The notes beneath the pieces were generated by a model that saw only the letters and a program-made list of their open reading frames with translations, did not search any database and was not told the origin of the DNA. The position numbers were made by a program, and so were the translations under genes. A DNA stretch of 64,000 nt from an uncultured bacterium (GTDB lineage Bacteria; Actinomycetota; Acidimicrobiia; Acidimicrobiales; VFJN01), in contig CAVQVM010000011.1 of assembly GCA_963717085.1 (NCBI GenBank), forward strand, positions 233,108 to 297,107. The letters are read 5' to 3'. Positions 1-64,000 of the stretch are shown piece after piece (position 1 is the first letter of the stretch; the number at the start of each line of letters is the position of its first letter).

Positions 1-366
1 CTGCCCAAGTACGTCGTGTCCAACTCGCTCAACGAGGCCGATGCCATGTGGCGCGGCGAGCACCCTGACACCGCCCGCCTCGTGACCGGCGACGTCGTCG
101 CAGCGGTGCAGGCGCTGAAGGACGAACCCGGCGACGAGCTGCAGATCTGGGGAAGCAGCGAACTGCTCCACACGCTGTTGCAGCACAAGCTCGTCGACCG
201 CTTCCGCCTGATGACGTTTCCGCTGGTGCTCGGCTCCGGTCGCCGCTTGTTCAACGACGGCCTCCTCCCGGCGACTATGCGCCCTGTCGAGCTCGCCACG
301 ACCGATCTCGGCATCGTCCTCGGCACCTACGAACCAGCCGGTCCGGTTCGCCACGGCCAGATGTAG
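1..366 (+). CDS. Dihydrofolate reductase-family protein (RibD C-terminal domain-like), 5' end cut by window edge
   Basis: Frame 1 is open from base 1 (LPKYVVSNSL...LQIWGSSELLHTLLQHKLVDRFRLMTFPLVLGSGRRLF). This is the C-terminal half typical of RibD_C/DHFR-like reductases. Stop at 364-366; no start in window. Confidence 0.7.
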   Translation: MPKYVVSNSLNEADAMWRGEHPDTARLVTGDVVAAVQALKDEPGDELQIWGSSELLHTLLQHKLVDRFRLMTFPLVLGSGRRLFNDGLLPATMRPVELATTDLGIVLGTYEPAGPVRHGQM

Positions 367-444
367 CCGGCTGGGGATGGCCGTGCGAGATGTCAGCTTC
401 GGCATCAGGGCCGTCCTCTCACCTGCAGCTGGGTCCTGGCGACA

Positions 445-1050
445 TCATGCGGTCGGGTCGAGCGGTGGGTGCTCGAGGACGCGGGGCCGGTACTCGACCA
501 GCTGGATGCGGCCGTCGAAGGTGCGGTTGTCGATCATCTCGAGGGCGACGTCCGGGTAGCCGTCGTAGATGCGTTCTGCTCCAGTGGCGCCGGTGATCAC
601 CGGGAACATCACGACCCGGAAGCGATCAACGAGTCCGGCTCGCAGCAGCGACCGGCACAGGCTGATGCTGCCGATCGTGCTCATGAGGCCCGAGCCGCCC
701 TCCTTCATCGCCCGGACCGCTTCGACCGCGTCATCGCGCACGAGCGTGGAGTTGGCCCACGTGAGCGGGTCCGCGAGAGAGGCGGAGAACACCACCTTCG
801 ACGCTCGCGTGAGTCCGTCGACGGACGCCTCCTCGTCGGCGGTGAACTCGTCCGTTCCCGCAGGAGTCTCTCCGGCAGCGAAGCCCGACATCAGCCGGTA
901 CGTGTTCGCTCCCATCACGTACGTGACCTCGGGTTGTTCACCCAGCCAGGCGAGGTACTCAGGCCCCTCGAGACCCCAGAAGCCGGGCCAGCCCTCCGCC
1001 GACGCGTAGCCGTCGAGAGAGGTGATGAAGTCGACGAGGAGTTCTGGCAT
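445..1050 (-). CDS. Dihydrofolate reductase-family protein (RibD_C-like)
   Basis: 201-aa ORF with FITSLDGY..., VMGANTY..., GSISLCRSLLRAGLVDRFRVVMFPVITG. Same family pattern as the neighbouring partial gene; high third-position GC. Confidence 0.75.
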   Translation of the reverse strand: MPELLVDFITSLDGYASAEGWPGFWGLEGPEYLAWLGEQPEVTYVMGANTYRLMSGFAAGETPAGTDEFTADEEASVDGLTRASKVVFSASLADPLTWANSTLVRDDAVEAVRAMKEGGSGLMSTIGSISLCRSLLRAGLVDRFRVVMFPVITGATGAERIYDGYPDVALEMIDNRTFDGRIQLVEYRPRVLEHPPLDPTA

Positions 1051-1521
1051 GGTCGTGTCCTTGTCCTCTTGTCAGGTAGCCGCTCCTGCCTTCGCTACCA
1101 CGGCGACACGAGGTTGGACGGGCGGCGAGTCGAGAACTCATCGCCAACGCGCGACCGAGTCGATCGGAACGTGGCAGGTGCGTACCCAACGGCGCCCGGA
1201 AGGCGCGTGTCGAGGCACGCCGTTCGCGCTACCTGACGCCGGCTGAGCGGTGAGCCTCGGCAGCTAGCGCTCCAGCGCTGCTATCCCCCGCGAGCGCGCC
1301 CGATCGACGCTCGGGTTGCAGCCGCCGAGGGCGGCGGGTGTCCCAGAACACGCCTCCCCGAAGCCGCACCCGCGCGCTTCGACCGTCCCGAAGTGCCGAT
1401 AGGCCGCACCCATATCTGCCAGTGCTGGTGGGTTGGCGGCGGCGTCTGCTCGGTTCGGGCACTATGCGCTCGTCGTGACGACATTCGCGGGGCTCACTGC
1501 GGCATCGACGCCTCCGGCGGC

Positions 1522-1980
1522 TCAACCGGGCGCGTCGCCTGAGGACGCCTTCCACCGTCGATAAACGGGCATCTCGTCGTCCGAGTACTCCGTCGCCACC
1601 GCCTCCTCGATCGAGCACGCGTAGTGGACAAGCCCGTAGGGCGTCTGGCCGGGGCGCGCCGTCACCGCCGGGTGCGACGGAGGGATCTGCTCGAGCCATC
1701 CGCGCACCATGAACTCTCCGTATTCGCCAGCGTGGTCCTCCCACGGCTGTGCGGTGTGCAACGCGTAGCGCGCGTCGCGCGCCACCTCACGCAACTTTGG
1801 GCTCGTGTCGCGGAACGAGACGCACAGCAGCCCGGCGCCGAGCCAGGGAGAGACCGGGTGCACGCGTGGTCCGCCGTCGCGCCGAAGCGTCGCCTGGTAC
1901 ACGATCCGACCCTCCATGCGCGCTTGGGCGAAGGCGGCCAGATCCGGCGCGGCGTTCGCGAACTCAGCCCAGGTGGCCAC
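1522..1980 (-). CDS. Pyridoxamine 5'-phosphate oxidase-like FMN-binding protein (family call tentative)
   Basis: ORF 1522-2073. I prefer the GTG at 1980 (VATWAEFANAAPDLAAF...), giving about 152 aa. Resemblance to PNPOx-like split-barrel proteins is general only. Confidence 0.6.
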   Translation of the reverse strand: MATWAEFANAAPDLAAFAQARMEGRIVYQATLRRDGGPRVHPVSPWLGAGLLCVSFRDTSPKLREVARDARYALHTAQPWEDHAGEYGEFMVRGWLEQIPPSHPAVTARPGQTPYGLVHYACSIEEAVATEYSDDEMPVYRRWKASSGDAPG

Positions 1981-2210
1981 GACCGACGTACCGTACCGCC
2001 GCACTCGGCCTGGACGCTGCCCGGAGGAGCTGATCGCCGAAATTCGGTGGAAGGGAATCGAGTTCTGCATCATCCGACTACGCCCTCACTGATCGACGCA
2101 TAACTTGCCGCTATGCGCTCGCTCCGGCGCTCGCGATTGGGCATTCGGTGCCCGCTCGTCAACGGCCGCTTGGTCGCGCTCGGACACCCACGGTGCAGCC
2201 TTGAATAGAG

Positions 2211-2552
2211 CTACATGTGTGGCGGGCGCCACCACGCCAAGACCAAAGACACGGCCAGAAGGATCGCTACGCCGAGGGCGAAGTGCGCCGCCCACGCGCC
2301 CGCCAGGGTCGGGCCGCCCCACGAGTCCCGCAAGTCGTCGGCTCCGATGAGGGGATAGAGCACGCCTCGCAACACCACGATGAGCCACAACGGTCCGGTC
2401 AAGACCAAAGAGACCATCGAGACCCCGCCCGCTCGTTTCCCTAACCGGGCGGCGAGCTCGACGCGGTTCGTCGCCGCGGCGATGCCCGTCGCGATCACCG
2501 CCGGCAGCGCGGTCGCCACGACGATCGTGTCCATGCCCAAGCCTCGTCGCAT
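2211..2552 (-). CDS. Small integral membrane protein, unknown family
   Basis: 113-aa ORF with several hydrophobic helices (TIVVATALPAVIATGIAAA, MVSLVLTGPLWLIVVL, FALGVAILLAVSLVLAWW). Confidence 0.45.
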   Translation of the reverse strand: MRRGLGMDTIVVATALPAVIATGIAAATNRVELAARLGKRAGGVSMVSLVLTGPLWLIVVLRGVLYPLIGADDLRDSWGGPTLAGAWAAHFALGVAILLAVSLVLAWWRPPHM

Positions 2553-2838
2553 TGCTTGTGGGTCCTCGCTCGTGACGACTCGCGTGCGTCTCTGACGATG
2601 CCACGGGATGGAACTCGTCGCCGTTCAGCTGACGCCGCCAACCTCGCAGGTAGGCGTCGACACCAACTGATGCCGATCGGCGTCGCTGACCGGGACATCG
2701 GTGGCGACGCTGAAGCGAAGCGTGGGCTGCCAGCTCCTTTGCCCTGGTCCCGGGTGAGCGAGCGGCGTAGCTGTTGGGGTAGCGCCGTGATGTGTCGGGC
2801 AAGGGCGTCGGCGACGAGGGCGGCCGGCTGCGGTCTTG

Positions 2839-3909
2839 TCAGGAGAGGCGGTGGCGGAGCCGCCAGAAGCAGAACCCTATGAGGCCGAGGGCGAGGCCGG
2901 TGTAGATCCCGGTCTCGTACGCCTGGAGGGGCCAGAAGCGGCTGGAGGGCAGATAGCTCACCTGTTGCCGGTAGCCGAGCCGCGTTAGCTCGGCGAGGCA
3001 CGGCGAGAGCACACGACGCTTGTCGCCCGGCCCCGCGCCCGCGGGCGCTTGCCCCGGCGGGCTCTGGGGTGGTGCGCAGGGTCCTGCGGACGTGGAGACA
3101 GGAATGGTGTCGAGGGCGTGTCCGGACGCGTCGACGGTGTGGCTGGACAGTACCCAGGCGCCGGTGTCGGCCGCCGTTGCGCGCAGCTGTATGCGGCCAT
3201 CCTGAGCCACGCGAAAGTCGTCGAGGTTCGACGCGGTGATCTCGACGTTCGAGCGGGCGGGCGAGATGAGGTGGGGCCGGACCAGTTGCGGCATGGCGAT
3301 CTGGAGCGCCACGAAGAGGGCCAGGGCGATGGCCATCGCCGGGAGCGTGCGGCGGATCAGCATCCCGACGGTCACGCCAAGCGCGAACGCGAAGGCCGCG
3401 TAGCCGATCGGGACGATGCCGCGTGCGCCGAACAGCAGCGGCTCGATGCGTGAGCCCTGCGCGGCAGCGACGCTGGCCTTGTCGATCGGGGCGGACCACC
3501 AGTTCACCGCGAAGCTGCCCAGCCCCGCGGCGGTGATGGCGGCGATGCCGACGAGACCGAGCTTTACGGCCAGCCAGCGGGTGCGGGTGATGCTCTGGTT
3601 CCACACCAGCCGGTGCGTGCCGGCCTCGAGCTCACGGGCGATCAGCGGCGCTCCCCAGAACAGCCCGATGAGGGCGGGCAGGACCAACACGACGGAGGTG
3701 ACGGCGAAGCCCGGGCCCCGGTTGTCCCGGACGAACCGGTCGACGAAGTTCGAGCAGTCGCCGCCCTGGCTGGTGCAGGCGGCGATCCCGGTGGAGTAGT
3801 CGTCGGCCAGGTCGGGGCCGGTTAGGACCAGGATGACGGCGAGCGCGGCGAGCGCGGTGGCCATCATCGCGGCCGAGGCGCGGAACTGACGCCAGGTCAG
3901 CCAGAGCAT
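2839..3909 (-). CDS. ABC-2 type transporter permease
   Basis: 356 aa with an N-terminal TM, a Cys-containing extracytoplasmic loop and further TM helices. Overlaps the upstream ATPase gene by 13 nt. Confidence 0.75.
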   Translation of the reverse strand: MLWLTWRQFRASAAMMATALAALAVILVLTGPDLADDYSTGIAACTSQGGDCSNFVDRFVRDNRGPGFAVTSVVLVLPALIGLFWGAPLIARELEAGTHRLVWNQSITRTRWLAVKLGLVGIAAITAAGLGSFAVNWWSAPIDKASVAAAQGSRIEPLLFGARGIVPIGYAAFAFALGVTVGMLIRRTLPAMAIALALFVALQIAMPQLVRPHLISPARSNVEITASNLDDFRVAQDGRIQLRATAADTGAWVLSSHTVDASGHALDTIPVSTSAGPCAPPQSPPGQAPAGAGPGDKRRVLSPCLAELTRLGYRQQVSYLPSSRFWPLQAYETGIYTGLALGLIGFCFWRLRHRLS

Positions 3910-4799
3910 CGCAGTACCTCCAACGCGGGCCGGTTGTGGTCTTTGGCCGTGGCCTGGCCCATGTAGGCCAGGACGAGGTCTTCCATGCCCAGCTGGCCGA
4001 CGGTCCAGGCGGGGTCGTGGATCGGGGCGTCGGTGCGGACCAGCAGGGTGGTTTGACGGTCGGTATGGCTGGCGGCGATCACGTGCTGGCCGGCCGGCAG
4101 GGTGGCGGGGTCCCGGCGCGCCCCGGTGAGCCGGTAATGAGTCGCCAGCAGCGTGTCGATGTCGCCGGCGAGCTCCACGCGGGAGGCGACCAGCACGATC
4201 AGGTGGTCGCAGACGCGCTCCAGATCGGACACCAGGTGGGAGGACAAGACGACGCTAAGGTCGTGCTCGGCGACGGCCTCCATCAGGTCCTGTAGGAACT
4301 CGCGCCGGGCGAGCGGGTCGAGGCTGGCGACCGGTTCGTCGAGGACTAGCAACTCGGGGCGTTTGGCGACGCCCAAGGTGAGCGCGAGTTGGGCGCGCTG
4401 GCCGCCCGACAGCTTCCCGGCCCGCTGCGTGAGGTCCAGGCCGAGCCGCTCGATCCGGTAGCGGGCCAGGGCGTCGTCCCAGCCGGGGTTCAACCGGGCG
4501 CCGAGACGTAGATGGTCTTCGACGCTCAGCCCGGCGTAGGTGGGCGGGTCCTGGGCTACGTAGCCGACCTTCGCCAGCTGTGCCGGCCCGGCCGCGGGGT
4601 GGCCGCCGAGTACCTCGATCGTGCCGGAGGTCGGCGTAAGCATGCCGACGGCCAGGTCCAGCAGTGTCGTCTTCCCGGCACCGTTGGGGCCGACCAGCCC
4701 GACGACCCGCCCTGCGGGGACGTCCAGCGTGCAGTCCGACAACGCCCAGTTGCGCCCGTAGCTCTTGCCCAGCCCCTGGGCGCTTATGACGGCGGTCAT
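3897..4799 (-). CDS. ABC transporter ATP-binding protein
   Basis: Walker A GPNGAGKTT, ABC signature LSGGQRAQ, Walker B LLVLDEP. Confidence 0.9.
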   Translation of the reverse strand: MTAVISAQGLGKSYGRNWALSDCTLDVPAGRVVGLVGPNGAGKTTLLDLAVGMLTPTSGTIEVLGGHPAAGPAQLAKVGYVAQDPPTYAGLSVEDHLRLGARLNPGWDDALARYRIERLGLDLTQRAGKLSGGQRAQLALTLGVAKRPELLVLDEPVASLDPLARREFLQDLMEAVAEHDLSVVLSSHLVSDLERVCDHLIVLVASRVELAGDIDTLLATHYRLTGARRDPATLPAGQHVIAASHTDRQTTLLVRTDAPIHDPAWTVGQLGMEDLVLAYMGQATAKDHNRPALEVLRCSG

Positions 4800-5200
4800 G
4801 CTACGTCCTCCCGAGCGGCGGTCCGAAACGTGGTGATGAACAGGGCCTCGATGCTCTCGTCGTCGAGCCCGGCCCGCCGCGCCCTGTCCAGCCAGCGCCG
4901 CAAATCCTGGCGCAGCGGACCGTGCGCCGCGAGCGTGGCGTCGGCGAGCGTCCGCGTCACGAACGTCCCGATCCCCGGGCGAGCGGCCACGAGCCCGTCG
5001 TGCTCGAGCTCGCGGTAGGCCTTCAGGACGGTGTTGGGATTGATCGCCAGCCGCGCGACCACATCCTTGACCGTCGGAAGCTGATCACCCTCCCGCAACA
5101 GGCCCAGCCTGAGCGCCTGGCGCACCTGTCGCACGAGCTGCTGATACGGCGGCAGTCCGGACCCGGCGTCCAAGTGGAACTCTATCATCGGCTCAGTCAT
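4796..5200 (-). CDS. GntR-family transcriptional regulator (short YtrA-like type)
   Basis: Winged-helix segment LPTVKDVVARLAINPNTVLKAYRELEHDGLV. 134 aa, with a 4-nt overlap onto the ABC ATPase gene. An AT-richer promoter-like stretch lies just upstream (5201-5250). Confidence 0.85.
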   Translation of the reverse strand: MTEPMIEFHLDAGSGLPPYQQLVRQVRQALRLGLLREGDQLPTVKDVVARLAINPNTVLKAYRELEHDGLVAARPGIGTFVTRTLADATLAAHGPLRQDLRRWLDRARRAGLDDESIEALFITTFRTAAREDVA

Positions 5201-5822
5201 TTAGCTAGGATCATAGCACATTAGATGAATCCGGAAATAGAAACCTCCCGCTCGACCCAACCCCACCGGGCCGGACGGCCCGGCCCCGGGGGCTGACCCC
5301 TGCGCGCACCACGCAGCAAAGGCGCCGACGGTTGAACGAGTCCGCGCCGACAACCGTGCCGGTGCGACCGGCTCGTCCCCGCCGGCATCGACCGCGGGGT
5401 AGTTGCGGTCGCGGTCACCAGCGGCACGCTCGCACTTTCGCTCGAACCGGCACACGCCGACGACGGCGACGGTTCGTGCGTCTGGAGCTATGCAGACGGC
5501 AACGTCGAGTAATTGCCGGGGGTGACTCTACGATCGGCGTCTGTGGGAGGTGATCTCTCACCCAGACCTGTCCTTCGTGATACCGGATGAGGATGGCAGC
5601 CGGAGCTTCGGGCTCGCCCCCCAACCGGTTCTTCCCCACCCAGCCCAGACTCAGGTCCACCGCGCCAATATCGAACCACGGCCGCCAGCTTCTCGCCCCG
5701 GCCGACTCCTGTGGCGTGGTCAGATCGTCGAGATACATTCGTGAACGCTCGCCCAAGCGGCGGGTATCTCGCCTGCCAGGGCTCGGCGGGACGCGGCGAA
5801 CGCCCACGATTGAAGGGGTCTC

Positions 5823-6467
5823 ATGGCTGGTTACGCGGTTGCGCATGTGGACGAGATCGACGAGCTGGTCGACGGGGGTTGTGTCTTCCGGCCGGTCCGG
5901 CACCACTTCGGCATCACGTCGTTCGGTGCCACCGCGTGGACGGCCGGTGCCGCGGGCGACGTGATCGTCAATGAGCGCGACGAGGGCGATCCGACCGCAG
6001 ACGACGAGCTCTTCCTCGTGCTGCGAGGCCACGCCGTGTTCGAGCTCGAAGGTGACCGGGTGGATGCGCCGGCCGGGACGCTCGTCTTCGCTCCTCCGCG
6101 CACGACGCGAAGGGCGTTCGCCGAGGAGGCCGGGACCATGATCATGCTGATCGAAGGGACGCCGGGAAAGGCATACGAGCCTCGCGGCTGGGAGCTCTGG
6201 GCTCCGCTCGCCCCGCTCTACGAGTCGGGGGAGTACGCCGAGGTCGCCGACCGCCTACGAATTCTGGTCGAAGCCCACCCGCAGTACGGCTTGCTGTTCT
6301 ACAACCTCGCCTGCTGTGAGAGCCTCACGGGCCGAACCACCGACGCGCTTGACCACCTGCGACGAGCGATCGACATGTCCGAGGAGTTCCGCGGGCACGC
6401 GAAGCTCGATTCGGACCTGGACCTGATCCGCGACCAACCAGCGTTCAAGCAACTGATCAGCGACTAG
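5823..6467 (+). CDS. Cupin-domain protein with helical TPR-like C-terminal tail
   Basis: Cupin-like beta-barrel stretch ELFLVLRGHAVFELEGDRVDAPAGTLVF. The C-terminal helices resemble TPR (YGLLFYNLACCESLTGRTTDALDHLRRAI). Confidence 0.6.
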   Translation: MAGYAVAHVDEIDELVDGGCVFRPVRHHFGITSFGATAWTAGAAGDVIVNERDEGDPTADDELFLVLRGHAVFELEGDRVDAPAGTLVFAPPRTTRRAFAEEAGTMIMLIEGTPGKAYEPRGWELWAPLAPLYESGEYAEVADRLRILVEAHPQYGLLFYNLACCESLTGRTTDALDHLRRAIDMSEEFRGHAKLDSDLDLIRDQPAFKQLISD

Positions 6468-6831
6468 AGCTCTCGAGGGGATCCGGCGAACGGGCACTCC
6501 CGCCGCAAGCGGCCCGACGATGGCGAGGACGAGGACCGGCTTCTCGAGCTTCCCTGTCTCGGGACTGGCAAGTGCGACAACGAGGCCAAGCAAGAGGAAC
6601 GCCAGCACGACCAACAGCGCAAGAGCGAACGAGACACAACACAGGCTGACCCGTACATGGCGATCCCGACAGCGCATCTGCTGCCGGCGGATCACGACCG
6701 GGCCCGTCGGGTGGTCGACGCCGCATTCAGCGGAAGCCGGCGTGTCACGGATGTGTCACCCGCCTCGGCGAGCGTGCCGGCGCAAGGCGCTGACCTGGAC
6801 TAACAGCCCGCAGGCACAGAAAACGGTCAGT

Positions 6832-8505
6832 TCAGCTGGAACTAGCCAGCGTCTCGGACGAGCGCGAGAGCAGGAAACCTTCGTAGTCGCTCTCGACGAC
6901 CCTGGCGATCTCCTTGAAGAGCTTGGGCCGGCCCGCCGAGTTGAGCAGGTACCGGCGCGGCTTGCCCGGGATGTTGCTGCCGAAGTAGTAGCTGCTCGCC
7001 CCGAACGAGGGCGGCTTGGCCGCGTTCCGGTCGACCATGCTGGTCCACTCCTCCTCGGCCGCGGGATCCACCTCGATCGCGTCGAACCCGTGCTCACGCA
7101 CGTAGATGAGCGTGTCGGTGACGAAGTCGACCTGGTCGCCGTTGTACCGCGGGTTGTTCCCCGCCGCCGCATGCGGGCCACCCGGGAAGAAGAGGCTGGG
7201 GAAGCCGCTGGTCTGCACGCCGAGGAACGTCCTGGGACCGTCGGCCCAGTGCTGCTCCAGGGGCACGCCGTCCCGTCCGCGGATCCCCATGCGCAGGAGC
7301 GCGCCGGTGCCGAAATCGAAGCCGGTCGCCCACACGATGACGTCGAGCTCGCGCTCCCCCTCGGTCGTCTCGATCCCGTTCGGAGTCACCCGGACGATCG
7401 GCGTCTCCTTGACGTCGACGAGCGTGACGTTGGGCCGGTTGTAGGCCTCGTAGTACCCGGTCACGAACGGCGGCCGGTGCTCGCCGAAGCGGTGATCCTT
7501 CGGGATCAGCTTCCGGGCCGTTTCCGGATCGTGCACGATGCCAGTGATCTTCTCGGCGAGGAAGCCGCACCACTCGGCGTTGGCCGCGGGGTCGAGCAAC
7601 AGGTCGGTGTAGTTGCTGGTGAGCTTGGAGAAGCCGGGGCTGTTCCACATCCTCTCGAAGAAGGCCCGGCGGTCGTCCTCGGAGTCGTCGAAGGTCACCC
7701 GGTCGTGCGGCCGGTGGAGGAACCCGTGCGGTGACGTGTTCACCGTCTCGCAGATCACCTCGAACGCCGCCCGGAGCCGCGCCTGTTCGTCGGGGGTGAT
7801 CGGCCCGTTGTTCAGCGGAGTGCACCAGTTGGCGGTGCGCTGATAGACGGTGAGCGACTCGACCACCGGCGCGATGACCGGGACGATCTGCACGCCGCTC
7901 GAACCAGTGCCGACGACAGCGACGCGTTTGCCCGCGAAGTCGAGGGGACTCGCGGGCCACAGACCCGTGTGGTGCGACTCGCCGCCGAACTCCTCGCGCC
8001 CCGGTACGTCCGGGAAGTGGGGCACCGACAGCACGCCGGTCGTGGCCACGAGGTACCTCGCTCGGGTGACCGCATCGTCGCCGGTCGTGACGGTCCACGT
8101 CGCCATGGCCTCGTCGTAGGTGGCCGATGTGACCCTGGCGCCGAACCGCATGTGGCGACGGAGGTCGAACCGGTCGACGACGTGGTTGAGGTAGCGCTCG
8201 GTCTCGGGCTGCTCGGCGAAGTGCTCCTGCCACTCCCACTCGTCGAACAGCTCCTGGGAGAACAGATAGCCGTAGGTGTAGCTCTCGGAGTCGAACCGAG
8301 CTCCGGGGTAGCGGTTCCAGTACCAGGTCCCGCCCACGCCGCCGCCTGCCTCGACCAGGGCGACGGAGAAGCCGGCCTCTCGCGCGCGGTAGAGCTGGTA
8401 GATGCCCGTGATCCCGGCGCCGACGACGAGAACGTCCACATCGGGGCCATCGGGGGCGGGCGGGCCGACACGCCCGGCGCCTGCGGGTTGGGAGGATGTC
8501 GTCAT
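6832..8505 (-). CDS. Baeyer-Villiger (flavin-containing) monooxygenase
   Basis: GxGxxG (VVGAGITG), GGTWYWNRYPG, BVMO fingerprint FxGxxxHxxxWP (FGGESHHTGLWP), second dinucleotide motif VVGTGSSG. Confidence 0.9.
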   Translation of the reverse strand: MTTSSQPAGAGRVGPPAPDGPDVDVLVVGAGITGIYQLYRAREAGFSVALVEAGGGVGGTWYWNRYPGARFDSESYTYGYLFSQELFDEWEWQEHFAEQPETERYLNHVVDRFDLRRHMRFGARVTSATYDEAMATWTVTTGDDAVTRARYLVATTGVLSVPHFPDVPGREEFGGESHHTGLWPASPLDFAGKRVAVVGTGSSGVQIVPVIAPVVESLTVYQRTANWCTPLNNGPITPDEQARLRAAFEVICETVNTSPHGFLHRPHDRVTFDDSEDDRRAFFERMWNSPGFSKLTSNYTDLLLDPAANAEWCGFLAEKITGIVHDPETARKLIPKDHRFGEHRPPFVTGYYEAYNRPNVTLVDVKETPIVRVTPNGIETTEGERELDVIVWATGFDFGTGALLRMGIRGRDGVPLEQHWADGPRTFLGVQTSGFPSLFFPGGPHAAAGNNPRYNGDQVDFVTDTLIYVREHGFDAIEVDPAAEEEWTSMVDRNAAKPPSFGASSYYFGSNIPGKPRRYLLNSAGRPKLFKEIARVVESDYEGFLLSRSSETLASSS

Positions 8506-8533
8506 GCGGCCGGGGCGTGGGCGCCGGGTCTAG

Positions 8534-8564
8534 ATCGGCACGCCGACACACGGCGACGGCCGAT
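8534..8564. promoter_or_regulatory. Imperfect palindrome in the divergent BVMO/Rieske promoter region (operator candidate)
   Basis: ATCGGCACGCCG-ACACA-CGGCGACGGCCGAT. The outer arms ATCGGC/GCCGAT and inner arms CGCCG/CGGCG are reverse complements. Confidence 0.25.
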
Positions 8565-8630
8565 TCGAATCTTGTACCGACCGGTTAGCATATCGACGCC
8601 CTTGACCGGTCCTGGAGGGGAACGGGCTCC

Positions 8631-10010
8631 ATGGCGATCGTCGAACCGAAGCGCGCCGACATGACGGGTCCTGCCTTGCCGGTGCCGTACGCGATGGAGG
8701 TCCCCGACCGCGTCCGCAAGGAGCGCTACTTCGATCCGGACTTCTTCCGCATGGAAGCCGAGCTGCTGTGGCCCCGGGTGTGGCAGATGGCCTGCCGCCT
8801 GGACGAGATCCCCCGCGCCAACGACTTCGTCGAATATCAAGTCCTCGACCAGTCGGTCATCGTGGTGCGCACCGACGACCTGGGCGTGCGCGCCTTCCAG
8901 AACGCATGCCGCCACCGCGGCGCCCGCGTCGTCGAGGGGCGCGGGTCCTGCGAGAGCGGCTTCACCTGCCCGTTCCACGGGTGGTGCTACGGCCCGGACG
9001 GCAAGAACAGCTTCGTCCCGCGGGCCCGGACCTTCTCCGAGCACAACCTTCGACCGGAAGACCTCGACCTCGTGCCCGTGCGGTGCGAGATGTGGGGCGG
9101 GTGCGCGTGGATCAACCTCGACCGCGATGCGCCGCCGTTGCGGCACTGCATCGAGCCGGCCGCGAACACGCTCGACGCCTGGAAGGTCGGATCGCTGCGC
9201 GCCGAGTGGTGGCTCGCGTGCCGGCTCCCCGTGAACTGGAAGCTCGCCGTCGAAGCGTTCGTCGAGAGCTATCACGTGGTGGAGTCGCATCCGCAGCTCG
9301 TCATCCCCACGAGGTATGGAATGCGCGAGGGCGCACCGTTCGACCCGCGCAAGTTCGTCGACGCCGACATCCAGTACCTCCGGTCGATGAGCGAGGGCAT
9401 GGCCGGGATGGTCCATGCCAACGACGTGCGCATCGCCGAACGCCTCCGGGACATCGAGCTCCCCACCGACCCCGCCCTCGCGACGGCCACCTGGAACAGA
9501 ACACTCAACGACGCCGTCACGAGCTGGCACCGAGACCGGGGTGCCGACATCCCCCACCTGAACGAGCTCGCTCACCAAGGGCTCGACCAGGAGTTCTTCC
9601 ACTGCTTCCCGCACTACTTCGTGCTGCCGATGTACAGCAGCGCCTCGTCCTACCGATTTCGCCCGCTCGGGCCGGAAGAGACGCTGATGGACATCTGGTC
9701 GCTCACCCGGTACCCGGAAGGGGAGGAGCCCGAGAGCCCCGCACCTCCCGAGCCGTGGGAGTGCGACGATCCGCGCTGGCCGCCGATCCCTGCGCAGGAC
9801 TTCTCGAACCTGCCTCGGCAGCAACGAGGCCTGCACGCGAGAGGCTTCGAGTACATGCGCCTGTCCAGCGGGCTCGAGGGGCACATCTCGAACTTCGAAC
9901 GGACCATCGACGGCTTCCTCGCCGGCCTGTCCCACGAGAAGCTGTTCCAGGCTTTGCAGGCCGTCAGCGTGTATCCCTTCGACCGGCCAATCGTCGACCT
10001 CGGGTGGTAG
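8631..10010 (+). CDS. Rieske [2Fe-2S] aromatic-ring-hydroxylating oxygenase, alpha subunit
   Basis: Rieske motif CRHRGARVVEGRGSCESGFTCPFHGWCY (CxH...CxxH). Mononuclear-iron region NWKLAVEAFVESYHVVESHP. Confidence 0.9.
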   Translation: MAIVEPKRADMTGPALPVPYAMEVPDRVRKERYFDPDFFRMEAELLWPRVWQMACRLDEIPRANDFVEYQVLDQSVIVVRTDDLGVRAFQNACRHRGARVVEGRGSCESGFTCPFHGWCYGPDGKNSFVPRARTFSEHNLRPEDLDLVPVRCEMWGGCAWINLDRDAPPLRHCIEPAANTLDAWKVGSLRAEWWLACRLPVNWKLAVEAFVESYHVVESHPQLVIPTRYGMREGAPFDPRKFVDADIQYLRSMSEGMAGMVHANDVRIAERLRDIELPTDPALATATWNRTLNDAVTSWHRDRGADIPHLNELAHQGLDQEFFHCFPHYFVLPMYSSASSYRFRPLGPEETLMDIWSLTRYPEGEEPESPAPPEPWECDDPRWPPIPAQDFSNLPRQQRGLHARGFEYMRLSSGLEGHISNFERTIDGFLAGLSHEKLFQALQAVSVYPFDRPIVDLGW

Positions 10011-10019
10011 TGGGCGGTC

Positions 10020-10427
10020 GTGGGCGACGACATGACCTACGGGGAGGTCGTCGAAGGCATCCGCGCCACCCTCGCCGCCTACACGCAGGCGCTCGACGAC
10101 GGACGCACCGACGACGTCGTCGCCACCTTCTGCCCGGACGGTGTCTGTGACATCCCGGGCATGGGCACGTACGAGGGCCACGATGCGCTGCGCAGCGCGT
10201 TCGCGGGATGGAAGCCCCGCCGACCCCAGCGTCACCTAGTCCTCAACACCCTCGTCACCGACTGGAACGACCACGAAGCCCACGCGCTCAGCGACGTGCT
10301 GTTCATCCTGCTCGGCAGCTCGGGCTGGTCCATCGAGCTCGTCGGTCGGTACCACGACACCCTCCACCGCGTCGGCGGCGCGTGGCGGTTCCAGCGCCGC
10401 TTCGCCGAGTTCGTGACGCCGTCGTAG
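10020..10427 (+). CDS. SnoaL-like / NTF2-fold protein
   Basis: 135 aa with IRATLAAYTQALDDGRTDDVVATFCPDG...GRYHDTLHRVGGAWRF, a typical SnoaL_4-like pattern. The start could be the ATG at 10032. Confidence 0.7.
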   Translation: MGDDMTYGEVVEGIRATLAAYTQALDDGRTDDVVATFCPDGVCDIPGMGTYEGHDALRSAFAGWKPRRPQRHLVLNTLVTDWNDHEAHALSDVLFILLGSSGWSIELVGRYHDTLHRVGGAWRFQRRFAEFVTPS

Positions 10428-10444
10428 ACGTCACCCGCCGGCGG

Positions 10445-11284
10445 TCAGTCGACGAAGTCGGGCACGACCTCGCGTGCGAACCGCTCGACCTGGGCGGCAC
10501 CGGCACCGGGCCAGCCGCACACCAGGTAGTCGTAGCCGGCGTCGCGCCACTTGTCGGCGTGCTTGCGCGCCGTTTGGATGTCGTCTAGCGAGAGCGAGGC
10601 AGCCCGCCTGATGTCGCCGGGATCGCGGCCTGCCTCGACGGCGAGCTGGTCGATGCGCTCGTACGCCTCACGCAGCGAGTTGGGGGTCCCGTACGCGTGC
10701 CACACGTCGGCGTACCGAGCGACGAGCGGGATCGTGCGACGCGGCCCGCTGCCGCCCACCCAGATGGGCGGGCGGGGCTGCTGCACGGGCGTCGGCCGCA
10801 TCTGCGCGTCGCGCAGTGACACGACCCTGCCCTCGTACGACACGACCTCGCCGGTGAACAGGCGGGTCACGATCTCGAGGGTGTCCTCTAGCAGGTCGAA
10901 GCGCTCCCTCGTCGACGGGAAGGGGATGCCGAGCTCGTGGTGCTCCTCGTCGTGCCAGGCCGCGCCGAACGAGAGCTCGAGACGACCATGCGACGCGTGG
11001 TCGACGGTGAGCGCCTGGGCCGCGAACACCGACGGGTGCCTGTAGGTCACCCCTGTCACGAGCAGGCCGAGCCGGATGTGGTTCGTCACTCCGGTCAGGG
11101 CGGCGAGCGTCGTCATGCCCTCGAAGGTCTCCCCCGGGCCTTCGCCGTACATCGGTTGGAGGTGGTCGAAACCCCAGGCGCCGTCGAATCCCAGCTCCTC
11201 GGCGAACCGCACGCGGCGCACGATTTCGTCCCAGGGCATGCGTTGCTGCGCAACATCGAGTCCAAACCGCATGGGCCGGACCAT
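10445..11284 (-). CDS. LLM-class (luciferase-like, probably F420-dependent) oxidoreductase
   Basis: MRFGLDVAQQ...FAEELGFDGAWGFDHL...GRLELSFGAAW. Start uncertain (11308, 11284 or 11272). Confidence 0.8.
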   Translation of the reverse strand: MVRPMRFGLDVAQQRMPWDEIVRRVRFAEELGFDGAWGFDHLQPMYGEGPGETFEGMTTLAALTGVTNHIRLGLLVTGVTYRHPSVFAAQALTVDHASHGRLELSFGAAWHDEEHHELGIPFPSTRERFDLLEDTLEIVTRLFTGEVVSYEGRVVSLRDAQMRPTPVQQPRPPIWVGGSGPRRTIPLVARYADVWHAYGTPNSLREAYERIDQLAVEAGRDPGDIRRAASLSLDDIQTARKHADKWRDAGYDYLVCGWPGAGAAQVERFAREVVPDFVD

Positions 11285-11324
11285 CTCACACCCGCGCGCA
11301 GCAGGCAACGTCGTGGCGTCAGAC

Positions 11325-11738
11325 TCAGCCGCTCGCCGCGCAGACGTCGGTGTGGAGCCTCGTCAGTGTCGACGACGCGATGCGCCAGCCGTCGCCGACC
11401 TTCTCGTAGGTCTCGTGGTAGTGCCCGTAGCCGTCGAGTCGGGTGCCGTCCGGCCAGATGACGATGTCGTGGAGCGCCCAGACGCCGGTCGCCGTGGTCG
11501 ACGATGTCAGCTCGATCTCGGGCATGTGGCCGTGGTGGACGGTCACCGCGTCGGCGAGCACGTCGCGGAGGAACGCCAGGAACTCGTCGGCGCCGGTGAC
11601 CACGCTCCCGCCCGCGGCGGTGGTGTCCATCACGACGCCCTCGGTGAAGACTCCACGGAACCCTGCCCAGTCCTTGGTGTCCATGGTCCGGAAGTAGCGG
11701 GCCTTCAGCTGCTTGATCGCTTCGACGTCGTCCATCAC
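11325..11738 (-). CDS. SnoaL-like / NTF2-fold protein
   Basis: MDDVEAIKQLKARYFRTMDTKDWAGFRGVF... is a typical SnoaL_4 N-terminus. 4-nt overlap with the upstream SDR. Confidence 0.75.
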   Translation of the reverse strand: MMDDVEAIKQLKARYFRTMDTKDWAGFRGVFTEGVVMDTTAAGGSVVTGADEFLAFLRDVLADAVTVHHGHMPEIELTSSTTATGVWALHDIVIWPDGTRLDGYGHYHETYEKVGDGWRIASSTLTRLHTDVCAASG

Positions 11739-12529
11739 GAGACCTCCGGCGCGGTGGCGAGGCCGCGCAAGCCCTGCACGCAGCCGCCGTCGACGAGGAC
11801 GTCGACACCCGTCAGGAACGACGCCTCGTCCGACACGAGGAACGCGACGACCGCGGCCACCTCCCCGGCCGTGCCGAACCGCCCGATCGGTGTGGCGTCG
11901 AGCAGTACCCGCATCATCGGCTGGGCCTCGAGCTCCTGGCGCCCCATCCCGGTGTCGATGAGCCCGGGCGACACGGACAGCGCCCGGCCGCCACGCGGCC
12001 CCCAGGCGACCGCGGATCGGGCGGCCGCCCGGATGACGCCCCGCTTCGCCCAGGCGTACGCGAGGCCGGGGTCGTCGAACTGCGCGACCACGTCGTCGAG
12101 GAAGCCGTCGGCGGTCGGGTGCTCGACAAGGGCATCCAGGTCGGGGCGTGCGCCCATGAGCTCGACCTGGTGGGCGGCGGTGGACGCGAAGCAGACCGCG
12201 GTCGACCCTGGCTCGACGAGTGGATCGAACGCGTCGAGCAGGAGCTGCGTCCCCACCAGGTCGACCTCGAGGATCCGCCGCACGTCGGCCATCGTCGGCG
12301 AGATGCCCGCGGCGTGTACGAGCGCTCGGAACGGTCCCAGCCGGCGCGCCCTCGACGCGAGCTCAGCGACCGACTCGCGATCGGAGATGTCGCAGGCGAA
12401 ACCGACGGCCCCGTCGACGTCGGGGGCGTCGAGGTCGACGGCCAGGAGGTGGTCGGCACGACCGATGAGGCGTTCGACGCATGCCCGCCCCATCCCGCGG
12501 GCCCCGCCCGTCACCACGATGACGCTCAC
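11735..12529 (-). CDS. SDR-family oxidoreductase
   Basis: N-terminal TGGARGMG dinucleotide motif; 264 aa; SDR-like C-terminal region (FLVSDEASFLTGVDVLVDGG). Confidence 0.85.
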   Translation of the reverse strand: MSVIVVTGGARGMGRACVERLIGRADHLLAVDLDAPDVDGAVGFACDISDRESVAELASRARRLGPFRALVHAAGISPTMADVRRILEVDLVGTQLLLDAFDPLVEPGSTAVCFASTAAHQVELMGARPDLDALVEHPTADGFLDDVVAQFDDPGLAYAWAKRGVIRAAARSAVAWGPRGGRALSVSPGLIDTGMGRQELEAQPMMRVLLDATPIGRFGTAGEVAAVVAFLVSDEASFLTGVDVLVDGGCVQGLRGLATAPEVS

Positions 12530-12642
12530 GGCCGCGCACCGTAGGAGATCCGGTCGGCGCGTGCTGAACGGGCGCTCAGCAGCGCCGGTCGACGACGGCC
12601 GGGCGGCGAGGGCGTCGAGACCGTCCCCGTGGATGGGCGAAC

Positions 12643-12660
12643 TAGTTTGATGTCATACTA
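12643..12660. promoter_or_regulatory. 18-bp palindromic operator candidate TAGTTTGATGTCATACTA, overlapping a TAAAAT -10-like hexamer
   Basis: Half-sites TAGTTTGAT / TAGTATGAC match at 7 of 9 positions. A near-identical copy lies at 16391-16408. Sits 44 nt upstream of the P450 start, in the divergent SDR/P450 spacer. Confidence 0.45.
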
Positions 12661-12703
12661 AAATCGCCATGCCCGGCCGTCACCGGCGCTGAACGGAACA
12701 CTC

Positions 12704-13942
12704 GTGACAGATCTGCTAGCCACGAACTTCTTCCGCGATCGATCCGTGCAGGACGATCCGTATGCGTTCTTCGATGCGGTGCGGGCTCAGTCGCCGGTCT
12801 GGCAGGAGCCGCATTACGGGGTCTTCATGGTGACCGGCCACGAGGAGGCGCTCGCGGTCTACAACGACTCGGCGGCCTTCTCGTCGTGCAACGCGGTGAG
12901 CGGGCCCTTCAAGCGATTCCCCGAGCCGTTCGAGGGCGACGACGTGAGGGACCTCATCGAGCGCTACCGCGACGAGCTGCCGTTCAGCGACCAGCTTCCG
13001 GCGTTCGACCCTCCACGGCACACCGCGCACCGAGCGCTGATGATGCGGCTCTTGACGCCAGGACGGCTGCGGGCCAACGAGGAGTTCATGGGCCGGCTCG
13101 CCGATCGTCAGCTCGACGAGCTGATCGAGGCGGGCAGCTGCGAGTTCATCAGTGCCTACGCCGCACCGTTCACGCTGCTGGTGATCGCCGACCTGGAAGG
13201 CGTCCCCGAGTCCGATCACGGGCTGTTCACCGCCCGACTGACCAAGCTGCCCGAGGACCTGGAGCACAAGCCGCTCGAGTTCCTCTACGAGCAGTTCACG
13301 GCGTACATCGAGGATCGCCGCCGGACGCCACGCGACGACATCATGACGGCGATGGCCACCGCTACCTTCCCGGACGGGTCGACGCCGGAGGTGAACGACG
13401 TCGCGCTGCTCGCCGCGAACCTGTTCGCCGGGGGGCAGGAGACCACCGTGCGATTGCTCTCGTTCGCGCTGCGGATCATCGCGGAGCGACCCGACCTGCA
13501 GGAGCGGTTGCGGAGTGATCGCGACCCCATCCCGAACTTCGTCGAGGAGACGCTGCGGTTCGAGAGCCCGCTCCGCGCGCAGTTCCGCATGGCCAAGGTC
13601 CGGACGACGGTCGCCGGCGTCGACATCCCGGCTGGGAGCACGATGATGCTCCTGCCCGGCGCGGCCAACCGCGACCCGCGCCTGTTCGAGGACCCCCACG
13701 AGTTCGACCTCGAGCGGGAGAACGCCAAGTACCACGTCGCGTTCGGACACGGCATCCACCACTGCGCCGGGGCCCACCTCGCCCGGGCGGAGGGCCGGGT
13801 CACCATCAACCGGCTCCTCGACCGCACCTCGAGCATCACGATCGCGGAGGATGCGCACGGCCCGCCCGGTGCCCGCCGCTACGAGTACCTCCCGACGTAC
13901 TTCCTCCGCGGCCTCGCCAGCCTCCGGCTCAGGTTCGCGTAG
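12704..13942 (+). CDS. Cytochrome P450
   Basis: Heme-binding loop FGHGIHHCAGAHLA, EXXR (ETLRFESP), I-helix AGGQETT. Confidence 0.92.
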   Translation: MTDLLATNFFRDRSVQDDPYAFFDAVRAQSPVWQEPHYGVFMVTGHEEALAVYNDSAAFSSCNAVSGPFKRFPEPFEGDDVRDLIERYRDELPFSDQLPAFDPPRHTAHRALMMRLLTPGRLRANEEFMGRLADRQLDELIEAGSCEFISAYAAPFTLLVIADLEGVPESDHGLFTARLTKLPEDLEHKPLEFLYEQFTAYIEDRRRTPRDDIMTAMATATFPDGSTPEVNDVALLAANLFAGGQETTVRLLSFALRIIAERPDLQERLRSDRDPIPNFVEETLRFESPLRAQFRMAKVRTTVAGVDIPAGSTMMLLPGAANRDPRLFEDPHEFDLERENAKYHVAFGHGIHHCAGAHLARAEGRVTINRLLDRTSSITIAEDAHGPPGARRYEYLPTYFLRGLASLRLRFA

Positions 13943-13959
13943 AGGCCGATCCCGATCGC

Positions 13960-14748
13960 TCAGGTCGGCTCGGGCTTCGAGGCCCCCAGCATCAGCTTGA
14001 TCTGGGACGCCGGAGGACCGGCGGTCGTACCGCCGTCGACGGGCAGCACGACCCCGGTGATCTGAGCGGAGCGATCGCTGGCGAGGAACACGGCGGCCTC
14101 GGCGACGTCCTCGGGCCGCCCGGAGCGCGGGAGCGGCTGCGTCAGCTTCATCACGGAGTCCATGTCGTAGGTCGTCATCGCGGTCCGGATCTGCCCGGGC
14201 ACGAGGCAGTTCACCCGGATGCCGTACTGCGCGACATCGACGGCGATCGAGCGCGAGCTATGGATCACGGCCGCCTTGGTGGCCCGATAGGTGATCAGAC
14301 CGGCGCCCGCGTTGATCCCGGCGGTGGAGGAGGTGTTGATGATCGATCCGCCCCCGTGGGCCTTCATGTGACGAGCGGCGCGCTGCGTGCCGAGCAGGAC
14401 GCCGAGGAGGTTGATCTCCACCACCCGGGTGAAGTCGCTCAGGTCGTCGTGCAGGAAGCGGGTCATCGAGCTGGCGACCCCCGCGTTGTTCGACATCACG
14501 TGCAGCCCACCGAACCGCTCAACGGTGAAGTCGATGAGCGCCTGCACCTGGTCGGCGTCGGTGACGTCGGTCTGCTTGAACGCGGCGTTGTCGCCGAGCT
14601 CGGCCGCCAGGGCCTCGCCCGCCTCGGCGTCGATGTCCGCGACGACCACGCTCGCGCCTTCTTCGACGAACCGCTCGACGCTGGCGCGACCGATGCCGCT
14701 GGCACCGCCCGTGACGATGGCGACCTTGCCGGCGAGCTCCTCAGCCAT
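13960..14748 (-). CDS. SDR-family oxidoreductase
   Basis: True start is MAEELAGKVAIVTGGASGIGRA (ATG 14748). Also NNAG and the YxxxK region (YRATKAAV). The longer ORF up to 15186 is a shadow extension. 8-nt overlap with the upstream gene. Confidence 0.9.
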   Translation of the reverse strand: MAEELAGKVAIVTGGASGIGRASVERFVEEGASVVVADIDAEAGEALAAELGDNAAFKQTDVTDADQVQALIDFTVERFGGLHVMSNNAGVASSMTRFLHDDLSDFTRVVEINLLGVLLGTQRAARHMKAHGGGSIINTSSTAGINAGAGLITYRATKAAVIHSSRSIAVDVAQYGIRVNCLVPGQIRTAMTTYDMDSVMKLTQPLPRSGRPEDVAEAAVFLASDRSAQITGVVLPVDGGTTAGPPASQIKLMLGASKPEPT

Positions 14749-16381
14749 CGACCGCTCCTCCCTGCACTTGGGTTCCCGCCGCCTCGCCGGCGATGTGACC
14801 CCACACGAGCGCCATGCCGATGGTCGTTCCGCCGCCGAAGTAGGCCGGGCCGGCGGGGCTGGCGATGACGTTACCGGCCCCGTACAGACCCGGGATCGGG
14901 CGGTCGCGCACGTGTTGCACGCGACCGTGGGCGTCGATCCGGGGACCGCCGCTGGTCCCGACGGCGCCCAGGTGGACCGGCAGCGCGTAGTACGGCCCGC
15001 GTTCGAGGCTGCCGAGGTTCGGATGGGCGGCCGTCGGGTCACCGTGGAACCGGTCGTAGACGCTGTCGCCGCGACCGAAGTCCCGATCCCGGCCCTCGGC
15101 GACGAAGCCGTTCCAGCGGTGGACGGACTCGCGGAGCCCGGCGGCGTCGATGCCCGTGGCGGCGGCCAAGCCGTCGAGCGTGTCATGGACGAGCAGCCAG
15201 TCCGGATCGGGCGATCCGGGTCGCGCGCTGATCACGGGGTACCGCGACCGGTACTGCTGGTCGAACACCACCCAGCACGGAAGGTGGCGGGGCGAGGCGT
15301 CGTTGGCGTCGAAGGCGAAGAACGCCTTTTGCATGTCGTTGTAGTTGGCGGCCTCGTTCACGAACCGGCGCCCGAACCGGTCCACCATGATCGAGTGCGG
15401 GGCGGTGCGCTCCACGGCGATGAACCTGGCGAGCGGCCGCCCGTCGTACTCCTCGCCGGGCACCGCGCCGGCGGGATACCACCACGCCTCGTTCATGTTC
15501 GCCAGGTCGGCACCGACCTCCATCGCCATCAGCAACCCGTCGCCCTCGTTGCCCGGTGGGCTCGTGGGGTGCGTCAGCGGCCCGGGCAGGAACCGCGAAC
15601 ACAGCTCGCCGTTCCACTCGTAGCCGCCCGAGCCGAGCACCACGGCGCGGGCCGGCAGGTCGGCCCGCCGGCCGTCGCGCTCGACGACGAGCCCGGCCAC
15701 CGCGCCGTCGTGGACGATGAGCTCAGCGGCCCGCGCGCCGAGGACGGGCTCGATGCCGCGTGCCAAGCAGCCCTCGAGGAGACCGCCGACCAGGGCTTGT
15801 CCGCACGCGACCTGCTGCGCCTGGACCCGCCGCTTGATCTCGGCGGCGTCGTACCGCTCGGGCGTGTACGACGGGCGCCACTCGACGGTGGACTCCTGCA
15901 GGGTGAGCGGCAGGCCGAGCACGGGCGCGCGGCGCAGCGCCTTCGCCCAGTCGCCGAGCCGACTCGTGTCGTAGAGGGCGGGCTCGATCATCCGACCCGT
16001 GGCGCGGGCGCCCTCCATCTCCGGGTGGTAGTCGGGCCAGGCGATCGGCGCGAAGCGGACACCCGAGCGCCGCTCGAGGCCGGCGACGATGCCAGGTCCC
16101 TCGGCGACGTAACGGGCCAGCTGCTCGGCCGGCGCGCGACCGCCGCTGAGCGCAGCCATGTACACAAGCGCTTCCTCGCCGGAGTCGCCCGCACCCGTGA
16201 CGTGGTTGCCGGGCATCCACACGCCGCCACCGGACACCGCGGTCGTCCCGCCGAGCGCCTCGGCCCGTTCGACGACCGTCACCGTCGCGCCGGCATCGTG
16301 GGCCGCCAGGGCGGCGGCGAGGGCGGCCGCCCCGGTTCCGACGACGATGACGCGTGTCTCCGGGATCGGCCCCGTGGTCAC
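14741..16381 (-). CDS. FAD-dependent oxidoreductase, 3-ketosteroid dehydrogenase / fumarate-reductase flavoprotein-like
   Basis: VIVVGTGAAALAAALAAHDAGATVTVVERAEALGGTTAVSGGGVWMP is an FAD_binding_2-type N-terminus. GTG start at 16381 has no obvious SD, so it may be leaderless. Confidence 0.85.
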   Translation of the reverse strand: MTTGPIPETRVIVVGTGAAALAAALAAHDAGATVTVVERAEALGGTTAVSGGGVWMPGNHVTGAGDSGEEALVYMAALSGGRAPAEQLARYVAEGPGIVAGLERRSGVRFAPIAWPDYHPEMEGARATGRMIEPALYDTSRLGDWAKALRRAPVLGLPLTLQESTVEWRPSYTPERYDAAEIKRRVQAQQVACGQALVGGLLEGCLARGIEPVLGARAAELIVHDGAVAGLVVERDGRRADLPARAVVLGSGGYEWNGELCSRFLPGPLTHPTSPPGNEGDGLLMAMEVGADLANMNEAWWYPAGAVPGEEYDGRPLARFIAVERTAPHSIMVDRFGRRFVNEAANYNDMQKAFFAFDANDASPRHLPCWVVFDQQYRSRYPVISARPGSPDPDWLLVHDTLDGLAAATGIDAAGLRESVHRWNGFVAEGRDRDFGRGDSVYDRFHGDPTAAHPNLGSLERGPYYALPVHLGAVGTSGGPRIDAHGRVQHVRDRPIPGLYGAGNVIASPAGPAYFGGGTTIGMALVWGHIAGEAAGTQVQGGAVDG

Positions 16382-16390
16382 GTTGACGGA

Positions 16391-16408
16391 TAGTACGACA
16401 TCAAACTA
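16391..16408. promoter_or_regulatory. Second copy of the 18-bp operator candidate (minus-strand reading TAGTTTGATGTCGTACTA)
   Basis: 17 of 18 identical to 12643-12660. Lies 10 nt upstream of the GTG start at 16381 and contains a TACTAT -10-like hexamer. Sits in the divergent spacer to the amidohydrolase operon. Confidence 0.45.
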
Positions 16409-16583
16409 AACACGGGTACACGAGAGGCCGAGCGGATAGGCCCGCAAGTGGGAACAGAACATTACGGGATTTGCACCGTGAGCCAGGCAACACAGCTCGG
16501 CCTCCGGGAGCGCTGACCACGGTGAGACCCGACAACGTGCCTATCCGCACAGGTCCTAAGGCGCGACGGGGGATGGAGGTCGC

Positions 16584-17756
16584 ATGACGGCTCAGGTAGG
16601 CACGGTCACCTATCCCCGGGATGGGTTCGGTGCCCCGAAGGACCGGCAGGGGCACGCGACCGGGTCGGTGGGTCTGCCGGCGGGTACGGAGGTCTTCTCC
16701 GCGGACGACCACATCTCGCTCGCCGAGGACATCTTCTACGAGCGGTTCCCGGACTCGCTGAAGGAAGAGGCACCCCGCGTCATCTACGACGACGGGGCCT
16801 GGACGCTGGGCTTCGGCGGCAAGTCGCTCCTCCCGAGGGAGTTCAACGCGGTGCTGATGCAGTACGACCCGCTGGCTGGTTCCAGCACCAGCGACATCGG
16901 GGCCCGCCTCGGCGAGCTGGAGTCGGACGGCATCCACCGGGAGCTCGCCTTCCCGAACGCCATGCTCGCCCTGATGGGGTGGCCCGACAAGGCCATCCGG
17001 GAGCGCTGCTTTCGCATCTACAACGAGCACATCGCCGAGCTGCAGGAACAGTCGAACGGCCGCTTCCATGGCGTCGGGATGGTCAACTGGTGGGACGGCG
17101 AGGGGTGCCGCCGGACGCTGGCCGAGATGAAGGACCTGGGCCTGAAGACGTTCTGGCTGCCCCTCAAGCCCGGGGCAGGCGAAGACGACAAGCCGATCGA
17201 CTACAACAGCCCCGCCATGTACCCGGTGTGGGAGGCCATCGAGGAGAGTGGCCTCCCGGTGGCGCACCACATCGGCGAGGCTCCGCTGTCCTCGCCGTGC
17301 CGGGACAACAGCATCCTCGTCGGCATGGTGCACAACGTGGCGCCGTTCCGCGAGATGTTCGGCCGCTACGTGTTCGGCGGGATCCTCGATCGGCACCCCG
17401 GCATCACCGTGGGCTGGTTCGAGGGCGGCATCAATTGGGTCCCGGCGGCGATCCAGGACGCGGAGCACCTCTACGCCTCGCTGCAGCACATGGCCGACCA
17501 CGGGCTCGACCACGATGTCGCCCACTACTGGCACCAGCACATGTACGCGTCGTTCATGGTCGACCCGCTCGGGCTGGAGATGATCGACCGGATCGGGCTC
17601 GAGCGGGTGATGTGGTCGTCGGACTACCCGCACAACGAGAGCACCTTCGGCTACTCGGAGCGGTCGCTGGCCAGCGTGGTCGGGGCCGTCGGGCCCGAGG
17701 ACGCCGTCAAGATCGTGAGCACGAACGTCACGACGTTCCTCGGCCTCGACACCTGA
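16584..17756 (+). CDS. Amidohydrolase-2 family protein (ACMSD/LigW-like metal hydrolase/decarboxylase fold)
   Basis: SADDHISL near the N-terminus, AHHIGE, and a C-terminal MWSSDYPHNEST motif. Confidence 0.85.
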   Translation: MTAQVGTVTYPRDGFGAPKDRQGHATGSVGLPAGTEVFSADDHISLAEDIFYERFPDSLKEEAPRVIYDDGAWTLGFGGKSLLPREFNAVLMQYDPLAGSSTSDIGARLGELESDGIHRELAFPNAMLALMGWPDKAIRERCFRIYNEHIAELQEQSNGRFHGVGMVNWWDGEGCRRTLAEMKDLGLKTFWLPLKPGAGEDDKPIDYNSPAMYPVWEAIEESGLPVAHHIGEAPLSSPCRDNSILVGMVHNVAPFREMFGRYVFGGILDRHPGITVGWFEGGINWVPAAIQDAEHLYASLQHMADHGLDHDVAHYWHQHMYASFMVDPLGLEMIDRIGLERVMWSSDYPHNESTFGYSERSLASVVGAVGPEDAVKIVSTNVTTFLGLDT

Positions 17757-18991
17757 TGAGCGCGGCGCTCACCGACGTGTCCGGGACACTGGGCCTCCCC
17801 GCGCCACCCGACCCGGCCCGGATGCGGCGCGAACGCGGCGTGCGGCTGCGAGCGGCGATGGCGGACAAGGGCATCGACGCGCTGGTCCTGCTCAGCAACA
17901 GCAACGTGACCTACGCGACCGGCGCCAGCTGGCCGCTCAGCGACCACGGCCGGGGCAACGTCGAGCGCCCGGTCGCCGTCGTCCTCGCCGACGACGATTT
18001 GCCGCACCTGTTCACGCCCTTCGCCGCCGACGTCGCAACCCAGCTCGATCTCGATGAGGACCACCTCCACGGCCCGACCTACCTCGACGTCGGCGAGGGC
18101 GTCGCCGCCTTCGCCGCTGCGCTGGCGGGGCTCGTGCCCTCCACGGCGACGTTCGCGATCGACGATGTAACCGGGGCGATGCACGGTGCCCGGGACACCT
18201 TCTTCGCCGAGTGGCCGCCGCGAAGCGCCAGCGACGTGATGGGCCCGGCCCGCCTGATCAAGACCCCCGACGAGCTCGCCTACCTCCGCCACGGGCTGTG
18301 GATCACAGAGCAGGCCATGGCCGACGTCGAGGCCCGGCTCGCGCCGGGAGCGCGCCAGACCGACCTGACCGCAACCTTCCTGCACCGCGTGTTCGAGCTC
18401 GGGGCCGAGGCGAACGTCCTCGATCCGATCTGGCAGGTGATGCCGGACCGGCAGGCCGACCTGCCGTGGACCACCCACGGCGACCTCGCCTGCCCGCTGC
18501 TGAGCACGGAGCGTGAGCTACATCGGGGCGACGTCCTCTGGGTGGACACCGGCATCAGCTTCGGCGGGTTCCACTCCGACTTCGGTCGCACGTGGGTCGT
18601 CGGCGCCGAGCCCACCGACCGACAGCAGGCCCAGCACCAGCGATGGTGCGACATCAATGACGCCGTGGTGTCGGTCATGCGCGCCGGCGTGTCCGCCGCC
18701 GATCTCACCGCAACCGCGAAGGAGGTGTGCGGCGGGGACCAACCCTGGATGTCGCACTTCTACCTGGGCCACGGCCTGGGCCTCGACAGTGCGGAGGCGC
18801 CGTACGTCGGCACCGACCTCGGCGACGGCTACGACCGACGCCTCGTCCTCGAGGCCGGCACGGTGGTCGTGATCGAGCCCGTCGTGTGGGACGAGGGGCA
18901 CAGCGGCTACCGGTCCGAGAACGTCTTCGTCATCACCGACGACGGCTGCGTGAACCTCACCGACTACCCCTACGACCCGTATGGCGACTGA
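17756..18991 (+). CDS. M24-family (creatinase/prolidase fold) hydrolase, metal ligands apparently intact
   Basis: ATG 17756 overlaps the previous TGA by 1 nt. Creatinase_N-like start (GIDALVLLSNSNVTYATG). Pita-bread motifs WVDTGISFGGFHSDFGRTW, GHGLGL, VIEP, SENVFVIT. Confidence 0.8.
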   Translation: MSAALTDVSGTLGLPAPPDPARMRRERGVRLRAAMADKGIDALVLLSNSNVTYATGASWPLSDHGRGNVERPVAVVLADDDLPHLFTPFAADVATQLDLDEDHLHGPTYLDVGEGVAAFAAALAGLVPSTATFAIDDVTGAMHGARDTFFAEWPPRSASDVMGPARLIKTPDELAYLRHGLWITEQAMADVEARLAPGARQTDLTATFLHRVFELGAEANVLDPIWQVMPDRQADLPWTTHGDLACPLLSTERELHRGDVLWVDTGISFGGFHSDFGRTWVVGAEPTDRQQAQHQRWCDINDAVVSVMRAGVSAADLTATAKEVCGGDQPWMSHFYLGHGLGLDSAEAPYVGTDLGDGYDRRLVLEAGTVVVIEPVVWDEGHSGYRSENVFVITDDGCVNLTDYPYDPYGD

Positions 18992-20105
18992 ACCTCTCCC
19001 GGACCCCAAGGCCCTCCGGTACGCACGCCGCGAGCGGGCGTTGGCGGCGATGGAGGCGCACGACCTCGACCTCCTCGTGCTGGGGCGGGTCGCCAACATC
19101 CGCTACGTGTCCGGGGTGCCGGTGCTGTGGAACGCCGGTACGCGCCCGTTCGGGCCGGGCGCCGTGTTGGTGCGCGCCACGGGAGCGGTCCATCTGATGA
19201 GCACGTGGGACGAGGGGGTTCCGGAGGAGATACCCCACGACCACCTCTACGGGATCACCTGGAACCCGATGAACTACGTCGCGGCGCTCGAGCGGATCGG
19301 TGCCGACGTGCAGCCGCGCCGGGTCGGGACGGACGCGATGTCGCCGCTGTTCGCCCAGTTGCTGCCGATGGCGTTCCCGAGCGTGGCGATCGTCGACGGA
19401 GGGCCGGCGCTGCGCGACGCCAAGCGCATCAAGACGAACGAGGAGGTCGACGCGATCCGCGCCGCCCTCGTGGTCGCCGAGGCCGGGCTGGCCGCGGCGG
19501 TGGCCGAGCTTCGGCCCGGGGTGAGCGAGCGCGAGCTCACCGGTGTGTTCATGGATGCGATGGCGACCCGCGGCGTCACGACGCCGGCGACGCAGGACGT
19601 CGTCCGCATCACCACGGCTCGCGCCGCTCGCGAGGCCGGCGGTGACGGACGCGTGCAGGCCGGTGACCTCGTGGCATTCGACGCCGGGGTCGTCGCCGAC
19701 GGCTACGCCGGCGAGACGGGACGCACCTGGCCGGTCGAGCCGAACGGAACCGGGGGCTCGCTGGGCAAGCTCTACGAGCGATGGGAGCGACTGTGGGAGC
19801 GGCTGCTCGAGGCCTGCCGGCCCGGCGCAACGGGCAGTGGGCTCCTCGAGGCGTACGGGGCCGCTGGCGAGCCGCTCCCGCAGAGGCCGATCGGGCGCGG
19901 GCTGGGACTCGGCTTCGACGATCCGGTGATCGTCGGCGACCTGCCCGCGACCGCTGCCGACGAACGGCTGGACCCCGGCGTCGTCCTCGTCGTGACCGGA
20001 TGCGTCACCGACGACCGCGTCGCCACCGTCACCGCGCACGAAGCCGTACTCATCACCCCCGACGGGGCCGAGGTCCTGTCGGGCAGCCCGTTCTGGAACC
20101 GCTAG
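18981..20105 (+). CDS. M24-fold paralogue with degenerate metal-ligand positions
   Basis: 11-nt overlap with the previous gene. AFDAGVVADGYAGETGRTW, GRGLGLG (His position is Arg), VVTGC (Glu position is Thr), AHEAVLIT. Confidence 0.75.
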   Translation: MATEPLPDPKALRYARRERALAAMEAHDLDLLVLGRVANIRYVSGVPVLWNAGTRPFGPGAVLVRATGAVHLMSTWDEGVPEEIPHDHLYGITWNPMNYVAALERIGADVQPRRVGTDAMSPLFAQLLPMAFPSVAIVDGGPALRDAKRIKTNEEVDAIRAALVVAEAGLAAAVAELRPGVSERELTGVFMDAMATRGVTTPATQDVVRITTARAAREAGGDGRVQAGDLVAFDAGVVADGYAGETGRTWPVEPNGTGGSLGKLYERWERLWERLLEACRPGATGSGLLEAYGAAGEPLPQRPIGRGLGLGFDDPVIVGDLPATAADERLDPGVVLVVTGCVTDDRVATVTAHEAVLITPDGAEVLSGSPFWNR

Positions 20106-20289
20106 TGGGCGCTCGCGGAAGTTCCGTGGATGTATCGCCGCGGCAGATTCGTCGCTGGCAAGGACGCAGGAGGAAGGCGCAGCCAGCGGCTGCGGCGACG
20201 ACGAGGACGATGTCCAGCGGCGCATCTGGCCGGCGAGACGCCACGATGACTTCCGCGAGAGCCCACTTACAGCCCGGAGGGGCGACGAC

Positions 20290-21243
20290 ATGACCGACGA
20301 CACCAATGAGGAAGCGGACTGGATCCGCTACGTGAAGGATCCGGCGACCAAGATCGCGACCCTCACGTTGAACCGGCCCGACCGGCTCAACGCACCGACG
20401 ATCGCTATGCGGCTCCGGTACGCCGACCTGCTGCACCAGGCGAACATCGACGACGACGTGAAGGTCCTCGTGATCCGGGGCGAAGGCGACGACTTCGGCA
20501 GCGGGCAGGACCTCCCCGAGTTCATGGAGGCGCACGGGACCGACGATGGCCTCCTGCGCGAGGTGCAGCTCGAGGGAGCCGACGTCACTTATCCCCCCCG
20601 GCGCCAGTTCCGGCACGGCGCCACGGCCACCCAGTGGTTCGCCGATCCGCGGGGCGGCTGCCGGACCCTGCAGGAGTTCAAGAAGATCAGCATCGTCGAG
20701 GCAAAGGGCTATGTGTACGGCTGGCACTTCTACCAAGCCGGTGACGCCGACCTCGTGATCGCATCAGACGATGCCCTGTTCGGCCACGCCGCATGGCGCT
20801 ACGCGGGCACGGCGCCCCGCATGTGGTGGTGGGCGATGTCGATGGGCATCCGCAAGTTCCAGGAGATGGTCTTCACCGGCCGGCCCTTCACGGCCGCGGA
20901 GATGGCCGAGCTCGGCTTCGTGAACAGCGTGGTGCCGCGCGATCAGCTGGAAGCCGAGGTCGACAAGTACGCGACGGCGTGCGCCCAGAACCGGTCGACC
21001 GACGTCGTCTTCATGCAGAAGACGTTCTTCGAGATCATGAAGCAGTTCCAGGGCGAGTACATGGGGAGCCTGCTCACCGGTGTGCTCGAGTCGCTGGCGC
21101 CCTATGGCCGGCCCGACACCAACGAGCTGACCGTAACCAAGGGGATGTTCGAAGAGGGGATGACGAAGGCCGTCAAGGACTTCGACACCCGCTTCCCGCC
21201 CGAGTGGCGACTCAGCAAGAAGGGGCGCGAAGCGGCCGAGTGA
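20290..21243 (+). CDS. Enoyl-CoA hydratase/isomerase (crotonase) family protein
   Basis: IATLTLNRPDRLNA...VKVLVIRGEGDDFGSGQDL and a crotonase-fold length of 317 aa. Confidence 0.85.
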   Translation: MTDDTNEEADWIRYVKDPATKIATLTLNRPDRLNAPTIAMRLRYADLLHQANIDDDVKVLVIRGEGDDFGSGQDLPEFMEAHGTDDGLLREVQLEGADVTYPPRRQFRHGATATQWFADPRGGCRTLQEFKKISIVEAKGYVYGWHFYQAGDADLVIASDDALFGHAAWRYAGTAPRMWWWAMSMGIRKFQEMVFTGRPFTAAEMAELGFVNSVVPRDQLEAEVDKYATACAQNRSTDVVFMQKTFFEIMKQFQGEYMGSLLTGVLESLAPYGRPDTNELTVTKGMFEEGMTKAVKDFDTRFPPEWRLSKKGREAAE

Positions 21244-21255
21244 GGGAGCCGGTCC

Positions 21256-23646
21256 ATGACCGCGGCGCCGCCGCTCGATGACCTCGTCGTCGTCGATCTC
21301 TCCAGCGGGATCGCCGGCGCCTACTGCACGAAGATCCTCACCGACGGCGGCGCGGAGGTCGTCAAGGTGGAACCCCCGGAGGGCGATACGCTGCGCCGCT
21401 GGTCGGCGTCGGGGGCAGTGATCGCCGAGGGCGGCGAGGGCCCGCTGTTCACCTTCCTCGCGTCGGGGAAGCAGCGCCTGGTCGCCAACCCCGACGACGG
21501 GGAAGACGTCAAGCGCGTTCGTGCCCTCTTCGGGCGTGCCGATGTGGTCGTCTGGTCGAGGGGATCCCGGCTCGCCGAGTGCCCCGCGTTCTCACCGGAC
21601 GCGATCCGCCGCGTTGGACCGCACCTGACGGTCACATCGATCACGCCGTTCGGGTTGGAGGGACCGTGGTGCGACCGCGCCGCCACGGAGTTCACGCTCC
21701 AGGCGTGGTCCGGGGGGATCGTGGGCCTCGGGCGCGGCGCCCCGGACCGGGCGCCAATGTTCGTCGGCGGGCAGATCGGCGAGTGGCTCACCGGCACCTA
21801 CGCGGCGATCGGGACGATGGCCTCGCGGGCGCGCGCCCGGCACGACGGTGCGGGTGAGCTCGTCGACGTCTCGATGCTCGAGACGCTCGGCCTGTGCCTC
21901 ACCTACTACCCCGTCACGTACCACGACATGGTCGGTCGGCCGTTCCGGAGCGGACGATCCACCATCACCCCGGGCGTGGAGACGACGAGCGACGGCCTCG
22001 TCGGGCTCGGGGTGGGCACTGGCCAGCAGTGGCACGACTTCTGCGTGATGGTCGGGCACCCGGAGTGGATGGCGGACCGCTCCCTGTTTGCCAACCGCGC
22101 ACACCTGGGGCCGGACATCGCAGCCTGGGCGGCCGAGCACACCACCGCCGAGATACTCGAGCTGGCGGGCACGTGGCGCATCCCGCACGCGCCGATCGGC
22201 AACGGCGCCTCGATCCCGACGACCGACCACTTCGCGGCGCGCCGGTCGATCATCCGGAACGGTCGGGCCGGCGTCGCCGAACCCGACCGCCCCTACCGCT
22301 TCGTCCCGCCGTTGCTCAGCTCCCCCGCCGGCGCTGAGGCCCCGACGACCGAGGTGCCGGCGCCGAGCGCGCCCACGGATGCGCCCGAGCTGCCGTTCGA
22401 GGGTCTCCGGGTGCTCGATCTGACCGCCTTCTGGGCCGGCCCGCTGTGCACGCACGTGCTGGCGATGCTGGGGGCCGAGGTCCTCCACCTCGAGTCGACG
22501 GCCCGCCCCGATGGCACTCGTCTGCTCGCCGGGCTGCGGTTCTCGGAGCCCGACTGGTGGGAGCGGTCGGGGATCTTCGCCGGCCTGAACACCAACAAGC
22601 GGGGCCTGACGCTCGATCTCGTCAGGGACGAAGGGAGAGGGCTGCTACGGCGCTTGATCGCGACCTGCGACGTCGTCGTCGAGAACCACACGCCGCGAGT
22701 GCTGGATCAGCTCGGGTTCGATGCCGACGCCGTGCGCGCCATCCGGCCCGACATCGTCATGGTGCGCATGCCCGGCTTCGGGCTCGACGGCCCGTGGCGG
22801 GACGACCCGGCCTTCGCCTTCGTCATCGAGGACGCCTCGGGGCTGACCTGGATGACCGGTTACCCGGACCGGAACCCGGTCTCGCCGTACTGCGTCGGCG
22901 ACTCGAACGCGGGTCTCCACGCACTGAGCGGCCTGCTCCTCGCTCTCGAACACCGCCGGCGCACCGGCGAGGGCGTCGTCGTGGAAGCCGCGATGGTGGA
23001 CGCGGCGCTCAACGTCGCCGCGGAACAGGTCGTCGAGCACTCGGCGCATGGAGCGCTGCTCGGGCGGGATGGGAACCGGGGACCGACAGCGGCGCCGCAG
23101 AACCTCTACCTCACCTCCGACGTCGACGAGGCCGGTGCGCGCGACACATGGGTGGCCATCGCGGTCGCGAGCGACGAGCAGTGGCTCGCACTCCGTGGCG
23201 CGCTCGGTGAGCCGGGGTGGGCGATGGAGCCGGGGCTGGCGACGGAGTCCGGTCGGCGACGCCACCACGACGCCATCGATCGCCACCTTGGCAGCTGGTG
23301 CGCCGAGCGGCCGGCCGACGAGATCGTCGACTGCCTCTGGGGTGCCGCCGTCCCCGTGGCGCGGGTGATGCAGCCCCACGAGCAGGCGACGCTGCCGCAG
23401 TTGCAGTTCCGTCGCTTCTTCGAGGAACTCGACCATCCGGTCACGGGGACGGCTCGGCACAGCACGCTGCCGATGCGGTTCTCGCGCGGGCCCGACCGCT
23501 TCCACCGACGCCCGGCCCCGCTCCTCGGCGAGCACACCGACGAGGTGCTGCGCGGCCTCGGGGTCTCTGACGATGAGCTCGCACGGCTCCAGGAGGACGG
23601 CGTCATCGGCCGCACGCCGGATGCCGCGAAGAGCGCCAGCGGATAG
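21256..23646 (+). CDS. Family III (CaiB/BaiF) CoA-transferase, two fused modules
   Basis: Two N-terminal-type signatures: LVVVDLSSGIAGAYCTKILTDGGAEVVKVEPPEGD and LRVLDLTAFWAGPLCTHVLAMLGAEVLHLES. 796 aa. Confidence 0.85.
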   Translation: MTAAPPLDDLVVVDLSSGIAGAYCTKILTDGGAEVVKVEPPEGDTLRRWSASGAVIAEGGEGPLFTFLASGKQRLVANPDDGEDVKRVRALFGRADVVVWSRGSRLAECPAFSPDAIRRVGPHLTVTSITPFGLEGPWCDRAATEFTLQAWSGGIVGLGRGAPDRAPMFVGGQIGEWLTGTYAAIGTMASRARARHDGAGELVDVSMLETLGLCLTYYPVTYHDMVGRPFRSGRSTITPGVETTSDGLVGLGVGTGQQWHDFCVMVGHPEWMADRSLFANRAHLGPDIAAWAAEHTTAEILELAGTWRIPHAPIGNGASIPTTDHFAARRSIIRNGRAGVAEPDRPYRFVPPLLSSPAGAEAPTTEVPAPSAPTDAPELPFEGLRVLDLTAFWAGPLCTHVLAMLGAEVLHLESTARPDGTRLLAGLRFSEPDWWERSGIFAGLNTNKRGLTLDLVRDEGRGLLRRLIATCDVVVENHTPRVLDQLGFDADAVRAIRPDIVMVRMPGFGLDGPWRDDPAFAFVIEDASGLTWMTGYPDRNPVSPYCVGDSNAGLHALSGLLLALEHRRRTGEGVVVEAAMVDAALNVAAEQVVEHSAHGALLGRDGNRGPTAAPQNLYLTSDVDEAGARDTWVAIAVASDEQWLALRGALGEPGWAMEPGLATESGRRRHHDAIDRHLGSWCAERPADEIVDCLWGAAVPVARVMQPHEQATLPQLQFRRFFEELDHPVTGTARHSTLPMRFSRGPDRFHRRPAPLLGEHTDEVLRGLGVSDDELARLQEDGVIGRTPDAAKSASG

Positions 23647-23790
23647 GCACGTCCCCTTTGGCTCACGGTGGTCAGCGCCGCCGGAGGCCCAGCAGTTGAG
23701 CTGCGGCCCAGCAACAAATCCCGACGCGGGGGTGCCCTTGGCAACGCCCGATCCGCTGGGCCTCGAAACGGAGCAAGTAGGTTCCAGCCG

Positions 23791-24297
23791 GTGTCACACC
23801 AGCTCCGCTACGACCCGGTCGAGGCATCGCGCCAGCGGTGGATCGAACAGGGCTGGGACGAGAGCGCGCCGGGCATGGCCGCCGTCGTCTCGGTCATGCG
23901 GGCCGAGCAGATCTTCCTCCACCGGGCAACCGGGATCCTGCGTCCGCTCGGCCTGACGTTCGCCCGGTACCAGGTGCTCGGGATGCTGCGCTGGACGGGT
24001 CCGCTGACCCTCGGCGCGATCGGCCACCGGCTCTGGATCACGCCGGCGACGGTGACCAGCGCGATCGATCGACTGGAGGCGGCGGGTCTGTGCCGCCGCG
24101 CCTCCCACCCTCGGGACGCCCGCGCCACGCTCGTCGAGATCACCGCCAAGGGACGACGCCTGTTCGACCGCTCGGTCGAGAAGCTGAACGCCGACCTGTT
24201 CGGCACGGTCGGCCTCGCGGAGGAGGAGCTCGACCTGCTCGTCGGGCTCATCAGGAAGATCCGTGCCGGCGAGGGCGACGTCGTCGAGCTGAGCTGA
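23791..24297 (+). CDS. MarR-family transcriptional regulator
   Basis: LGLTFARYQVLGMLRWTGPLTLGAIGHRLWITPATVTSAIDRLEAAGLCRR. I prefer the GTG at 23791 over the ORF-track start at 23668. Confidence 0.75.
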   Translation: MSHQLRYDPVEASRQRWIEQGWDESAPGMAAVVSVMRAEQIFLHRATGILRPLGLTFARYQVLGMLRWTGPLTLGAIGHRLWITPATVTSAIDRLEAAGLCRRASHPRDARATLVEITAKGRRLFDRSVEKLNADLFGTVGLAEEELDLLVGLIRKIRAGEGDVVELS

Positions 24298-24351
24298 CGC
24301 CACGCCTGCTCCGCCGGTCGGCGGTGCTGACCAGGACGGACGGGTCGGGCC

Positions 24352-25020
24352 TCAGGCGCCGGGCGCGCGCCCCTCCCGGACGGCGTCATGAAGCAGGCCG
24401 ATGACCCAGGCGATGCCGGCGATGGCCTCGTCTCGATCGAGCTCCCAGTCCACCGCTAGGCGCTCGTAGACCGCCACACCCCAGAGCACGTCGAACATCG
24501 CCGCCGCCACGGAGCGATCCGCCTCGGTCCACCCCGCCGTATGGGGTCCCAGCGCCCGTAGGAGCGCCTCCCGCTGGCGCCGGCCAGCGGCGGTGAGGGT
24601 CGGGTCCAGCGGAGCGTGCCGCTCGAGCGGGTGCGAGGCGACGGCCGTGACGATGCGGCCGGCCACGTCGGCGATGCCTTCGAGCTGCAGCCGGTCGAGG
24701 TCGATGCCGGCCCGCTGCTCGAGGCGGTGCATGACGGCGTCGCGCAGCCCGCGCTCGTTTGCGAGGTGGCGGTAGACGGTGCGCTCGTTCACGCCCGCTC
24801 GCTTGGCCACGGCACGCACGGTGAGGCCGCGCCAGTCCCGGATCGCCGACGCACCGAGGAGCTCGCACCCGGCGGTCACGATCCGATCACGGGTCTCGGA
24901 CGCCCGCTGCTGGCGCAGCGTGCTGTCGTAACGGCGGCGTGCCGGCGCCGATTCGGGGCTCGGCGCCTCGCTCGCGCGCATCGCTCCCATGTTCCTAGGC
25001 CCCGGCCACCTGGCCGCCAC
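24352..25020 (-). CDS. TetR-family transcriptional regulator
   Basis: HTH region LTVRAVAKRAGVNERTVYRHLANERGL. The start could be one of the internal Met codons. Confidence 0.8.
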   Translation of the reverse strand: MAARWPGPRNMGAMRASEAPSPESAPARRRYDSTLRQQRASETRDRIVTAGCELLGASAIRDWRGLTVRAVAKRAGVNERTVYRHLANERGLRDAVMHRLEQRAGIDLDRLQLEGIADVAGRIVTAVASHPLERHAPLDPTLTAAGRRQREALLRALGPHTAGWTEADRSVAAAMFDVLWGVAVYERLAVDWELDRDEAIAGIAWVIGLLHDAVREGRAPGA

Positions 25021-25029
25021 GCGAGCCGG

Positions 25030-26226
25030 TCACGGTGTGCGCACCGGCAGCCTGTCCCAACCTCGGACCGTGGAGGTCGGGGCCAGCGTGGCGCCCTCCC
25101 AGTCGACGTCCCACTCGGGGAAGCGCTCGAGCACCTCCTCGAGGGCCACCCGCCCTTCGAGGCGAGCCAGCGCGGCACCGAGGCAGTAATGCGTCCCGAA
25201 ACCAAATGTGAGGTGCGAGCAGTTGCTGCGGTGGATGTCGAACGTGTCGCCGTTCGGGTTCTTGCGGTCGTCCCGGTTGGCGGAGCCGATGAGGCAGAGG
25301 AGGGCGCTGCGGGCCGGCACCGTCTGGCCCTGGATCTCTGCGTCCTTGGCGACGTAGCGCCCCACGTGGGGGGCTGGGGGCTCGAAGCGGAGGAGCTCCT
25401 CGATGGCGCCCGGGATGAGCGCGTGGTCATCGACCAGCTCGCGGCGCTGGTCGGGGTGCTCGGCCAGGACCTTCCCGGCCCAACCGATCAGCCGGGTCGT
25501 GGTCTCGTTGCCGGCACCCGACACCACCGTGATGTACGTGAGCAGCTCGTCACGGCGCAGGCGACGGACGGTGCCCGTCTCGTCCTCGAACTCGGCGTTG
25601 AGGAGGTCGGTCATGATGTCGTCGGACGGGTGCTCGGCCCGCCAGTCGATGTAGTCGGCGAACTGCTCCCCGTTGGCGAAGTCCTCCGACACCTGCATTG
25701 GCTGGCCGGCCTCCGTGCGGAGGTTCTCGTCGACGCGGTCGCGGATCCTCGGCTGATCCTCCTCCGGAATCCCCAACAGCATCCCGATCACCCGCATAGG
25801 CATCTGCGCCCCGAGATCGGCGACGAAGTCGAAGCCACCGGCGCCGACGAACGGATCCAGGCTCCGGGCGCAGAGCTCGCGGATCCTCGGCTCGAGCGCG
25901 GCCACCTTCTTGGGTGTGAACACCCGTGACAGCAGGCTGCGATGGATGGTGTGGGTCGGCGGGTCCTCGAAGATGACCACCCCGGGAGGCATCTCGATGT
26001 TGGCCTTGATCAGCTCGAGGATCCCGCCCCGGCCCGAGATGAACGTGTCCCGCTCGACGAGGCCGCGCTCGACGTCCTCGAAACGGCTCACCGCGTAGAA
26101 GTCGTGCGGCTCGTTGTAGTAAAGCGGTGCCTCCTCCCGCAGCCGGCGGAAGACGGGGTACGGATCCCGGTCGATGTCGACGTCGTACGGGTCGTAGTAG
26201 ACGTCCCTCGCCGTGCTTGTCGTCAC
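25030..26226 (-). CDS. Cytochrome P450
   Basis: Heme loop FGFGTHYCLGAALA, EXXR (EELLRFEPP), I-helix AGNETT. Confidence 0.92.
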   Translation of the reverse strand: MTTSTARDVYYDPYDVDIDRDPYPVFRRLREEAPLYYNEPHDFYAVSRFEDVERGLVERDTFISGRGGILELIKANIEMPPGVVIFEDPPTHTIHRSLLSRVFTPKKVAALEPRIRELCARSLDPFVGAGGFDFVADLGAQMPMRVIGMLLGIPEEDQPRIRDRVDENLRTEAGQPMQVSEDFANGEQFADYIDWRAEHPSDDIMTDLLNAEFEDETGTVRRLRRDELLTYITVVSGAGNETTTRLIGWAGKVLAEHPDQRRELVDDHALIPGAIEELLRFEPPAPHVGRYVAKDAEIQGQTVPARSALLCLIGSANRDDRKNPNGDTFDIHRSNCSHLTFGFGTHYCLGAALARLEGRVALEEVLERFPEWDVDWEGATLAPTSTVRGWDRLPVRTP

Positions 26227-26298
26227 CCGCGGCCCCTCGGTGAATTCGTGTCAGAACCGTGGCATGAAATGTCCGAACGCGTCAAGATCGCGGGATGG

Positions 26299-26994
26299 TC
26301 ATCCCGGTCGCGACGCTCGGAGCTGCTGGGCGCCCGCCACGGCGGTCGGTGGCAGAAGTTGGTCGATGAGGATCTCCGTCAGCCATCTCTCATACCGTTC
26401 GGGCCGCCAGCCTCTGTCTACAACGAGGAGCCGGTAGACCTCGGGGGACATGAGTGCGTGGATGATGTCCGCGGCGTCGCGCTCTCGTAGCTCGGGCCGT
26501 AGCGCGTCGGTGCGAGCCAGTGCGCGCGCCACAAGGCGTTGGCCTTGGTGGCGCTGTTGCGTGAGCTCGTCGAGCAGCGCCGCCGCGTCGGGGTCCGAGG
26601 CCGCCGCGCTGACGAGGATGCGGTAGATCGGCGCGGTCCTCGAGTTCACCTGGGCGGTGATTCCGACAAAGCCCGCCAGCTGGTTCTTCGCGTCTGGGTC
26701 GGCGAGGAGCGATCGGACGTGGGGGCGATCCGGCAACGGAACTGCCTCGTCGTCGCCGACGATGGAGACATCGAGCAGGGCCTTGAGGATCCCGCGCTTG
26801 GACGAGAACAGGCGGTACACGGTGGCCGGAGGGACATCCGATAGGGCGCTTATGGCCTCGATCGTCGTGGCCCCGTAGCCGCGTTCGAGGAACAGGGTCT
26901 GGGCGGCGTCGACGACCGCAGCCCGGGCCAGGCGGGTCCTTGCCTGGCCGCGGTTGGGGTCTGCGGACTTTTTCCTCTTGACTTCGGTCGCCAC
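26299..26994 (-). CDS. TetR-family transcriptional regulator
   Basis: HTH TIEAISALSDVPPATVYRLFSSKRGIL. Divergent from the VOC/UvrA-like genes. Confidence 0.85.
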   Translation of the reverse strand: MATEVKRKKSADPNRGQARTRLARAAVVDAAQTLFLERGYGATTIEAISALSDVPPATVYRLFSSKRGILKALLDVSIVGDDEAVPLPDRPHVRSLLADPDAKNQLAGFVGITAQVNSRTAPIYRILVSAAASDPDAAALLDELTQQRHQGQRLVARALARTDALRPELRERDAADIIHALMSPEVYRLLVVDRGWRPERYERWLTEILIDQLLPPTAVAGAQQLRASRPG

Positions 26995-27002
26995 CCCATG
27001 AG

Positions 27003-27031
27003 ACTACTACTCTCGAACTGAGAGTGCTACT
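27003..27031. promoter_or_regulatory. Inverted repeat ACTCTC-GAACT-GAGAGT with partly matching flanks (TetR operator candidate)
   Basis: Core arms at 27009-27014 and 27020-25 are exact reverse complements. Lies in the 88-bp AT-richer spacer between the divergent TetR and VOC genes. Confidence 0.35.
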
Positions 27032-27082
27032 ATCAATCTCAAAGGAGACCCACCGGGTCGACCGTGACCCACGACCAGAGGA

Positions 27083-27445
27083 GTGACCATGACCGGCTCT
27101 TCCACCCAGGGCATCAAGACCGTGCTCCATCCCGTGACCGACCTGGCGACCACCAAGGCCGTCTACACCGCCCTGCTCGGCGTCTCACCCCAGACCGACG
27201 AGTCCTACTACGTCGGCTTCGAGGCCGCCGGCCAGCACATCGGGCTGGTGCCGGCGGGTGGACCCCAGACCATGACCTCACCGGTCGCCTACTGGCACGT
27301 GCCCGACATCGAGGCGAAGCTCGCCGAGGTCGCCGCCGCGGGTGCCACCATCAAGGACCCCGCCCACGACGTCGGTGGCGGCCGCCTGGTGGCCACCGTC
27401 ACCGACCCCGACGGCAACGTCCTCGGGCTGCTCCAGGACCAATAG
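27083..27445 (+). CDS. VOC-family (glyoxalase/bleomycin-resistance fold) protein
   Basis: 120 aa with IKTVLHPVTDLATTKAVYTALLG...ATVTDPDGNVLGLLQ, a typical VOC pattern. Confidence 0.8.
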   Translation: MTMTGSSTQGIKTVLHPVTDLATTKAVYTALLGVSPQTDESYYVGFEAAGQHIGLVPAGGPQTMTSPVAYWHVPDIEAKLAEVAAAGATIKDPAHDVGGGRLVATVTDPDGNVLGLLQDQ

Positions 27446-27482
27446 GTGCCGACCCCCGCCACGCGCTACGGATGGAGACACG

Positions 27483-29870
<2,388 letters not shown>

Positions 29871-29908
29871 CCGAGCGCTCGTCCGGGGAGGGCTCGCCTC
29901 CGCTCCAA

Positions 29909-30955
29909 CTAGACCGCGGGGATGACCTCGTCGTGGATCAGGCGCAGCTGTGTGTCGACGTCGGCCACCCCCTCGATGTCCATCCCCGTGAACGCCTTGA
30001 CGAGGCTGCGGTCGGTGATCGCCAGGATCATGTGGTTCACGCCTGCCGGGGCGATCTCGTCGCGGATCTTGGCCGCGCACTCGGCCGGCGAGCCCGACAC
30101 CGACAGCCGCTCGGCCAGCGCCGGCGACGTCAGCTCTACGCCCTTGGCCAGGTCGCCGCCCCCGATGGCGTCGATGATCGGCTTCAGCTCGGCGGCGTCG
30201 ACGCCGTTGCGCGCGAGCTGCTCGGCGGGCATCGACGAGGCGTAGATGCCGACCATCGCGCGCGCCGCGTCCTTCGCTTTTGCCGCGTCCGGGCCGGTGG
30301 CGAACACCACCCACGCACCGATGTCGAGCGCGTCGGCGTTCTTGCCGGCCCGCTCGGCGCCGATGCGGAAGTGCTCGACGGCGAAGTCGTACGCCCCTCT
30401 CGTGTAGCTGAGCGCGTGGTGGCAGCCGTCGGACAGCTCACCGGCCGCCTCGAACGACTTCGGCCCGCGCATCGCCCCGATCATCACCGGTACGCGCTCC
30501 TGCACCGGCCGGGCGAACGTGAACAGCCCGTTGTAGGTGAAGAACTCGCCTGAGAACGTGATCGCGCCGTCATCGAGCAGCGTGCGTATGACGTGGTGCG
30601 CCTCCTTGGTGCGCGACAGCGGCCTGGTCGTCGTCCAGTCGATGCCGTACTGGGCGAGCAGCCCGAAGTTGCCGCTGGAGATCACCGCCTCGGCGCGCCC
30701 ACCCGAGAGCTCGTCGAGGGTGGCGATGGACTGGGCGATCAGCGTCGGCTCGCGCAGCACGACCGACGACAGGCTCGGCCCGAAGCGGATGTTCTCGGTC
30801 TGCGTCGCGGCGGCGGCGAACAGCAACCACATGTCCTTGTGCCACGTCTCGTCGGCGGCGTAGCAGGCGTGGAAGCCGAGCTCGTCGGCCAGCTTGATCG
30901 ACGCGAGCGACTCCGCCAGCGGGTAGTCGGGCAAGAGGACGTAGCTGTACTTCAC
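29909..30955 (-). CDS. LLM-class F420-dependent oxidoreductase (Mer/FGD-like)
   Basis: [41 protein letters not shown]... is a luciferase-like TIM-barrel pattern. 4-nt overlap with the upstream gene. Confidence 0.85.
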
Positions 30956-31290
30956 GGTGATCCTCCCTCACTCTGGATCGCATCGGGTGCTTCGGTGGTT
31001 CCGGTGGGGGGTTCAGCGTCGAGCTCGGCGAGGAGCTCGGCGCCCGACACGACGCGCTCGGCGAAGTGTCGATGCATCCACGCCAGGTGGTCGTGACGGC
31101 TGTGCATGATCCGCAACGTGTCCCAGTTGGGGAACGTCTGCTGGAGCACCCACCGCTCCATCAGGCGGGGATCGACCTCGTAGACGTGCTCGAAGCGGGT
31201 GATCGCCACGTCGCTCGCCCGCGCCGCCGGCGGCGGCGTCGTCTGCTCGGCGTGGCGGTAGCCGATCGGGCCGTTCGGGCCGGCCATCAC
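30952..31290 (-). CDS. Hypothetical His-rich small protein
   Basis: 112 aa, ATGA-coupled on both sides inside the operon. Contains MHSRHDHLAWMHRHF. No family recognised. Confidence 0.55.
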   Translation of the reverse strand: MMAGPNGPIGYRHAEQTTPPPAARASDVAITRFEHVYEVDPRLMERWVLQQTFPNWDTLRIMHSRHDHLAWMHRHFAERVVSGAELLAELDAEPPTGTTEAPDAIQSEGGSP

Positions 31291-32795
31291 CGACCACCTC
31301 CCTCATACGCCCTGTCGAGGCCGTACTTGCCGGGGTTCATGATGTTGTTCGGGTCGAGCAACCGCTTGACGTCGAGCATCACGCCGTAGCCGCGCCCGAG
31401 CTCCTCGGGCACCAGATCGACCTCGCCCTCCCGGCACGACCCGTGGCAGGCACTGATCGAGCCGCGGTAGCGCAGCGTCACCGCTGCGATGTCCCGCTTG
31501 GCCTGCACCCACAGCCGCCATGCCTCCTCACCGAGCTGCTGCTCCCAGATCCCGACGTCGATCTCGGTGAGGTAGTCGATGCCGGTCGCCCCGTTGGTGT
31601 AGGCGAACATCCCCCAGTCGTCGAAGACGTCGGTGCGCCGACGCAGCTCGGTGACAATGGCGTGCCACTCCCGCGTGACGGCGGGCAGGTTGGTGTGGCT
31701 GATCGAGGCGTCCTCGCAGTGCCAGCTCATCGGCACGACCTGACCCGAGCGGGTGCGACCGTGCAGCGGCGTCGCGTAGCGGTCGTGGCGCGCGGCCCAG
31801 TCGCCCTCGGAGATCTCGTCGCCGAGGTAGCGTCCGCCGTGCTCGCGGGCGATGCGCAGGAGGCGCTTGCCGCCGACGCGCACCTCGTCCTCCCACCCGT
31901 ACAGCGCCGTGCACACCAGCGCCTTCACGTCCGATGGCTGGGGGATGTAGGCCTCGTCATCGCGGCGCAGGTAGGCGACCTTCCACTCGTCGAACAGCAC
32001 GGCCCCGGCGAAGGTGGCGACGCCGGCCCGGGCGAGCGCGCCGACGCAGCGGTGGGCGCTGTCGTAGTCACTGAAGGCGAAGAACGGCGACAGCTCCGCC
32101 TCCGGCTTCGGGAACAGCTTGAGCGTCGCCCGGGTGGCGATCCCGAGCGTGCCCTGGTGACCCATGAACAGGTGCTTGAGCTGGTAGCCGCTCGAGCTGC
32201 GGGTGATGTTTCCGCCGATGCCGTCGCCGACGTGCATCACCTCGCCCGTCGGCAGGACGTGGTCGAAGCTGAGCACGAGGTCGCGGGTGTGCCCGTAGCG
32301 CGACCCGATCAGCGACCAGCCGCTCGTGCCGATCCGCCCCCCGACGAGGGAGCACGGGTACGACGCCGGGTTGTCCGGGTAGATCAGCCCGTGCCGGCCG
32401 AGGACCTCGTTGAGCTTGAGCATGTTGATGCCGACGCCGACGGTGCAGGTGCGGTTGTCGAGGTCGATCTCGTGGATCTGGTTCATCCGCTTGACGTCGA
32501 CGAGGATCCCGTGGCGCAGCGGCACGGCGCCGTCGGTCAGCCCCGTGCCGCCGTCGCGGGGCACGATCGGCACGGCCAGCTCGTTGGCGAGGCGGACGAC
32601 TGTGACGACGTCGTCGGTCGACTCGGGCAGCACGACGACGTCGGGGACGTGCTCGGACCACCGGTGCACCGGGAACGGGGCGGGCGTTCTCGCCCGGTTG
32701 AATCGGTCGGCCTTCGATGTCAGCACCTGGTCGGCGCGCAGGACGCCCTGCAGCCGGCTGACGAGGTGGTCGAGAGCGTCGGCGGTGAGGCTCAT
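31287..32795 (-). CDS. FAD-binding oxidoreductase (GlcD / FAD_binding_4 family)
   Basis: VVLPESTDDVVTVVRLANELAVPIVPRDGGTGLTDGAVPLRHGILVDVKRMNQI. 502 aa. Confidence 0.88.
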   Translation of the reverse strand: MSLTADALDHLVSRLQGVLRADQVLTSKADRFNRARTPAPFPVHRWSEHVPDVVVLPESTDDVVTVVRLANELAVPIVPRDGGTGLTDGAVPLRHGILVDVKRMNQIHEIDLDNRTCTVGVGINMLKLNEVLGRHGLIYPDNPASYPCSLVGGRIGTSGWSLIGSRYGHTRDLVLSFDHVLPTGEVMHVGDGIGGNITRSSSGYQLKHLFMGHQGTLGIATRATLKLFPKPEAELSPFFAFSDYDSAHRCVGALARAGVATFAGAVLFDEWKVAYLRRDDEAYIPQPSDVKALVCTALYGWEDEVRVGGKRLLRIAREHGGRYLGDEISEGDWAARHDRYATPLHGRTRSGQVVPMSWHCEDASISHTNLPAVTREWHAIVTELRRRTDVFDDWGMFAYTNGATGIDYLTEIDVGIWEQQLGEEAWRLWVQAKRDIAAVTLRYRGSISACHGSCREGEVDLVPEELGRGYGVMLDVKRLLDPNNIMNPGKYGLDRAYEGGGR

Positions 32796-32926
32796 TGCTT
32801 CCCGCTCTTGCTGCTTCGCAGCGGGCCGCTCGGGCTGTCGACGTGTTTTCTCCCGCTCCCACGGCCGCTCGGGCCGGGCTCGCTCTCACCTTGCTTCCCC
32901 GTCACCCTCGACGGACGCTCGCTCAT
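32792..32926 (-). repeat. Intercistronic dispersed repeat (copy A) containing a 44-codon mini-ORF ATGA-coupled to both neighbours
   Basis: The Fe-S gene TGA (32925-32923) overlaps ATG 32926. The mini-ORF (MSERPSRVTGKQGESEPGPSGRGSGRKHVDSPSGPLRSSKSGKQ) has a TGA (32794-32792) that overlaps the FAD-oxidase ATG 32795. Its 3' 45 nt are 43/45 identical to copy B. Confidence 0.8.
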
Positions 32927-34263
32927 CGCCCGGTGCCCGCGTCGCCGCCGACGTCGATCCCCAGCGACTCGGCGAGCAGCTCGTGGAGGTCGACGACGTC
33001 GATGCTCGCCTCGGCGCCCGCCGCGGTGAGCGGGCGCTCGGACCACGGGCAGGCGCTGACGAGCGTGTCGACGTCGAGCGTTGCGGCGTGCTCGATGCGC
33101 CGGGCGCTGATCGCAGCAGTCAGCTCCGGCTTCTCGATGGCCAGCCCGCCGCCGGCACCCGAGCAGTACGACCACTGGGTGACCCGGTCGACGTCGTGGA
33201 AGGTCAGCCCGGGGATGGCCCGCAGGATCTCGCGCGGCTCGCGCCAGATCCCCTTGCGCTTGTTCAGCCGGCACGGGTCGTGATACGTGACGGTGCGCTC
33301 GATCGGGACGTCGGGGCGCAGCCGGCCGTCGCCCAGCATCTCGGCGAACAGCTCGACGACGAGCACGACCTCGATGTCGAAGTCGTCGCCGAAGTAGCGC
33401 GGGTAGTCCTCGGTGAAGCTGATGTAGTCGTGGGGGTCGAGCACGAGCACCCGGCGGGCGCCAGTGGCGCGCCAATCGGCGAGGTTGTGCTCGGCGAAGC
33501 GGCGGGCCTGGTCGGTGTAGCCCATCTCGGCTGCCGGGCCGCCACAGCACCACTGCTCTGCCATCAGCCCGAACTCGTAGCCGGCGCGCTGGAGGATCTG
33601 GGCCACCGCCCGCGGCACCGAGGTGCGGTAGAAAGCGGCCTCGCAGTCGACGAACAGGATCGACTCGCCGCCGATCGGCAGGTCGAGGCCGTCGGCCCAG
33701 TCGCGGACGTGCTCCTGGCTCACCGGCGTGTCGCCAAGCACGGGCTCGTGGGTTCGCTCGCCGGTCGACGCGTTCCAGCGCTGCCACGCCGGCTGGTGGA
33801 CGCCCTCGTCGACGGCGAGCGCGCGCATCGCCTTGACGACGTCGACGGTACGGGTGCGGAAGCGGTAGAAGTCCCCGGTGAACAGCGTGTTCGGGCAGCG
33901 GAGCTCGCACGCCCCGCACTGCGTGCAGTTGACGTAGTCGGCGGCCACGTCGGCCACGTCGAGGTGGCCGCGCTCCATCGCCACGACGTTGGCGTGGAAC
34001 GCCGTCGGCGACCACGACTCGTTGCGCGTGACCTGCACGACCGGGCACACCTCGCGGCAGAACTTGTGGCCGGAGGAGAAGCAGTTGTAGGAGCCGTTGT
34101 GCCACTCTGCGAGGAACTCCACCGTGCGCTCGTCGCGTCCCGGCGCCGCCGGCGGGGCGACCGCCACGGTGTCCGGCTGGGCGTCCCACGGCTCGCCGCC
34201 GTCCCCCGATCCGGGCGTGTACGGCTCGGCCAACGACCGTCGCTGGTCGTCCGTCTCCGTCAT
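32923..34263 (-). CDS. (Fe-S)-binding protein, GlcF/HdrD-like with CCG domains
   Basis: Ferredoxin-type CTQCGACELRCPN plus Cys-rich CCG-type motifs (FVDCEAAFY, YHDPCRL). I prefer ATG 34263 (MTETDDQ) over the TTG at 34287. Confidence 0.85.
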   Translation of the reverse strand: MTETDDQRRSLAEPYTPGSGDGGEPWDAQPDTVAVAPPAAPGRDERTVEFLAEWHNGSYNCFSSGHKFCREVCPVVQVTRNESWSPTAFHANVVAMERGHLDVADVAADYVNCTQCGACELRCPNTLFTGDFYRFRTRTVDVVKAMRALAVDEGVHQPAWQRWNASTGERTHEPVLGDTPVSQEHVRDWADGLDLPIGGESILFVDCEAAFYRTSVPRAVAQILQRAGYEFGLMAEQWCCGGPAAEMGYTDQARRFAEHNLADWRATGARRVLVLDPHDYISFTEDYPRYFGDDFDIEVVLVVELFAEMLGDGRLRPDVPIERTVTYHDPCRLNKRKGIWREPREILRAIPGLTFHDVDRVTQWSYCSGAGGGLAIEKPELTAAISARRIEHAATLDVDTLVSACPWSERPLTAAGAEASIDVVDLHELLAESLGIDVGGDAGTGR

Positions 34264-34558
34264 GTGCCCCGAACCCCTCGAGAGCAAGACGAGCCGACCG
34301 AGCGCCAGCCCGCGCCCGCCACGGTAGCCCGTCGTCCGTGGCGGCGCGATGGCCTCCTACGGCGGTTCGGGTCGGCACTTGTGGCCCCGCCTAAACGGGG
34401 ATCGGGGTCACGGCGCCCGGAGGTCAGGCGCCACTCCCCACGCCGAGGTGACCTACAAGCCGGGATCCAGTGGTCGCGGTGCCGCTGTCAGTTGCTTCGT
34501 GCCCGCAGATAGCGGAACAGAAACCGCCAGGAACCGGCCGAACGGGCCGCCGGGTGTA

Positions 34559-35431
34559 CTATGGGTCGGCGATGGGGCGGTCGGCTGACCACAGGTGGTA
34601 GCCATCCGCTGGGTCGCCGGCCGTATGGGTGGCGTACCACAGCCGGAGGCGGCCGTCGCTCAGGTGCATCGCGCTGGGGCTCTGTACCCGGCCGGAGTCA
34701 TCGCCGACATCTCCGGGTGCGAGAGTCGTGCCTCGCAGGTCCCAGGTCACACCATCGTCGGAAGTGGCCATGTCGATGACGGCGCGGGCGCCGGCTTCGC
34801 TGACATAGAACATGGTGAATTGCCGGTGGCGCACGAGGACCCAGGGCTCGGAGACCGCCACCTCGTCGCGAGCGGGCTCGAGCACCGGTCCGACGCGGTC
34901 CCACGACGCACCGTTCGGGGACACTGCTGCCATGATCGCCGCCCGCCGGCCGTTGTCCGAGCCGTCGTAGCCGGAGTAGAAGAGCCACCACCGCTCGCCG
35001 GTCACAACAAGGCAGGGATGGGTGGCGCCGATCGCGTCGGGCTCGCCCCGCTGCATGAACGTGCCTTGTGCCTGCCATCGGTGACCGTCTACCGACGTGG
35101 CCATGTGGAGACGGGTGTCGGCCCCGTCGGAGCCGGCGTAGGCCATCAGGTAGCCGACGGGTGTGCGCACGACCGAGGGTGCTTCGACTCCGAACGCGTC
35201 ACTGTCCCCCGAGGAACCGGCGTCGATGCTGATCCCCAGGCGGCGCCAGGGCCGCCCGGGCTCCTGCACCGCCTCGAGGATCCGCCCGGTCGAGCCGTCG
35301 TGACCCGAGTACCACATCCGTAGCGTTCCGTCGTCGGCTTCGAGCAGCGAGGGCCGGAACGACCGGAGGCGGTCGAGGTCGGCCCAGGGGCCCGAGCCGG
35401 TGAGGACCACGCCGTGGCAAGTCCAGGACAT
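34559..35431 (-). CDS. Five-bladed beta-propeller glycoside-hydrolase-like protein (GH43/32/68/130 superfamily look)
   Basis: Start MSWTCHGVVL (ATG 35431). Recurrent blade motif: MWYSGHDG, LMAYAGSDG, LFYSGYDG, MFYVSEAG, LWYATHTAG. Confidence 0.6.
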   Translation of the reverse strand: MSWTCHGVVLTGSGPWADLDRLRSFRPSLLEADDGTLRMWYSGHDGSTGRILEAVQEPGRPWRRLGISIDAGSSGDSDAFGVEAPSVVRTPVGYLMAYAGSDGADTRLHMATSVDGHRWQAQGTFMQRGEPDAIGATHPCLVVTGERWWLFYSGYDGSDNGRRAAIMAAVSPNGASWDRVGPVLEPARDEVAVSEPWVLVRHRQFTMFYVSEAGARAVIDMATSDDGVTWDLRGTTLAPGDVGDDSGRVQSPSAMHLSDGRLRLWYATHTAGDPADGYHLWSADRPIADP

Positions 35432-35444
35432 GGCGACGCTCACG

Positions 35445-36212
35445 CTACCCAGCGGGAGGGTCGTGATCGCCCGGCCGCGGCCACCAGGACACTCCCGGCA
35501 TCGCCAGCACCGACGGCGGCGATCGGTGCAACGCCGGCGTAGCGCCTGATCGAACGATGCGTGGGCGCATCGGTTCGGGTGGCGGTACCGGCTCGGGTGG
35601 CGGGACCGGCTCGGGTGGCGGGACCGGCTCGGGTGGCCACGATTCGGCCAGGGGCGACGATTCTCGTTCGGCCGGCGTGGGCAGCGTGCTTCGGTCGTTG
35701 CCTGTCGTGTGGTGCTGGCCCTCGCGAACGATTGAGAGCGCAACCCGGCCCCTTGGGGTCGGGGCGCGGCGAGGCCCGGTTCTGGTGGGCTCGCCCGACA
35801 CCGCTCTGTCCCCCAGGTAGGCGATGGCTCGCTCCAGGAGCCGAACGCCGCGGCGGGTCGTGCCGTCGTTGGACGGGTGGCGCGCTTGGGAGCGTCCGAG
35901 ACGCAAGGCGTGGGTCATGGTGTCGGGATCGTGACCCGCCGTGCGTGCGAGCGCGAGCGCCTGGTCGGGCAGGTGGAGGCGGCCGGGGCCAGCCAGCTGG
36001 AGGCTGCGCTGCCACACGCGCTGCGCGACCTCCAACCCCGCGCGGCGGGCAGAAGGCGTCGATCTCGGATCGGAACCAGCGCGGGAATGGCCGGGGACTG
36101 GCGTCGATCCGTCGGTCGTCACGACGCGCGGCCGGTCCAGCTGCGGGGGGTTACCTCGTTCGGGTCTACATCCCGACCGAACAGCGCGGCTCGACAAGGT
36201 GGGCAGACCCAC
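35445..36212 (-). CDS. Hypothetical protein with (PEPVPP)n repeat; start undefined
   Basis: Third-position GC is high in this frame from about 36060 downward. The central part looks globular (RLLERAIAYLGDRAV). The stop lies 13 nt before the downstream propeller gene. May be joined to 36119-36439 by a frameshift. Confidence 0.3.
   Translation of the reverse strand: MGLPTLSSRAVRSGCRPERGNPPQLDRPRVVTTDGSTPVPGHSRAGSDPRSTPSARRAGLEVAQRVWQRSLQLAGPGRLHLPDQALALARTAGHDPDTMTHALRLGRSQARHPSNDGTTRRGVRLLERAIAYLGDRAVSGEPTRTGPRRAPTPRGRVALSIVREGQHHTTGNDRSTLPTPAERESSPLAESWPPEPVPPPEPVPPPEPVPPPEPMRPRIVRSGATPALHRSPPSVLAMPGVSWWPRPGDHDPPAG
35571..35640. repeat. 18-bp tandem repeat, about 3.8 copies (CGGCTCGGGTGGCGGGAC)
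   Basis: Units at 35571, 35589, 35607 and 35625. Encodes PEPVPP repeats on the minus strand. Confidence 0.9.
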
Positions 36213-36439
36213 CAGTCCGGCATAGCCGGCGCGTAGAGAGTGGGATCACCCTCGAACATCAAGCGGCACCGCCCGCACTGTCGAGGCGGTGGTTCAGCAT
36301 CGCCGGGCGCCTGCTGGGCGTGGGACTCGACCAGTGCGCGCTCGGCGCCTGCCAATAGCGCCACCCGAGGCCACCGCCGACGATCACGGGGAGCCAGGAT
36401 CTCCATGGTGAGTTCCATCCTCTGCGGCTGGACACTCAC
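36119..36439 (-). CDS. Hypothetical protein with CxxC...CxxC zinc-ribbon-like pair
   Basis: 106-aa ORF with QCGRCRLMFEGDPTLYAPAMPDWWVCPPCRAALFG. Overlaps the 5' end of ORF 35445-36212 in another frame. Confidence 0.3.
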   Translation of the reverse strand: MSVQPQRMELTMEILAPRDRRRWPRVALLAGAERALVESHAQQAPGDAEPPPRQCGRCRLMFEGDPTLYAPAMPDWWVCPPCRAALFGRDVDPNEVTPRSWTGRAS

Positions 36440-36524
36440 CGTCGACGACAGCCAGTTCCAGCACCTGCCGCAGAGGCTACACAGATGAGCCCTAAGACAT
36501 GCAATCTGTTTCTGGAATAGAGAT

Positions 36525-36530
36525 TATAGT
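36525..36530 (+). promoter_or_regulatory. -10-like hexamer TATAGT placed for a leaderless transcript
   Basis: TATAGT ends 6 nt before ATG 36537, in a locally AT-rich stretch (TTCTGGAATAGAGATTATAGT). No SD is present. Confidence 0.3.
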
Positions 36531-36536
36531 GTCGTC

Positions 36537-36878
36537 ATGGGAGGTTGGAGCTTCCTCACGAACCACGCCCGGACCCTGCTGTGCATCGCCGCCGATCCCG
36601 GAGCGCGCCTCCGCGACATCGCCACCACCGTGGGTATCACCGAGCGCAGAGCCCACGCCATCGTCAACGACCTCGTGGACGCCGGCTACGTGGTCAAGGA
36701 CCGCAATGGTCGTCGCAACCAGTACCGGATCCAGGCCGACCTGCCGCTCCGGGACCCGATCAACCGTCAACGCACCATCGGCGAGCTGCTCGACCTGCTC
36801 GTCGGCAGCGACGAACCCCGCGAAGGGATCAGCCCGAGGGACCGACGACCGCTGACCAAGGCCGCCGAGAGGCGCTGA
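36537..36878 (+). CDS. Winged-helix (ArsR/MarR-like) HTH transcriptional regulator
   Basis: LTNHARTLLCIAADPGARLRDIATTVGITERRAHAIVNDLVDAGYVVKDRNGRRNQY. Confidence 0.7.
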   Translation: MGGWSFLTNHARTLLCIAADPGARLRDIATTVGITERRAHAIVNDLVDAGYVVKDRNGRRNQYRIQADLPLRDPINRQRTIGELLDLLVGSDEPREGISPRDRRPLTKAAERR

Positions 36879-36995
36879 TCAACCGCACAGCCGTGCGACA
36901 CTCGTGCTGAGCGCCTCGGCACCCCGAGGGTGGCCTGCACCAAACGTCGACTTGGAGCGCGACCGTTGGTGAGTCGGTGATCCAAATCCGACTGC

Positions 36996-37199
36996 TCAAC
37001 CTGTCTGGCTGTAGGACTCGAAGGTGTCGGGGTCCGGTCGGAGGAGGGTACGGTCGCCCTTGCCGCCAACCGCGAGACCGATCACCTCGTGGCTGCCATC
37101 CTCGTTCTCCACAAGAGCCCAGACGACGACCGGGAAGGTGCCCCGCGAGGTCTGCATCTTGGCGCCATGCAGCGCAGGTGCGAGCTGCAAGATCTTCAT
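36996..37199 (-). CDS. Hypothetical small protein
   Basis: 67 codons from ATG 37199 (MKILQLAPALHGAKMQTSRGTFPVVVWALVENEDGSHEVIGLAVGG...). High third-position GC; no family. Confidence 0.35.
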   Translation of the reverse strand: MKILQLAPALHGAKMQTSRGTFPVVVWALVENEDGSHEVIGLAVGGKGDRTLLRPDPDTFESYSQTG

Positions 37200-37368
37200 G
37201 GACGCCACGGTAGACGTGGCCGCCGTCACCGGACGCAGAAACCACGGCCCCCCGCAGGCAACAGCCAGCGGATGACGAACCAAGGGGGCGAGGTCCCTCG
37301 CAGCTTCTAGCGGGCCAAACCAGCAAGGCCCTGACCCGGACCGGAAGTGGTGGCAGGAGTTGTGGTGA

Positions 37369-37539
37369 CCGGCGCAGATCGCCCGGCCTTGGCGTGTCGA
37401 GTTCCCTGACGACCCGCTGATGTGGGTGAGCCATGAGACGATCTACCAGACGTTGTTCGTGCGGGTCCCCGGCGAGCTACGCCGGCGAGCAGGTCACGGA
37501 GGGCGCGTTCGGGGTGCCGATTCGAAAATATGGTGGTGA
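37369..37539 (+). pseudogene. IS30-family transposase remnant (internal fragment only)
   Basis: Translates to PAQIARPWRVEFPDDPLMWVSHETIYQTLFVRVPGELRRR. That matches the conserved IS30 segment (..QIA...FPDDP.M.VSHETIY..L..Q..G.L...L). It has no DDE domain, no start and no inverted repeats. Confidence 0.6.
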
Positions 37540-38498
37540 TGAACCGGCGTGAGTTTCTGGCCGCGGGGGTGGGGCTGGTCGGCGCCACGGCGACTGCCGG
37601 CACGTTGGCCGGTGCGGTGTGGCCGCTGCTGTCGCGCGAGGACCTCTTGCCCGGCGAGGCGCCGGACGTGCAGCTCAGGCCCCATGCCTGGCAGACGGCG
37701 GACGACCGGTTGTCGTTCGTGGCGCTGGGCGACAACGGCAGCGGTGGCCGCCAGGCGCTGGCGGTCGCCGAGCGCATGGCCTTCACCTACCAGACGGCGC
37801 CGTACGGTCTGGTCGCCCTGCTGGGCGACATCTGCTACTACGGCAACTTTCGGCGCCGGTTCGACACTGTGTTCCGGCGTCCGCTCGGACCTCTCATCGA
37901 CGCGGGGGTGGGCTTCGAGCTCGCGATCGGCAACCACGACAACGCGGTCCACTTCAGCAACCACGGGTTGAGCGCCATCGAGGCCGAGCTCGAGCTGCTG
38001 GGCACGCCGGGTCGTTACTACACGACGAGCCAAGGCCCGGTGGACTTCTTCTTCCTCGACTCCAGCATCCCCGGCCTGTACGGGCCGAGAGCGCCCGAGC
38101 AGCTGAACTGGCTCGACGACGCCCTGGCCAGCTCTGCCAACCAGTGGAAGGTGGTGGCCTTGCATCACCCTCCCTACTCGTCCGGCCACCACGGCAGCAC
38201 GCCAGGCGCCCAGGAGCGTCTGGTGCCCCTCCTGAGCCGCCACCATGTCGACCTGGTCCTCAGCGGGCACGACCACGACTACGAGCGCATCGAGCCCCAG
38301 CACGGCGTCACGTACGTGGTGAGCGGCGGCGGCTGCAAGACCACCCGGGTGGGTCGCAGCGCGTTCACGGCAGTGGCCGAGCGCACGCTGCAGTTCCTCC
38401 ACGTCGAGGTCGTGGACGACCGCATGACGGCGACGTGCGTTCGGGAGGACGGGTCGGTGGCCGACCGGTTCAGGCTGCGAGCCCGGGAGGGGTCCTGA
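37530..38498 (+). CDS. Metallophosphoesterase (purple-acid-phosphatase-like) with twin-arginine signal
   Basis: TAT-type N-terminus NRREFLAAGVGLVGATA. Motifs GDNGSGG, GDICY, GNHD, LHHPPYSSGHHG, SGHDHDYER. Confidence 0.85.
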   Translation: MVVMNRREFLAAGVGLVGATATAGTLAGAVWPLLSREDLLPGEAPDVQLRPHAWQTADDRLSFVALGDNGSGGRQALAVAERMAFTYQTAPYGLVALLGDICYYGNFRRRFDTVFRRPLGPLIDAGVGFELAIGNHDNAVHFSNHGLSAIEAELELLGTPGRYYTTSQGPVDFFFLDSSIPGLYGPRAPEQLNWLDDALASSANQWKVVALHHPPYSSGHHGSTPGAQERLVPLLSRHHVDLVLSGHDHDYERIEPQHGVTYVVSGGGCKTTRVGRSAFTAVAERTLQFLHVEVVDDRMTATCVREDGSVADRFRLRAREGS

Positions 38499-38521
38499 GC
38501 GGCCGGGCCACCGACGCCGCC

Positions 38522-38965
38522 GTGGCCGCGGGCTTCGCGCTTGCCGGCTTCGTGGTCATCCTCGTCCCGGCCGTCGCCGTGCGCTCCGAGGTGTTGAACG
38601 CCGGCGTCGGCAGCATGGACGACGACGTCCTGGCGGCCAGCGCCGCCATGGGCGCCGTGCACATGGTCCTGGCGTGGAGGCGGCTGCGCGACGAGGAACG
38701 GATCGCCGCCCGCCGGCTGCACCTCTGGATCGCCGCGCTCAACGCGCTCGTCGTCCTTGCCTTGAGCGCATCCGTCTTGCTGCTGCTCGTCCTCTACTGG
38801 TTCCCCGACGAGCACGCCTCGCTCGCCAATCGTGGCTTCCCGGTGTTCCTCCTGTGGGCGGGGGTTCAGGGCGTGGCAATCCTCCTGGCCGAGGCGACGG
38901 CCCGTTTCGTCTTCTGGTGGCTCGAACCGCACGGACCCTCGACGCCCGGCCCATCCCCCCCGTGA
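38522..38965 (+). CDS. Integral membrane protein, unknown family
   Basis: Tail of ORF 37619-38965 with four hydrophobic helices. The GTG at 38522 is in frame just after the phosphoesterase stop. Start uncertain. Confidence 0.45.
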   Translation: MAAGFALAGFVVILVPAVAVRSEVLNAGVGSMDDDVLAASAAMGAVHMVLAWRRLRDEERIAARRLHLWIAALNALVVLALSASVLLLLVLYWFPDEHASLANRGFPVFLLWAGVQGVAILLAEATARFVFWWLEPHGPSTPGPSPP

Positions 38966-39225
38966 CGCCTGTCGTTTCAACGTCGAGTTGGCGCTGATCG
39001 ATGGCCCGCGACCAGAACTCGCGTGGCTCTTCCCACAGGATCCAGGAAACGAGGCGAAGCCAGGTCACTCGCGTAACTCGACGGGCGAGGCGCGGATCGG
39101 GGCATATGGCCAGGTCACGGCGCAGATACGACCTATCACCGGGTCCGGTCATCAGGTCACCTCGCCCCGGGTCGTCCACCCCAGAGCGCCGGCCGTGTGG
39201 CGCTCATGCCATGGCCCGACGCGAC

Positions 39226-39253
39226 GGAGCCGCCGGTTGGGACCGGCGGCTCC
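39226..39253 (-). terminator. GC-rich hairpin downstream of the cold-shock gene
   Basis: GGAGCCGCCGG-TTGGGA-CCGGCGGCTCC is a perfect 11-bp stem, 23 nt past the csp stop. It has no U-tract. Confidence 0.45.
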
Positions 39254-39275
39254 AGGGTGGTGCAGATGGAGCGCG

Positions 39276-39476
39276 TCAGATGACGCGTACGTTCTGCGCT
39301 TCCTCACCCTTGCGACCGGGGGCGACGTCGAATTCGACGCGCTGCCCCTCGTCGAGGGATCGGTAGCCGTTCCCCTGGATGTTCGAGTAGTGAACGAAAA
39401 CGTCGTCAGCGCCTTCGCGAGAGATGAAGCCGAAGCCCTTCTCGGCGTTGAAGAACTTCACAGTTCCAGTTGTCAC
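39276..39476 (-). CDS. cspA: Cold-shock protein (CspA family)
   Basis: GTG 39476. [34 protein letters not shown] contains the RNP1/RNP2 motifs. 66 aa. The long ORF to 40067 is an upstream shadow extension. Confidence 0.92.
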
Positions 39477-39724
39477 AGATTTGCTCTTCTCACTTTTGCC
39501 GGCCGTCCTTGTGACGACCCGATCCACGATGCTACCCGTCGATCGTGCAATTGAGCGCCGTGGAGCTCGCAAGCCCCTTGTTAGCCGGGCACCGCAGCGG
39601 TTTCTGTAGGGAGCCACAGACGGGGCGGGACGCCAGCAGCCACTGCACGAGCGGACGCGAGTTGGCGATCCGCTCGGACGGATCGACCGCGGATGTTGCC
39701 GGCTAGGCCTGGCCGATGGTCTCG

Positions 39725-40120
39725 CTAGTCGGCGAACACGTCCCGGGTCAGCTGGATGAAGAAGCTGTGGTCGTGCCCCTTGTTGGGATCGGTCGAGTTG
39801 TACGAGGTGTTCGACGCGCCGTCTGGCACTTCCTCTTCGGAGTAGATCGCCCCCACCGGGCACACGTCGTCCTGGTAGCAGGCGGTACAAGACGTGCACT
39901 CGTCGACGTTCACATACAGCAGGCTGTCGCCGAAGATCGCCACCGCGTCCGGGTTCGGCACGTGCGTGTTCTCGACGGTGCCGCTGCCGGCCTCGTCCTC
40001 CGAGAACAGCACCCCTTTCGACATGTCCACCTCGTAGATGCACTGCACGGGGCAGACATCGACGCACGCTCGGTCCTTCACGTCGATGCAGGCCTCGGTG
40101 ATGATCGCGATCCCTGACAT
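39725..40120 (-). CDS. Ferredoxin (FdxA-like 3Fe-4S/4Fe-4S type) with an internal insertion
   Basis: [24 protein letters not shown] and [14 protein letters not shown] cluster motifs. GGAG lies 8 nt upstream of ATG 40120. Confidence 0.8.
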
Positions 40121-40224
40121 GGTCGGCTCCATGAGCTCCGCAAGCGGCTACCCCAGGAATCTTCCCCCGCGGCGGGAGGGCCTAACCAGCTGAACCCCAG
40201 TCAGAGTTCTGGTTCAGTGGTGTC

Positions 40225-40800
40225 ATGCGAACGTTTGGACTCGCGGCGGCGGCTGTGGCCGGCGCCGTCGGCTACCGGCTTGTCGTGGGCGGGGAGCTGA
40301 CACTGGACACCGGGCTCGGTCGGCACATCCGACCACTGGGACCGCTGACGTTCACCATCGCGGCACCTCGCGAGACCGTCTTCGACGTGATTGCCGCGCC
40401 CTATCTGGGGCGGATGCCACGGGCGATAGCGGAGGAGATCGAGGTACTCGAGCGGGGCGGCGACATGGTTCTCGCCGCGCATCGGACCCCCGTGGGAGGG
40501 AGAATGGTGGCAACCACGATCGAGACCGTCCGCTTCGATCGTCCCGAGACGGTTGCGTTCCGACTGGTGCGGGGCCCGGTGCCTCATGTCGTCGAGCAGT
40601 TCACACTCCATGACGATGCCGGCGCCACGCGGCTCGACTACCGGGGCGAGCTCGGCACCGACTTCTGGCAGCTTGGTCGCTGGTGGGGAAATCAGGTGGC
40701 CGGCAAGTGGGAGGCGACCGTGTGGGGTTCCCTCGTCCGCGTGCGCGACGAAGCAGAACGCAAAGCCGCAAGCCGCCGCAGGCATCCGGAGCGGAGCTGA
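40225..40800 (+). CDS. SRPBCC (polyketide cyclase/START-like) fold protein with N-terminal hydrophobic segment
   Basis: 191 aa with TFTIAAPRETVFDVIAAPYLG...FRLVRGPVPHVVEQFTLHD...TRLDYRGEL, a pattern typical of the SRPBCC family. Confidence 0.65.
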   Translation: MRTFGLAAAAVAGAVGYRLVVGGELTLDTGLGRHIRPLGPLTFTIAAPRETVFDVIAAPYLGRMPRAIAEEIEVLERGGDMVLAAHRTPVGGRMVATTIETVRFDRPETVAFRLVRGPVPHVVEQFTLHDDAGATRLDYRGELGTDFWQLGRWWGNQVAGKWEATVWGSLVRVRDEAERKAASRRRHPERS

Positions 40801-40806
40801 CCGCGG

Positions 40807-41766
40807 GTGGCTGAGCTCGGTGCCGGGCGACGCCGGCGCCTTGCTGAGGAGCTCGAGGAGAGCGGGCTGCGCTCGGCGGGCAGCGAGGCCCTCCGCGAGA
40901 TGATGGTGGAGGAGATCGATCATGCGCTCCGTCCAACAGTCCACGAAAGGCGGGTCGCGAGTAGCGGCACGTTCCTCGAGCCCAGGTCGGATCCAGCCAC
41001 GTGGGCGCCCGGGACGCAGCTCGACATAACCCGCACGCCCCTCGGTCAGCAGCCTCTCTCTGCTGTTCGCCGCTATGCCGACGGGATCGCAAGCTGGGTC
41101 CTGCGCCGCACTGATGGCATCAACGAGTGGATGCTGTTCGACCGGCCGGCCGGTTCGGAGCGGGACCTCGTCGTGATGGCCGGTGTGTTCGATGCGACCC
41201 TCGTGCAGCGGCATCCCGCGGGGCCGGTTCGGGTGGTCGGAAGCTTCGGAGTGCTCCGCTGGGAGGGCTTCAGCTGGCACCTCGAGCCGCCGGTCCCCAG
41301 CTGGATCGACGTCGTCGCCGCGTGTCCGCTCTACGGGGATCCCGAGGTACTCGAGGCGATACTGGAGTTCGCGGTCCATGACCTCGGATCGATGGGCATC
41401 GGCTCACTGCTCATCTACCGGCCCGATCCAGCGCCCGGTCCCACAGTCGAGGAGCGGCTGCCGACGCCGCCGCCCCTGCAAATCCGCACGCCCTCTCACC
41501 TTGCTCCGCTCCGCCACGCCCTCGCCCAGATCGACGGCGCCGCCATCTTCGACACCGACGGGGTTCTGCGCCTCCTCGGCGTGCGGCTCGTGCCGAGCCA
41601 ACAAGCCGAGGAGACCGTCGAGGCGTTCGGCGGCACTCGCCACACTTCTGGCCGCCGCTACAGCCACGACGACCCTCTCGCGACCGTGATCGCCGTGAGC
41701 GAGGACGGTCCCGTCTCGGTGCTCCGCAACGGCGCGGTCCTCGGCCGTTCGGACAAGGCCGAATGA
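40807..41766 (+). CDS. Diadenylate-cyclase (DAC/DisA_N) domain protein with unassigned N-terminal domain
   Basis: The C-terminal part shows, in order, GSLLIY, IDGAAIF (DGA), GGTRHTSGRRYS (RHR-like) and VIAVSEDGPVSVL. GTG start 6 nt after the SRPBCC stop. Confidence 0.7.
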   Translation: MAELGAGRRRRLAEELEESGLRSAGSEALREMMVEEIDHALRPTVHERRVASSGTFLEPRSDPATWAPGTQLDITRTPLGQQPLSAVRRYADGIASWVLRRTDGINEWMLFDRPAGSERDLVVMAGVFDATLVQRHPAGPVRVVGSFGVLRWEGFSWHLEPPVPSWIDVVAACPLYGDPEVLEAILEFAVHDLGSMGIGSLLIYRPDPAPGPTVEERLPTPPPLQIRTPSHLAPLRHALAQIDGAAIFDTDGVLRLLGVRLVPSQQAEETVEAFGGTRHTSGRRYSHDDPLATVIAVSEDGPVSVLRNGAVLGRSDKAE

Positions 41767-41851
41767 CGGGGCCACGGGGCCGCCGCTCTCGACTTCCTTC
41801 ATGACGCGGTAGACCTCTGCCGCTTCGCGCGAATGCTCAAGGGAACGAGCT

Positions 41852-42358
41852 GTGGCGCCGGCCCGGTGGCGTGTGAGGCAGGCTGACGACGTGCAGGAAA
41901 CCCACGGCGGGCTACGGCCAAGGAGAGCCAAGCGAGACGAGGCCGCAGGAATCGCGGCTGTCTGGTTGCGTTCGCGGCAGGCGTCGATTCCGGCCATCCC
42001 CCCTCCGGTCCACAGTGACCACGAGGTGCACGAGTTCTTCGCGAGCGTGGTCCTGCCGGAGCGGGAAACGTGGGTGATCGATGACGACCATGGCGAGATC
42101 GTCGCGCTGCTCGTCCTCGAGTCGGGGTGGATTGACCAGTTGTATGTCGACCCGGGCCACACCGGGTGCGGCCTCGGGTCGCGCCTCCTCGACGTCGCCA
42201 AGGCGGTCTACCCCGAGGGTCTCGACCTCTGGACGTTCGCGGCGAACACCGGTGCCCGGCGCTTCTACGAGCGACATGGCTTCGTGGCAATCGAGTCGAC
42301 CGAGGGTCACAACGAGGAGGGAGCGCCAGACGTCCGCTATCACTGGCCGGCGACGTGA
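41852..42358 (+). CDS. GNAT-family N-acetyltransferase
   Basis: IDQLYVDPGHTGCGLGSRLLDVAK...ARRFYERHGF is an acetyl-CoA binding-type motif. Start uncertain. Confidence 0.75.
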   Translation: MAPARWRVRQADDVQETHGGLRPRRAKRDEAAGIAAVWLRSRQASIPAIPPPVHSDHEVHEFFASVVLPERETWVIDDDHGEIVALLVLESGWIDQLYVDPGHTGCGLGSRLLDVAKAVYPEGLDLWTFAANTGARRFYERHGFVAIESTEGHNEEGAPDVRYHWPAT

Positions 42359-42658
42359 CACACGGCGGTCCTGACGGCAGACGGCGAACCGACCACGGCT
42401 CAGCGGGGATCCGATCCCGGTGCCGGCCGGAGGAGGTGGTGGGGATACGATCCGGGCGGCGGAAATCCACGGGGTGTCGGCGGCCACGAGATCCTGAATA
42501 TTCGGACCGATCGCCTCAGCTACTGGGGACGACCGTCCCGTTGTCCGAGAGCGCCGCGCGGCGCATGACCTCCACGGAGCAGAATCGGACCGACCACACA
42601 AGCGCGCCCCGCTGCCAAAGCTGGTGCCCATCCATCACTCTCTCCCCAACGGAGTCCA

Positions 42659-42973
42659 ATGTCATCGACCCCAGAGCCCGAGCACCTCAACAATCCCCAT
42701 CACCGTCAAACGCTCCTCCAGGTCTTCCAGCATCCGGTGAGCCACAACATCGAGTGGCACGCCATGCTGTCGCTGCTCGAAGCCGTCGGATCGGTCGAAC
42801 TCCGCCATGACGGCGAGTACGCGGCTCACGTCGGTGCCGAGACCGCGTTCCTCGGCCGCCCGAAGGACAAGGACATCGACGTCGAGCAAGTCCTCGCCGT
42901 CCGCCGCCTGCTGACCGCCGCTGGATATGGTCCCGTCGTTGAGGCCCTGAAGGCCAAAGGCACGGAGGTCTGA
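42659..42973 (+). CDS. Hypothetical small protein
   Basis: 104 aa (HRQTLLQVFQHPVSHNIEWHAMLSLLEAVG...). Coding-like composition; no family recognised. Confidence 0.5.
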   Translation: MSSTPEPEHLNNPHHRQTLLQVFQHPVSHNIEWHAMLSLLEAVGSVELRHDGEYAAHVGAETAFLGRPKDKDIDVEQVLAVRRLLTAAGYGPVVEALKAKGTEV

Positions 42974-43087
42974 CGACGGCGGGCGACGTTGCGCTCGGTG
43001 CGCGGGCACCGGTAGCGCACCCGATCGTGTGGCTGCGTGCATCCGGCTGACGCCCCGGGACGCGGCCCCGGCTTCAGAACGGCAAAA

Positions 43088-43108
43088 GCCCAGGTCAGTG
43101 ACCTGGGC
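43088..43108. terminator. Bidirectional intrinsic-terminator-like hairpin
   Basis: AAAA-GCCCAGGTC-AGT-GACCTGGGC-TTT has a perfect 9-bp stem with T-runs on both strands. It lies 15 nt past the tRNA 3' end and downstream of the + strand gene ending at 42973. Confidence 0.6.
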
Positions 43109-43122
43109 TTTCACGCTGCTCT

Positions 43123-43199
<77 letters not shown>

Positions 43200-43276
43200 T
43201 CGTTGGGGAGACAACACCTTATCGGTCACCCTCCGACCCGCCAACCCTGCGTCGGCCGGGGCCGACCCCGGCCGCC

Positions 43277-46264
43277 CTACGCGGGGGAGGTCTCGGGCTC
43301 CGTTGTCGACGTGGTCGTGGTCGTCGAGTCGCCGCCGCCCTCGTCGCCGGTCAGCAGCTCGTTCGCCTGGGCGACAAGGTCGCGGGCCTGATTCAGGCGC
43401 TGCTGGAACGTGGCGAGGTCGCCGTCGGCCAGCGCCGCATCGGCCTGGTCGAAGAGCCGGTCCGCTTGGGCGAGCAACCTCGCAGCCTCTTCGGCCGTTG
43501 TGCCCCCCTGCTCGGGCGGCGGCTCGGCCTCGGGGGGCGGCTGCTCGCCCTCCGTGCTGGGGCGTTCCTGCGTCGCCACGCGTTCGCCGAACAGCCCCAC
43601 CAAGGCCTCCTGCAGCGTGTCCTCGATGACCACCGTGTCGCCGAAGTTGACGATGACCTTCTCGAGCTGCGGTAGCTGACGGGTCTCGTCCTGGGGAACG
43701 ACATAGAACGGCTGCACGTAGAGCAAGGCGTTGTCCACCGGGACAAGCAGGAGGTTGCCGTAAAGCACCTCCGACCCCCGTTGTCCTAGCTCGGTCTCGT
43801 CCCGGGCGACATTTTCGTCGGCCCTGATCGCCGCCGCCGCCAGCCCGGGACCGTCCGGCAGGTCGCTCGATGGCAACTCGTAGGTAACCAGCTCGCCGTA
43901 GTGGCCGGGATCCATGCGCGCCGCCATGAACGCCGTCAGGAGCTGACTTCGGTCGTCCTCGCTGAAGGGCACGAACGGGCGCATCAGCACCATCTCCGCC
44001 GCGTCCGACACGTCCCCCGACGCGTTCGGCAGCTGGAGCAGCTGGTAGTAGGGCGCGATGCGGGGCGCCTGGGCACCGGTGACCTGCCCCTGCTCGTTGG
44101 TGACCTGCGTGGAGGGGTCGGCGCCGGCAGTCCCCGGATCCCGGGCGACCCGCCAGGCGTCGTTCTGGTTGAAGAAATCGTCGGGATCGTCCAGGTGGTA
44201 GCGGCCATAGGCCGACGTCTGGATGCGGAAGAGGTCCTCTGGGTAACGCAGGTGGGCCTGCAGCTCCTCCGGGATGTCGTCGTCGCTGAACAGGTCGGGG
44301 AAGGCGTCCCGATAGGCGTCGATGATCGGATCGTCAGGATCCATCACGTAGAACGTGACCGTGCCGTCGTAGGCGTCGACCGTGGCCTTGACCGAGTTGC
44401 GCACGTAGTTGAACCGGTGGTTCAGCCCGCTCGACGAGGACACCTGGTCGGTGTCGGCCATCTGCCCGTACGGGTAGCGGGATGTCGTCGTGAACAGATC
44501 GACAACCCACTGGACCCGTCCGCCGACCAGCACCGGATAGGGGTCGTTGTCGGCCTCGAGGAACGGCGCCAGCTTGGTCACGCGGTCGATCACGTCCCGC
44601 ACATAGACGACGCGGGACTCGTCGGTCATGAAGTCGGAGATCAGCGGGTTGAGGTCGCCGAAGCGCAGCGCGAACGCCGCCCGTCGCACCAACGAGTTGG
44701 CCGGGACGCCGTCGTCCCCCGTGTAGGTCGCCGTTTGCGTCTCGCCATCCTCGTCCTGGAAGTCGATCTCGTCGCGGTTGGTGTTGACGACGATGTAGCC
44801 GTCGAGGTCCTCGCCGAAGTAGATCCCGGTCCCGGGAGCCTTGATCTCCAGGCCCTCGGCCTGGCTGGTCTGGGGGATCTCTCCCAGCACGAACTCGGGC
44901 TCGTTGCCCTCGGCCGCGTTGGACGGTGCCATCACGACGCCGTACCCGTGCGTGTATGCGAGGTGCGCCGCCTCCCACGAATCGCCGGGAACACCGTCGG
45001 GGTTGATCGTCCGGACGCCCACGTTCACCTGCGTGGGCTCGCCGTCGATCGTGTAGCGGTCAACGTCGACGTCGTTGATGTTGTAGAAGTTGCGGATCCG
45101 CTGCAGCTGCTCGAACGTCTGGCCCGAGAGGCGGGCGGCCGGATCCCACAACCGGATGTTGCGGACGGTGGGTTCGGCACCCGCCAGCGCCACCTCGTCG
45201 GCGTTGGTCTTGCGATCGAACCGCTCGGTCGTGACCTTGTCGAGGCCCAGCGCGGCCCTGGTCGCCTCGATGTTGCGCTCGATGTACGGGCGTTCCCGGG
45301 CCGACTCGTTGGGCTGGACCTGGAATCGCTGGACGTACTGGGGGTAGATCCCCCCGGCCACCACCGCTACGAACATCCACAGCCCCACGGCGACAGCAGG
45401 GAGCGTCCAGCCGCGGCGGAAGATGTTGACGACGAACAGCGCCGCCGCGCACAGGGAGATGAGCACCAGCAGGTTGAGTGCGGGCAGCTGCGCCTTGACA
45501 TCGGTGTAGCTGGCGCCGTCGACGATGCCCCGGGTGGAGGCCGTGAGCTCGAAGCGCTGCAGCCAGTAGTCGGTCGTCTTGACCAGCGCCAGCACCGCGA
45601 GGAGCACCGACAGGTGCGCCTTCACCTGCGGCGTCACCCGCGGCGACGGTGGCTGTACGCGGATGCCGCCGTTGAGGTAGTGCGCCACCGCCGTGACGAT
45701 GATGACGATCAGCAGCGACGCGAACAGCCAGTCGACCACGAACGACAGGAAGGGCAGCCGGAAGACGTAGAAGCCGATGTCGTTGTGGAACTGCGGATCC
45801 TCGATGCCGAAGTCGCCGCCGTTGGTGAACAGCACCCAGGAGTTCCACTCCGACGACACCCCTGACCCGGCGATGATCGCCAGCAGCACGCAGATGATGA
45901 TCCGCAGCCAGCCCATGCGGTCGTCGACGATGTCGTGGTACCGCTCGAGCAGCTCGTCCTCCGGGCCAGCCATCCGGTACGGCGGCGCGATGCGGTCTGC
46001 GATCAGCAGGTTGGACCAGGCCAGCAGGAAGAAGCCGACCATGAAGATGAGCGCCAGGCTCAGCTTGGCCCCGAGGATCCCCCGCCACACGCCGGTCTGG
46101 TTCAGCGAGTCGAACCACAGGTAGTCGGTGTAGAAGCCGGCGATGCCTCGGAGCGACGTGAGCAGGATGAATGCCGCGATGACGCCGACGATGAGGAGTG
46201 TGCGCCCGCGCCTGCCGTTCTTGCGCCGGGGCGCTCGGCGCGGCAGGTCGTCGGGGGCTCGCAT
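43277..46264 (-). CDS. UPF0182-family large polytopic membrane protein
   Basis: Start at ATG 46264 (MRAPDDLPRRAPRRKNGRRGRTLLIVGVIAAF...GFYTDYLWFDSL). Multiple N-terminal TM helices and a large extracytoplasmic domain. 995 aa. Confidence 0.85.
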   Translation of the reverse strand: MRAPDDLPRRAPRRKNGRRGRTLLIVGVIAAFILLTSLRGIAGFYTDYLWFDSLNQTGVWRGILGAKLSLALIFMVGFFLLAWSNLLIADRIAPPYRMAGPEDELLERYHDIVDDRMGWLRIIICVLLAIIAGSGVSSEWNSWVLFTNGGDFGIEDPQFHNDIGFYVFRLPFLSFVVDWLFASLLIVIIVTAVAHYLNGGIRVQPPSPRVTPQVKAHLSVLLAVLALVKTTDYWLQRFELTASTRGIVDGASYTDVKAQLPALNLLVLISLCAAALFVVNIFRRGWTLPAVAVGLWMFVAVVAGGIYPQYVQRFQVQPNESARERPYIERNIEATRAALGLDKVTTERFDRKTNADEVALAGAEPTVRNIRLWDPAARLSGQTFEQLQRIRNFYNINDVDVDRYTIDGEPTQVNVGVRTINPDGVPGDSWEAAHLAYTHGYGVVMAPSNAAEGNEPEFVLGEIPQTSQAEGLEIKAPGTGIYFGEDLDGYIVVNTNRDEIDFQDEDGETQTATYTGDDGVPANSLVRRAAFALRFGDLNPLISDFMTDESRVVYVRDVIDRVTKLAPFLEADNDPYPVLVGGRVQWVVDLFTTTSRYPYGQMADTDQVSSSSGLNHRFNYVRNSVKATVDAYDGTVTFYVMDPDDPIIDAYRDAFPDLFSDDDIPEELQAHLRYPEDLFRIQTSAYGRYHLDDPDDFFNQNDAWRVARDPGTAGADPSTQVTNEQGQVTGAQAPRIAPYYQLLQLPNASGDVSDAAEMVLMRPFVPFSEDDRSQLLTAFMAARMDPGHYGELVTYELPSSDLPDGPGLAAAAIRADENVARDETELGQRGSEVLYGNLLLVPVDNALLYVQPFYVVPQDETRQLPQLEKVIVNFGDTVVIEDTLQEALVGLFGERVATQERPSTEGEQPPPEAEPPPEQGGTTAEEAARLLAQADRLFDQADAALADGDLATFQQRLNQARDLVAQANELLTGDEGGGDSTTTTTSTTEPETSPA

Positions 46265-46310
46265 GAGGGCCGAGCCTACAGACAGCTGTTCGAACGGATG
46301 GAGCGGGGGC

Positions 46311-47054
46311 TTATCGCCGCTCGCCGGATTCGGCCGGGGCGCGCTCGACGCCGACGTCCACGGGCACGACCAGGCAACGGCAATCCGGATGTGCCGGAGA
46401 GCACAGGACCCCGGTGGGGAACGCCTCGCCCTTGCGGACGCCGCTCGCCAGGGCGTTGTCGTCGGCATCGGGGCAGGCCTCACCGCTCCGGTCGACGAGC
46501 CATCGGAGCTCGGTGTCGGACGGCGTGGCCTCGTAGACGCCCCACGCGTAGGCCGCGGCGGCGTAGTGCCGCACGGCGGCACCGATCCGCTGGCCCTTCC
46601 ACTCCCGGTAGACGGACCGGAGCCGCTCGGTCACCTCCTCGACGTCGCCCTCGCACTCGTCGAACGAGCGGGCGATCCGCTCCCGCATGGGCTCGACCAG
46701 GGACAGGCCCAGCTCGGAGGCGAGCGCCGAGCACGACCCGGTGACCTCGCGATCGACGCTGGCGGCGCCCGAGAGGGCGGCGACGTCGAGGTCGGGCAGG
46801 GCGGCGGCGGCGTAGCGCTGGACGTGCTCCTGGGCGGCGGGAACGACGTCGTCGAGGCCGGTGGGTTGGTCCCGGCGCAGTAGGTCGAACACCTCGTTCT
46901 GCTCGTCGGCCAGAACCCGCTTGAGCCGGCGGCCGAGGTCGCGCTCGACCGGGCCCAGGTGGGTGTCACGGTCGTGCAGCACAGCCGCATCGGGATCGAG
47001 CTCCTCGGCGTCTTCTCCCTCGGCTTCTCCCTCGGTTCTCCCTCGACTCGACAT
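46311..47054 (-). CDS. Hypothetical protein with C-terminal Cys/His motif (AHPDCRC); possibly the 3' part of the upstream DivIVA-domain gene
   Basis: Good third-position GC from about 47040 downward. The C-terminus ACPDADDNALASGVRKGEAFPTGVLCSPAHPDCRCLVVPV recalls the end of phage Mu-F/SPP1 gp7-type domains. Overlaps ORF 46966-48549 in another frame. Confidence 0.55.
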   Translation of the reverse strand: MSSRGRTEGEAEGEDAEELDPDAAVLHDRDTHLGPVERDLGRRLKRVLADEQNEVFDLLRRDQPTGLDDVVPAAQEHVQRYAAAALPDLDVAALSGAASVDREVTGSCSALASELGLSLVEPMRERIARSFDECEGDVEEVTERLRSVYREWKGQRIGAAVRHYAAAAYAWGVYEATPSDTELRWLVDRSGEACPDADDNALASGVRKGEAFPTGVLCSPAHPDCRCLVVPVDVGVERAPAESGERR

Positions 47055-48549
47055 GGGCTTCGCCGTCGGTCGCCGGCCGGGCCTCGGACCCCAGCGGATC
47101 GTCCATGACGGCAACCGCCGTGGCCCCGACCCCTAGCGCCTCGCCTCCGCCGGCCGTGCCCGGTGCGGGACCGCCGCGGTCGGCCTTGAGCCGCGCGAAG
47201 AGCTCCTCCACGTGATCCTGCTCGCCACCCTCGGCCTCCTCGCCCCCGCCGTCCCCGTACTCCGCGTCGTCGGCCGCCGCACCGGCGGTGTGGACCTCGT
47301 CCGCGTGCTCGTCGTCGGCGCGGGCCTCGTCGGCTGTGACCTCGACCTCCGTGGCGCCGTCAGCCTCATCCACCTCCGCGACCACGTCGTCGGTGGCGCC
47401 CGCCCGCTCGACGGGCGGCCCCGCCATCCGGACCGGCTCGGCGGCCATCGCCTCCGGCGCCGGCGCGCTCGGCTGCTCCTCCGCCGGGCGGCGGCGGAAC
47501 GGCCAGATGCTCTTCCGCTCGCCGGCCTCGCCGATGACGGTCCGGCGCGGTAAGCCGGCCTCCTCGTCGGCGAGATGGCGGTCGGCCGCCTCCAGGCCAC
47601 CGTCGATCAGCGCGTCGATCTGGTGGACATCCACCTCGTCCAAGCCGTCGATGTCCTCGACCAGCCCCGCCATGCGGGCCACCGTGAGCTCGGCCTCCAG
47701 CTCCTCGACCGATGGCTCCGGCTCCTCGCTCACCCGCCGTGCCGCCGACTCGCTGGCCAGCTTGGCCTGCGGCAGGGCCACGGTCAGCTCGCCCGTCGCC
47801 TCGTCAACGGTCCGGCGCACGACCTCGTAGGCCGCCAGCAGCCGCTCGCGGCCACCGTTCAGGCGCTCAAGCTGCTCACGGGCCGTCCGGCGGCGATGGG
47901 CCAGGTCGCCGAGCATCCGTTCCCGGACCACCTGGGCCTCGACCACGAGCTGCCGTCCCTGCTCACGGGCCGTGTCACGCAGCCGTTTGGCGTCGGACTC
48001 GGCCGCGGCCCGGGCCTGCTCGCCCTCCGCCAGCATCCGTTCCCGCTCGGCCTCCGCCGCGCGCCGCATCTCGTCGGCCAGCTCCTGGCCCTCGGCCCGC
48101 CGCCGCTCGAGGATCGCCTCGGCGTCATGGCGCAGCTGCTCGGCCTCGGAGATGATCTCGCGCCTGCGGTCGGCGCCATCGCGCTCGGCCTGCTCGACGA
48201 GCGTGTGCGCCTCGCCCTGCGCGTCCCGGACCATCCGGGCCGCCGCCTCCTCGGCCTTGGCCCGGATGTCGCCGGCGGCCTCCCGGGCGGCCTCGAGGAC
48301 CCGGGCCGTCTCGACGCCGAGCAACTCCACCAACCGGTGCTCGTCCAGCTGCTCGGCGAGCTGGGCACGAGCCTCGGCGCGCTCCGCCCGGTCCAGCTGG
48401 TGCGACTCGCCCCGTTGGAGCCGCCCGACGATCTCCGACAGTTCGTGGAGGAAGGCACGCACCTCGGTGGGGTCGTAGCCCTTCCGAGCGGTGGAAAAAT
48501 GTCGGCGGGCGATGCCCGTCGCATCGAGGGGAGAAGGCTCGGGCGGCAT
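46966..48549 (-). CDS. DivIVA-domain coiled-coil protein (3' end probably frameshifted)
   Basis: N-terminus FSTARKGYDPTEVRAFLHEL is a DivIVA motif. It is followed by a long Ala/Glu/Arg coiled coil and an acidic tail. Third-position GC collapses in the last ~30 codons. Confidence 0.75.
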   Translation of the reverse strand: MPPEPSPLDATGIARRHFSTARKGYDPTEVRAFLHELSEIVGRLQRGESHQLDRAERAEARAQLAEQLDEHRLVELLGVETARVLEAAREAAGDIRAKAEEAAARMVRDAQGEAHTLVEQAERDGADRRREIISEAEQLRHDAEAILERRRAEGQELADEMRRAAEAERERMLAEGEQARAAAESDAKRLRDTAREQGRQLVVEAQVVRERMLGDLAHRRRTAREQLERLNGGRERLLAAYEVVRRTVDEATGELTVALPQAKLASESAARRVSEEPEPSVEELEAELTVARMAGLVEDIDGLDEVDVHQIDALIDGGLEAADRHLADEEAGLPRRTVIGEAGERKSIWPFRRRPAEEQPSAPAPEAMAAEPVRMAGPPVERAGATDDVVAEVDEADGATEVEVTADEARADDEHADEVHTAGAAADDAEYGDGGGEEAEGGEQDHVEELFARLKADRGGPAPGTAGGGEALGVGATAVAVMDDPLGSEARPATDGEAHVESRENRGRSRGRRRRGARSRCGCAARP

Positions 48550-48638
48550 GACCCCCGATGGTATGACTCGCGCCGGCCACGCGCCGAGGGTCGATTTTCC
48601 CGCCGCTCTGGGTGGTGGCCCGCCCGTTGGGGGCGGTC

Positions 48639-49847
48639 TCAGCCTTGCGAAGCGGCCGGTTGGGGCAGGTCATCGACGTTCCCGCCCAGGTCGGCGAGGG
48701 CGACGAGTGCCTCGTCGAGCGTGTCTACGGCGATGACGTCGACGTCACCGGCGTGCTGCCGGGCCGCCTCGTAGTCGGCGCTCGGGACGAGGAAAACGTC
48801 GTAGCCCCGCGCCCGCACCGCCGCGGCCTTCTGTCCGGTCCCGCCCACGGGCCCCACCGTGCCGTCGCTGTTGATCGTGCCCGTGACCGCCACGTCCTCC
48901 CCACCGGTCAGGTCGCCGGGGGTCAGGTCGTCGATGATCGCCAGCGTGAACGCCAGTCCCGCCGACGGCCCGCCGACGTCGCCGGTGTCGATGGTGACGT
49001 CCACGGGAAAGTCGAAGTCGATGCCCCTGCCCGTGACCTCGATGCCGATGATGGCCCGGGCGGGATCGTCGGGATCGGCGCCCAGGGCGAGCTCGACATC
49101 TCGCGGCTGCGACCTGGTGGGCGGCTCGACCGTGATCGTGACCTCGTCGCCAGGGCTGTCGTCGGCGAGCAGTCGCGTGAGGTCGTCGGGCTCGTCGAGC
49201 TGCTCACCGTTCACCGCGGTGATGGTGTCCCCCGGCTCGAGCACCCCATCGGCGGGCAGGTCGGGCAGCACGTTGACCACGGTCTCCCCGGTGATGCTCA
49301 CGTCGACGGGGTGCCCCAGGCGTTCGAGCGCCACCTGGGTGGCCACCTGCTTGGACGTGTCCATCATCTGCAGGTTGAGCGTGCGATTCTCCTCGGCGTT
49401 GCGGTCGCCGAGCACCTTCTCGCGGGGAAACACGTCGACGTCGTCGTCGAGCCAGCCGGCGAGCATGCCGAAGAGCGTCGCCTGGCGCAGCGACACCGTC
49501 GTGTAGCTGATCGAGCCGTTTGACGGGAAGGTCTGCTCGTCGGCGACCGTGATCAGCGGCTCGGTGTCGCGCACGCTGCCGGGTCGGTACGCGTAGTACG
49601 GCAGCGGAACCGTGGCCGCGCCGACGACGAACGCCAGGACCAGGACGGTGAGCGCGATCGGCCAGATGCGCCGGCGCCGACGGCGGCGCGCCGGCCGCGC
49701 CCCGTCCCCGGAGGGCCCGTCGGGCGACGATTCCGGGAATTGCCGGGTGGCGCCGGCATCGGCGGTGGGCCGTTCGGTGCTCGGATCACGAACCGGGTCG
49801 GAGATCTCGTCAGGGGGGTGAGAAGAGGGTTCAGGCGGCATTAGCAT
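48639..49847 (-). CDS. PDZ-domain S16 (Lon C-terminal-like) serine protease, membrane anchored
   Basis: A TM helix (IWPIALTVLVLAFVVGAA), a PDZ domain (GVLEPGDTITAVNGEQL), and Lon-type GGPSAGLAFTLAI plus GGTGQKAAA (Ser/Lys dyad context). Only the last 402 codons of the 1021-aa ORF are credible. Confidence 0.85.
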   Translation of the reverse strand: MLMPPEPSSHPPDEISDPVRDPSTERPTADAGATRQFPESSPDGPSGDGARPARRRRRRRIWPIALTVLVLAFVVGAATVPLPYYAYRPGSVRDTEPLITVADEQTFPSNGSISYTTVSLRQATLFGMLAGWLDDDVDVFPREKVLGDRNAEENRTLNLQMMDTSKQVATQVALERLGHPVDVSITGETVVNVLPDLPADGVLEPGDTITAVNGEQLDEPDDLTRLLADDSPGDEVTITVEPPTRSQPRDVELALGADPDDPARAIIGIEVTGRGIDFDFPVDVTIDTGDVGGPSAGLAFTLAIIDDLTPGDLTGGEDVAVTGTINSDGTVGPVGGTGQKAAAVRARGYDVFLVPSADYEAARQHAGDVDVIAVDTLDEALVALADLGGNVDDLPQPAASQG

Positions 49848-49856
49848 CGGGCTCGC

Positions 49857-51128
49857 GTGGCCCTGGTAATACTCTGCGTGGTGATCGTCGGCGGGGGTGT
49901 CTTGGCCGTTGCGGTCGAGATGCTGGCGGCCAGTACGGACCAGCCTGCCACGGAAAGCGCCGATCTCCCCAGCGCCCGGAGGCGCTGGGGCGACACTGCG
50001 CTCGTCACCCGGCGCCGGGCCGAGACCGTCGTGCGGGCCACATGCCGAGGTGCCGTCCGGTGCACCGACCGCTCCGGGCTGGCGCTCGGCTTCGCCACGG
50101 GTGCGATGGCGCGTACTAGTGTCCGGGCGGCCCATTCCTGCCGGCACGCCGCCGCGGCGACCGGACGGGCAGCGGGTCAGGCTGGAGCTCAGACTGGGCG
50201 GACGGTCCTGAGCGTCAGCATGCGAGCCGGTCAAGCGACAGGAAGAGCGAGCATGCAGGCCGGGGAAGCGACGGGACGAGCGAGCATGCAGGCCGGTCGA
50301 GCCACCGGGCACGCCGGCACTCGCGCCGGCCGCCGGGCGGTCGCCGTCGCCCGCGGAGGCGGTGCCGCCCTGGTCGCCGCCGCCGCGACGGTCGGGGCAT
50401 CCACCGTGGCGGTGATCGGCGCCGGCAAGGCCCGGACGGCCGCGTTCGTCCGTCGGGCGGCGGCGGGCACACGCCGGACCGGAGCCCGGACCGCGGCAGG
50501 GACGGCGGAGGCCGTCCGGCGAGGCGGCGGGCGGGCGACCGTCGCCACGAGGCGGGGGACCCGACGAGCCGCGCATGCGACCAGGCGTGCCGCCACCCGC
50601 TTGGTGCCCGAGCCGGTAGCCATGCCCGACGAAGCGGACGATCGTGGCGCCCGATTCGCACGGGAGCCGGCCGCCGTCGCCGCCACTCCCGCAGCAGGGA
50701 CGGCGAAGCCGGCGGCCTTCGGGCCCGAGCCGGCGACCATCGAACCCGAACCGGTGGCCGTAGCGGCCAACCCCGCAGCCTTCGAGCCCGAGCCGGCCCC
50801 CTCCACGGCCATCCCCCCGATCTTCGAGGCCGAGCCCGCAGCCTTCGAGCCCGAGCCGGCCCCCTCCACGGCCATCCCCGCGACCACCGATGCGGTGGAC
50901 GCGGCCGCCGCTGGTCCCGTCGGCGTCGTCTCGACCGGCGACGGGCGAGGTCCGCCGCCGCAGCGTCGACTCGAGCAGGGCCAGGTGGTACCCCTGCGGC
51001 CCCGCGCGACGACCAGGCTCAGGGCGACGGGCGAGCTGCTGGTGCTGGTCGCCATTCTCGGCCTGGTGGTCTCGGGCATCATCGTTGCCTTGGCCGTGGC
51101 CGGCAACCAGGTGCTGAGCGGGCTCTGA
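49857..51128 (+). CDS. Repeat-rich Ala/Arg/Pro low-complexity protein with N- and C-terminal hydrophobic helices
   Basis: GTG 49857. This frame has consistently G/C third positions. N-terminal helix LVILCVVIVGGGVLAVAV, C-terminal helix LLVLVAILGLVVSGIIVALAVA, and internal 11-aa and 21-aa repeats. Confidence 0.45.
   Translation: MALVILCVVIVGGGVLAVAVEMLAASTDQPATESADLPSARRRWGDTALVTRRRAETVVRATCRGAVRCTDRSGLALGFATGAMARTSVRAAHSCRHAAAATGRAAGQAGAQTGRTVLSVSMRAGQATGRASMQAGEATGRASMQAGRATGHAGTRAGRRAVAVARGGGAALVAAAATVGASTVAVIGAGKARTAAFVRRAAAGTRRTGARTAAGTAEAVRRGGGRATVATRRGTRRAAHATRRAATRLVPEPVAMPDEADDRGARFAREPAAVAATPAAGTAKPAAFGPEPATIEPEPVAVAANPAAFEPEPAPSTAIPPIFEAEPAAFEPEPAPSTAIPATTDAVDAAAAGPVGVVSTGDGRGPPPQRRLEQGQVVPLRPRATTRLRATGELLVLVAILGLVVSGIIVALAVAGNQVLSGL
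50217..50315 (+). repeat. 33-bp tandem repeat x3 (encodes SMRAGQATGRA / SMQAGEATGRA / SMQAGRATGHA)
   Basis: Units start at 50217, 50250 and 50283. Confidence 0.85.
50772..50879 (+). repeat. 45-bp perfect direct repeat at 63-bp spacing (encodes PAAFEPEPAPSTAIP twice)
   Basis: CCCGCAGCCTTCGAGCCCGAGCCGGCCCCCTCCACGGCCATCCCC occurs at 50772-50816 and 50835-50879. Confidence 0.85.
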
Positions 51129-51144
51129 CGCGGCGTACGGGGCC

Positions 51145-51753
51145 ATGGGTCGGCAGATGGCGGACGCCGTGACCCGCCGGCGGGCGGCGGCCGTGGCCGG
51201 GCACCGCGGCGATGCCGCCGCCGCCCGCTCCTTCCTCGCGGATCCGGAGCCGTCGGTGCGCGCCACGGCGCTCGGCGCCCTGGCCCGCGCCCGGTCGCTG
51301 GCGACCGCGGACCTCGTCGCCGCCCTGGCGGACCCGTCCGCCGTCGTGCGGGCTCGGGCGGCGGAGCTGGCGGCAAACCTACCCGGGGACGTCGATCCCG
51401 TCCTGGGCCCGGTCCTCGACGATGCGGATGCCAGCGTCGTGGAGGCCGCGGCCTGGGCGTCGGGTGAGCGGCGACCCCCCGAACCCGGAGTGGTCGCGGC
51501 GCTGGCGACGGTGACGACCGGGCACGACGACCCGATCTGCCGGGAGGCGGCCGTGGCCGCGCTCGGCGCCATCGGCGACCCCACGGGCCTGCCCGCCGTC
51601 CTGGCCGCCACCACCGACCGCCCCGCGGTCCGGCGCCGGGCGGTGCTGGCGTTGGCGCCCTTCGACGGCCCGGAGGTCGAGGCCGCGCTCGAGCGGGCGC
51701 TCACGGATCGCGACTGGCAGGTCCGCCAGGCGGCGGAGGACGTGAGCCGCTAG
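51145..51753 (+). CDS. HEAT-repeat (PBS-lyase HEAT-like) protein
   Basis: Reiterated D..P.VR..A..ALG units (DPEPSVRATALGAL, DPSAVVRARAAELA, DPICREAAVAALGAIGDP, DRPAVRRRAVLALA, DRDWQVRQAA). Confidence 0.75.
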   Translation: MGRQMADAVTRRRAAAVAGHRGDAAAARSFLADPEPSVRATALGALARARSLATADLVAALADPSAVVRARAAELAANLPGDVDPVLGPVLDDADASVVEAAAWASGERRPPEPGVVAALATVTTGHDDPICREAAVAALGAIGDPTGLPAVLAATTDRPAVRRRAVLALAPFDGPEVEAALERALTDRDWQVRQAAEDVSR

Positions 51754-51778
51754 CTGGCCCCGCGGGGCCCGTCTGCGG

Positions 51779-52849
51779 TCACGGCCGGCTCCACGTGGAC
51801 TCCCAGGCGCCGAGCTCGGACTCGAATGCGGCCCGGAGCTCGGGCGGGGCGAACGACGCCGACATCGACCGCCGCTGCAGCGCCGCCAGGCCCCCCGCGT
51901 CGACCCCGTGGTGCTGGGTCACCAGGGCGAGCTCCCGCTCGAGCGTGGTCGAGAAGTAGCCGGGGTCGTCGGTGTTCACCGACACGTCCATCCCCAGGCC
52001 GATCATCTCGCCGATCGGATGATCCGCGATCGACGGTGCGGTGACGCCGAGCAGCGCATTGGAAGTGGGCGAGACCTCGAGCGGGACCTGTTCGTCGACC
52101 AGGCGCTGCGCCACCGATCGGTCCTCGAGCGCACGCACGCCATGGCCGATCCGTACAGCGCGAAGGCTGTCGAGGGCGCCGGTCACGCTCGCCGGCCCCG
52201 CGGCCTCGCCGGCGTGCACCACCGCCGGGACGCCGGCCGCCCGGGCGCGGGCGAACGTGTCGGCGTAGAGCTCGGGCGGCCACTCCGCCTCCGGCCCGCC
52301 CAGGCCCATCGCCACAGCCCCAACCGGTGCATTTGCGCCCGCCAGCAGCGAGGCGGTCAGGTGGTCGTCGGGAAGCTCCTGGCCTCGGGAGATGTCCAGG
52401 ATCCAGCGGACCTCGACGCCGCGGGCCGCAGCCCGCCGCTGGGCCTCGTCGAGGGCCGCGGCGTAGGCGGCCTCACCCCAGCCCCGGGTGCGGACGTGAT
52501 TGACCGGCGTGCTCGTGACCTCCGCCCACCGGACGCGCTGGCGCGCCAGCTCCTCGGTAAGCGCGTCGGCGCAGCTGACCAGATCGTCGGGCGTGCGCAG
52601 GACCGCGAGGCCAGCGCGGAACAGCTCGATGAAGTGGAGGAAGTCGCGGAACTGGTACCGCTTCGCCAGCTCGGCCTCGGACTCGACCCCGAGGTCGACA
52701 CCGTTGCGCTCGGCCAGCGCCAGCACCGTCGACGGCCGCATCGACCCCTCGAGGTGGACGTGGAGCTCGACCTTCGGGAGGGCGGCGATGGCCTCGGCGG
52801 GGACGGGGCCGGCGGGATCAGGGCCGGCGGCCATCACTAGTGGACGCAC
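51779..52849 (-). CDS. add: Adenosine deaminase
   Basis: PKVELHVHLEGS, HAGE, SVNTDDPGYFSTTLERE motifs. The start may be an internal Met. Confidence 0.9.
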   Translation of the reverse strand: MRPLVMAAGPDPAGPVPAEAIAALPKVELHVHLEGSMRPSTVLALAERNGVDLGVESEAELAKRYQFRDFLHFIELFRAGLAVLRTPDDLVSCADALTEELARQRVRWAEVTSTPVNHVRTRGWGEAAYAAALDEAQRRAAARGVEVRWILDISRGQELPDDHLTASLLAGANAPVGAVAMGLGGPEAEWPPELYADTFARARAAGVPAVVHAGEAAGPASVTGALDSLRAVRIGHGVRALEDRSVAQRLVDEQVPLEVSPTSNALLGVTAPSIADHPIGEMIGLGMDVSVNTDDPGYFSTTLERELALVTQHHGVDAGGLAALQRRSMSASFAPPELRAAFESELGAWESTWSRP

Positions 52850-53063
52850 CGTGGGAGGCCTCCAACACGCCGCCGCACCCCCGGCACCGGGCCCGCCATC
52901 CCGTCGGCGTGACCTGCACGGTCAGCCAGCGGCCGCAGTCCACGCAGAAGCGCCACGGCTCGTAGGGGCCGGAGCAACCCGGGCACTCCTCCACGGGAGC
53001 ACCGCACCCCGAGCAGTGGCGCCAGTGGGCCGGGGCGGGGAGAGTCGAGCGCGCAGGTGCCAA
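52818..53063 (-). CDS. Small zinc-ribbon protein (four CxxC pairs)
   Basis: CSGC, CPGC, CVDC, CRGC. High third-position GC. The only in-frame start is TTG 53063, 9 nt after an AGGAG. Overlaps the add 5' end. Confidence 0.5.
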   Translation of the reverse strand: MAPARSTLPAPAHWRHCSGCGAPVEECPGCSGPYEPWRFCVDCGRWLTVQVTPTGWRARCRGCGGVLEASHGASTSDGRRP

Positions 53064-53262
53064 CTCAGATCACTCCTGAGGCCGAGCGCAGGCGAGGCCG
53101 GCCCGAGCGGCCGTGGGAGCGGGAGGCACACGCCGAAGCCCGAGCGGCCGTGGGAGCGGAAGGCGCATGCCGAAGCCCGAGCGGCCCGGCGCCGGAGGCG
53201 CCAAGAGCGGGAAACGCCGCGGACGCTCGACGCACCTTCTCTAGCCCTCCCACTCAGATCAC
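53063..53262 (+). repeat. Dispersed repeat copy C (inverted relative to host genes) with 37-bp sub-repeats, flanked by an 11-bp direct repeat
   Basis: The + strand carries GCCCGAGCGGCCGTGGGAGCGGGAGG..., matching the minus strand of copy A. Sub-repeats 53101-53137 and 53138-53174 are 34/37 identical. ACTCAGATCAC occurs at 53063-53073 and 53252-53262. Confidence 0.75.
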
Positions 53263-54258
53263 CTTCGACAGCGTGCCCACGGGCATGCGCAGGTTGTCGA
53301 GCATGACCAGGTCCTCCTGTGGGGCTCGGCCCAGGGTCGTCAGGTAGTTGCCGACGATCAGGGCGTTGACGCCCGCCGTCATCCCCATCTCCTGCAGCTC
53401 ACCCAGCGTGACCTCCCGGCCGCCGGCATAGCGCAGGATCACGTCCGGCAGGGCCAGGCGGAACAGCGCGATCCAGCGGATCGCCTCCCGCGCCGCCACC
53501 AGCGGGCGACCGGCCAGCGGCGTGCCCGGGCGGGGATCGAGGAAGTTGAGGGGCACCTCGGCCGGCCCCGCCTCCCGCAGCTGCCCGAGCAGCTCGATGC
53601 GCTGCTCCTCGGATTCCCCCATCCCCAAGAGCACGCCACAGCACAGCTCCATCCCGTTCTGCCGGACGAGCTGGCAGGTGGCGAACCGCTCCTCCCAGGT
53701 GTGGGTGGTCACGATGTGCGGGAAGTGCGACCGGGCGGTCTCGAGGTTGTGGTTGTAGCGGTGGGTACCGGCGGCGGCGAGGCGACGGGCCTGGTCGTCG
53801 TCGAGGATGCCGGCGCTGACCGCGACGTTGAGGCCCGTCTCGCGGCGGATGAGGGGCACGACCTCCTCGAGATGCGCCATCAACCGCTCGTCGGGGCCGC
53901 GCACGGCGTAGACCAGGCAGAACTCGCTGGCTCCCAGGGCCGCCGTCTCCGTGGCCGCGGCCACCACCTCGTCGTGTCCCAGCAGCGGGACCGCCTTCAC
54001 CGGCGAGTCGTAGCGCGCGGACTGCGAGCAGAACTGGCAGTCCTCGGGGCAGCCGCCCGTCTTGGCGGACAGGATCCCCTCGACCTCGACGACGTCGCCG
54101 CACCACGCCAGGCGCACCTCGTGCGCGAGCGCGGCCAGCGGCGCGTCGTCGGCATCGGGCACACCCGCCAGGTCCGACAGCTCGTCGAGTGTCAGCTGGC
54201 GCCGATCGTCGAGCAGCGCCCGTCGGGCGGCGTCGAGCAGTTCGGTCGTGGCTGGCAC
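53254..54258 (-). CDS. bioB: Biotin synthase
   Basis: Radical-SAM CPEDCQFCSQS, YNHNLET, and the C-terminal region typical of BioB. I prefer GTG 54258 (334 aa); the long ORF up to 54750 is an upstream extension. Confidence 0.88.
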   Translation of the reverse strand: MPATTELLDAARRALLDDRRQLTLDELSDLAGVPDADDAPLAALAHEVRLAWCGDVVEVEGILSAKTGGCPEDCQFCSQSARYDSPVKAVPLLGHDEVVAAATETAALGASEFCLVYAVRGPDERLMAHLEEVVPLIRRETGLNVAVSAGILDDDQARRLAAAGTHRYNHNLETARSHFPHIVTTHTWEERFATCQLVRQNGMELCCGVLLGMGESEEQRIELLGQLREAGPAEVPLNFLDPRPGTPLAGRPLVAAREAIRWIALFRLALPDVILRYAGGREVTLGELQEMGMTAGVNALIVGNYLTTLGRAPQEDLVMLDNLRMPVGTLSKVI

Positions 54259-54380
54259 GGCCGGTGACGTTACTGGCGACCGCGACCACGAACCCGAATC
54301 GTTCCGGTGGGAGCCGTGCGGCACACACCCGGACGGCTTCACCCAGTTGCGTCTGGCGGACGGCTCGGGGCGGTCGGGCC

Positions 54381-55394
54381 CTAGCGCCCGGCCTGGAACA
54401 CCACCCGCAGCGCCGCCGGCTCCTCGATGCAGCGGCCGGCGCCCAGCACGACGCACTCGAGGGCGCTTTCGACGAGGTGCACGTCGATCTCGGTCTCGTG
54501 GGCGATGCGCTGGTCGAGGCCGGCCAGCATGCCGCCCCCGCCCACCAAGTGCAGGCCCTGGGTGATGAGGTCGTGGGCCAGCTCGGGCGGTGCGTTCCCG
54601 AGGCACGCGACGACCGACTCGATGATCTCGGTGATCACGTCGTCGATGGCGGCGCGGATCTCGGCCGGCGTCAGGATCACCGTCTTCGGCAGGCCCGATG
54701 CCAGGTCCCGCCCCCGGACCTCGGCCTTGAGCTCGTCGCGCACCGGCCACGCCGATCCGATGGCGATCTTGATCTCCTCGGCGGTGCGCTCGCCCACGGC
54801 GATGCCGTACTCACGCCGCACGTAGGCCTGGATGGCCCCGTCGATGTCGAAGCTGCCGACCCGCACGGCGTCGAGTGCCACCACCCCGCCGAGCGACACC
54901 AGGGCGGTCTCGGTGGTGCCGCCCCCGACGTCGATCACCAGGCTGGCGATTGGCTCGTGGATCGGGAGGCCGCAGCCGATGGCGGCGGCCATGGGCTGCT
55001 CGATGAGGAAGGCGTCCGTGGCCCCCGCCCGCCGCGCGGCCTCGGCCACCGCCCGCCGCTCGACCTCCGTGATGGCCGAGGGCACACAGACCACCACGCG
55101 TGGCCGGTTGAAGCGGCCGACCCGCACGCGGTGCAACAGCAGCCGGATCATCCTCTGCGTCACGTCGAAGTCCGTGATCGCGCCCTGGCGGAGGGGGCGC
55201 TCGGCGACGATGTCGCTGGGGGTGCGCCCGATCATCTGCCAGGCGTCGTGGCCCATCGCCAGCACCTCACGGGTGCGGGTGTTGAGGGCGATCACGGTCG
55301 GCTCGTTGAGGACGATGCCGCGGCCCCGCTCGTAGACGAGGGTGTTGGCGGTACCGAGGTCGATGGCGAGGTCGCGGGCCACTACCGCTTCCAC
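54381..55394 (-). CDS. mreB: Rod-shape-determining actin homologue MreB
   Basis: RDLAIDLGTANTLVY, EPMAAAIG, VIDVGGGTTE, GGGGMLAGLD motifs. GTG start at 55394. Confidence 0.92.
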   Translation of the reverse strand: MEAVVARDLAIDLGTANTLVYERGRGIVLNEPTVIALNTRTREVLAMGHDAWQMIGRTPSDIVAERPLRQGAITDFDVTQRMIRLLLHRVRVGRFNRPRVVVCVPSAITEVERRAVAEAARRAGATDAFLIEQPMAAAIGCGLPIHEPIASLVIDVGGGTTETALVSLGGVVALDAVRVGSFDIDGAIQAYVRREYGIAVGERTAEEIKIAIGSAWPVRDELKAEVRGRDLASGLPKTVILTPAEIRAAIDDVITEIIESVVACLGNAPPELAHDLITQGLHLVGGGGMLAGLDQRIAHETEIDVHLVESALECVVLGAGRCIEEPAALRVVFQAGR

Positions 55395-55564
55395 CAGCGC
55401 CGGGTTCGGACCTCGCCGTCGCGCGGGGCCAGCGCTTCCATCTCACGGCGGAAGTTGTCGATGCTGGCGTCGAACGAGGTGGGGGGCCGGTTCCGGAGGT
55501 ACAGCACGGTCAAGCCGACCGCGGATATCACCACCGCGAGCAGGAGGAAGGCGACGGCAGCCAC
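55382..55564 (-). CDS. Small single-pass membrane protein
   Basis: VAAVAFLLLAVVISAVGLTVLYLRNRPPTSFDASIDNFRREMEALAP... Its stop overlaps the mreB start by 13 nt. Start is GTG 55564 or TTG 55576. Confidence 0.4.
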   Translation of the reverse strand: MAAVAFLLLAVVISAVGLTVLYLRNRPPTSFDASIDNFRREMEALAPRDGEVRTRRWWKR

Positions 55565-55568
55565 CGAA

Positions 55569-56078
55569 TCAGCCAATCCCCGCGTCGCCGATGTGCTGCG
55601 CCTCGAGCCCCCAGCTCTCGCCGCCCGTCCACGACTCGCGCTTCCAGATGGGAACCGAGCGCTTGAGGGTGTCGATGCAGAACCGGGCCGCGGCGAAGGC
55701 CTCGTCGCGGTGCGGCGCCGACACGGCGACGACGACCGCGCTCTCGCCGATCTCCAGGACGCCCACGCGGTGCAGCAGGGCGAGGCGGCCGACCATGGGC
55801 CACCGCACGCGCGCCTCCTCGGCCACGTCGCGCAGTCGGGGGACGACCTGCTCCTCGTACGCCTCGTACTCGAGTTGGTGGACCCCGGGTCGGCCCTCGG
55901 CATGGTCCCGGGCGGTGCCCGAGAAGACGACCAGGCCGCCGCAGTCGGGGCGCACCGCCCAGGCGGTGGCCTCGGCCACCGGGAGCGGCGATGCGGACAG
56001 GCCGATCCAGGTCTCGCCCTCGGGGGGCGCGAGCGCGGCTCGCCCGGCCTCGTTGCTCGGCCTCTCCATCGTGTTCAT
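55569..56078 (-). CDS. moaE: Molybdopterin synthase catalytic subunit MoaE
   Basis: LEYEAYEEQVVPRL...LLHRVGVLEIGESAVVVAVSAPHRDEAFAAARFCIDTLKRSVPIWKRE. Confidence 0.88.
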   Translation of the reverse strand: MNTMERPSNEAGRAALAPPEGETWIGLSASPLPVAEATAWAVRPDCGGLVVFSGTARDHAEGRPGVHQLEYEAYEEQVVPRLRDVAEEARVRWPMVGRLALLHRVGVLEIGESAVVVAVSAPHRDEAFAAARFCIDTLKRSVPIWKRESWTGGESWGLEAQHIGDAGIG

Positions 56079-56142
56079 GCTACGCAGGCCCCGACCGGTG
56101 GGCGCGGTCTCTGGGCGGCGACCCAGGGTTATCCTCCGCGGC

Positions 56143-57288
56143 GTGCCCTTCGACGACGACGCCGAAGCGGATTTCTTCCGGTTCCGTCCGCCGCCGCACC
56201 CCGACGATCGGCTGTGGCGTCACCCGTCGGAGCTGGAGCCGCAGCGAGCCGACGGCGCTGGCGGCCACGACCGGCAGCCCGGACGCCCCTGGGGGGTGGT
56301 GGCGGTCGCGGGCACGGCAGGAGCGGTCCTCGCGGGTGCGGGGGTCCTGGCATTCGGCCTGGGCGAGCGCACCGTCGATCGCCCCGTGGTCGAGCGTGTC
56401 GCCCTCGACACGGTGTCGTCCGCGCCGCGGGCCGATCAGACCACCAATGGCATCCGCCGGCATGTGGCGCCCGCGGTCGTCTCCGTCGAGGGAGGAGGCT
56501 CCGGGATCGTCGTGCGCGACGACGGGATCGTGCTCACGAGCGCCAGCGTCGTCGACGGCGGCGGTCCCCTGAGCGTCCGCCTGCCCGACGGGTCGTCGAC
56601 CGATGCGGAGGTCGTGGGCTCCGACCTGTCGACCGGGATCGCGGTGCTCGACCTGGACGGGCGTGGCTACGAGACCGGCCTGCTGGCCAGCGAGGCGGGG
56701 CTGGTGCAGGGCCAGATGTCCTTCACCGTGAGCTTCGGCTCCACGGGCGGCGCCACCACGGTGGCGGCCCTCGTCGGGGCCACCCGTCGCTACCAGACCC
56801 CGGCCGGCACCACGCTCGACGCCGTCGTCGAGACCACCGGCGACGCACCGGCGCACGCCGTCGGGGGGCCGCTGGTCAACGCCAGCGGGGTGGTGGTCGG
56901 CGTGGTCACCGGCGTCGACGACGGCACCGCTTCCTATGTCGTCCCGGTCGAGGTGGCGCGCAAGGTCGCCGAAGACCTGGTGGCGGTCGGCAAGGTGGAG
57001 CGCTGCTGGCTCGGCATCGAGGGGAGCGATGCCGGCGATCCCGAGGTAGCCGGCGGCGGGGTGCTGATCGCCTCGGTGGCGCCCGACAGCCCGGCCGAGG
57101 ACGGCGGCCTGCGGGTCGGCGACGTCCTCGTCGAGGTCGACGGGCGGATGATCGGCCACGTGCCCGACCTCATGATCACCCTGCGGTCGCGGTCTCCGGG
57201 CGACGAGATCGCGGCAACGGTGGTGCGCGACGACAACCCCACCACAGTGATCGTCACCCTCGGGGGACAGAGCCGGGCCGCCAGCTGA
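56143..57288 (+). CDS. HtrA/S1C-like fold plus PDZ protein lacking the catalytic triad
   Basis: Trypsin-fold landmarks are present but with substitutions: GSGIVVRDDGIVLTSASVV (His position is Ser), STGIAVLDL (Asp position is Gly), HAVGGPLVN (GNSGGPL Ser position is Val). PDZ: GVLIASVAPDSPAEDGGLRVGDVLVEVDG. Start is GTG 56143 or ATG 56077. Confidence 0.7.
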   Translation: MPFDDDAEADFFRFRPPPHPDDRLWRHPSELEPQRADGAGGHDRQPGRPWGVVAVAGTAGAVLAGAGVLAFGLGERTVDRPVVERVALDTVSSAPRADQTTNGIRRHVAPAVVSVEGGGSGIVVRDDGIVLTSASVVDGGGPLSVRLPDGSSTDAEVVGSDLSTGIAVLDLDGRGYETGLLASEAGLVQGQMSFTVSFGSTGGATTVAALVGATRRYQTPAGTTLDAVVETTGDAPAHAVGGPLVNASGVVVGVVTGVDDGTASYVVPVEVARKVAEDLVAVGKVERCWLGIEGSDAGDPEVAGGGVLIASVAPDSPAEDGGLRVGDVLVEVDGRMIGHVPDLMITLRSRSPGDEIAATVVRDDNPTTVIVTLGGQSRAAS

Positions 57289-57333
57289 GCCGGAGCCCGC
57301 GACGCCGCCGTGAGGCGCCCACACCCGCGGACA

Positions 57334-58374
57334 CTAGCGACGCGCGCGCAACAGGCGCCGGGCGGCCAACACCCCGCCGGTGGCGATCGCGGCGACGCCG
57401 GCGGCCGCCAGCCCGAGCGCGATCTCCTGGCGCCGGCGGGGGCTCATCGTGGCCCAGGCACCAGCCTCGAAGGCATCGACGCACGCCTCCTCGTTGGTCA
57501 CCGTGGGCGACCAGCCCTGGGCGCGCAGGCGGTCGTTGGCGATCGTCCACGGGTGCAGCGTGTACGCCACCAGCTCCGGGGGCGTCGGTCCCAGGCCCCA
57601 GCGGAATCCCCAGCGGACCAGGCGGCCCGCCACCCGTTCCGGCAGCGGGACCTTCAGCGGCGCGCCGGTCAGCGAGCGCACCTCGTCGCCCGGGACCGAT
57701 CCATCGGGCGCCACGTTGTAGGTGCCGTCGAGCCGCCGGCTCCGGCCCAGGTGAACGGCCGCCGCGAGGTCGCCCACGTCCAGGAACTGGACCGGGGGCT
57801 CGTCGGCCGTCTCGGGGACCGCCGGTCCCGGCCGCAGCGCGGGCACCAGCCACTCGCGACTGTCGGACCCGGCCGTCCGCGCCGGACGCAGCACGGTGAG
57901 CACCGCACCGGGATGGGCGCTCCGCCACTCGGCCGCCAGCCGCTCGATCTCGGCGCGCTCCGCGGCGAAGGCGAAGCCGGGGTTGGGACGCAGCGTCGCC
58001 TCCTCGGTCAGCGGCACCGGGTTGTTGGGCCAGGCGCCGTAGACGGTGGCGCTCGAGAGGACGACGAGGTGCGCCACCGCGGCATCGCCGGCGGCCTCGA
58101 ACAGCCGGCGGGCCCGGTCGACGTCACTGGTCGGCGCCGTCGGCGACGCCGGCACGGAGGTCGCCAGGTGCACCACGGCGTCGGCGCCCTCGAGGTGCGG
58201 CTTGACGTCGTCAAAGCCGAGGTCGATGCGGCGCACGTCCACGCCGTCGGGCAGACCCACCACGGATCGACCGGCGAGGGCGACCACGGCGCCGACGTCC
58301 GGGTCGCCGGCGGTCAGCGCGGCGACACGGCGGCCGAGCGGCGAGTCGACGCCCGTGATGACGACGGTACCCAT
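57334..58374 (-). CDS. NAD-dependent epimerase/dehydratase-family protein with C-terminal TM helix
   Basis: ATG 58374 (MGTVVITGVDSPLGRRV). SSATVYG region. C-terminal helix IALGLAAAGVAAIATGGVLAA. Confidence 0.75.
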   Translation of the reverse strand: MGTVVITGVDSPLGRRVAALTAGDPDVGAVVALAGRSVVGLPDGVDVRRIDLGFDDVKPHLEGADAVVHLATSVPASPTAPTSDVDRARRLFEAAGDAAVAHLVVLSSATVYGAWPNNPVPLTEEATLRPNPGFAFAAERAEIERLAAEWRSAHPGAVLTVLRPARTAGSDSREWLVPALRPGPAVPETADEPPVQFLDVGDLAAAVHLGRSRRLDGTYNVAPDGSVPGDEVRSLTGAPLKVPLPERVAGRLVRWGFRWGLGPTPPELVAYTLHPWTIANDRLRAQGWSPTVTNEEACVDAFEAGAWATMSPRRRQEIALGLAAAGVAAIATGGVLAARRLLRARR

Positions 58375-58436
58375 GGCTCTTACCTTGCCAGCTGGGACCG
58401 GCTGAAACACCACGGGGTCGGAAGCAGCGCGCCGCG

Positions 58437-59732
58437 GTGGTCGGCGGACCGGGTGGCGATAGCGTCGGGTGGGTGAGCGAGCCTGGCTCTCCCGATCCCT
58501 TCGAGGGATTTCCGCTGTTCGGTGACCTGGCCAAGCTCTTCGGCCAGGGCGGGCGCGGGGTCCCCTGGGACGCCGCCCGCAGCCTGGCACTGGCCGTCGC
58601 CACCGACAACCAGAGCGAGGCCAACGTCGATCCGATCGAGCGCATCAAGCTGGAGCAGCTCGCCCGGGTCGCGGAGCTCCACGTCGCCAACGTCACCGGC
58701 CTATCCACCACCATCACAGGGCGCGAGCTCAAGATCCTGCCGGTGAACCGGGGCCACTGGGCCCAGCGCACGCTGGAGGACTACCGGCCGCTGCTCGAGA
58801 AGCTCGCCGGCTCCCTGGGATCGCCCGACATCGGCGGGCTCGGCGGACCCGGTGGGGTCGGCAGCGAGCTCGATCTCGGCGACGACGCGGCGCTCGGGTT
58901 GGGTCAGGATCCCGACGACCAGCTTGCGGCGATGCTGGGCCCGATGATCCAGGCGATGCAGCCGATGATGGTGGCGATGACCGCGGGATCGATGGTCGGT
59001 CACCTGGCCCGCCGCTCGTTCGGCCAGTACGACCTGCCGATCCCCAGGACGCCTTCGGACGAGCTGTTGATCCTGGTCCCGAACCTCGATGCCTTCGGCG
59101 AGGAGTGGAGCCTGCCGGCCGACGACCTGCGCCTGTGGATCTGCATGCACGAGATCGCCCACCACACCGTGCTCGGCGTCCCGCACGTGCGCGAGCGGCT
59201 CGAGCTCCTGCTGACGCGCTACACGACCAGCTTCCGCACCGATCCCCAAGCCCTCGAGGAGCACCTCGGCGACATCGACCTCGGCGGCGGCCCCGAGTCG
59301 CTGGCCGGGCTCCAACAGGTCCTCGGCGAGCCCGGGGCGCTGCTGGGTGCGATCCAGTCCGACGAGCAGCGGGCGCTGCTCCCCCAGCTGGAGGCGCTGG
59401 TGGCCGTGGTGGTCGGGGTCGTCGATCACGTGATGGACGAGGTGGGCGCCAAGCTGATCAGCAGCTACGGCATGCTGACCGAGGCGCTGCGGCGCCGGCG
59501 CGTGGAGACCGCCGAGGCCGACCGCTTCGTCGAGCGGTTGCTCGGCCTCGAGCTCACCCAGTCGACCTACGACCGCGGCTCGCGCTTCGTGGCCGGCGTG
59601 ATCGAACGGGCTGGGCCCGAGGGGTTGGCCCGGCTGTGGGAGGGCGAGCGGATGATCCCCAGCCCGCCCGAGGTCGACGCCCCGGGGCTGTGGTTGGCGC
59701 GCATCGACCTGCCCGACCTCCCCGCGGAGTAA
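58437..59732 (+). CDS. Zinc-dependent metalloprotease-like protein (DUF2342-type)
   Basis: HExxH motif in LWICMHEIAHHTVLGVPHVRERL. About 430 aa. The start may be the downstream GTG (VSEPGSPDPFEG). Confidence 0.75.
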   Translation: MVGGPGGDSVGWVSEPGSPDPFEGFPLFGDLAKLFGQGGRGVPWDAARSLALAVATDNQSEANVDPIERIKLEQLARVAELHVANVTGLSTTITGRELKILPVNRGHWAQRTLEDYRPLLEKLAGSLGSPDIGGLGGPGGVGSELDLGDDAALGLGQDPDDQLAAMLGPMIQAMQPMMVAMTAGSMVGHLARRSFGQYDLPIPRTPSDELLILVPNLDAFGEEWSLPADDLRLWICMHEIAHHTVLGVPHVRERLELLLTRYTTSFRTDPQALEEHLGDIDLGGGPESLAGLQQVLGEPGALLGAIQSDEQRALLPQLEALVAVVVGVVDHVMDEVGAKLISSYGMLTEALRRRRVETAEADRFVERLLGLELTQSTYDRGSRFVAGVIERAGPEGLARLWEGERMIPSPPEVDAPGLWLARIDLPDLPAE

Positions 59733-59777
59733 TCCGGCCGGCCCTCCGGCGCTACTGCAGCTTCGTGGGGTCGATGA

Positions 59778-61301
59778 TCACCGTGCGGTCGCCTCCGGTG
59801 CCACCGTTGCCGCCATTGCGGCCATTGCGGCGCTCGCCGTCGTCGGGATCGATCGTGGTCGCGTCCACATCGGTGGCTTCGAGGTCCCTGGCGCGGTCGT
59901 AAGGAGGAGGCGGGGGCCGCGGGGCGGCGTTGGTGCGGGCGCCGAGAGTTCCGGAGGCGCGGGCGTGGCGACGTGATCGCCGGCGCCACCCTCACCCTTG
60001 CCACCGCGGCGGCGGGCCTTGACGGCCGCCCGGATGCGGCGGACCACGGGGTTCGGGCGCTGCGCGGGGAGCTGGCCCCGGCCGAGCGCCCGGAGCCCGG
60101 CAACGTAGGAGAACAGTGCGAACCCGCCGCACGCAGCCACCACCAGGAAGCCGATCTGCACGGGGATCGTCACGATCACCGGGATGAACGCCCCGACCAC
60201 CCAGGTGAGCTGGAAGCGGGTCTCGAACTTGGCGAACGACCGCCCCCGGTTGGCGTCCGGGGCGTCGCGCTGCACCACCGAGTCGAACGCCAGCTTGGCG
60301 CTGCTGGCCGAGACCCCGACGCACGCAGCCAGCGTGGTCGCCGCCGCGAGGCCGCCGGTCCACGCAGCCAGCACCGCCGCCACCGTGGTGATGCCGAGCA
60401 CGATCTGCACGATCCGCTCCTCGGGGACGCCGGCCCGCCGCATCGCCGGGGCCACCAGCGCGCCGAGCAGCGACCCCACGCCGCTGGCCGCCAGCACGAG
60501 GCCGAACTCCCAGGCCGCGGCGCCCTGGCTGCGCAGGTAGAAGGCGATCAGGAAGGTGAGGAAGCCGACGATGCCGCGCATGAGCCCCATCGCCGACGCC
60601 GCCAGCACGATCCCGCCGCCCCGCAGCTCGTTGCGTTCCGTCTGTGACGTGTCGTCTTCGGCGACCTGGGTCGGGGGGATCCGGACGCCGAGCACGGCGG
60701 CCACCGTGCAGGCGACGGCCGCAAGGATCAGCACCGCCTGGCTCCCCGCGATGGTGGCCGCGATGCCGGCCGGGACGGCCGCGGCGAAGGTCACGACACC
60801 CGACAGGAACGACAGTTTCGCGTTCGCCTCCACCAGCTCGTCGTCGGACCGCACGACCGTGGGCACGATGGCCGACTTGGCCACGTGGTAGCTCTTCGAC
60901 AGCACCAGCACGGCGAACGCCTCGGGGAACAGCAGCAGGCTGTCGATGTCGCGGATCATCAGGATGGCGAGCACCGCCCGTAGAGCGTTGGCGGCGATCA
61001 CCATCCAGCGACGCCCGCCCTTGACGCGGTCGAGCGTGGGACCGATCAGCGGCGCCACCACCGCGAAGGGCGCCATCGTCAGCGCCAGGTAGAGCGCCAC
61101 GCGGGAGCGGGCCGCGTCAGGATCGATGGATAGGAACAGCGAGTCGGCCAGGGCCAGCGTGATCAGCGTGTCGCCGGCCACCGTTGCGGCATGGGTGCGG
61201 GCCAACCGGGTGAACGGGGTGACGACGAACGCCCCTGCGCCCGTGGGCTTGGGCTGGCCCAGCGGCTGCCACCCGCCGTTGCCGGCGTTAGTCGCCATCA
61301 C
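59778..61301 (-). CDS. MFS transporter with long basic/Pro-rich C-terminal tail
   Basis: About 12 hydrophobic helices (LALADSLFLSIDPDAARSRVALYLALTMAPFAVVAPLIGPTLDR...), then a low-complexity tail. Confidence 0.8.
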   Translation of the reverse strand: MMATNAGNGGWQPLGQPKPTGAGAFVVTPFTRLARTHAATVAGDTLITLALADSLFLSIDPDAARSRVALYLALTMAPFAVVAPLIGPTLDRVKGGRRWMVIAANALRAVLAILMIRDIDSLLLFPEAFAVLVLSKSYHVAKSAIVPTVVRSDDELVEANAKLSFLSGVVTFAAAVPAGIAATIAGSQAVLILAAVACTVAAVLGVRIPPTQVAEDDTSQTERNELRGGGIVLAASAMGLMRGIVGFLTFLIAFYLRSQGAAAWEFGLVLAASGVGSLLGALVAPAMRRAGVPEERIVQIVLGITTVAAVLAAWTGGLAAATTLAACVGVSASSAKLAFDSVVQRDAPDANRGRSFAKFETRFQLTWVVGAFIPVIVTIPVQIGFLVVAACGGFALFSYVAGLRALGRGQLPAQRPNPVVRRIRAAVKARRRGGKGEGGAGDHVATPAPPELSAPAPTPPRGPRLLLTTAPGTSKPPMWTRPRSIPTTASAAMAAMAATVAPEATAR

Positions 61302-61425
61302 GAGCGAGGGTAACGGAGGGTGGAGACGACCCGAGGCAATAACGAACGCCGCCGAAGAGTCGAGGCAATGGCGAACGGTCTTCGTTCGTCATTGCCTCGC
61401 CCTCAGCCCACCGTTCGCGATTGCC

Positions 61426-62148
61426 TCATGCAGTCGCCGCCGTCTTCGGCGTGTCGTACTTGTAGCCCAGGCCGCGGATGGTGACGATGCGGGTGGGTAC
61501 CGACGGGTCCCGCTCGACCTTGGCCCGCAGCCGCTTGATGTGCACGTCGAGGGTCTTGGTGTCGCCGACGTAGTCGGTGCCCCACACCCGGTCGATGAGG
61601 GTCTCGCGGGGTAGCACCCGCCCAGCGTTCGTCAGGAGGATCTCGAGCAGCTCGAACTCCTTGAGCGGGAGGCGCACCTGCTCGCCCCGGATCTCCACCT
61701 CGTGGCGCTCGGGGTCGAGTCGGACATCGCCCACCTGGAGCACGTCGCCGGACGCGGCCCGCGTCCCCGCCTCCGGGGGCCGCCGACGGAGCACCGCCCG
61801 CATGCGCGCCACCAGCTCGCGCAGGCGATAGGGCTTGGTGACGTAGTCGTCGGCACCGACCTCCAGGCCGACCACCGTGTCGATCTCCGACCCCTTGGCG
61901 GTGACCATGATGATGGGCACCGCCGAGCGCCGCCGCAGCTCGCGGCACACGTCCACCCCCGAGACCTTGGGGAGCATCACGTCGAGCAGCACCAGGTCGG
62001 GCTTCACGACGTCGAACAGGTCGAGTGCCTCCGCGCCGTCGTGCGCCACCTGCACACGGAAGCCCTCGCGCTTGAGGCCCACGGTGAGCGCCTCGACGAA
62101 GCTGTCCTCGTCCTCGACGAGGAACACGGTGGCCTCGGGAGTACTCAT
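61426..62148 (-). CDS. regX3: OmpR-family response regulator, RegX3 orthologue
   Basis: ATG 62148 (MSTPEATVFLVEDED...). LLDVMLP, IIMVTAKGSEIDTVVGLEVGADDYVTKPY, LIDRVWGTDYVGDTKTLDVHIKRLRAKVE. Closely parallels the mycobacterial RegX3 sequence as I recall it. Confidence 0.9.
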   Translation of the reverse strand: MSTPEATVFLVEDEDSFVEALTVGLKREGFRVQVAHDGAEALDLFDVVKPDLVLLDVMLPKVSGVDVCRELRRRSAVPIIMVTAKGSEIDTVVGLEVGADDYVTKPYRLRELVARMRAVLRRRPPEAGTRAASGDVLQVGDVRLDPERHEVEIRGEQVRLPLKEFELLEILLTNAGRVLPRETLIDRVWGTDYVGDTKTLDVHIKRLRAKVERDPSVPTRIVTIRGLGYKYDTPKTAATA

Positions 62149-62287
62149 TGCTCCCCGCTCATGCTGCTTCGCAGCGGGCCGCTCGGGCTCCGGCGTGTGA
62201 TCTTCCGCTCTTGCGTGTCGCACGTCACCCTGACGCGGCGGGCCGCTCGGGCCCAAGACTCACTCTCTCGCCCTTCGGGACGCTCGT

Positions 62288-62291
<4 letters not shown>
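62145..62291 (-). repeat. Intercistronic dispersed repeat (copy B) in the senX3-regX3 spacer, with a 48-codon ATGA-coupled mini-ORF
   Basis: The kinase TGA (62290-62288) overlaps ATG 62291. The mini-ORF (MNERPEGRESESWARAARRVRVTCDTQERKITRRSPSGPLRSSMSGEQ) has a TGA (62147-62145) that overlaps regX3 ATG 62148. Confidence 0.8.
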
Positions 62292-63540
<1,249 letters not shown>

Positions 63541-63544
<4 letters not shown>

Positions 63545-63826
63545 GAGCGGAGCTCCTGACCGGTCGACCGTGTGACCGCCAGGGAGCCGGGCGACGATGG
63601 GGTCCGGGGGCGCAGCCCCCGCGGGAGCACGGTCATGAGCGGAGCTCCTGACCGGTCGACCGTGTGACCGCCAGGGAGCCGGGCGACGATGGGGTCCGGG
63701 GGCGCAGCCCCCGCGGGAGCACGGTCATGAGCGGAGCTCCTGACCGGTCGACCGTGCGACCGCCAGGGAGCCGGGCGACGATGGGGTCCGGGGGCGCAGC
63801 CCCCGCGGGAGCACGGTCATGAGCGG
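63541..63826 (-). repeat. 92-bp tandem repeat, 3 full copies plus a 10-bp partial fourth, including the senX3 RBS and start codon
   Basis: Copies at 63541-63632, 63633-63724 (identical to the first) and 63725-63816 (one substitution). TCATGAGCGG recurs at 63817. Confidence 0.95.
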
Positions 63827-63851
63827 GACCCGGGCCCCCCTCGTGGTGCCA

Positions 63852-64000
63852 TCACGCGGTTCTCCTGTCCTCCGTGGGCACGACGTCGAGGACGCCGGCC
63901 ACGTCGACGCGCTCGTCGATGCCGATGCCGCTGAGGGCGGTCACCGACACGAAACCCTGAGCGACGATGGCGGTGTCCGAGTCCGGCGGCAGGTCCGTGT
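63852..64000 (-). CDS. 3' end of a gene, SurE (5'/3'-nucleotidase)-like C-terminus; 5' part outside window
   Basis: The minus frame reads ...TDLPPDSDTAIVAQGFVSVTALSGIGIDERVDVAGVLDVVPTEDRRTA-stop. SDTAIVAQGFVSVTAL resembles the SurE TDxxAVxxGYVSITPL motif. Confidence 0.4.
   Translation of the reverse strand, partial: TDLPPDSDTAIVAQGFVSVTALSGIGIDERVDVAGVLDVVPTEDRRTA

Follow-up and report, generated by a model that had tools for sequence, protein, structure and literature searches.

The senX3-like histidine kinase gene and the regX3-like response regulator gene are neighbours on the minus strand of the window (the whole 64-kb stretch of DNA analysed here, in whose numbering all positions are given), and the features found at this junction are collected in Table 1. 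The product of the regX3-like gene is 60% identical to M. tuberculosis RegX3, and SenX3 is the JGI naming of the kinase orthologues. The spacer runs from one ATGA to another: the kinase stop codon overlaps the ATG of a 48-codon mini-ORF, whose own stop codon overlaps the regX3 ATG. An earlier sequence-only reading had described both overlaps, the encoded peptide and a distance of 143 nt (3n+2) between the junction ATGs; the kinase overlap was confirmed by direct reading of the sequence, the ORF and its peptide are exactly as claimed, and the second overlap and the distance are likewise correct. The regX3 start is backed by the N-termini of its orthologues, and the 48-aa ORF is also predicted by a gene caller on a near-identical contig. 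A strong Shine-Dalgarno, AAGGAGG, lies within senX3, 4 nt 5' of the first junction ATGA, so that it now precedes the mini-ORF, and regX3 has instead just GGGGAG, 2 nt from its ATG. Pfam gave zero matches for this mini-ORF and for that of the copy at 32 kb, a search of the whole window with Rfam 15 at gathering threshold returned tRNA only, and an Rfam E-value scan of 62100-62340 gave a chance-level match only (E = 0.74, 17 bits versus a gathering score of 112).

This layout recalls the mycobacterial interspersed repetitive units, or MIRUs (Supply et al., 1997; described in PMC3184786 and PMC12548453). The senX3-regX3 junction of M. tuberculosis (CP012506.2) holds three 77-bp MIRUs, each bounded by ATGA.

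Table 1. Coordinates of the element between the senX3-like and regX3-like genes and of the other copies in the window.
Feature	Position	Strand	Remarks
ATGA-to-ATGA unit, 147 nt	62145-62291	minus	48-codon mini-ORF between senX3-like and regX3-like genes
senX3-like histidine kinase gene	62288-63544	minus	418 aa
regX3-like response regulator gene	61426-62148	minus	240 aa
5' junction ATGA	62288-62291	minus	senX3 TGA 62290-62288 overlaps mini-ORF ATG 62291-62289; read as CCAAGGAGGCGGGATGAAC
Head hairpin HP0 CGTCC-C(GAA)G-GGCG	62269-62282	minus	3' of head box ACGAGCGTCC
Core 12-mer GCCCGAGCGGCC, copy 1	62241-62252	minus	with flanking bases forms hairpin GGGCC-CGAGC-GGCCC
Internal module	62202-62236	minus	hairpin GCGTCA-GGG-TGACGT, then internal GAGCGG tail box (AAGAGCGGAAG)
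Core 12-mer GCCCGAGCGGCC, copy 2	62177-62188	minus	
Hairpin HP2 GCTGC-GAA-GCAGC	62163-62175	minus	stem covaries across family
Tail ATGAGCGGGGAGCA	62149-62162	minus	Shine-Dalgarno-like purine box immediately 5' of regX3 start
3' junction ATGA	62145-62148	minus	mini-ORF TGA 62147-62145 overlaps regX3 ATG 62148-62146
Second copy, 135-nt ATGA-to-ATGA unit	32792-32926	minus	44-codon mini-ORF; 131 nt ATG to ATG
Parts of second copy	cores 32863-32874 and 32824-32835; HP2 32810-32822; tail 32796-32809	minus	
Third copy, 178 nt	53074-53251	plus	antisense to both neighbours; three cores (53101, 53138, 53175)
11-bp direct repeat ACTCAGATCAC	53063-53073 and 53252-53262		flanks third copy; includes bioB stop codon

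Copies in the window and anatomy of the family

The repeat is found at three loci of the window, and the exact core 12-mer occurs seven times, all of them within these loci. The match of the last 45 nt of the spacer to the second copy, which had been the ground for calling the spacer a dispersed repeat, is 43/45 over 32836-32792 (blastn-short E = 5e-16), and the two copies have a 26-mer in common, the expectation in shuffled sequence being 0.00. The second copy shows an ATGA junction at each end; the genes that flank it are one for a CCG/4Fe-4S protein (32923-34287) and one for an FAD-oxidase (31287-32795). At two metagenome loci (L204 and L236) mini-ORFs of 31 and 44 codons stand ahead of a 502-codon ORF, which has the length of the one at the 32-kb locus.

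The third copy, whose hairpin is GGCGCC-GGA-GGCGCC, lies between two minus-strand genes, bioB (53254-) and a double-zinc-ribbon bsaP-like gene (52818-53063). The 11-bp repeats at its ends are 189 nt apart (3 x 63), and a minus-strand ORF of 62 codons (53065-53253) runs from a GTG right behind the bioB TGA to the duplicated TGA. The 3' end of this copy, GGACGCTCG, is the complement of the head box. In the relative L120 bioB abuts the bsaP-like gene (ATCTGATG) and the insert is absent.

The spacer at 62145-62291 is one copy of a modular small interspersed-repeat family in Acidimicrobiia, and the dispersal claimed by the sequence-only reading extends from the three copies in the window to 89 arrays with a tail box in GTDB genomes (among 114 stretches, nearly all from Acidimicrobiia MAGs) and 65 copies with an NTGA head in JGI metagenomes, after around 27 of 120 genome arrays and 63 of 128 metagenome matches had been left out as chance matches or unrelated repeats. 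The family is abundant in MAGs and metagenomes of Acidimicrobiia and was apparently undescribed before; a search of the literature on the 12-mer, on MIRU-like repeats and on Acidimicrobiia repeats found no description of it. The consensus 81-mer was unmatched in plasmid and phage collections, and the 25 viral contig matches to a two-core pattern were all rejected as 9-nt collagen-like repeats.

Read in the sense of the neighbouring genes, a unit starts with NTGA, followed by a head box, GCGAGCGTCC, with the variable hairpin HP0, whose stems differ among members (CCG-GAA-CGG, CCGTC-GAGGGT-GACGG, GGCAGG-TAC-CCTGCC). The middle consists of at least one module, each combining the GCCCGAGCGGCC hairpin with either a variable, perfect C(GNA)G-triloop hairpin or a second GAGCGG box. 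The unit ends in a Shine-Dalgarno-like tail with the consensus AAGAGCGGGAAGCA, which stops exactly at a second NTGA holding the downstream start codon; the consensus of that NTGA is ATGA, and a GAG stands 12 nt 5' of the start codon in 29/44 copies. The modules are exchangeable: the internal module at 62202-62236 is also present at an unrelated locus of another MAG (L034), and the 96%-identical orthologue L116 carries a different hairpin module in its place. L034 had been considered as an orthologous senX3-regX3 spacer and was rejected, since a different response regulator lies downstream, which makes it a dispersed copy.

Units inside arrays keep a direct orientation throughout, and tandem units occur, two of 77 nt at L149 and chained ones at L020, L079 and L088. 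The sequence-only reading had proposed recording whether copies lie between same-strand genes, and the sense orientation dominates: 64 copies share their strand with the downstream gene and 6 do not, the figures for the upstream gene being 49 and 7, as judged from GC3-based coding-frame calls on the flanks, which are a heuristic rather than a gene finder. Stop-to-stop ORFs were discarded as gene context, being too noisy in DNA of 70% GC. The family belongs to a wider superfamily with arrays of 27-65-nt non-coding units, which includes many intergenic, out-of-phase arrays; arrays with a 27-30-nt period lie within long open frames.

The hairpins were evaluated by complementarity, covariation and folding energy. 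HP2 variants are perfectly complementary in 39 of 48 cases, compared with 8% after shuffling, with 19 different 5' stem arms. On a tool-checked alignment the HP2 helix is 94.7% paired, both partners vary in four of its five pairs, and covariation scores 0.25 versus 0.08 in shuffles (0/500 reach 0.25). Whole-element RNA folding was no better than that of shuffled sequence (z = -0.9 to +0.4), therefore thermodynamic stability provides no evidence and only the local covariation counts. Of the hallmarks of a MITE, terminal inverted repeats and a target-site duplication, direct repeats are present (ATGA, and 11 bp at 53 kb), and a check by eye for terminal inverted repeats across copies gave no consistent pair; partial head-tail pairing is seen in L117, GCGTCCCGC with GCGGGGCGC.

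Orthologous junctions and reading phase

Empty orthologous sites, whose comparison the sequence-only reading had proposed, exist: at five senX3-regX3 loci (L120, L121, L269, L270 and L271) the junction is a plain ATGA overlap, and AAGGAGG..GGATGA directly serves regX3. Seven loci are filled, with 143, 131, 77, 77, 77, 70 and 47 nt, and a single ATGA at the empty sites corresponds to two at the filled ones. This comparison shows that the ancestral junction was a plain ATGA overlap, and that the element sits between two copies of the ATGA. Six of the seven filled junctions have a length of 3n+2, the exception being the 70-nt insert of L122 (3n+1), which breaks the 3' coupling and may be either a real exception or a long-read indel. 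The filled loci fall into two separate SenX3 clades, each having an empty sister, and there appear to have been two independent gains at this junction. Length also varies on one and the same background, as L116 (131 nt) and L117/L118 (77 nt) encode an identical SenX3 protein.

The reading phase was followed in the 60 head-start copies from JGI metagenomes, using a search pattern that leaves out the tail, hence a sample blind to it, and taking GC3 > 0.85 as the mark of a coding-like ORF. Among the 65 copies with an NTGA head, the N is A in 42, G in 13, T in 6 and C in 4-5, giving a start codon in approximately 93%. In 43/60 copies the mini-ORF is chained via NTGA, TAATG or TGATG onto the start of the downstream ORF, in 16/60 it is fused in frame to the downstream gene, and in just 1/60 it is broken; mini-ORFs interrupted by stops in most copies had been named by the sequence-only reading as a refuting outcome. 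The mini-ORFs have around 20 different lengths, from 23 to 65 codons, all of them in phase. These counts are not independent events, because the copies are related, and the regularity of phase could in part be inherited from a 3n+2 master copy rather than selected locus by locus.

The chaining at both ends that the sequence-only reading had put forward calls for a shift of emphasis: downstream it is general, with about a quarter of the copies fused instead, and upstream a gene ending at the head is absent in about half of the copies. In the wider family, 23/49 arrays behind a same-strand gene lack a start codon at the stop of that gene. The conserved feature is coupling to the downstream start, rather than coupling at both ends. 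Given that units with a period of 43-47 nt are unable to keep phase, the relay design discussed below is a property of one subfamily and not of the whole superfamily.

Proposed function, spread and alternative explanations

The explanation we consider probable is that of a modular Acidimicrobiia repeat, inserted at an ATGA junction, whose mini-ORF acts as a translational relay, and such a relay is, judging from the sequence, the most likely function of the mini-ORF. Ribosomes ending senX3, or recruited by the AAGGAGG in its 3' end, which would originally have been the regX3 Shine-Dalgarno, would start at the ATG of the element. Translation of the 48 codons would melt the hairpins and keep the spacer covered, and termination on the TGA overlapping the regX3 ATG would be followed by re-initiation there. 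From this arrangement we infer that the genes are co-transcribed, that the mini-ORF is translated and that ribosomes re-initiate, by which RegX3 synthesis would stay coupled to SenX3 synthesis despite the insertion. The peptide would be a by-product, and what is constrained would be the phase in which the element is read, its nucleic-acid hairpins and its tail.

An unlikely alternative, with some evidence in its favour, is that selection acts on RNA or DNA structure, for example on an mRNA stabiliser, a site for processing or for protein binding, or single-stranded-DNA hairpins of the REP type, the ORF being incidental. A structured element would agree with the strong hairpin covariation, with the GAGCGG boxes conserved at a fixed spacing, with the many intergenic, out-of-phase arrays of the superfamily, and with the C(GNA)G triloops, whose loop type is that of DNA mini-hairpins of very high stability, e.g. 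d(GCGAAGC). It leaves unexplained, however, the start codon at some 93% of head N positions, the 59 of 60 mini-ORFs of about 20 lengths that hit or enter the downstream start, and the 3n+2 length of 6/7 junction alleles. A structured element and a relay are compatible, and both explanations can be true. There is very little chance that the mini-ORF codes for a functional small protein made together with the two-component system. In favour of such a protein are an open frame with a good Shine-Dalgarno ahead of it and peptide ends shared by many copies (M[SN]ERP at the N-terminus, SPSGPLRSS.SG.Q at the C-terminus), but these recurrent ends result from translating the head and tail of a DNA repeat which stands ahead of unrelated genes. 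Besides, the core is read in different frames (two of them within the 62145-62291 element itself), residues are altered by the compensatory changes in the stems, 96%-identical strains carry different middle modules, lengths span 15-65 codons, the ORF is missing in empty-site relatives, and Pfam is unmatched.

Descent of the element from a common actinobacterial ancestor, as a true MIRU homologue, is similarly improbable, even with the same operon junction, the same ATGA-to-ATGA design and a commonest unit that is also of 77 nt. That the spacer does not resemble MIRUs had been stated by the sequence-only reading, and local alignment of the actual 77-bp M. tuberculosis unit to five family members agrees: similarity is no better than with shuffled sequence, the scores of 13-16 not exceeding the mean of 15-16.5 for shuffles, whereas family members score 60-92 among themselves. 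Several Acidimicrobiales relatives have empty sites, and a MIRU-free Mycolicibacterium is without insert, although its junction is a short spacer and not an overlap, which together make an ancestral insertion unlikely. That both families occupy one operon position is better explained by repeated use of an ATGA junction than by homology. A purely local tandem repeat arising from replication slippage, neither dispersed nor mobile, is hardly credible: it would account for a module number that differs on an identical SenX3 protein (131 versus 77 nt), and thereby for length variation but not for origin; near-identical heads, modules and tails are dispersed over unrelated loci, both within the window and across many genomes, and the junction has apparently been entered twice independently.

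With respect to the spread of the probable relay element, the direct repeats at its ends (ATGA, and 11 bp at 53 kb), the empty orthologous sites and the polymorphism in module number point to a putative non-autonomous mobile element, which would also vary by gain and loss of modules like a VNTR. Neither a transposase nor any other function that could mobilise the repeat family was found. A more speculative scheme, which we hold to be rather doubtful, would have the family as mobile DNA homing to start codons and junctions, moved by some enzyme as single-stranded-DNA hairpins (C-GNA-G and GCCCGAGCGGCC) and made invisible to translation by its own Shine-Dalgarno, start and stop; the host would use module number as a heritable control of the downstream:upstream ratio, e.g. 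RegX3:SenX3, and MIRUs would be convergent.

Comparison with known repeat systems

The Acidimicrobiia repeat shares with MIRUs the small size (approximately 40-150 nt) and high GC content of its units, their place at operon junctions in gene orientation, and a mini-ORF that overlaps the upstream stop codon with its start and the downstream start codon with its stop (-4, ATGA). Both have 3n+2 units that multiply in tandem (2 x 77 nt in L149 and 3 x 77 bp in M. tuberculosis), copy-number polymorphism between strains, empty orthologous sites, a 4-nt direct repeat, a purine-rich Shine-Dalgarno-like stretch around 10 nt 5' of the 3' ATGA, and an occupied senX3-regX3 junction. In contrast to MIRUs, the sequence is unrelated and the hosts belong to the class Acidimicrobiia, not to Mycobacterium; the repeat is modular, being built of a head, n modules and a tail, and has covarying GNA-triloop hairpins in addition to a conserved 12-mer hairpin; in-frame N-terminal fusions make up about a quarter of the copies, and around half are leader ORFs with the upstream gene absent; and the repeat is part of a wider superfamily with non-coding arrays. 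By sequence it is an independent family with MIRU architecture, and the proposal that such a family occupies the same operon position finds support in the census, the junction comparison and the MIRU alignment.

To our knowledge, MIRUs have since 1997 been the sole described repeats built as stop/start-coupled mini-ORFs, and the present family is a second one of this design, unrelated in sequence and found in a different class of Actinomycetota. This second family, together with the very strong regularity of phase (59/60), suggests that such a design is a general way for DNA to enter tightly coupled operons with translation unbroken. It also makes the relay idea testable through comparison and simple reporters. 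For the annotation of Acidimicrobiia MAGs, the elements are a source of small ORFs that are spurious and of N-termini that are artificially extended. They are possible VNTR-type strain markers for uncultured Acidimicrobiia of soil, sludge and sponges, and the putative relays could be natural compact translational-coupling cassettes for high-GC hosts.

Other bacterial repeats resemble the family in part. The BOX elements of Streptococcus pneumoniae (boxA-boxBn-boxC) have conserved end modules, a variable number of internal modules, a location near gene starts and predicted hairpins. By this general description they are similar to the Acidimicrobiia repeat in being modular, dispersed near gene starts and hairpin-forming, but they have no coupled mini-ORF and occur in an unrelated, low-GC host, and their sequence is presumably unrelated as well. 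Rickettsia palindromic elements are likewise tolerated inside translated sequence, as are the 16/60 copies fused in frame; unlike the present repeat, they insert within genes and are not stop/start-coupled cassettes, and their sequence and host are unrelated. REP/BIME sequences are presumably mobilised as single-stranded-DNA hairpins by transposases known as RAYT. They too are short, GC-rich repeats with hairpins, and they lie in operon spacers and are transcribed together with the genes, as the Acidimicrobiia repeat presumably is. REPs alternate in orientation, have no ORF and usually lie behind stop codons, whereas the Acidimicrobiia repeat is approximately 90% in sense, ends on a start codon and forms arrays in direct orientation.

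The element and its copies in the window

The 147-nt element between the senX3-like and regX3-like genes is a real, non-random feature, and it represents a new repeat family of an already known kind, the MIRU-type coupled-ORF repeats (MIRU: mycobacterial interspersed repetitive unit). Every coordinate and statement in the sequence-only reading of this spacer proved correct: the 48-codon mini-ORF, with the peptide quoted there, was read directly from its ATG, this ATG lies 143 nt (3n+2) from that of regX3, and the last 45 nt of the element are 43/45 identical to 32836-32792 (E = 5e-16). A 26-mer is common to the element and this second copy, with 0.00 expected in shuffled sequence. The RegX3-like response regulator displays 60% identity to M. 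tuberculosis RegX3, and the SenX3 orthologues carry the label SenX3 at JGI and 'Acidimicrobiales bacterium' at NCBI.

Features of the junction and of the other two copies in the window
Feature	Position	Strand	Context
senX3-like ORF	62288-63544	minus	3' end reads ...GGAGGCGGGATGA
Mini-ORF	ATG at 62291, TGA 62147-62145	minus	48 codons
regX3-like gene start	ATG at 62148	minus	overlapped by mini-ORF TGA
Copy 2	32792-32926		between CCG/4Fe-4S gene and FAD-oxidase gene; ATGA-joined at both ends, 131 nt, 44-codon ORF
Copy 3	53074-53251	opposite to other two copies	between bioB and small zinc-ribbon (bsaP-like) gene

The peptide of copy 2 starts with MSERP and ends with SPSGPLRSSKSGKQ, as does that of the element's mini-ORF. 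Copy 3 is antisense to both neighbour genes and has an 11-bp direct repeat, ACTCAGATCAC, on either side, within which the bioB stop codon lies (window 53063-53262), the two repeats being 189 nt apart (3 x 63); in a relative (L120) bioB abuts the bsaP-like gene with no insert (ATCTGATG). On the gene strand, copy 3 is exactly covered by an ORF of 62 codons that opens just past the bioB stop and closes at the duplicated one; this ORF was given little weight because its chance occurrence is about 1 in 10 by a rough, not computed, estimate. All seven occurrences of the 12-mer GCCCGAGCGGCC in the window fall within the three copies, and a profile of family members gave no match in the 64-kb window beyond them.

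The SenX3 protein of the window, identical at every residue, is also found on a metagenome contig (ENA ERZ25039531 contig_31947), which shows scattered substitutions and diverged flanks against window 60000-64000 and is a near-identical strain, not the window itself. The two elements differ by a single substitution, ACA to ACG at window 62196, which leaves the mini-ORF peptide unchanged. The regX3-MFS spacer (window 61333-61427) holds four exact GAGGCAAT-NN-CGAACG boxes, overlapping the regX3 stop, two per strand and mutually facing, with no further occurrence in the window (0.5 expected); candidate readings are operator sites or a terminator-like palindrome.

Empty and filled senX3-regX3 junctions

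Twelve senX3-regX3 loci with SenX3 identities of 77-100% were compared. Five junctions are empty, with a bare overlap (...AAGGAGGCCGGATGACC...), and seven are filled by 143, 131, 77, 77, 77, 70 and 47 nt, six of the seven being 3n+2; ATGA stands on both sides of the filled sites and once in the empty ones. An identical SenX3 protein is accompanied by inserts of either 131 or 77 nt, and the middle module of the window differs from that of a 96%-identical relative. In the SenX3 tree the filled loci fall into two clades, each with empty sisters, implying that the insert was gained two or more times or precisely lost several times.

The 70-nt allele (L122 11257-11327, 3n+1) is the sole out-of-phase filled junction; it may reflect a homopolymer indel (GGGAACC vs GGGGAGCA) in a long-read assembly. 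The 47-nt ATGA-to-ATGA insert (L272 11258-11300, 3n+2) is of a different type: it contains a CCGTCGACGG palindrome and an ORF of 15 codons, is devoid of the core 12-mer, and may represent either a degenerate copy or a subfamily of its own.

Anatomy, strand and reading phase of the family

Across the many copies compared, the family head consists of NTGA-GCGAGCGTCC with a variable hairpin behind it; one or several modules come next, every one of them opening with the conserved 12-mer, which together with flanking G and C bases makes the hairpin GGCC-CGAGC-GGCC. After the 12-mer comes either a second GAGCGG box or a perfect 4-6-bp hairpin with C-G closing a GNA triloop, and the tail, AAGAGCGGGAAGCA, stops precisely at NTGA. 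Covariation in the variable hairpin is strong: 39 of its 48 distinct versions are perfectly complementary (8% after shuffling), with 19 different 5' stem arms, flipped stems among them. In an alignment without gaps the helix shows 94.7% pairing, with both partners changed in four of five pairs, and the covariation score of 0.25, against 0.08 in shuffles, was reached by 0 of 500 shuffles. Folding of the whole element as RNA was no better than that of shuffled sequence.

Gene strands were assigned by coding-frame calls on 240-nt flanks of the arrays. Among the matches listed, the downstream gene lies on the element's strand in 64 cases versus 6 opposite, and the upstream gene in 49 versus 7. For reading phase, metagenome copies were selected by head and core only, not by tail; at least 65 carry an NTGA head (N = A 42, G 13, T 6, C 4-5). 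Among the matches listed, 43 of 60 start-codon-headed copies have a mini-ORF whose stop, in NTGA, TAATG or TGATG, overlaps the first codon of a long coding-like ORF, another 16 continue in frame into the downstream ORF as a fusion and one is broken, where a free phase would give equal thirds. The mini-ORFs of the 43 chained copies have 23-65 codons, and some reach the gene via two to four chained mini-ORFs. Because the copies are related, this regularity is partly inherited and not independently selected at each copy, but phase is kept in all of about 20 different mini-ORF lengths, which counts against inheritance alone. In about half of the copies no upstream gene ends at the head, and therefore what stays constant is the coupling to the start downstream. 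Across the wider superfamily, among the matches listed, 49 arrays follow a gene of the same strand; 12 of these are fully chained, and 23 amount to plain spacers.

Beside the observed anatomy, strand bias, phase regularity, covariation and empty and filled alleles, the mini-ORF would be translated, relaying ribosomes to the downstream gene, and translation across the insert would melt the hairpins and keep the RNA covered. In relatives with an empty site a strong AAGGAGG serves regX3; in the window it stands before the mini-ORF ATG, leaving regX3 only GGGGAG, 2 nt from its ATG, and a purine box in the family tail lies about 12 nt upstream of the start codon; this Shine-Dalgarno context and purine box are consistent with such a relay. 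The peptide is not the selected product, since one core is read in two frames within the element, stem changes alter the encoded residues, close relatives have modules swapped, others exist without the ORF, and a Pfam search of the mini-ORF gave no match. At the level of the family the evidence is unusually clear, and the functional model lends itself to testing.

Comparison with MIRU and wider distribution

The M. tuberculosis senX3-regX3 locus, as fetched, holds three 77-bp MIRU units, each ATGA-bounded, and the MIRU properties used for comparison are confirmed by reviews (PMC3184786, PMC12548453). The Acidimicrobiia family has the same architecture and agrees even in its most frequent unit length and in having a purine stretch upstream of the 3' ATGA, whereas alignment scores of five family members against MIRU are no better than shuffled, in agreement with the earlier remark that the element does not resemble those units; among themselves the members score 4-6 times higher. 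The element therefore works like a MIRU but belongs to another family. That both families occupy the same operon position is most simply explained by their common use of ATGA start junctions; in a MIRU-free Mycolicibacterium regX3 starts with ATGACC, 8 nt past the senX3 stop. No published description of the Acidimicrobiia family was found in the searchable literature, the coverage of which is incomplete and no proof of absence. Several public M. tuberculosis RegX3 models (among P0121-P0130) are N-terminally extended, at 245-347 aa, because the gene caller read back through the MIRUs, and the same annotation artefact is likely for in-frame Acidimicrobiia copies.

A GTDB scan (one genome per species, two cores 23-53 nt apart) returned at least 114 stretches, overwhelmingly from Acidimicrobiales/Acidimicrobiia MAGs, including Ca. 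Aldehydirespirator, Microthrixaceae and Ca. Poriferisodalis. The tail box is present in at least 89 arrays, the remaining listed arrays being chance matches or 9-nt repeats, and the array periods of 27-65 nt imply a superfamily. Scanning metagenomes by head and core gave at least 120 stretches; the viral contigs, plasmids and phages searched held no family member. The 12-mer alone is not diagnostic because it also occurs in unrelated repeats, which are of 9-nt period and collagen-like or otherwise simple, in IMG/VR (L244-L268) and in Streptomyces and Terrabacter (L009, L010, L040, L057).

Short-unit arrays with 27-30-nt periods (GCCCGAGCGGCC-CTCTGAGCGGGG...; L005, L059, L061, L092, L096, L074) sit within long open frames running on from the upstream gene, which suggests that they may be in-frame peptide repeats inside proteins, as the Rickettsia RPEs. 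Ca. Aldehydirespirator and related MAGs contain arrays in which 2-7 units stand in tandem at 43-45-nt periods (GCCCGAGCGGCCCGTGAGCGCAGCGAACAAGAGCGGGAAGCAC; L006, L022, L027, L043, L089, L097 and others), commonly with a different head (GAGGCCGAGC..GCGAGGCC), out of phase with any ORF and mostly upstream of same-strand genes. A weak profile match to the head half of the element (L122 17520-17582, E = 0.003), located in a relative immediately upstream of and into the moaE start, may be a decayed copy.

Follow-up and report, generated by a model that had tools for sequence, protein, structure and literature searches.

The window, which is the whole 64,000-nucleotide stretch analyzed here, carries on its minus strand the 3' end of a SurE-like gene, a short tandem array, and a senX3-like histidine kinase gene (Table 1). 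The encoded domains are SurE (PF01975) upstream of the array and HisKA/HATPase_c followed by Response_reg/Trans_reg_C downstream. A second repeat, which likewise preserves coupling, lies between senX3 and regX3, with an insert of 0, 77, 131, or 143 nt among relatives. It is unrelated in sequence to the array upstream of senX3, as an earlier note on this DNA had held: a profile search of the 64-kb window found only the three copies at the surE-senX3 junction (one locus), and the pairwise score between the two repeats was no better than that of shuffles. The closest named SenX3 homologs and the MAGs that bear the unit are labeled Acidimicrobiales or Actinomycetota, and an MreB gene lies nearby; judged by its sequence, the host is an Acidimicrobiales-like bacterium and not a Mycobacterium.

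Table 1. Features of the surE-senX3 junction, in the numbering of the window
Feature	Position	Strand	Remarks
SurE-like gene, 3' end	63852..64000	-	Runs off the window; stop TGA 63854-63852 shares a base with ATG 63852-63850; counterpart in assembly L001 has 318 aa, PF01975 SurE
11-codon leader ORF MAPRGGPGSRS	63817..63852	-	Start overlaps the surE stop by one base (TGATG); stop in the first TCATGA
Partial unit, 10 nt	63817-63826		After the third 92-bp copy
Unit 3, nearest surE	63725..63816	-	C at unit position 33; mini-ORF 63725..63820, 31 codons
Unit 2	63633..63724	-	Mini-ORF 63633..63728, 31 codons
Unit 1, nearest senX3	63541..63632	-	Mini-ORF 63541..63636, 31 codons; stop overlaps the senX3 ATG
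GC hairpin, helix 1, of unit 1	63606..63620	-	CGGGGGC-UGC-GCCCCCG; repeated at 63698-63712 and 63790-63804
AGGAG Shine-Dalgarno (SD)	63553..63557	-	8 nt before the senX3 ATG, borne by unit 1; AGGAG also at 63645-63649 and 63737-63741 for the next unit's ATG
3' hairpin, helix 3	63537..63562	-	GGUCA-G-GAGC-UCC-GCUC-AUGACC; single-sequence fold and family covariation
senX3-like histidine kinase, 418 aa	62288..63544	-	ATG 63544-63542; first 8 nt ATGACCGT (63544-63537) within the repeat periodicity

TRF reported a tandem repeat at 63537-63826 with a period of 92, 3.2 copies, 99% matches, and a score of 573. This agrees with the three 92-bp units and partial fourth described in the earlier note. The full units run head to tail on the minus strand across 63541-63816. 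Units 1 and 2 are identical and unit 3 differs by a single T>C at unit position 33; three 92-nt copies at 99 to 100% identity exclude a chance origin. Each unit encodes the peptide MTVLPRGLRPRTPSSPGSLAV(T/A)RSTGQELRS, with the stop of the mini-ORF inside TCATGA. Unit 3 is also open on the plus strand, in an ORF at 63664..63822. The ATGA-coupled chain proposed in the same note, which leads from surE through the 11-codon ORF and three 31-codon ORFs to senX3, was verified in its coordinates and overlaps, and its hairpin GGGGGC-GCA-GCCCCC was recovered at 63606, 63698, and 63790. The SD and the first 8 nt of senX3 had been described as borne by the repeat, and both are. The AGGAG borne by each unit serves the ATG that follows, so that the ATGs at 63728, 63636, and 63544 have one at 8 nt, while the first unit's own ATG (63820) lacks it. 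We take the leader ORF for a short-form unit that underwent internal deletion and no longer has its AGGAG, because the corresponding leaders in relatives (L002 to L006) end in ..GQELGA/..CAGGAGCTC.GC.CATGA, like the 3' tail of the unit, and because short forms of length 3n+2 occur at other loci.

Dispersal and placement of the 92-bp family

The unit proved to be widespread when it was looked for in relatives, with at least four loci in one related MAG and at least 120 matching metagenome contigs. A 20-nt probe from the 3' part of the unit identified nine genuine family loci in four MAGs; with this one 20-mer, MFD09267.bin.2.210 yielded four separate loci and HAY_GB_MAG_00018 three, and some of the loci were pairs or triplets with 92-nt spacing. 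Two other probe matches (L009 and L013) were chance matches and not family members. The metagenome contigs were matched by an independent 5' probe.

Array counts were taken from the arrays among the matches listed. Of 61 arrays among these matches, 53 had an upstream ORF on the same strand that spanned 150 codons or more and ended within 120 nt, and in 32 of those 53 the stop and start codons overlapped exactly (26 with a 4-nt NTGA and 6 with TGATG). On the downstream side, an ORF of at least 60 codons began at the unit-end ATG or GTG in 62 of 70 arrays, and all arrays among the matches listed end in the (A/G)TGACC start of the downstream gene. These downstream genes are many and unrelated to one another, in related genomes as well as in soil metagenomes, which contradicts the notion of a device built for senX3. 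The family also includes an inverted subfamily with an 89-nt unit, a GAGGAG SD, ATGA coupling on the other strand, and a different peptide, together with subfamilies that have no SD. Some units contain a nested mini-element of about 60 nt that bears TIRs and is tolerated in frame. The 92-bp unit is a member of a large, apparently undescribed interspersed family of soil Actinomycetota.

An intact, coupled mini-ORF is present in 78 of 81 unique full units among the matches listed, and unit lengths are 92 (72 units), 95 (3), 152 (3), 89 (1), and 91 (3). Compensating +1/-1 indels were found at three loci (L005, L060, and L119), and short forms of length 3n+2 recur elsewhere. Length variants were considered as a test of selection on the frame and are less decisive once counted as independent events: frame-preserving changes (89, 95, and 152) are then about as frequent as frame-breaking ones (three separate 91-nt units, two of them from long-read-style assemblies and possibly errors). 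Codon-position entropy was likewise a weak and indecisive test of selection on the peptide, variability across the three positions being weakly skewed (0.63, 0.51, and 0.83). The ATGA coupling of the mini-ORF chain is designed or selected and has been retained family-wide; the high share of intact mini-ORFs could partly reflect young copies rather than selection.

Terminal repeats and states of the junction among relatives

Both ends of the unit carry a direct repeat of 7 to 13 nt that is specific to the locus. TGACCA was found at the 5' end of the unit in all seven loci where the gene start contains TGACCA (ATGACCA, or GTGACCA in L066), and the identical runs extend over 9 to 13 nt. This terminal repeat resembles a target-site duplication. 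A longer target duplication of about 24 nt, suggested by the resemblance of the unit 5' end to the senX3 N terminus, was rejected, the corresponding ends at other loci being alike over 7 to 13 nt at most. The body of the unit is flanked by a 6-nt inverted repeat, TGACCG...CGGTCA, which is equivalent to helix 3; long TIRs are absent.

The copy number at the surE-senX3 junction differs among relatives, as the earlier note had anticipated. Relatives with 94 to 100% SenX3 identity have a remnant, one unit, or three units, with the qualification that short-read arrays may be collapsed. Three units are present in the window and in L001, two assemblies of the window's own species. One unit is present in L005, L006, and L011, where short-read single copies could be collapsed arrays, and only a deleted remnant is left in L002 to L004. 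The 31-nt junction of the latter three was considered as an empty site and rejected, because its 11-codon ORF ends in ..CAGGAGCTCGGCGCATGA, the unit's own 3' tail; it is therefore an internally deleted unit, and the true element-free sites are those of more distant relatives. In one of these (L147, with a SenX3 identity of 84%), the surE stop overlaps the native senX3 start (GTATGACCGTCGCG), and three more (L138, L143, and L144) have short gaps and no element at the junction. At other loci, orthologs carry one to three units. Within an array, copies are 99 to 100% identical; between loci, column identity in the family averages 85%.

We consider it likely that the array consists of three tandem copies of a mobile, tandemly expanding interspersed element that preserves translational coupling, in an Acidimicrobiales-like actinomycetote. 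Mobility is suggested by the dispersal of the family, its terminal repeats, and the one element-free site in the relative with 84% SenX3 identity. The element would insert at a start codon, with (A/G)TGACC as the preferred target, often at the ATGA overlap of co-directional genes, and would duplicate about 7 to 9 nt of the start region. Its own ATG replaces the start of the gene at the upstream junction, and a 31-codon open frame runs through the unit to a stop that overlaps the re-created start (ATGA), hence the period of 3n+2. Such an element would be tolerated because it is translationally transparent. In the 92-bp subfamily, each unit also brings its own AGGAG, placed 8 nt ahead of the following ATG. 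Arrays would grow and shrink locally by slippage or unequal recombination, leaving near-identical copies in VNTR-like numbers. Ribosomes arriving from surE or recruited at the AGGAGs of the units would presumably translate the 11-codon ORF and the three 31-codon ORFs in turn and reinitiate on senX3, and the effect on senX3 expression would be near-neutral or only modulatory.

Resemblance to known repeat systems

MIRUs have units of 40 to 100 bp (PMC2734929) and insert at start codons (PMC12548453). As these two sources summarize, their first description goes back to the senX3-regX3 operon (Supply et al. 1997, 2000). MIRUs are head-to-tail, dispersed elements located between co-directional genes and in the same orientation, with variable copy number and shorter deleted forms, and their small ORF has ends that overlap the flanking stop and start codons, with a period of 3n+2 (PMC12548453, PMC2734929). 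The actual Mycobacterium tuberculosis senX3-regX3 array has a 77-bp unit with ATGACC starts, TGATG overlaps, and a small GC hairpin. The 92-bp family shares with MIRUs the unit size, head-to-tail arrays, interspersed loci, start-codon placement, gene orientation, coupled small ORF, 3n+2 period, and short forms. Even the operon is the same, but the 92-bp array lies upstream of senX3 and the MIRU array between senX3 and regX3. The junction here is a 4-nt ATGA, in contrast to the 1-nt TGATG of the M. tuberculosis array, and the host is Acidimicrobiales-like instead of Mycobacterium. Unlike MIRUs, the 92-bp subfamily has a canonical AGGAG in each unit, a structure supported by covariation, and an inverted-orientation subfamily. 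True homology to MIRUs, which a GGCGACGATG motif had suggested, was not supported by the M. tuberculosis sequence itself: a profile built from 65 units and run with nhmmer on senX3-regX3 matched only the ATGACC junction (E = 6.4), and pairwise local alignments gave z values of -0.6 to 1.7 relative to shuffles. A literature search for non-mycobacterial MIRU-like elements returned nothing relevant. The earlier note had given its account without recognizing the unit as a MIRU-type interspersed element.

Other short repeats share fewer of these features. REPs are extragenic imperfect palindromes of 20 to 40 nt, usually located 3' of genes, untranslated, and associated with RAYT transposases. REP/BIME elements resemble the 92-bp family in being short, GC rich, hairpin forming, highly repeated, cotranscribed with their neighbors, and often clustered; they have no start-codon placement or 3n+2 rule, whereas the 92-nt unit is located on the 5' side of genes, directly at the start codon, and is read through by an ORF. 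MITEs (for example, Correia/NEMIS, RUP, and ERIC) are nonautonomous and dispersed with a short flanking duplication, and both the 6-nt inverted repeat of the 92-bp unit and the separate TIR-bearing mini-element nested in some units recall them, but the unit has no long TIRs and differs in its tandem head-to-tail arrays, strict start-codon targeting, and through-reading ORF. Coupled upstream short ORFs (uORF ribosome delivery and the bicistronic design) offer the same -4 overlap, and an upstream ribosome could open an SD/start hairpin in either case; here, in contrast, the short ORF is repeat-borne, apparently mobile, and stackable in tandem.

Strain typing in tuberculosis has relied heavily on MIRUs since the 1990s, and these repeats have so far been treated as a mycobacterial peculiarity. 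The 92-bp family has the MIRU architecture in an unrelated sequence and is abundant in uncultured soil Actinomycetota, which suggests either that start-codon insertion with a coupled mini-ORF arose repeatedly in evolution or that its age and spread have been greatly underestimated. In a search for the mobilizing enzyme, and in tests for an effect of such elements on translation, the family could provide several kinds of comparison: its copies are diverse and number in the hundreds; sites may be filled, empty, or reduced to a remnant; the terminal duplications are specific to their locus; the stems covary; and both orientations occur. There are also consequences for annotation: a downstream gene takes its start codon, its second codon, and often its SD from the element, and the strings of 30-aa ORFs that arise in this way are reported by gene callers.

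Conserved stems and alternative explanations

Three stems of the unit show covariation. In energetic terms, the predicted fold was little better than that of shuffles (whole array, z = -0.78; single unit, z = -1.84). Covariation analysis was the informative test of structure, and thermodynamic folding alone was not distinctive. Helix 1 is paired in 98.7% of cases across 79 family members, with compensatory variants in L006 and L049; helix 2 has four pairs changed on both sides; and helix 3 is 89.6% paired in the family, with five covarying pairs. In the predicted fold, helix 3 joins the CGGTCA of the unit to the SD and to most of the start codon region of senX3, and it covaries with the seventh nucleotide of the gene. 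Across the stems, 94.6 to 96.7% of cells are paired, versus 27 to 46% when the partners are slid, and the covariation score (0.106 to 0.108, versus 0.026 to 0.029 in shuffles) was reached by 0 of 500 shuffles. Stems conserved this strongly suggest a function beyond passive tolerance.

One such function belongs to a bolder version of the mobile-element reading, which is speculative and improbable as a whole. The element would be active and start-codon targeting, its 3' hairpin would bury the SD and AUG, and the gene would be translated only by way of the mini-ORF ribosome. Each insertion would then create a strictly coupled cistron, and the length of the array would serve as a rheostat, heritable and driven by slippage, that in this case controls the phosphate-sensing kinase SenX3; the family would be a convergent, independently evolved counterpart of MIRUs. 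If this were true, the mobility mechanism of the class would become tractable through the forward and inverted subfamilies, the short forms, and the nested composite.

It is also improbable that what is conserved is a structured element, of RNA or of single-stranded DNA, that serves the host and to which the mini-ORF is secondary, for example an mRNA stabilizer or processing site, a translation-dependent attenuator, an insulating terminator without a U tract between surE and senX3, or a protein-binding site. The three stems with their compensatory changes, including the four two-sided pairs of helix 2 and the link of helix 3 to the SD/start region and the seventh nucleotide of the gene, argue for it, as does a nucleotide core that is far more conserved than the peptide. 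The modest fold energies argue against it, and the Rfam 15 covariance models gave no match at E <= 1 (61000-64000), nor did a scan of 62000-64000 find a sigma-70 promoter or an intrinsic terminator. The stems could equally serve mobilization, a stabilizer or binding site would not need strict start-codon placement or a 3n+2 period, and any role must be generic, because the unit stands before unrelated genes.

The proposal of a locus-specific VNTR, evolved for tuning or insulating expression of the kinase senX3 within an operon bracketed by two repeats, is now distinctly improbable. The differing occupancy of the junction among relatives (no element, a remnant, one unit, or three), the repeat-borne SD and start of senX3, and the second, unrelated coupling-preserving repeat between senX3 and regX3 would all fit it. 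The 92-bp unit was not built for senX3, however, since it precedes many unrelated genes in several genomes; two repeat families in one operon are expected if both target ATGA junctions; and the scan of 62000-64000 provided no promoter or terminator signal. On tuning or insulation as such, the sequence argues neither way.

That the 31-codon ORFs are real small-protein genes with a functional peptide, amplified in tandem, is very improbable. The ORFs are indeed open in all but three of the 81 units among the matches listed, every ATG but the first is preceded by AGGAG in this 92-bp subfamily, and gene callers predict such ORFs of 30 to 47 aa elsewhere. The peptide is nevertheless of low complexity (rich in P, R, G, and S), and its residues 3 to 5 and tail are highly variable between loci; other subfamilies lack the SD, the peptide of the inverted subfamily is a different one and is encoded on the opposite strand, and a 60-nt nested insert is tolerated in frame. 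A search of 1.84 billion protein representatives gave 13 weak matches, mostly short ORFs of 30 to 47 aa and none to a known family.

Finally, a spurious triplication of a single 92-bp segment during assembly can be dismissed, although the copies are near identical and assemblers are known to err on tandem repeats: the independent assembly L001, 99.5% identical over 11.7 kb with 46 mismatches, has three units with a different variant pattern, and further loci and further MAGs contain two- and three-unit arrays spaced at exactly 92 nt.

The array between surE and senX3

Tandem Repeats Finder (TRF) reports a period of 92 over 63537-63826 (3.2 copies, 99% matches, score 573), with ten bases of a partial fourth copy beyond 63816. 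The gene order on this single strand is pstS-pstC-pstA-pstB-phoU-surE-[array]-senX3-[second repeat]-regX3-MFS, in which the gene upstream of the array encodes SurE (PF01975) and the downstream kinase of 418 aa (HisKA/HATPase_c) begins at the final ATG of the chain (63544). The TGA of surE (63854-63852) has one base in common with the ATG of an 11-codon leader ORF (MAPRGGPGSRS), and the stop of each 31-codon mini-ORF overlaps the next ATG because it lies within TCATGA. The three-unit chain and the repeat-borne Shine-Dalgarno (SD) and start of senX3 are as the earlier note described them. Its AGGAG ahead of the ATG in each unit holds for the next ATG and fails for the first unit's own ATG (63820), because each unit's AGGAG serves the ATG that follows. 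An independent second assembly (L001; 99.5% identity to the window over 11.7 kb, 46 mismatches, 7 gap openings) also carries three units with a different variant pattern, which rules out misassembly as the source of the array.

Copy 3 is also open on the plus strand (63725-63822), from ATGAGC to the next TCATGA and within a plus-strand ORF at 63664..63822, because the TCATGA junction is a palindrome. Where copy 3, with C at unit position 33, stays open, the other two copies read TGA; the one substitution separating the copies switches a stop codon on the antisense strand on or off.

In this lineage a single transcription unit may span the phosphate transporter, PhoU, and the phosphate-sensing SenX3/RegX3 pair, because the two-component genes end the co-directional pstS-pstC-pstA-pstB-phoU-surE cluster (L001 1-11400, the window locus extended upstream). 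In Mycobacterium tuberculosis (L145), by comparison, senX3 is preceded by a phosphoglycerate-mutase-family (His_Phos_1) gene.

Features of the window, the unit and the loci compared (L, DNA loci of relatives or metagenome contigs; P, protein entry; helix columns refer to alignment A1)
Feature	Location	Strand	Description
Unit copies 1 and 2	63541-63632, 63633-63724	minus	identical to each other
Unit copy 3	63725-63816	minus	single T>C, unit position 33
31-codon ORFs	63541..63636, 63633..63728, 63725..63820	minus	
Second repeat	62145-62291	minus	
Second repeat, other copies	32791-32858, 53117-53211		
Other TRF repeat	50707-50883		period 21/63 over ~175 nt
Other TRF repeat	50217-50302		33 bp x 2.6
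Other TRF repeat	35571-35637		18 bp x 3.7
surE-senX3 junction	window, L001		SenX3 identity 100%; leader + 3 units
surE-senX3 junction	L005, L006		SenX3 identity 96%, 94%; leader + 1 unit; gap 123 = 31 + 92
surE-senX3 junction	L011		leader + 1 unit
surE-senX3 junction	L002-L004		SenX3 identity 96%; 31-nt linker only, encoding MARGRGQELGA
surE-senX3 junction	L146		SenX3 identity 89%; 85-nt spacer, unrelated to the unit by profile
surE-senX3 junction	L138, L143		SenX3 identity 86%; element absent; gap 7 nt; start ATGGTGATC
surE-senX3 junction	L147		SenX3 identity 84%; element absent; surE stop/senX3 start overlap GTATGACCGTCGCG
surE-senX3 junction	P0031 locus		SenX3 identity 81%; 7-nt gap judged from gene coordinates
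surE-senX3 junction	L144		SenX3 identity 77%; element absent; gap 19 nt
Helix 1 (GC hairpin)	columns 17-33		98.7% of cells paired, within the 5' bait that fetched most copies; compensatory variants L006, L049
Helix 2	columns 43-78		96.7% of cells paired; four pairs changed on both sides
Helix 3	columns 79-89 with 93-103		89.6% of cells paired
Nested mini-element	L008, L030, L045, L087, L117, L128, L136		
Inverted subfamily	L020, L023, L089, L091, L096, L111, L116, L133, others		flanks GCT then CATGCC

Occupancy of the junction in relatives

Metagenomes are rich in SenX3 homologues, those with names being Acidimicrobiales MAGs, and the junction varies in occupancy among them, in line with the earlier note: relatives have one or three units, a deleted remnant, or a junction without the element. 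In L147 ATGACCGT is already there at the native ATGA overlap. The L002-L004 linker was considered as an empty site and rejected; it closes with the 3' tail of the unit (CAGGAGCTC.GC.CATGA) and represents an internally deleted unit. Relative to the window, the L005 unit carries +1 and -1 indels 8 nt apart that regain the frame.

An interspersed family at gene starts

The unit is not the senX3-specific device that had been proposed. A 20-nt probe from its 3' part finds it at four separate loci of MAG MFD09267.bin.2.210 (one triplet, two pairs at exact 92-nt spacing, and one single), at three loci in HAY_GB_MAG_00018, and in two more MAGs, two further matches being discounted as chance. At least 120 metagenome contigs match an independent 5' core probe (hairpin + CCCCATCGTCG). 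In 0.9 Mb of scanned DNA, 167 copies were identified with a profile HMM trained on 65 units, with only the three known copies in the window itself.

In 62 of 70 complete forward arrays, the ATG/GTG that closes the last unit opens an ORF of 60 codons or more, and 53 of the 61 arrays with enough upstream sequence come after an ORF on the same strand, 150 codons or longer, that ends within 120 nt. The upstream junction is an exact 4-nt NTGA overlap in 26 of these 53 and a 1-nt TGATG in 6. A length of 92 nt is shared by 72 of the 81 unique full units, the others measuring 95 (3), 152 (3), 89 (1), and 91 nt (3), and the mini-ORF first noticed in the window is both intact and coupled in 78. Short forms are deletions between two GCTGCGC direct repeats, with length again 3n+2, and L060 and L119 contain more compensated indels. 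When each length change is taken as a separate event, those that keep the frame are about as many as those that break it, and the totals above should be read with caution. Two of the three 91-nt units, at L001 9818-9915 and L012 7695-7792, have 1-nt deletions that would break the chain; they may be consensus errors and not real frame-breaking alleles, because the contig names are of long-read style.

In the mini-ORF, the first, second, and third codon positions have positional entropies of 0.63, 0.51, and 0.83. The peptide is poorly conserved, residues 3-5 varying strongly, and a protein search found no relatives outside similar mini-ORFs. Judged from these sequences, it is the open frame that is kept, not the peptide sequence. 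AGGAG is replaced by ATTCG, ACGAG, or ATGAG in other subfamilies, and the SD is therefore a subfamily trait and not family-wide. In L014 and L134, where the downstream protein begins MTVLAAVD..., the unit's final 18 nt (CAGGTCAGGAGCTGCGCT/CC) occur as two to three tandem copies ahead of the start codon, a micro-array of SD-bearing tails inside the larger repeat.

Probable mobility and conserved stems

The best explanation, which we hold with good confidence, is a mobile, tandemly expanding element that preserves translational coupling. The terminal direct repeat of the unit is locus specific past a conserved TGACC: its 5' end reads TGACCA in all seven loci whose gene starts with TGACCA (ATGACCA; GTGACCA in L066), and identical runs at the unit ends reach 9-13 nt. 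Such repeats are what insertion with duplication of a target site at the start codon would leave. Identity is 99-100% between copies in one array, versus an average of 85% per alignment column for family members from different loci, which points to local amplification following insertion. A composite unit of 152 nt (149 nt once), its mini-ORF still open, carries a palindromic mini-element of ~60 nt (TTGTCGACCCAACTACCCGCC...GGCGAGCGGGCTCCAGTTGGGTCGAT, terminal inverted repeats of ~12 nt) nested at one fixed position, after ..GGCTC.CTGGC; its recurrence across several unrelated loci shows that units are copied whole. A subfamily in inverted orientation, with an 89-nt unit, places GAGGAG and an ATGA/GTGA junction before long opposite-strand ORFs. 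Read on that strand it is ATGAGCGAAGCGAG...GGCGACGATGGGG..hairpin..GAGGAGT.GC followed directly by ATGAGC; the mini-ORF there is a different one, with an SD of its own, and is coupled through ATGA to the long ORFs.

Three helices hold up when 79 distinct units are aligned (A1). Four helix 2 pairs change on both sides (for example, pair 50-71: GC 58, CG 18, UA 1; pair 55-65: GC 46, CG 26, AU 2). Helix 3 joins CGGTCA and GAGC of the unit with GCUC and UGACCG of the next start, leaving the SD in stem or loop and the start codon half buried, and its outermost pair covaries with the seventh nucleotide of the downstream gene. Overall, 94.6-96.7% of cells are paired versus 27-46% with slid partners. 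The covariation score of 0.106-0.108, versus 0.026-0.029 in shuffles, was reached by none of 500, the counts overstating independent events because many changes are inherited within subfamilies. Such stems may act in RNA (enforcing coupling, stability, processing) or in DNA (mobilisation). The main rival to the mobile element, a conserved fold with a host-level RNA function, seems to us improbable.

Comparison with mycobacterial MIRUs

Mycobacterial interspersed repetitive units (MIRUs) have units of 40-100 bp; M. tuberculosis H37Rv has them at 41 loci, of which 12 are polymorphic (PMC2734929). The 92-bp family has the same architecture. M. tuberculosis senX3-regX3 (L145) contains 3.1 copies of a 77-bp unit starting ATGACC with TGATG overlaps, and regX3 there also starts ATGACC. 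The unit profile matched L145 at the junction only (E = 6.4), and local alignments of unit and MIRU scored no better than shuffles. No sequence homology was detected, so the unit does not strictly qualify as a MIRU; it represents a separate, independent family of the MIRU kind, hosted by another class of Actinomycetota. A limited literature search, which does not prove absence, turned up no account of comparable elements beyond the mycobacteria.

Public M. tuberculosis RegX3 gene calls differ in length (245-277 aa in P0121-P0124, versus 227 aa) because the start of some has been placed too far upstream, within the MIRU array. Start-codon repeats thus distort annotation, and genes downstream of the 92-bp family will be affected too.

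A second repeat at senX3-regX3

An unrelated repeat family fills the senX3-regX3 junction of the window as a 48-codon ORF with an ATGA overlap at either end. The M. tuberculosis MIRU array occupies exactly this position, the sequences not being similar. The insert measures 0 nt in L005, L138, and L147, 77 nt in L003, L004, and L006, 131 nt in L002, and 143 nt in the window and L001, all sizes being 3n+2. Elsewhere in the window, the copy at 32791-32858 adjoins the ATG of a 502-codon ORF (31287..32795, minus strand), and the one near 53101-53186 is a 37-bp tandem array.
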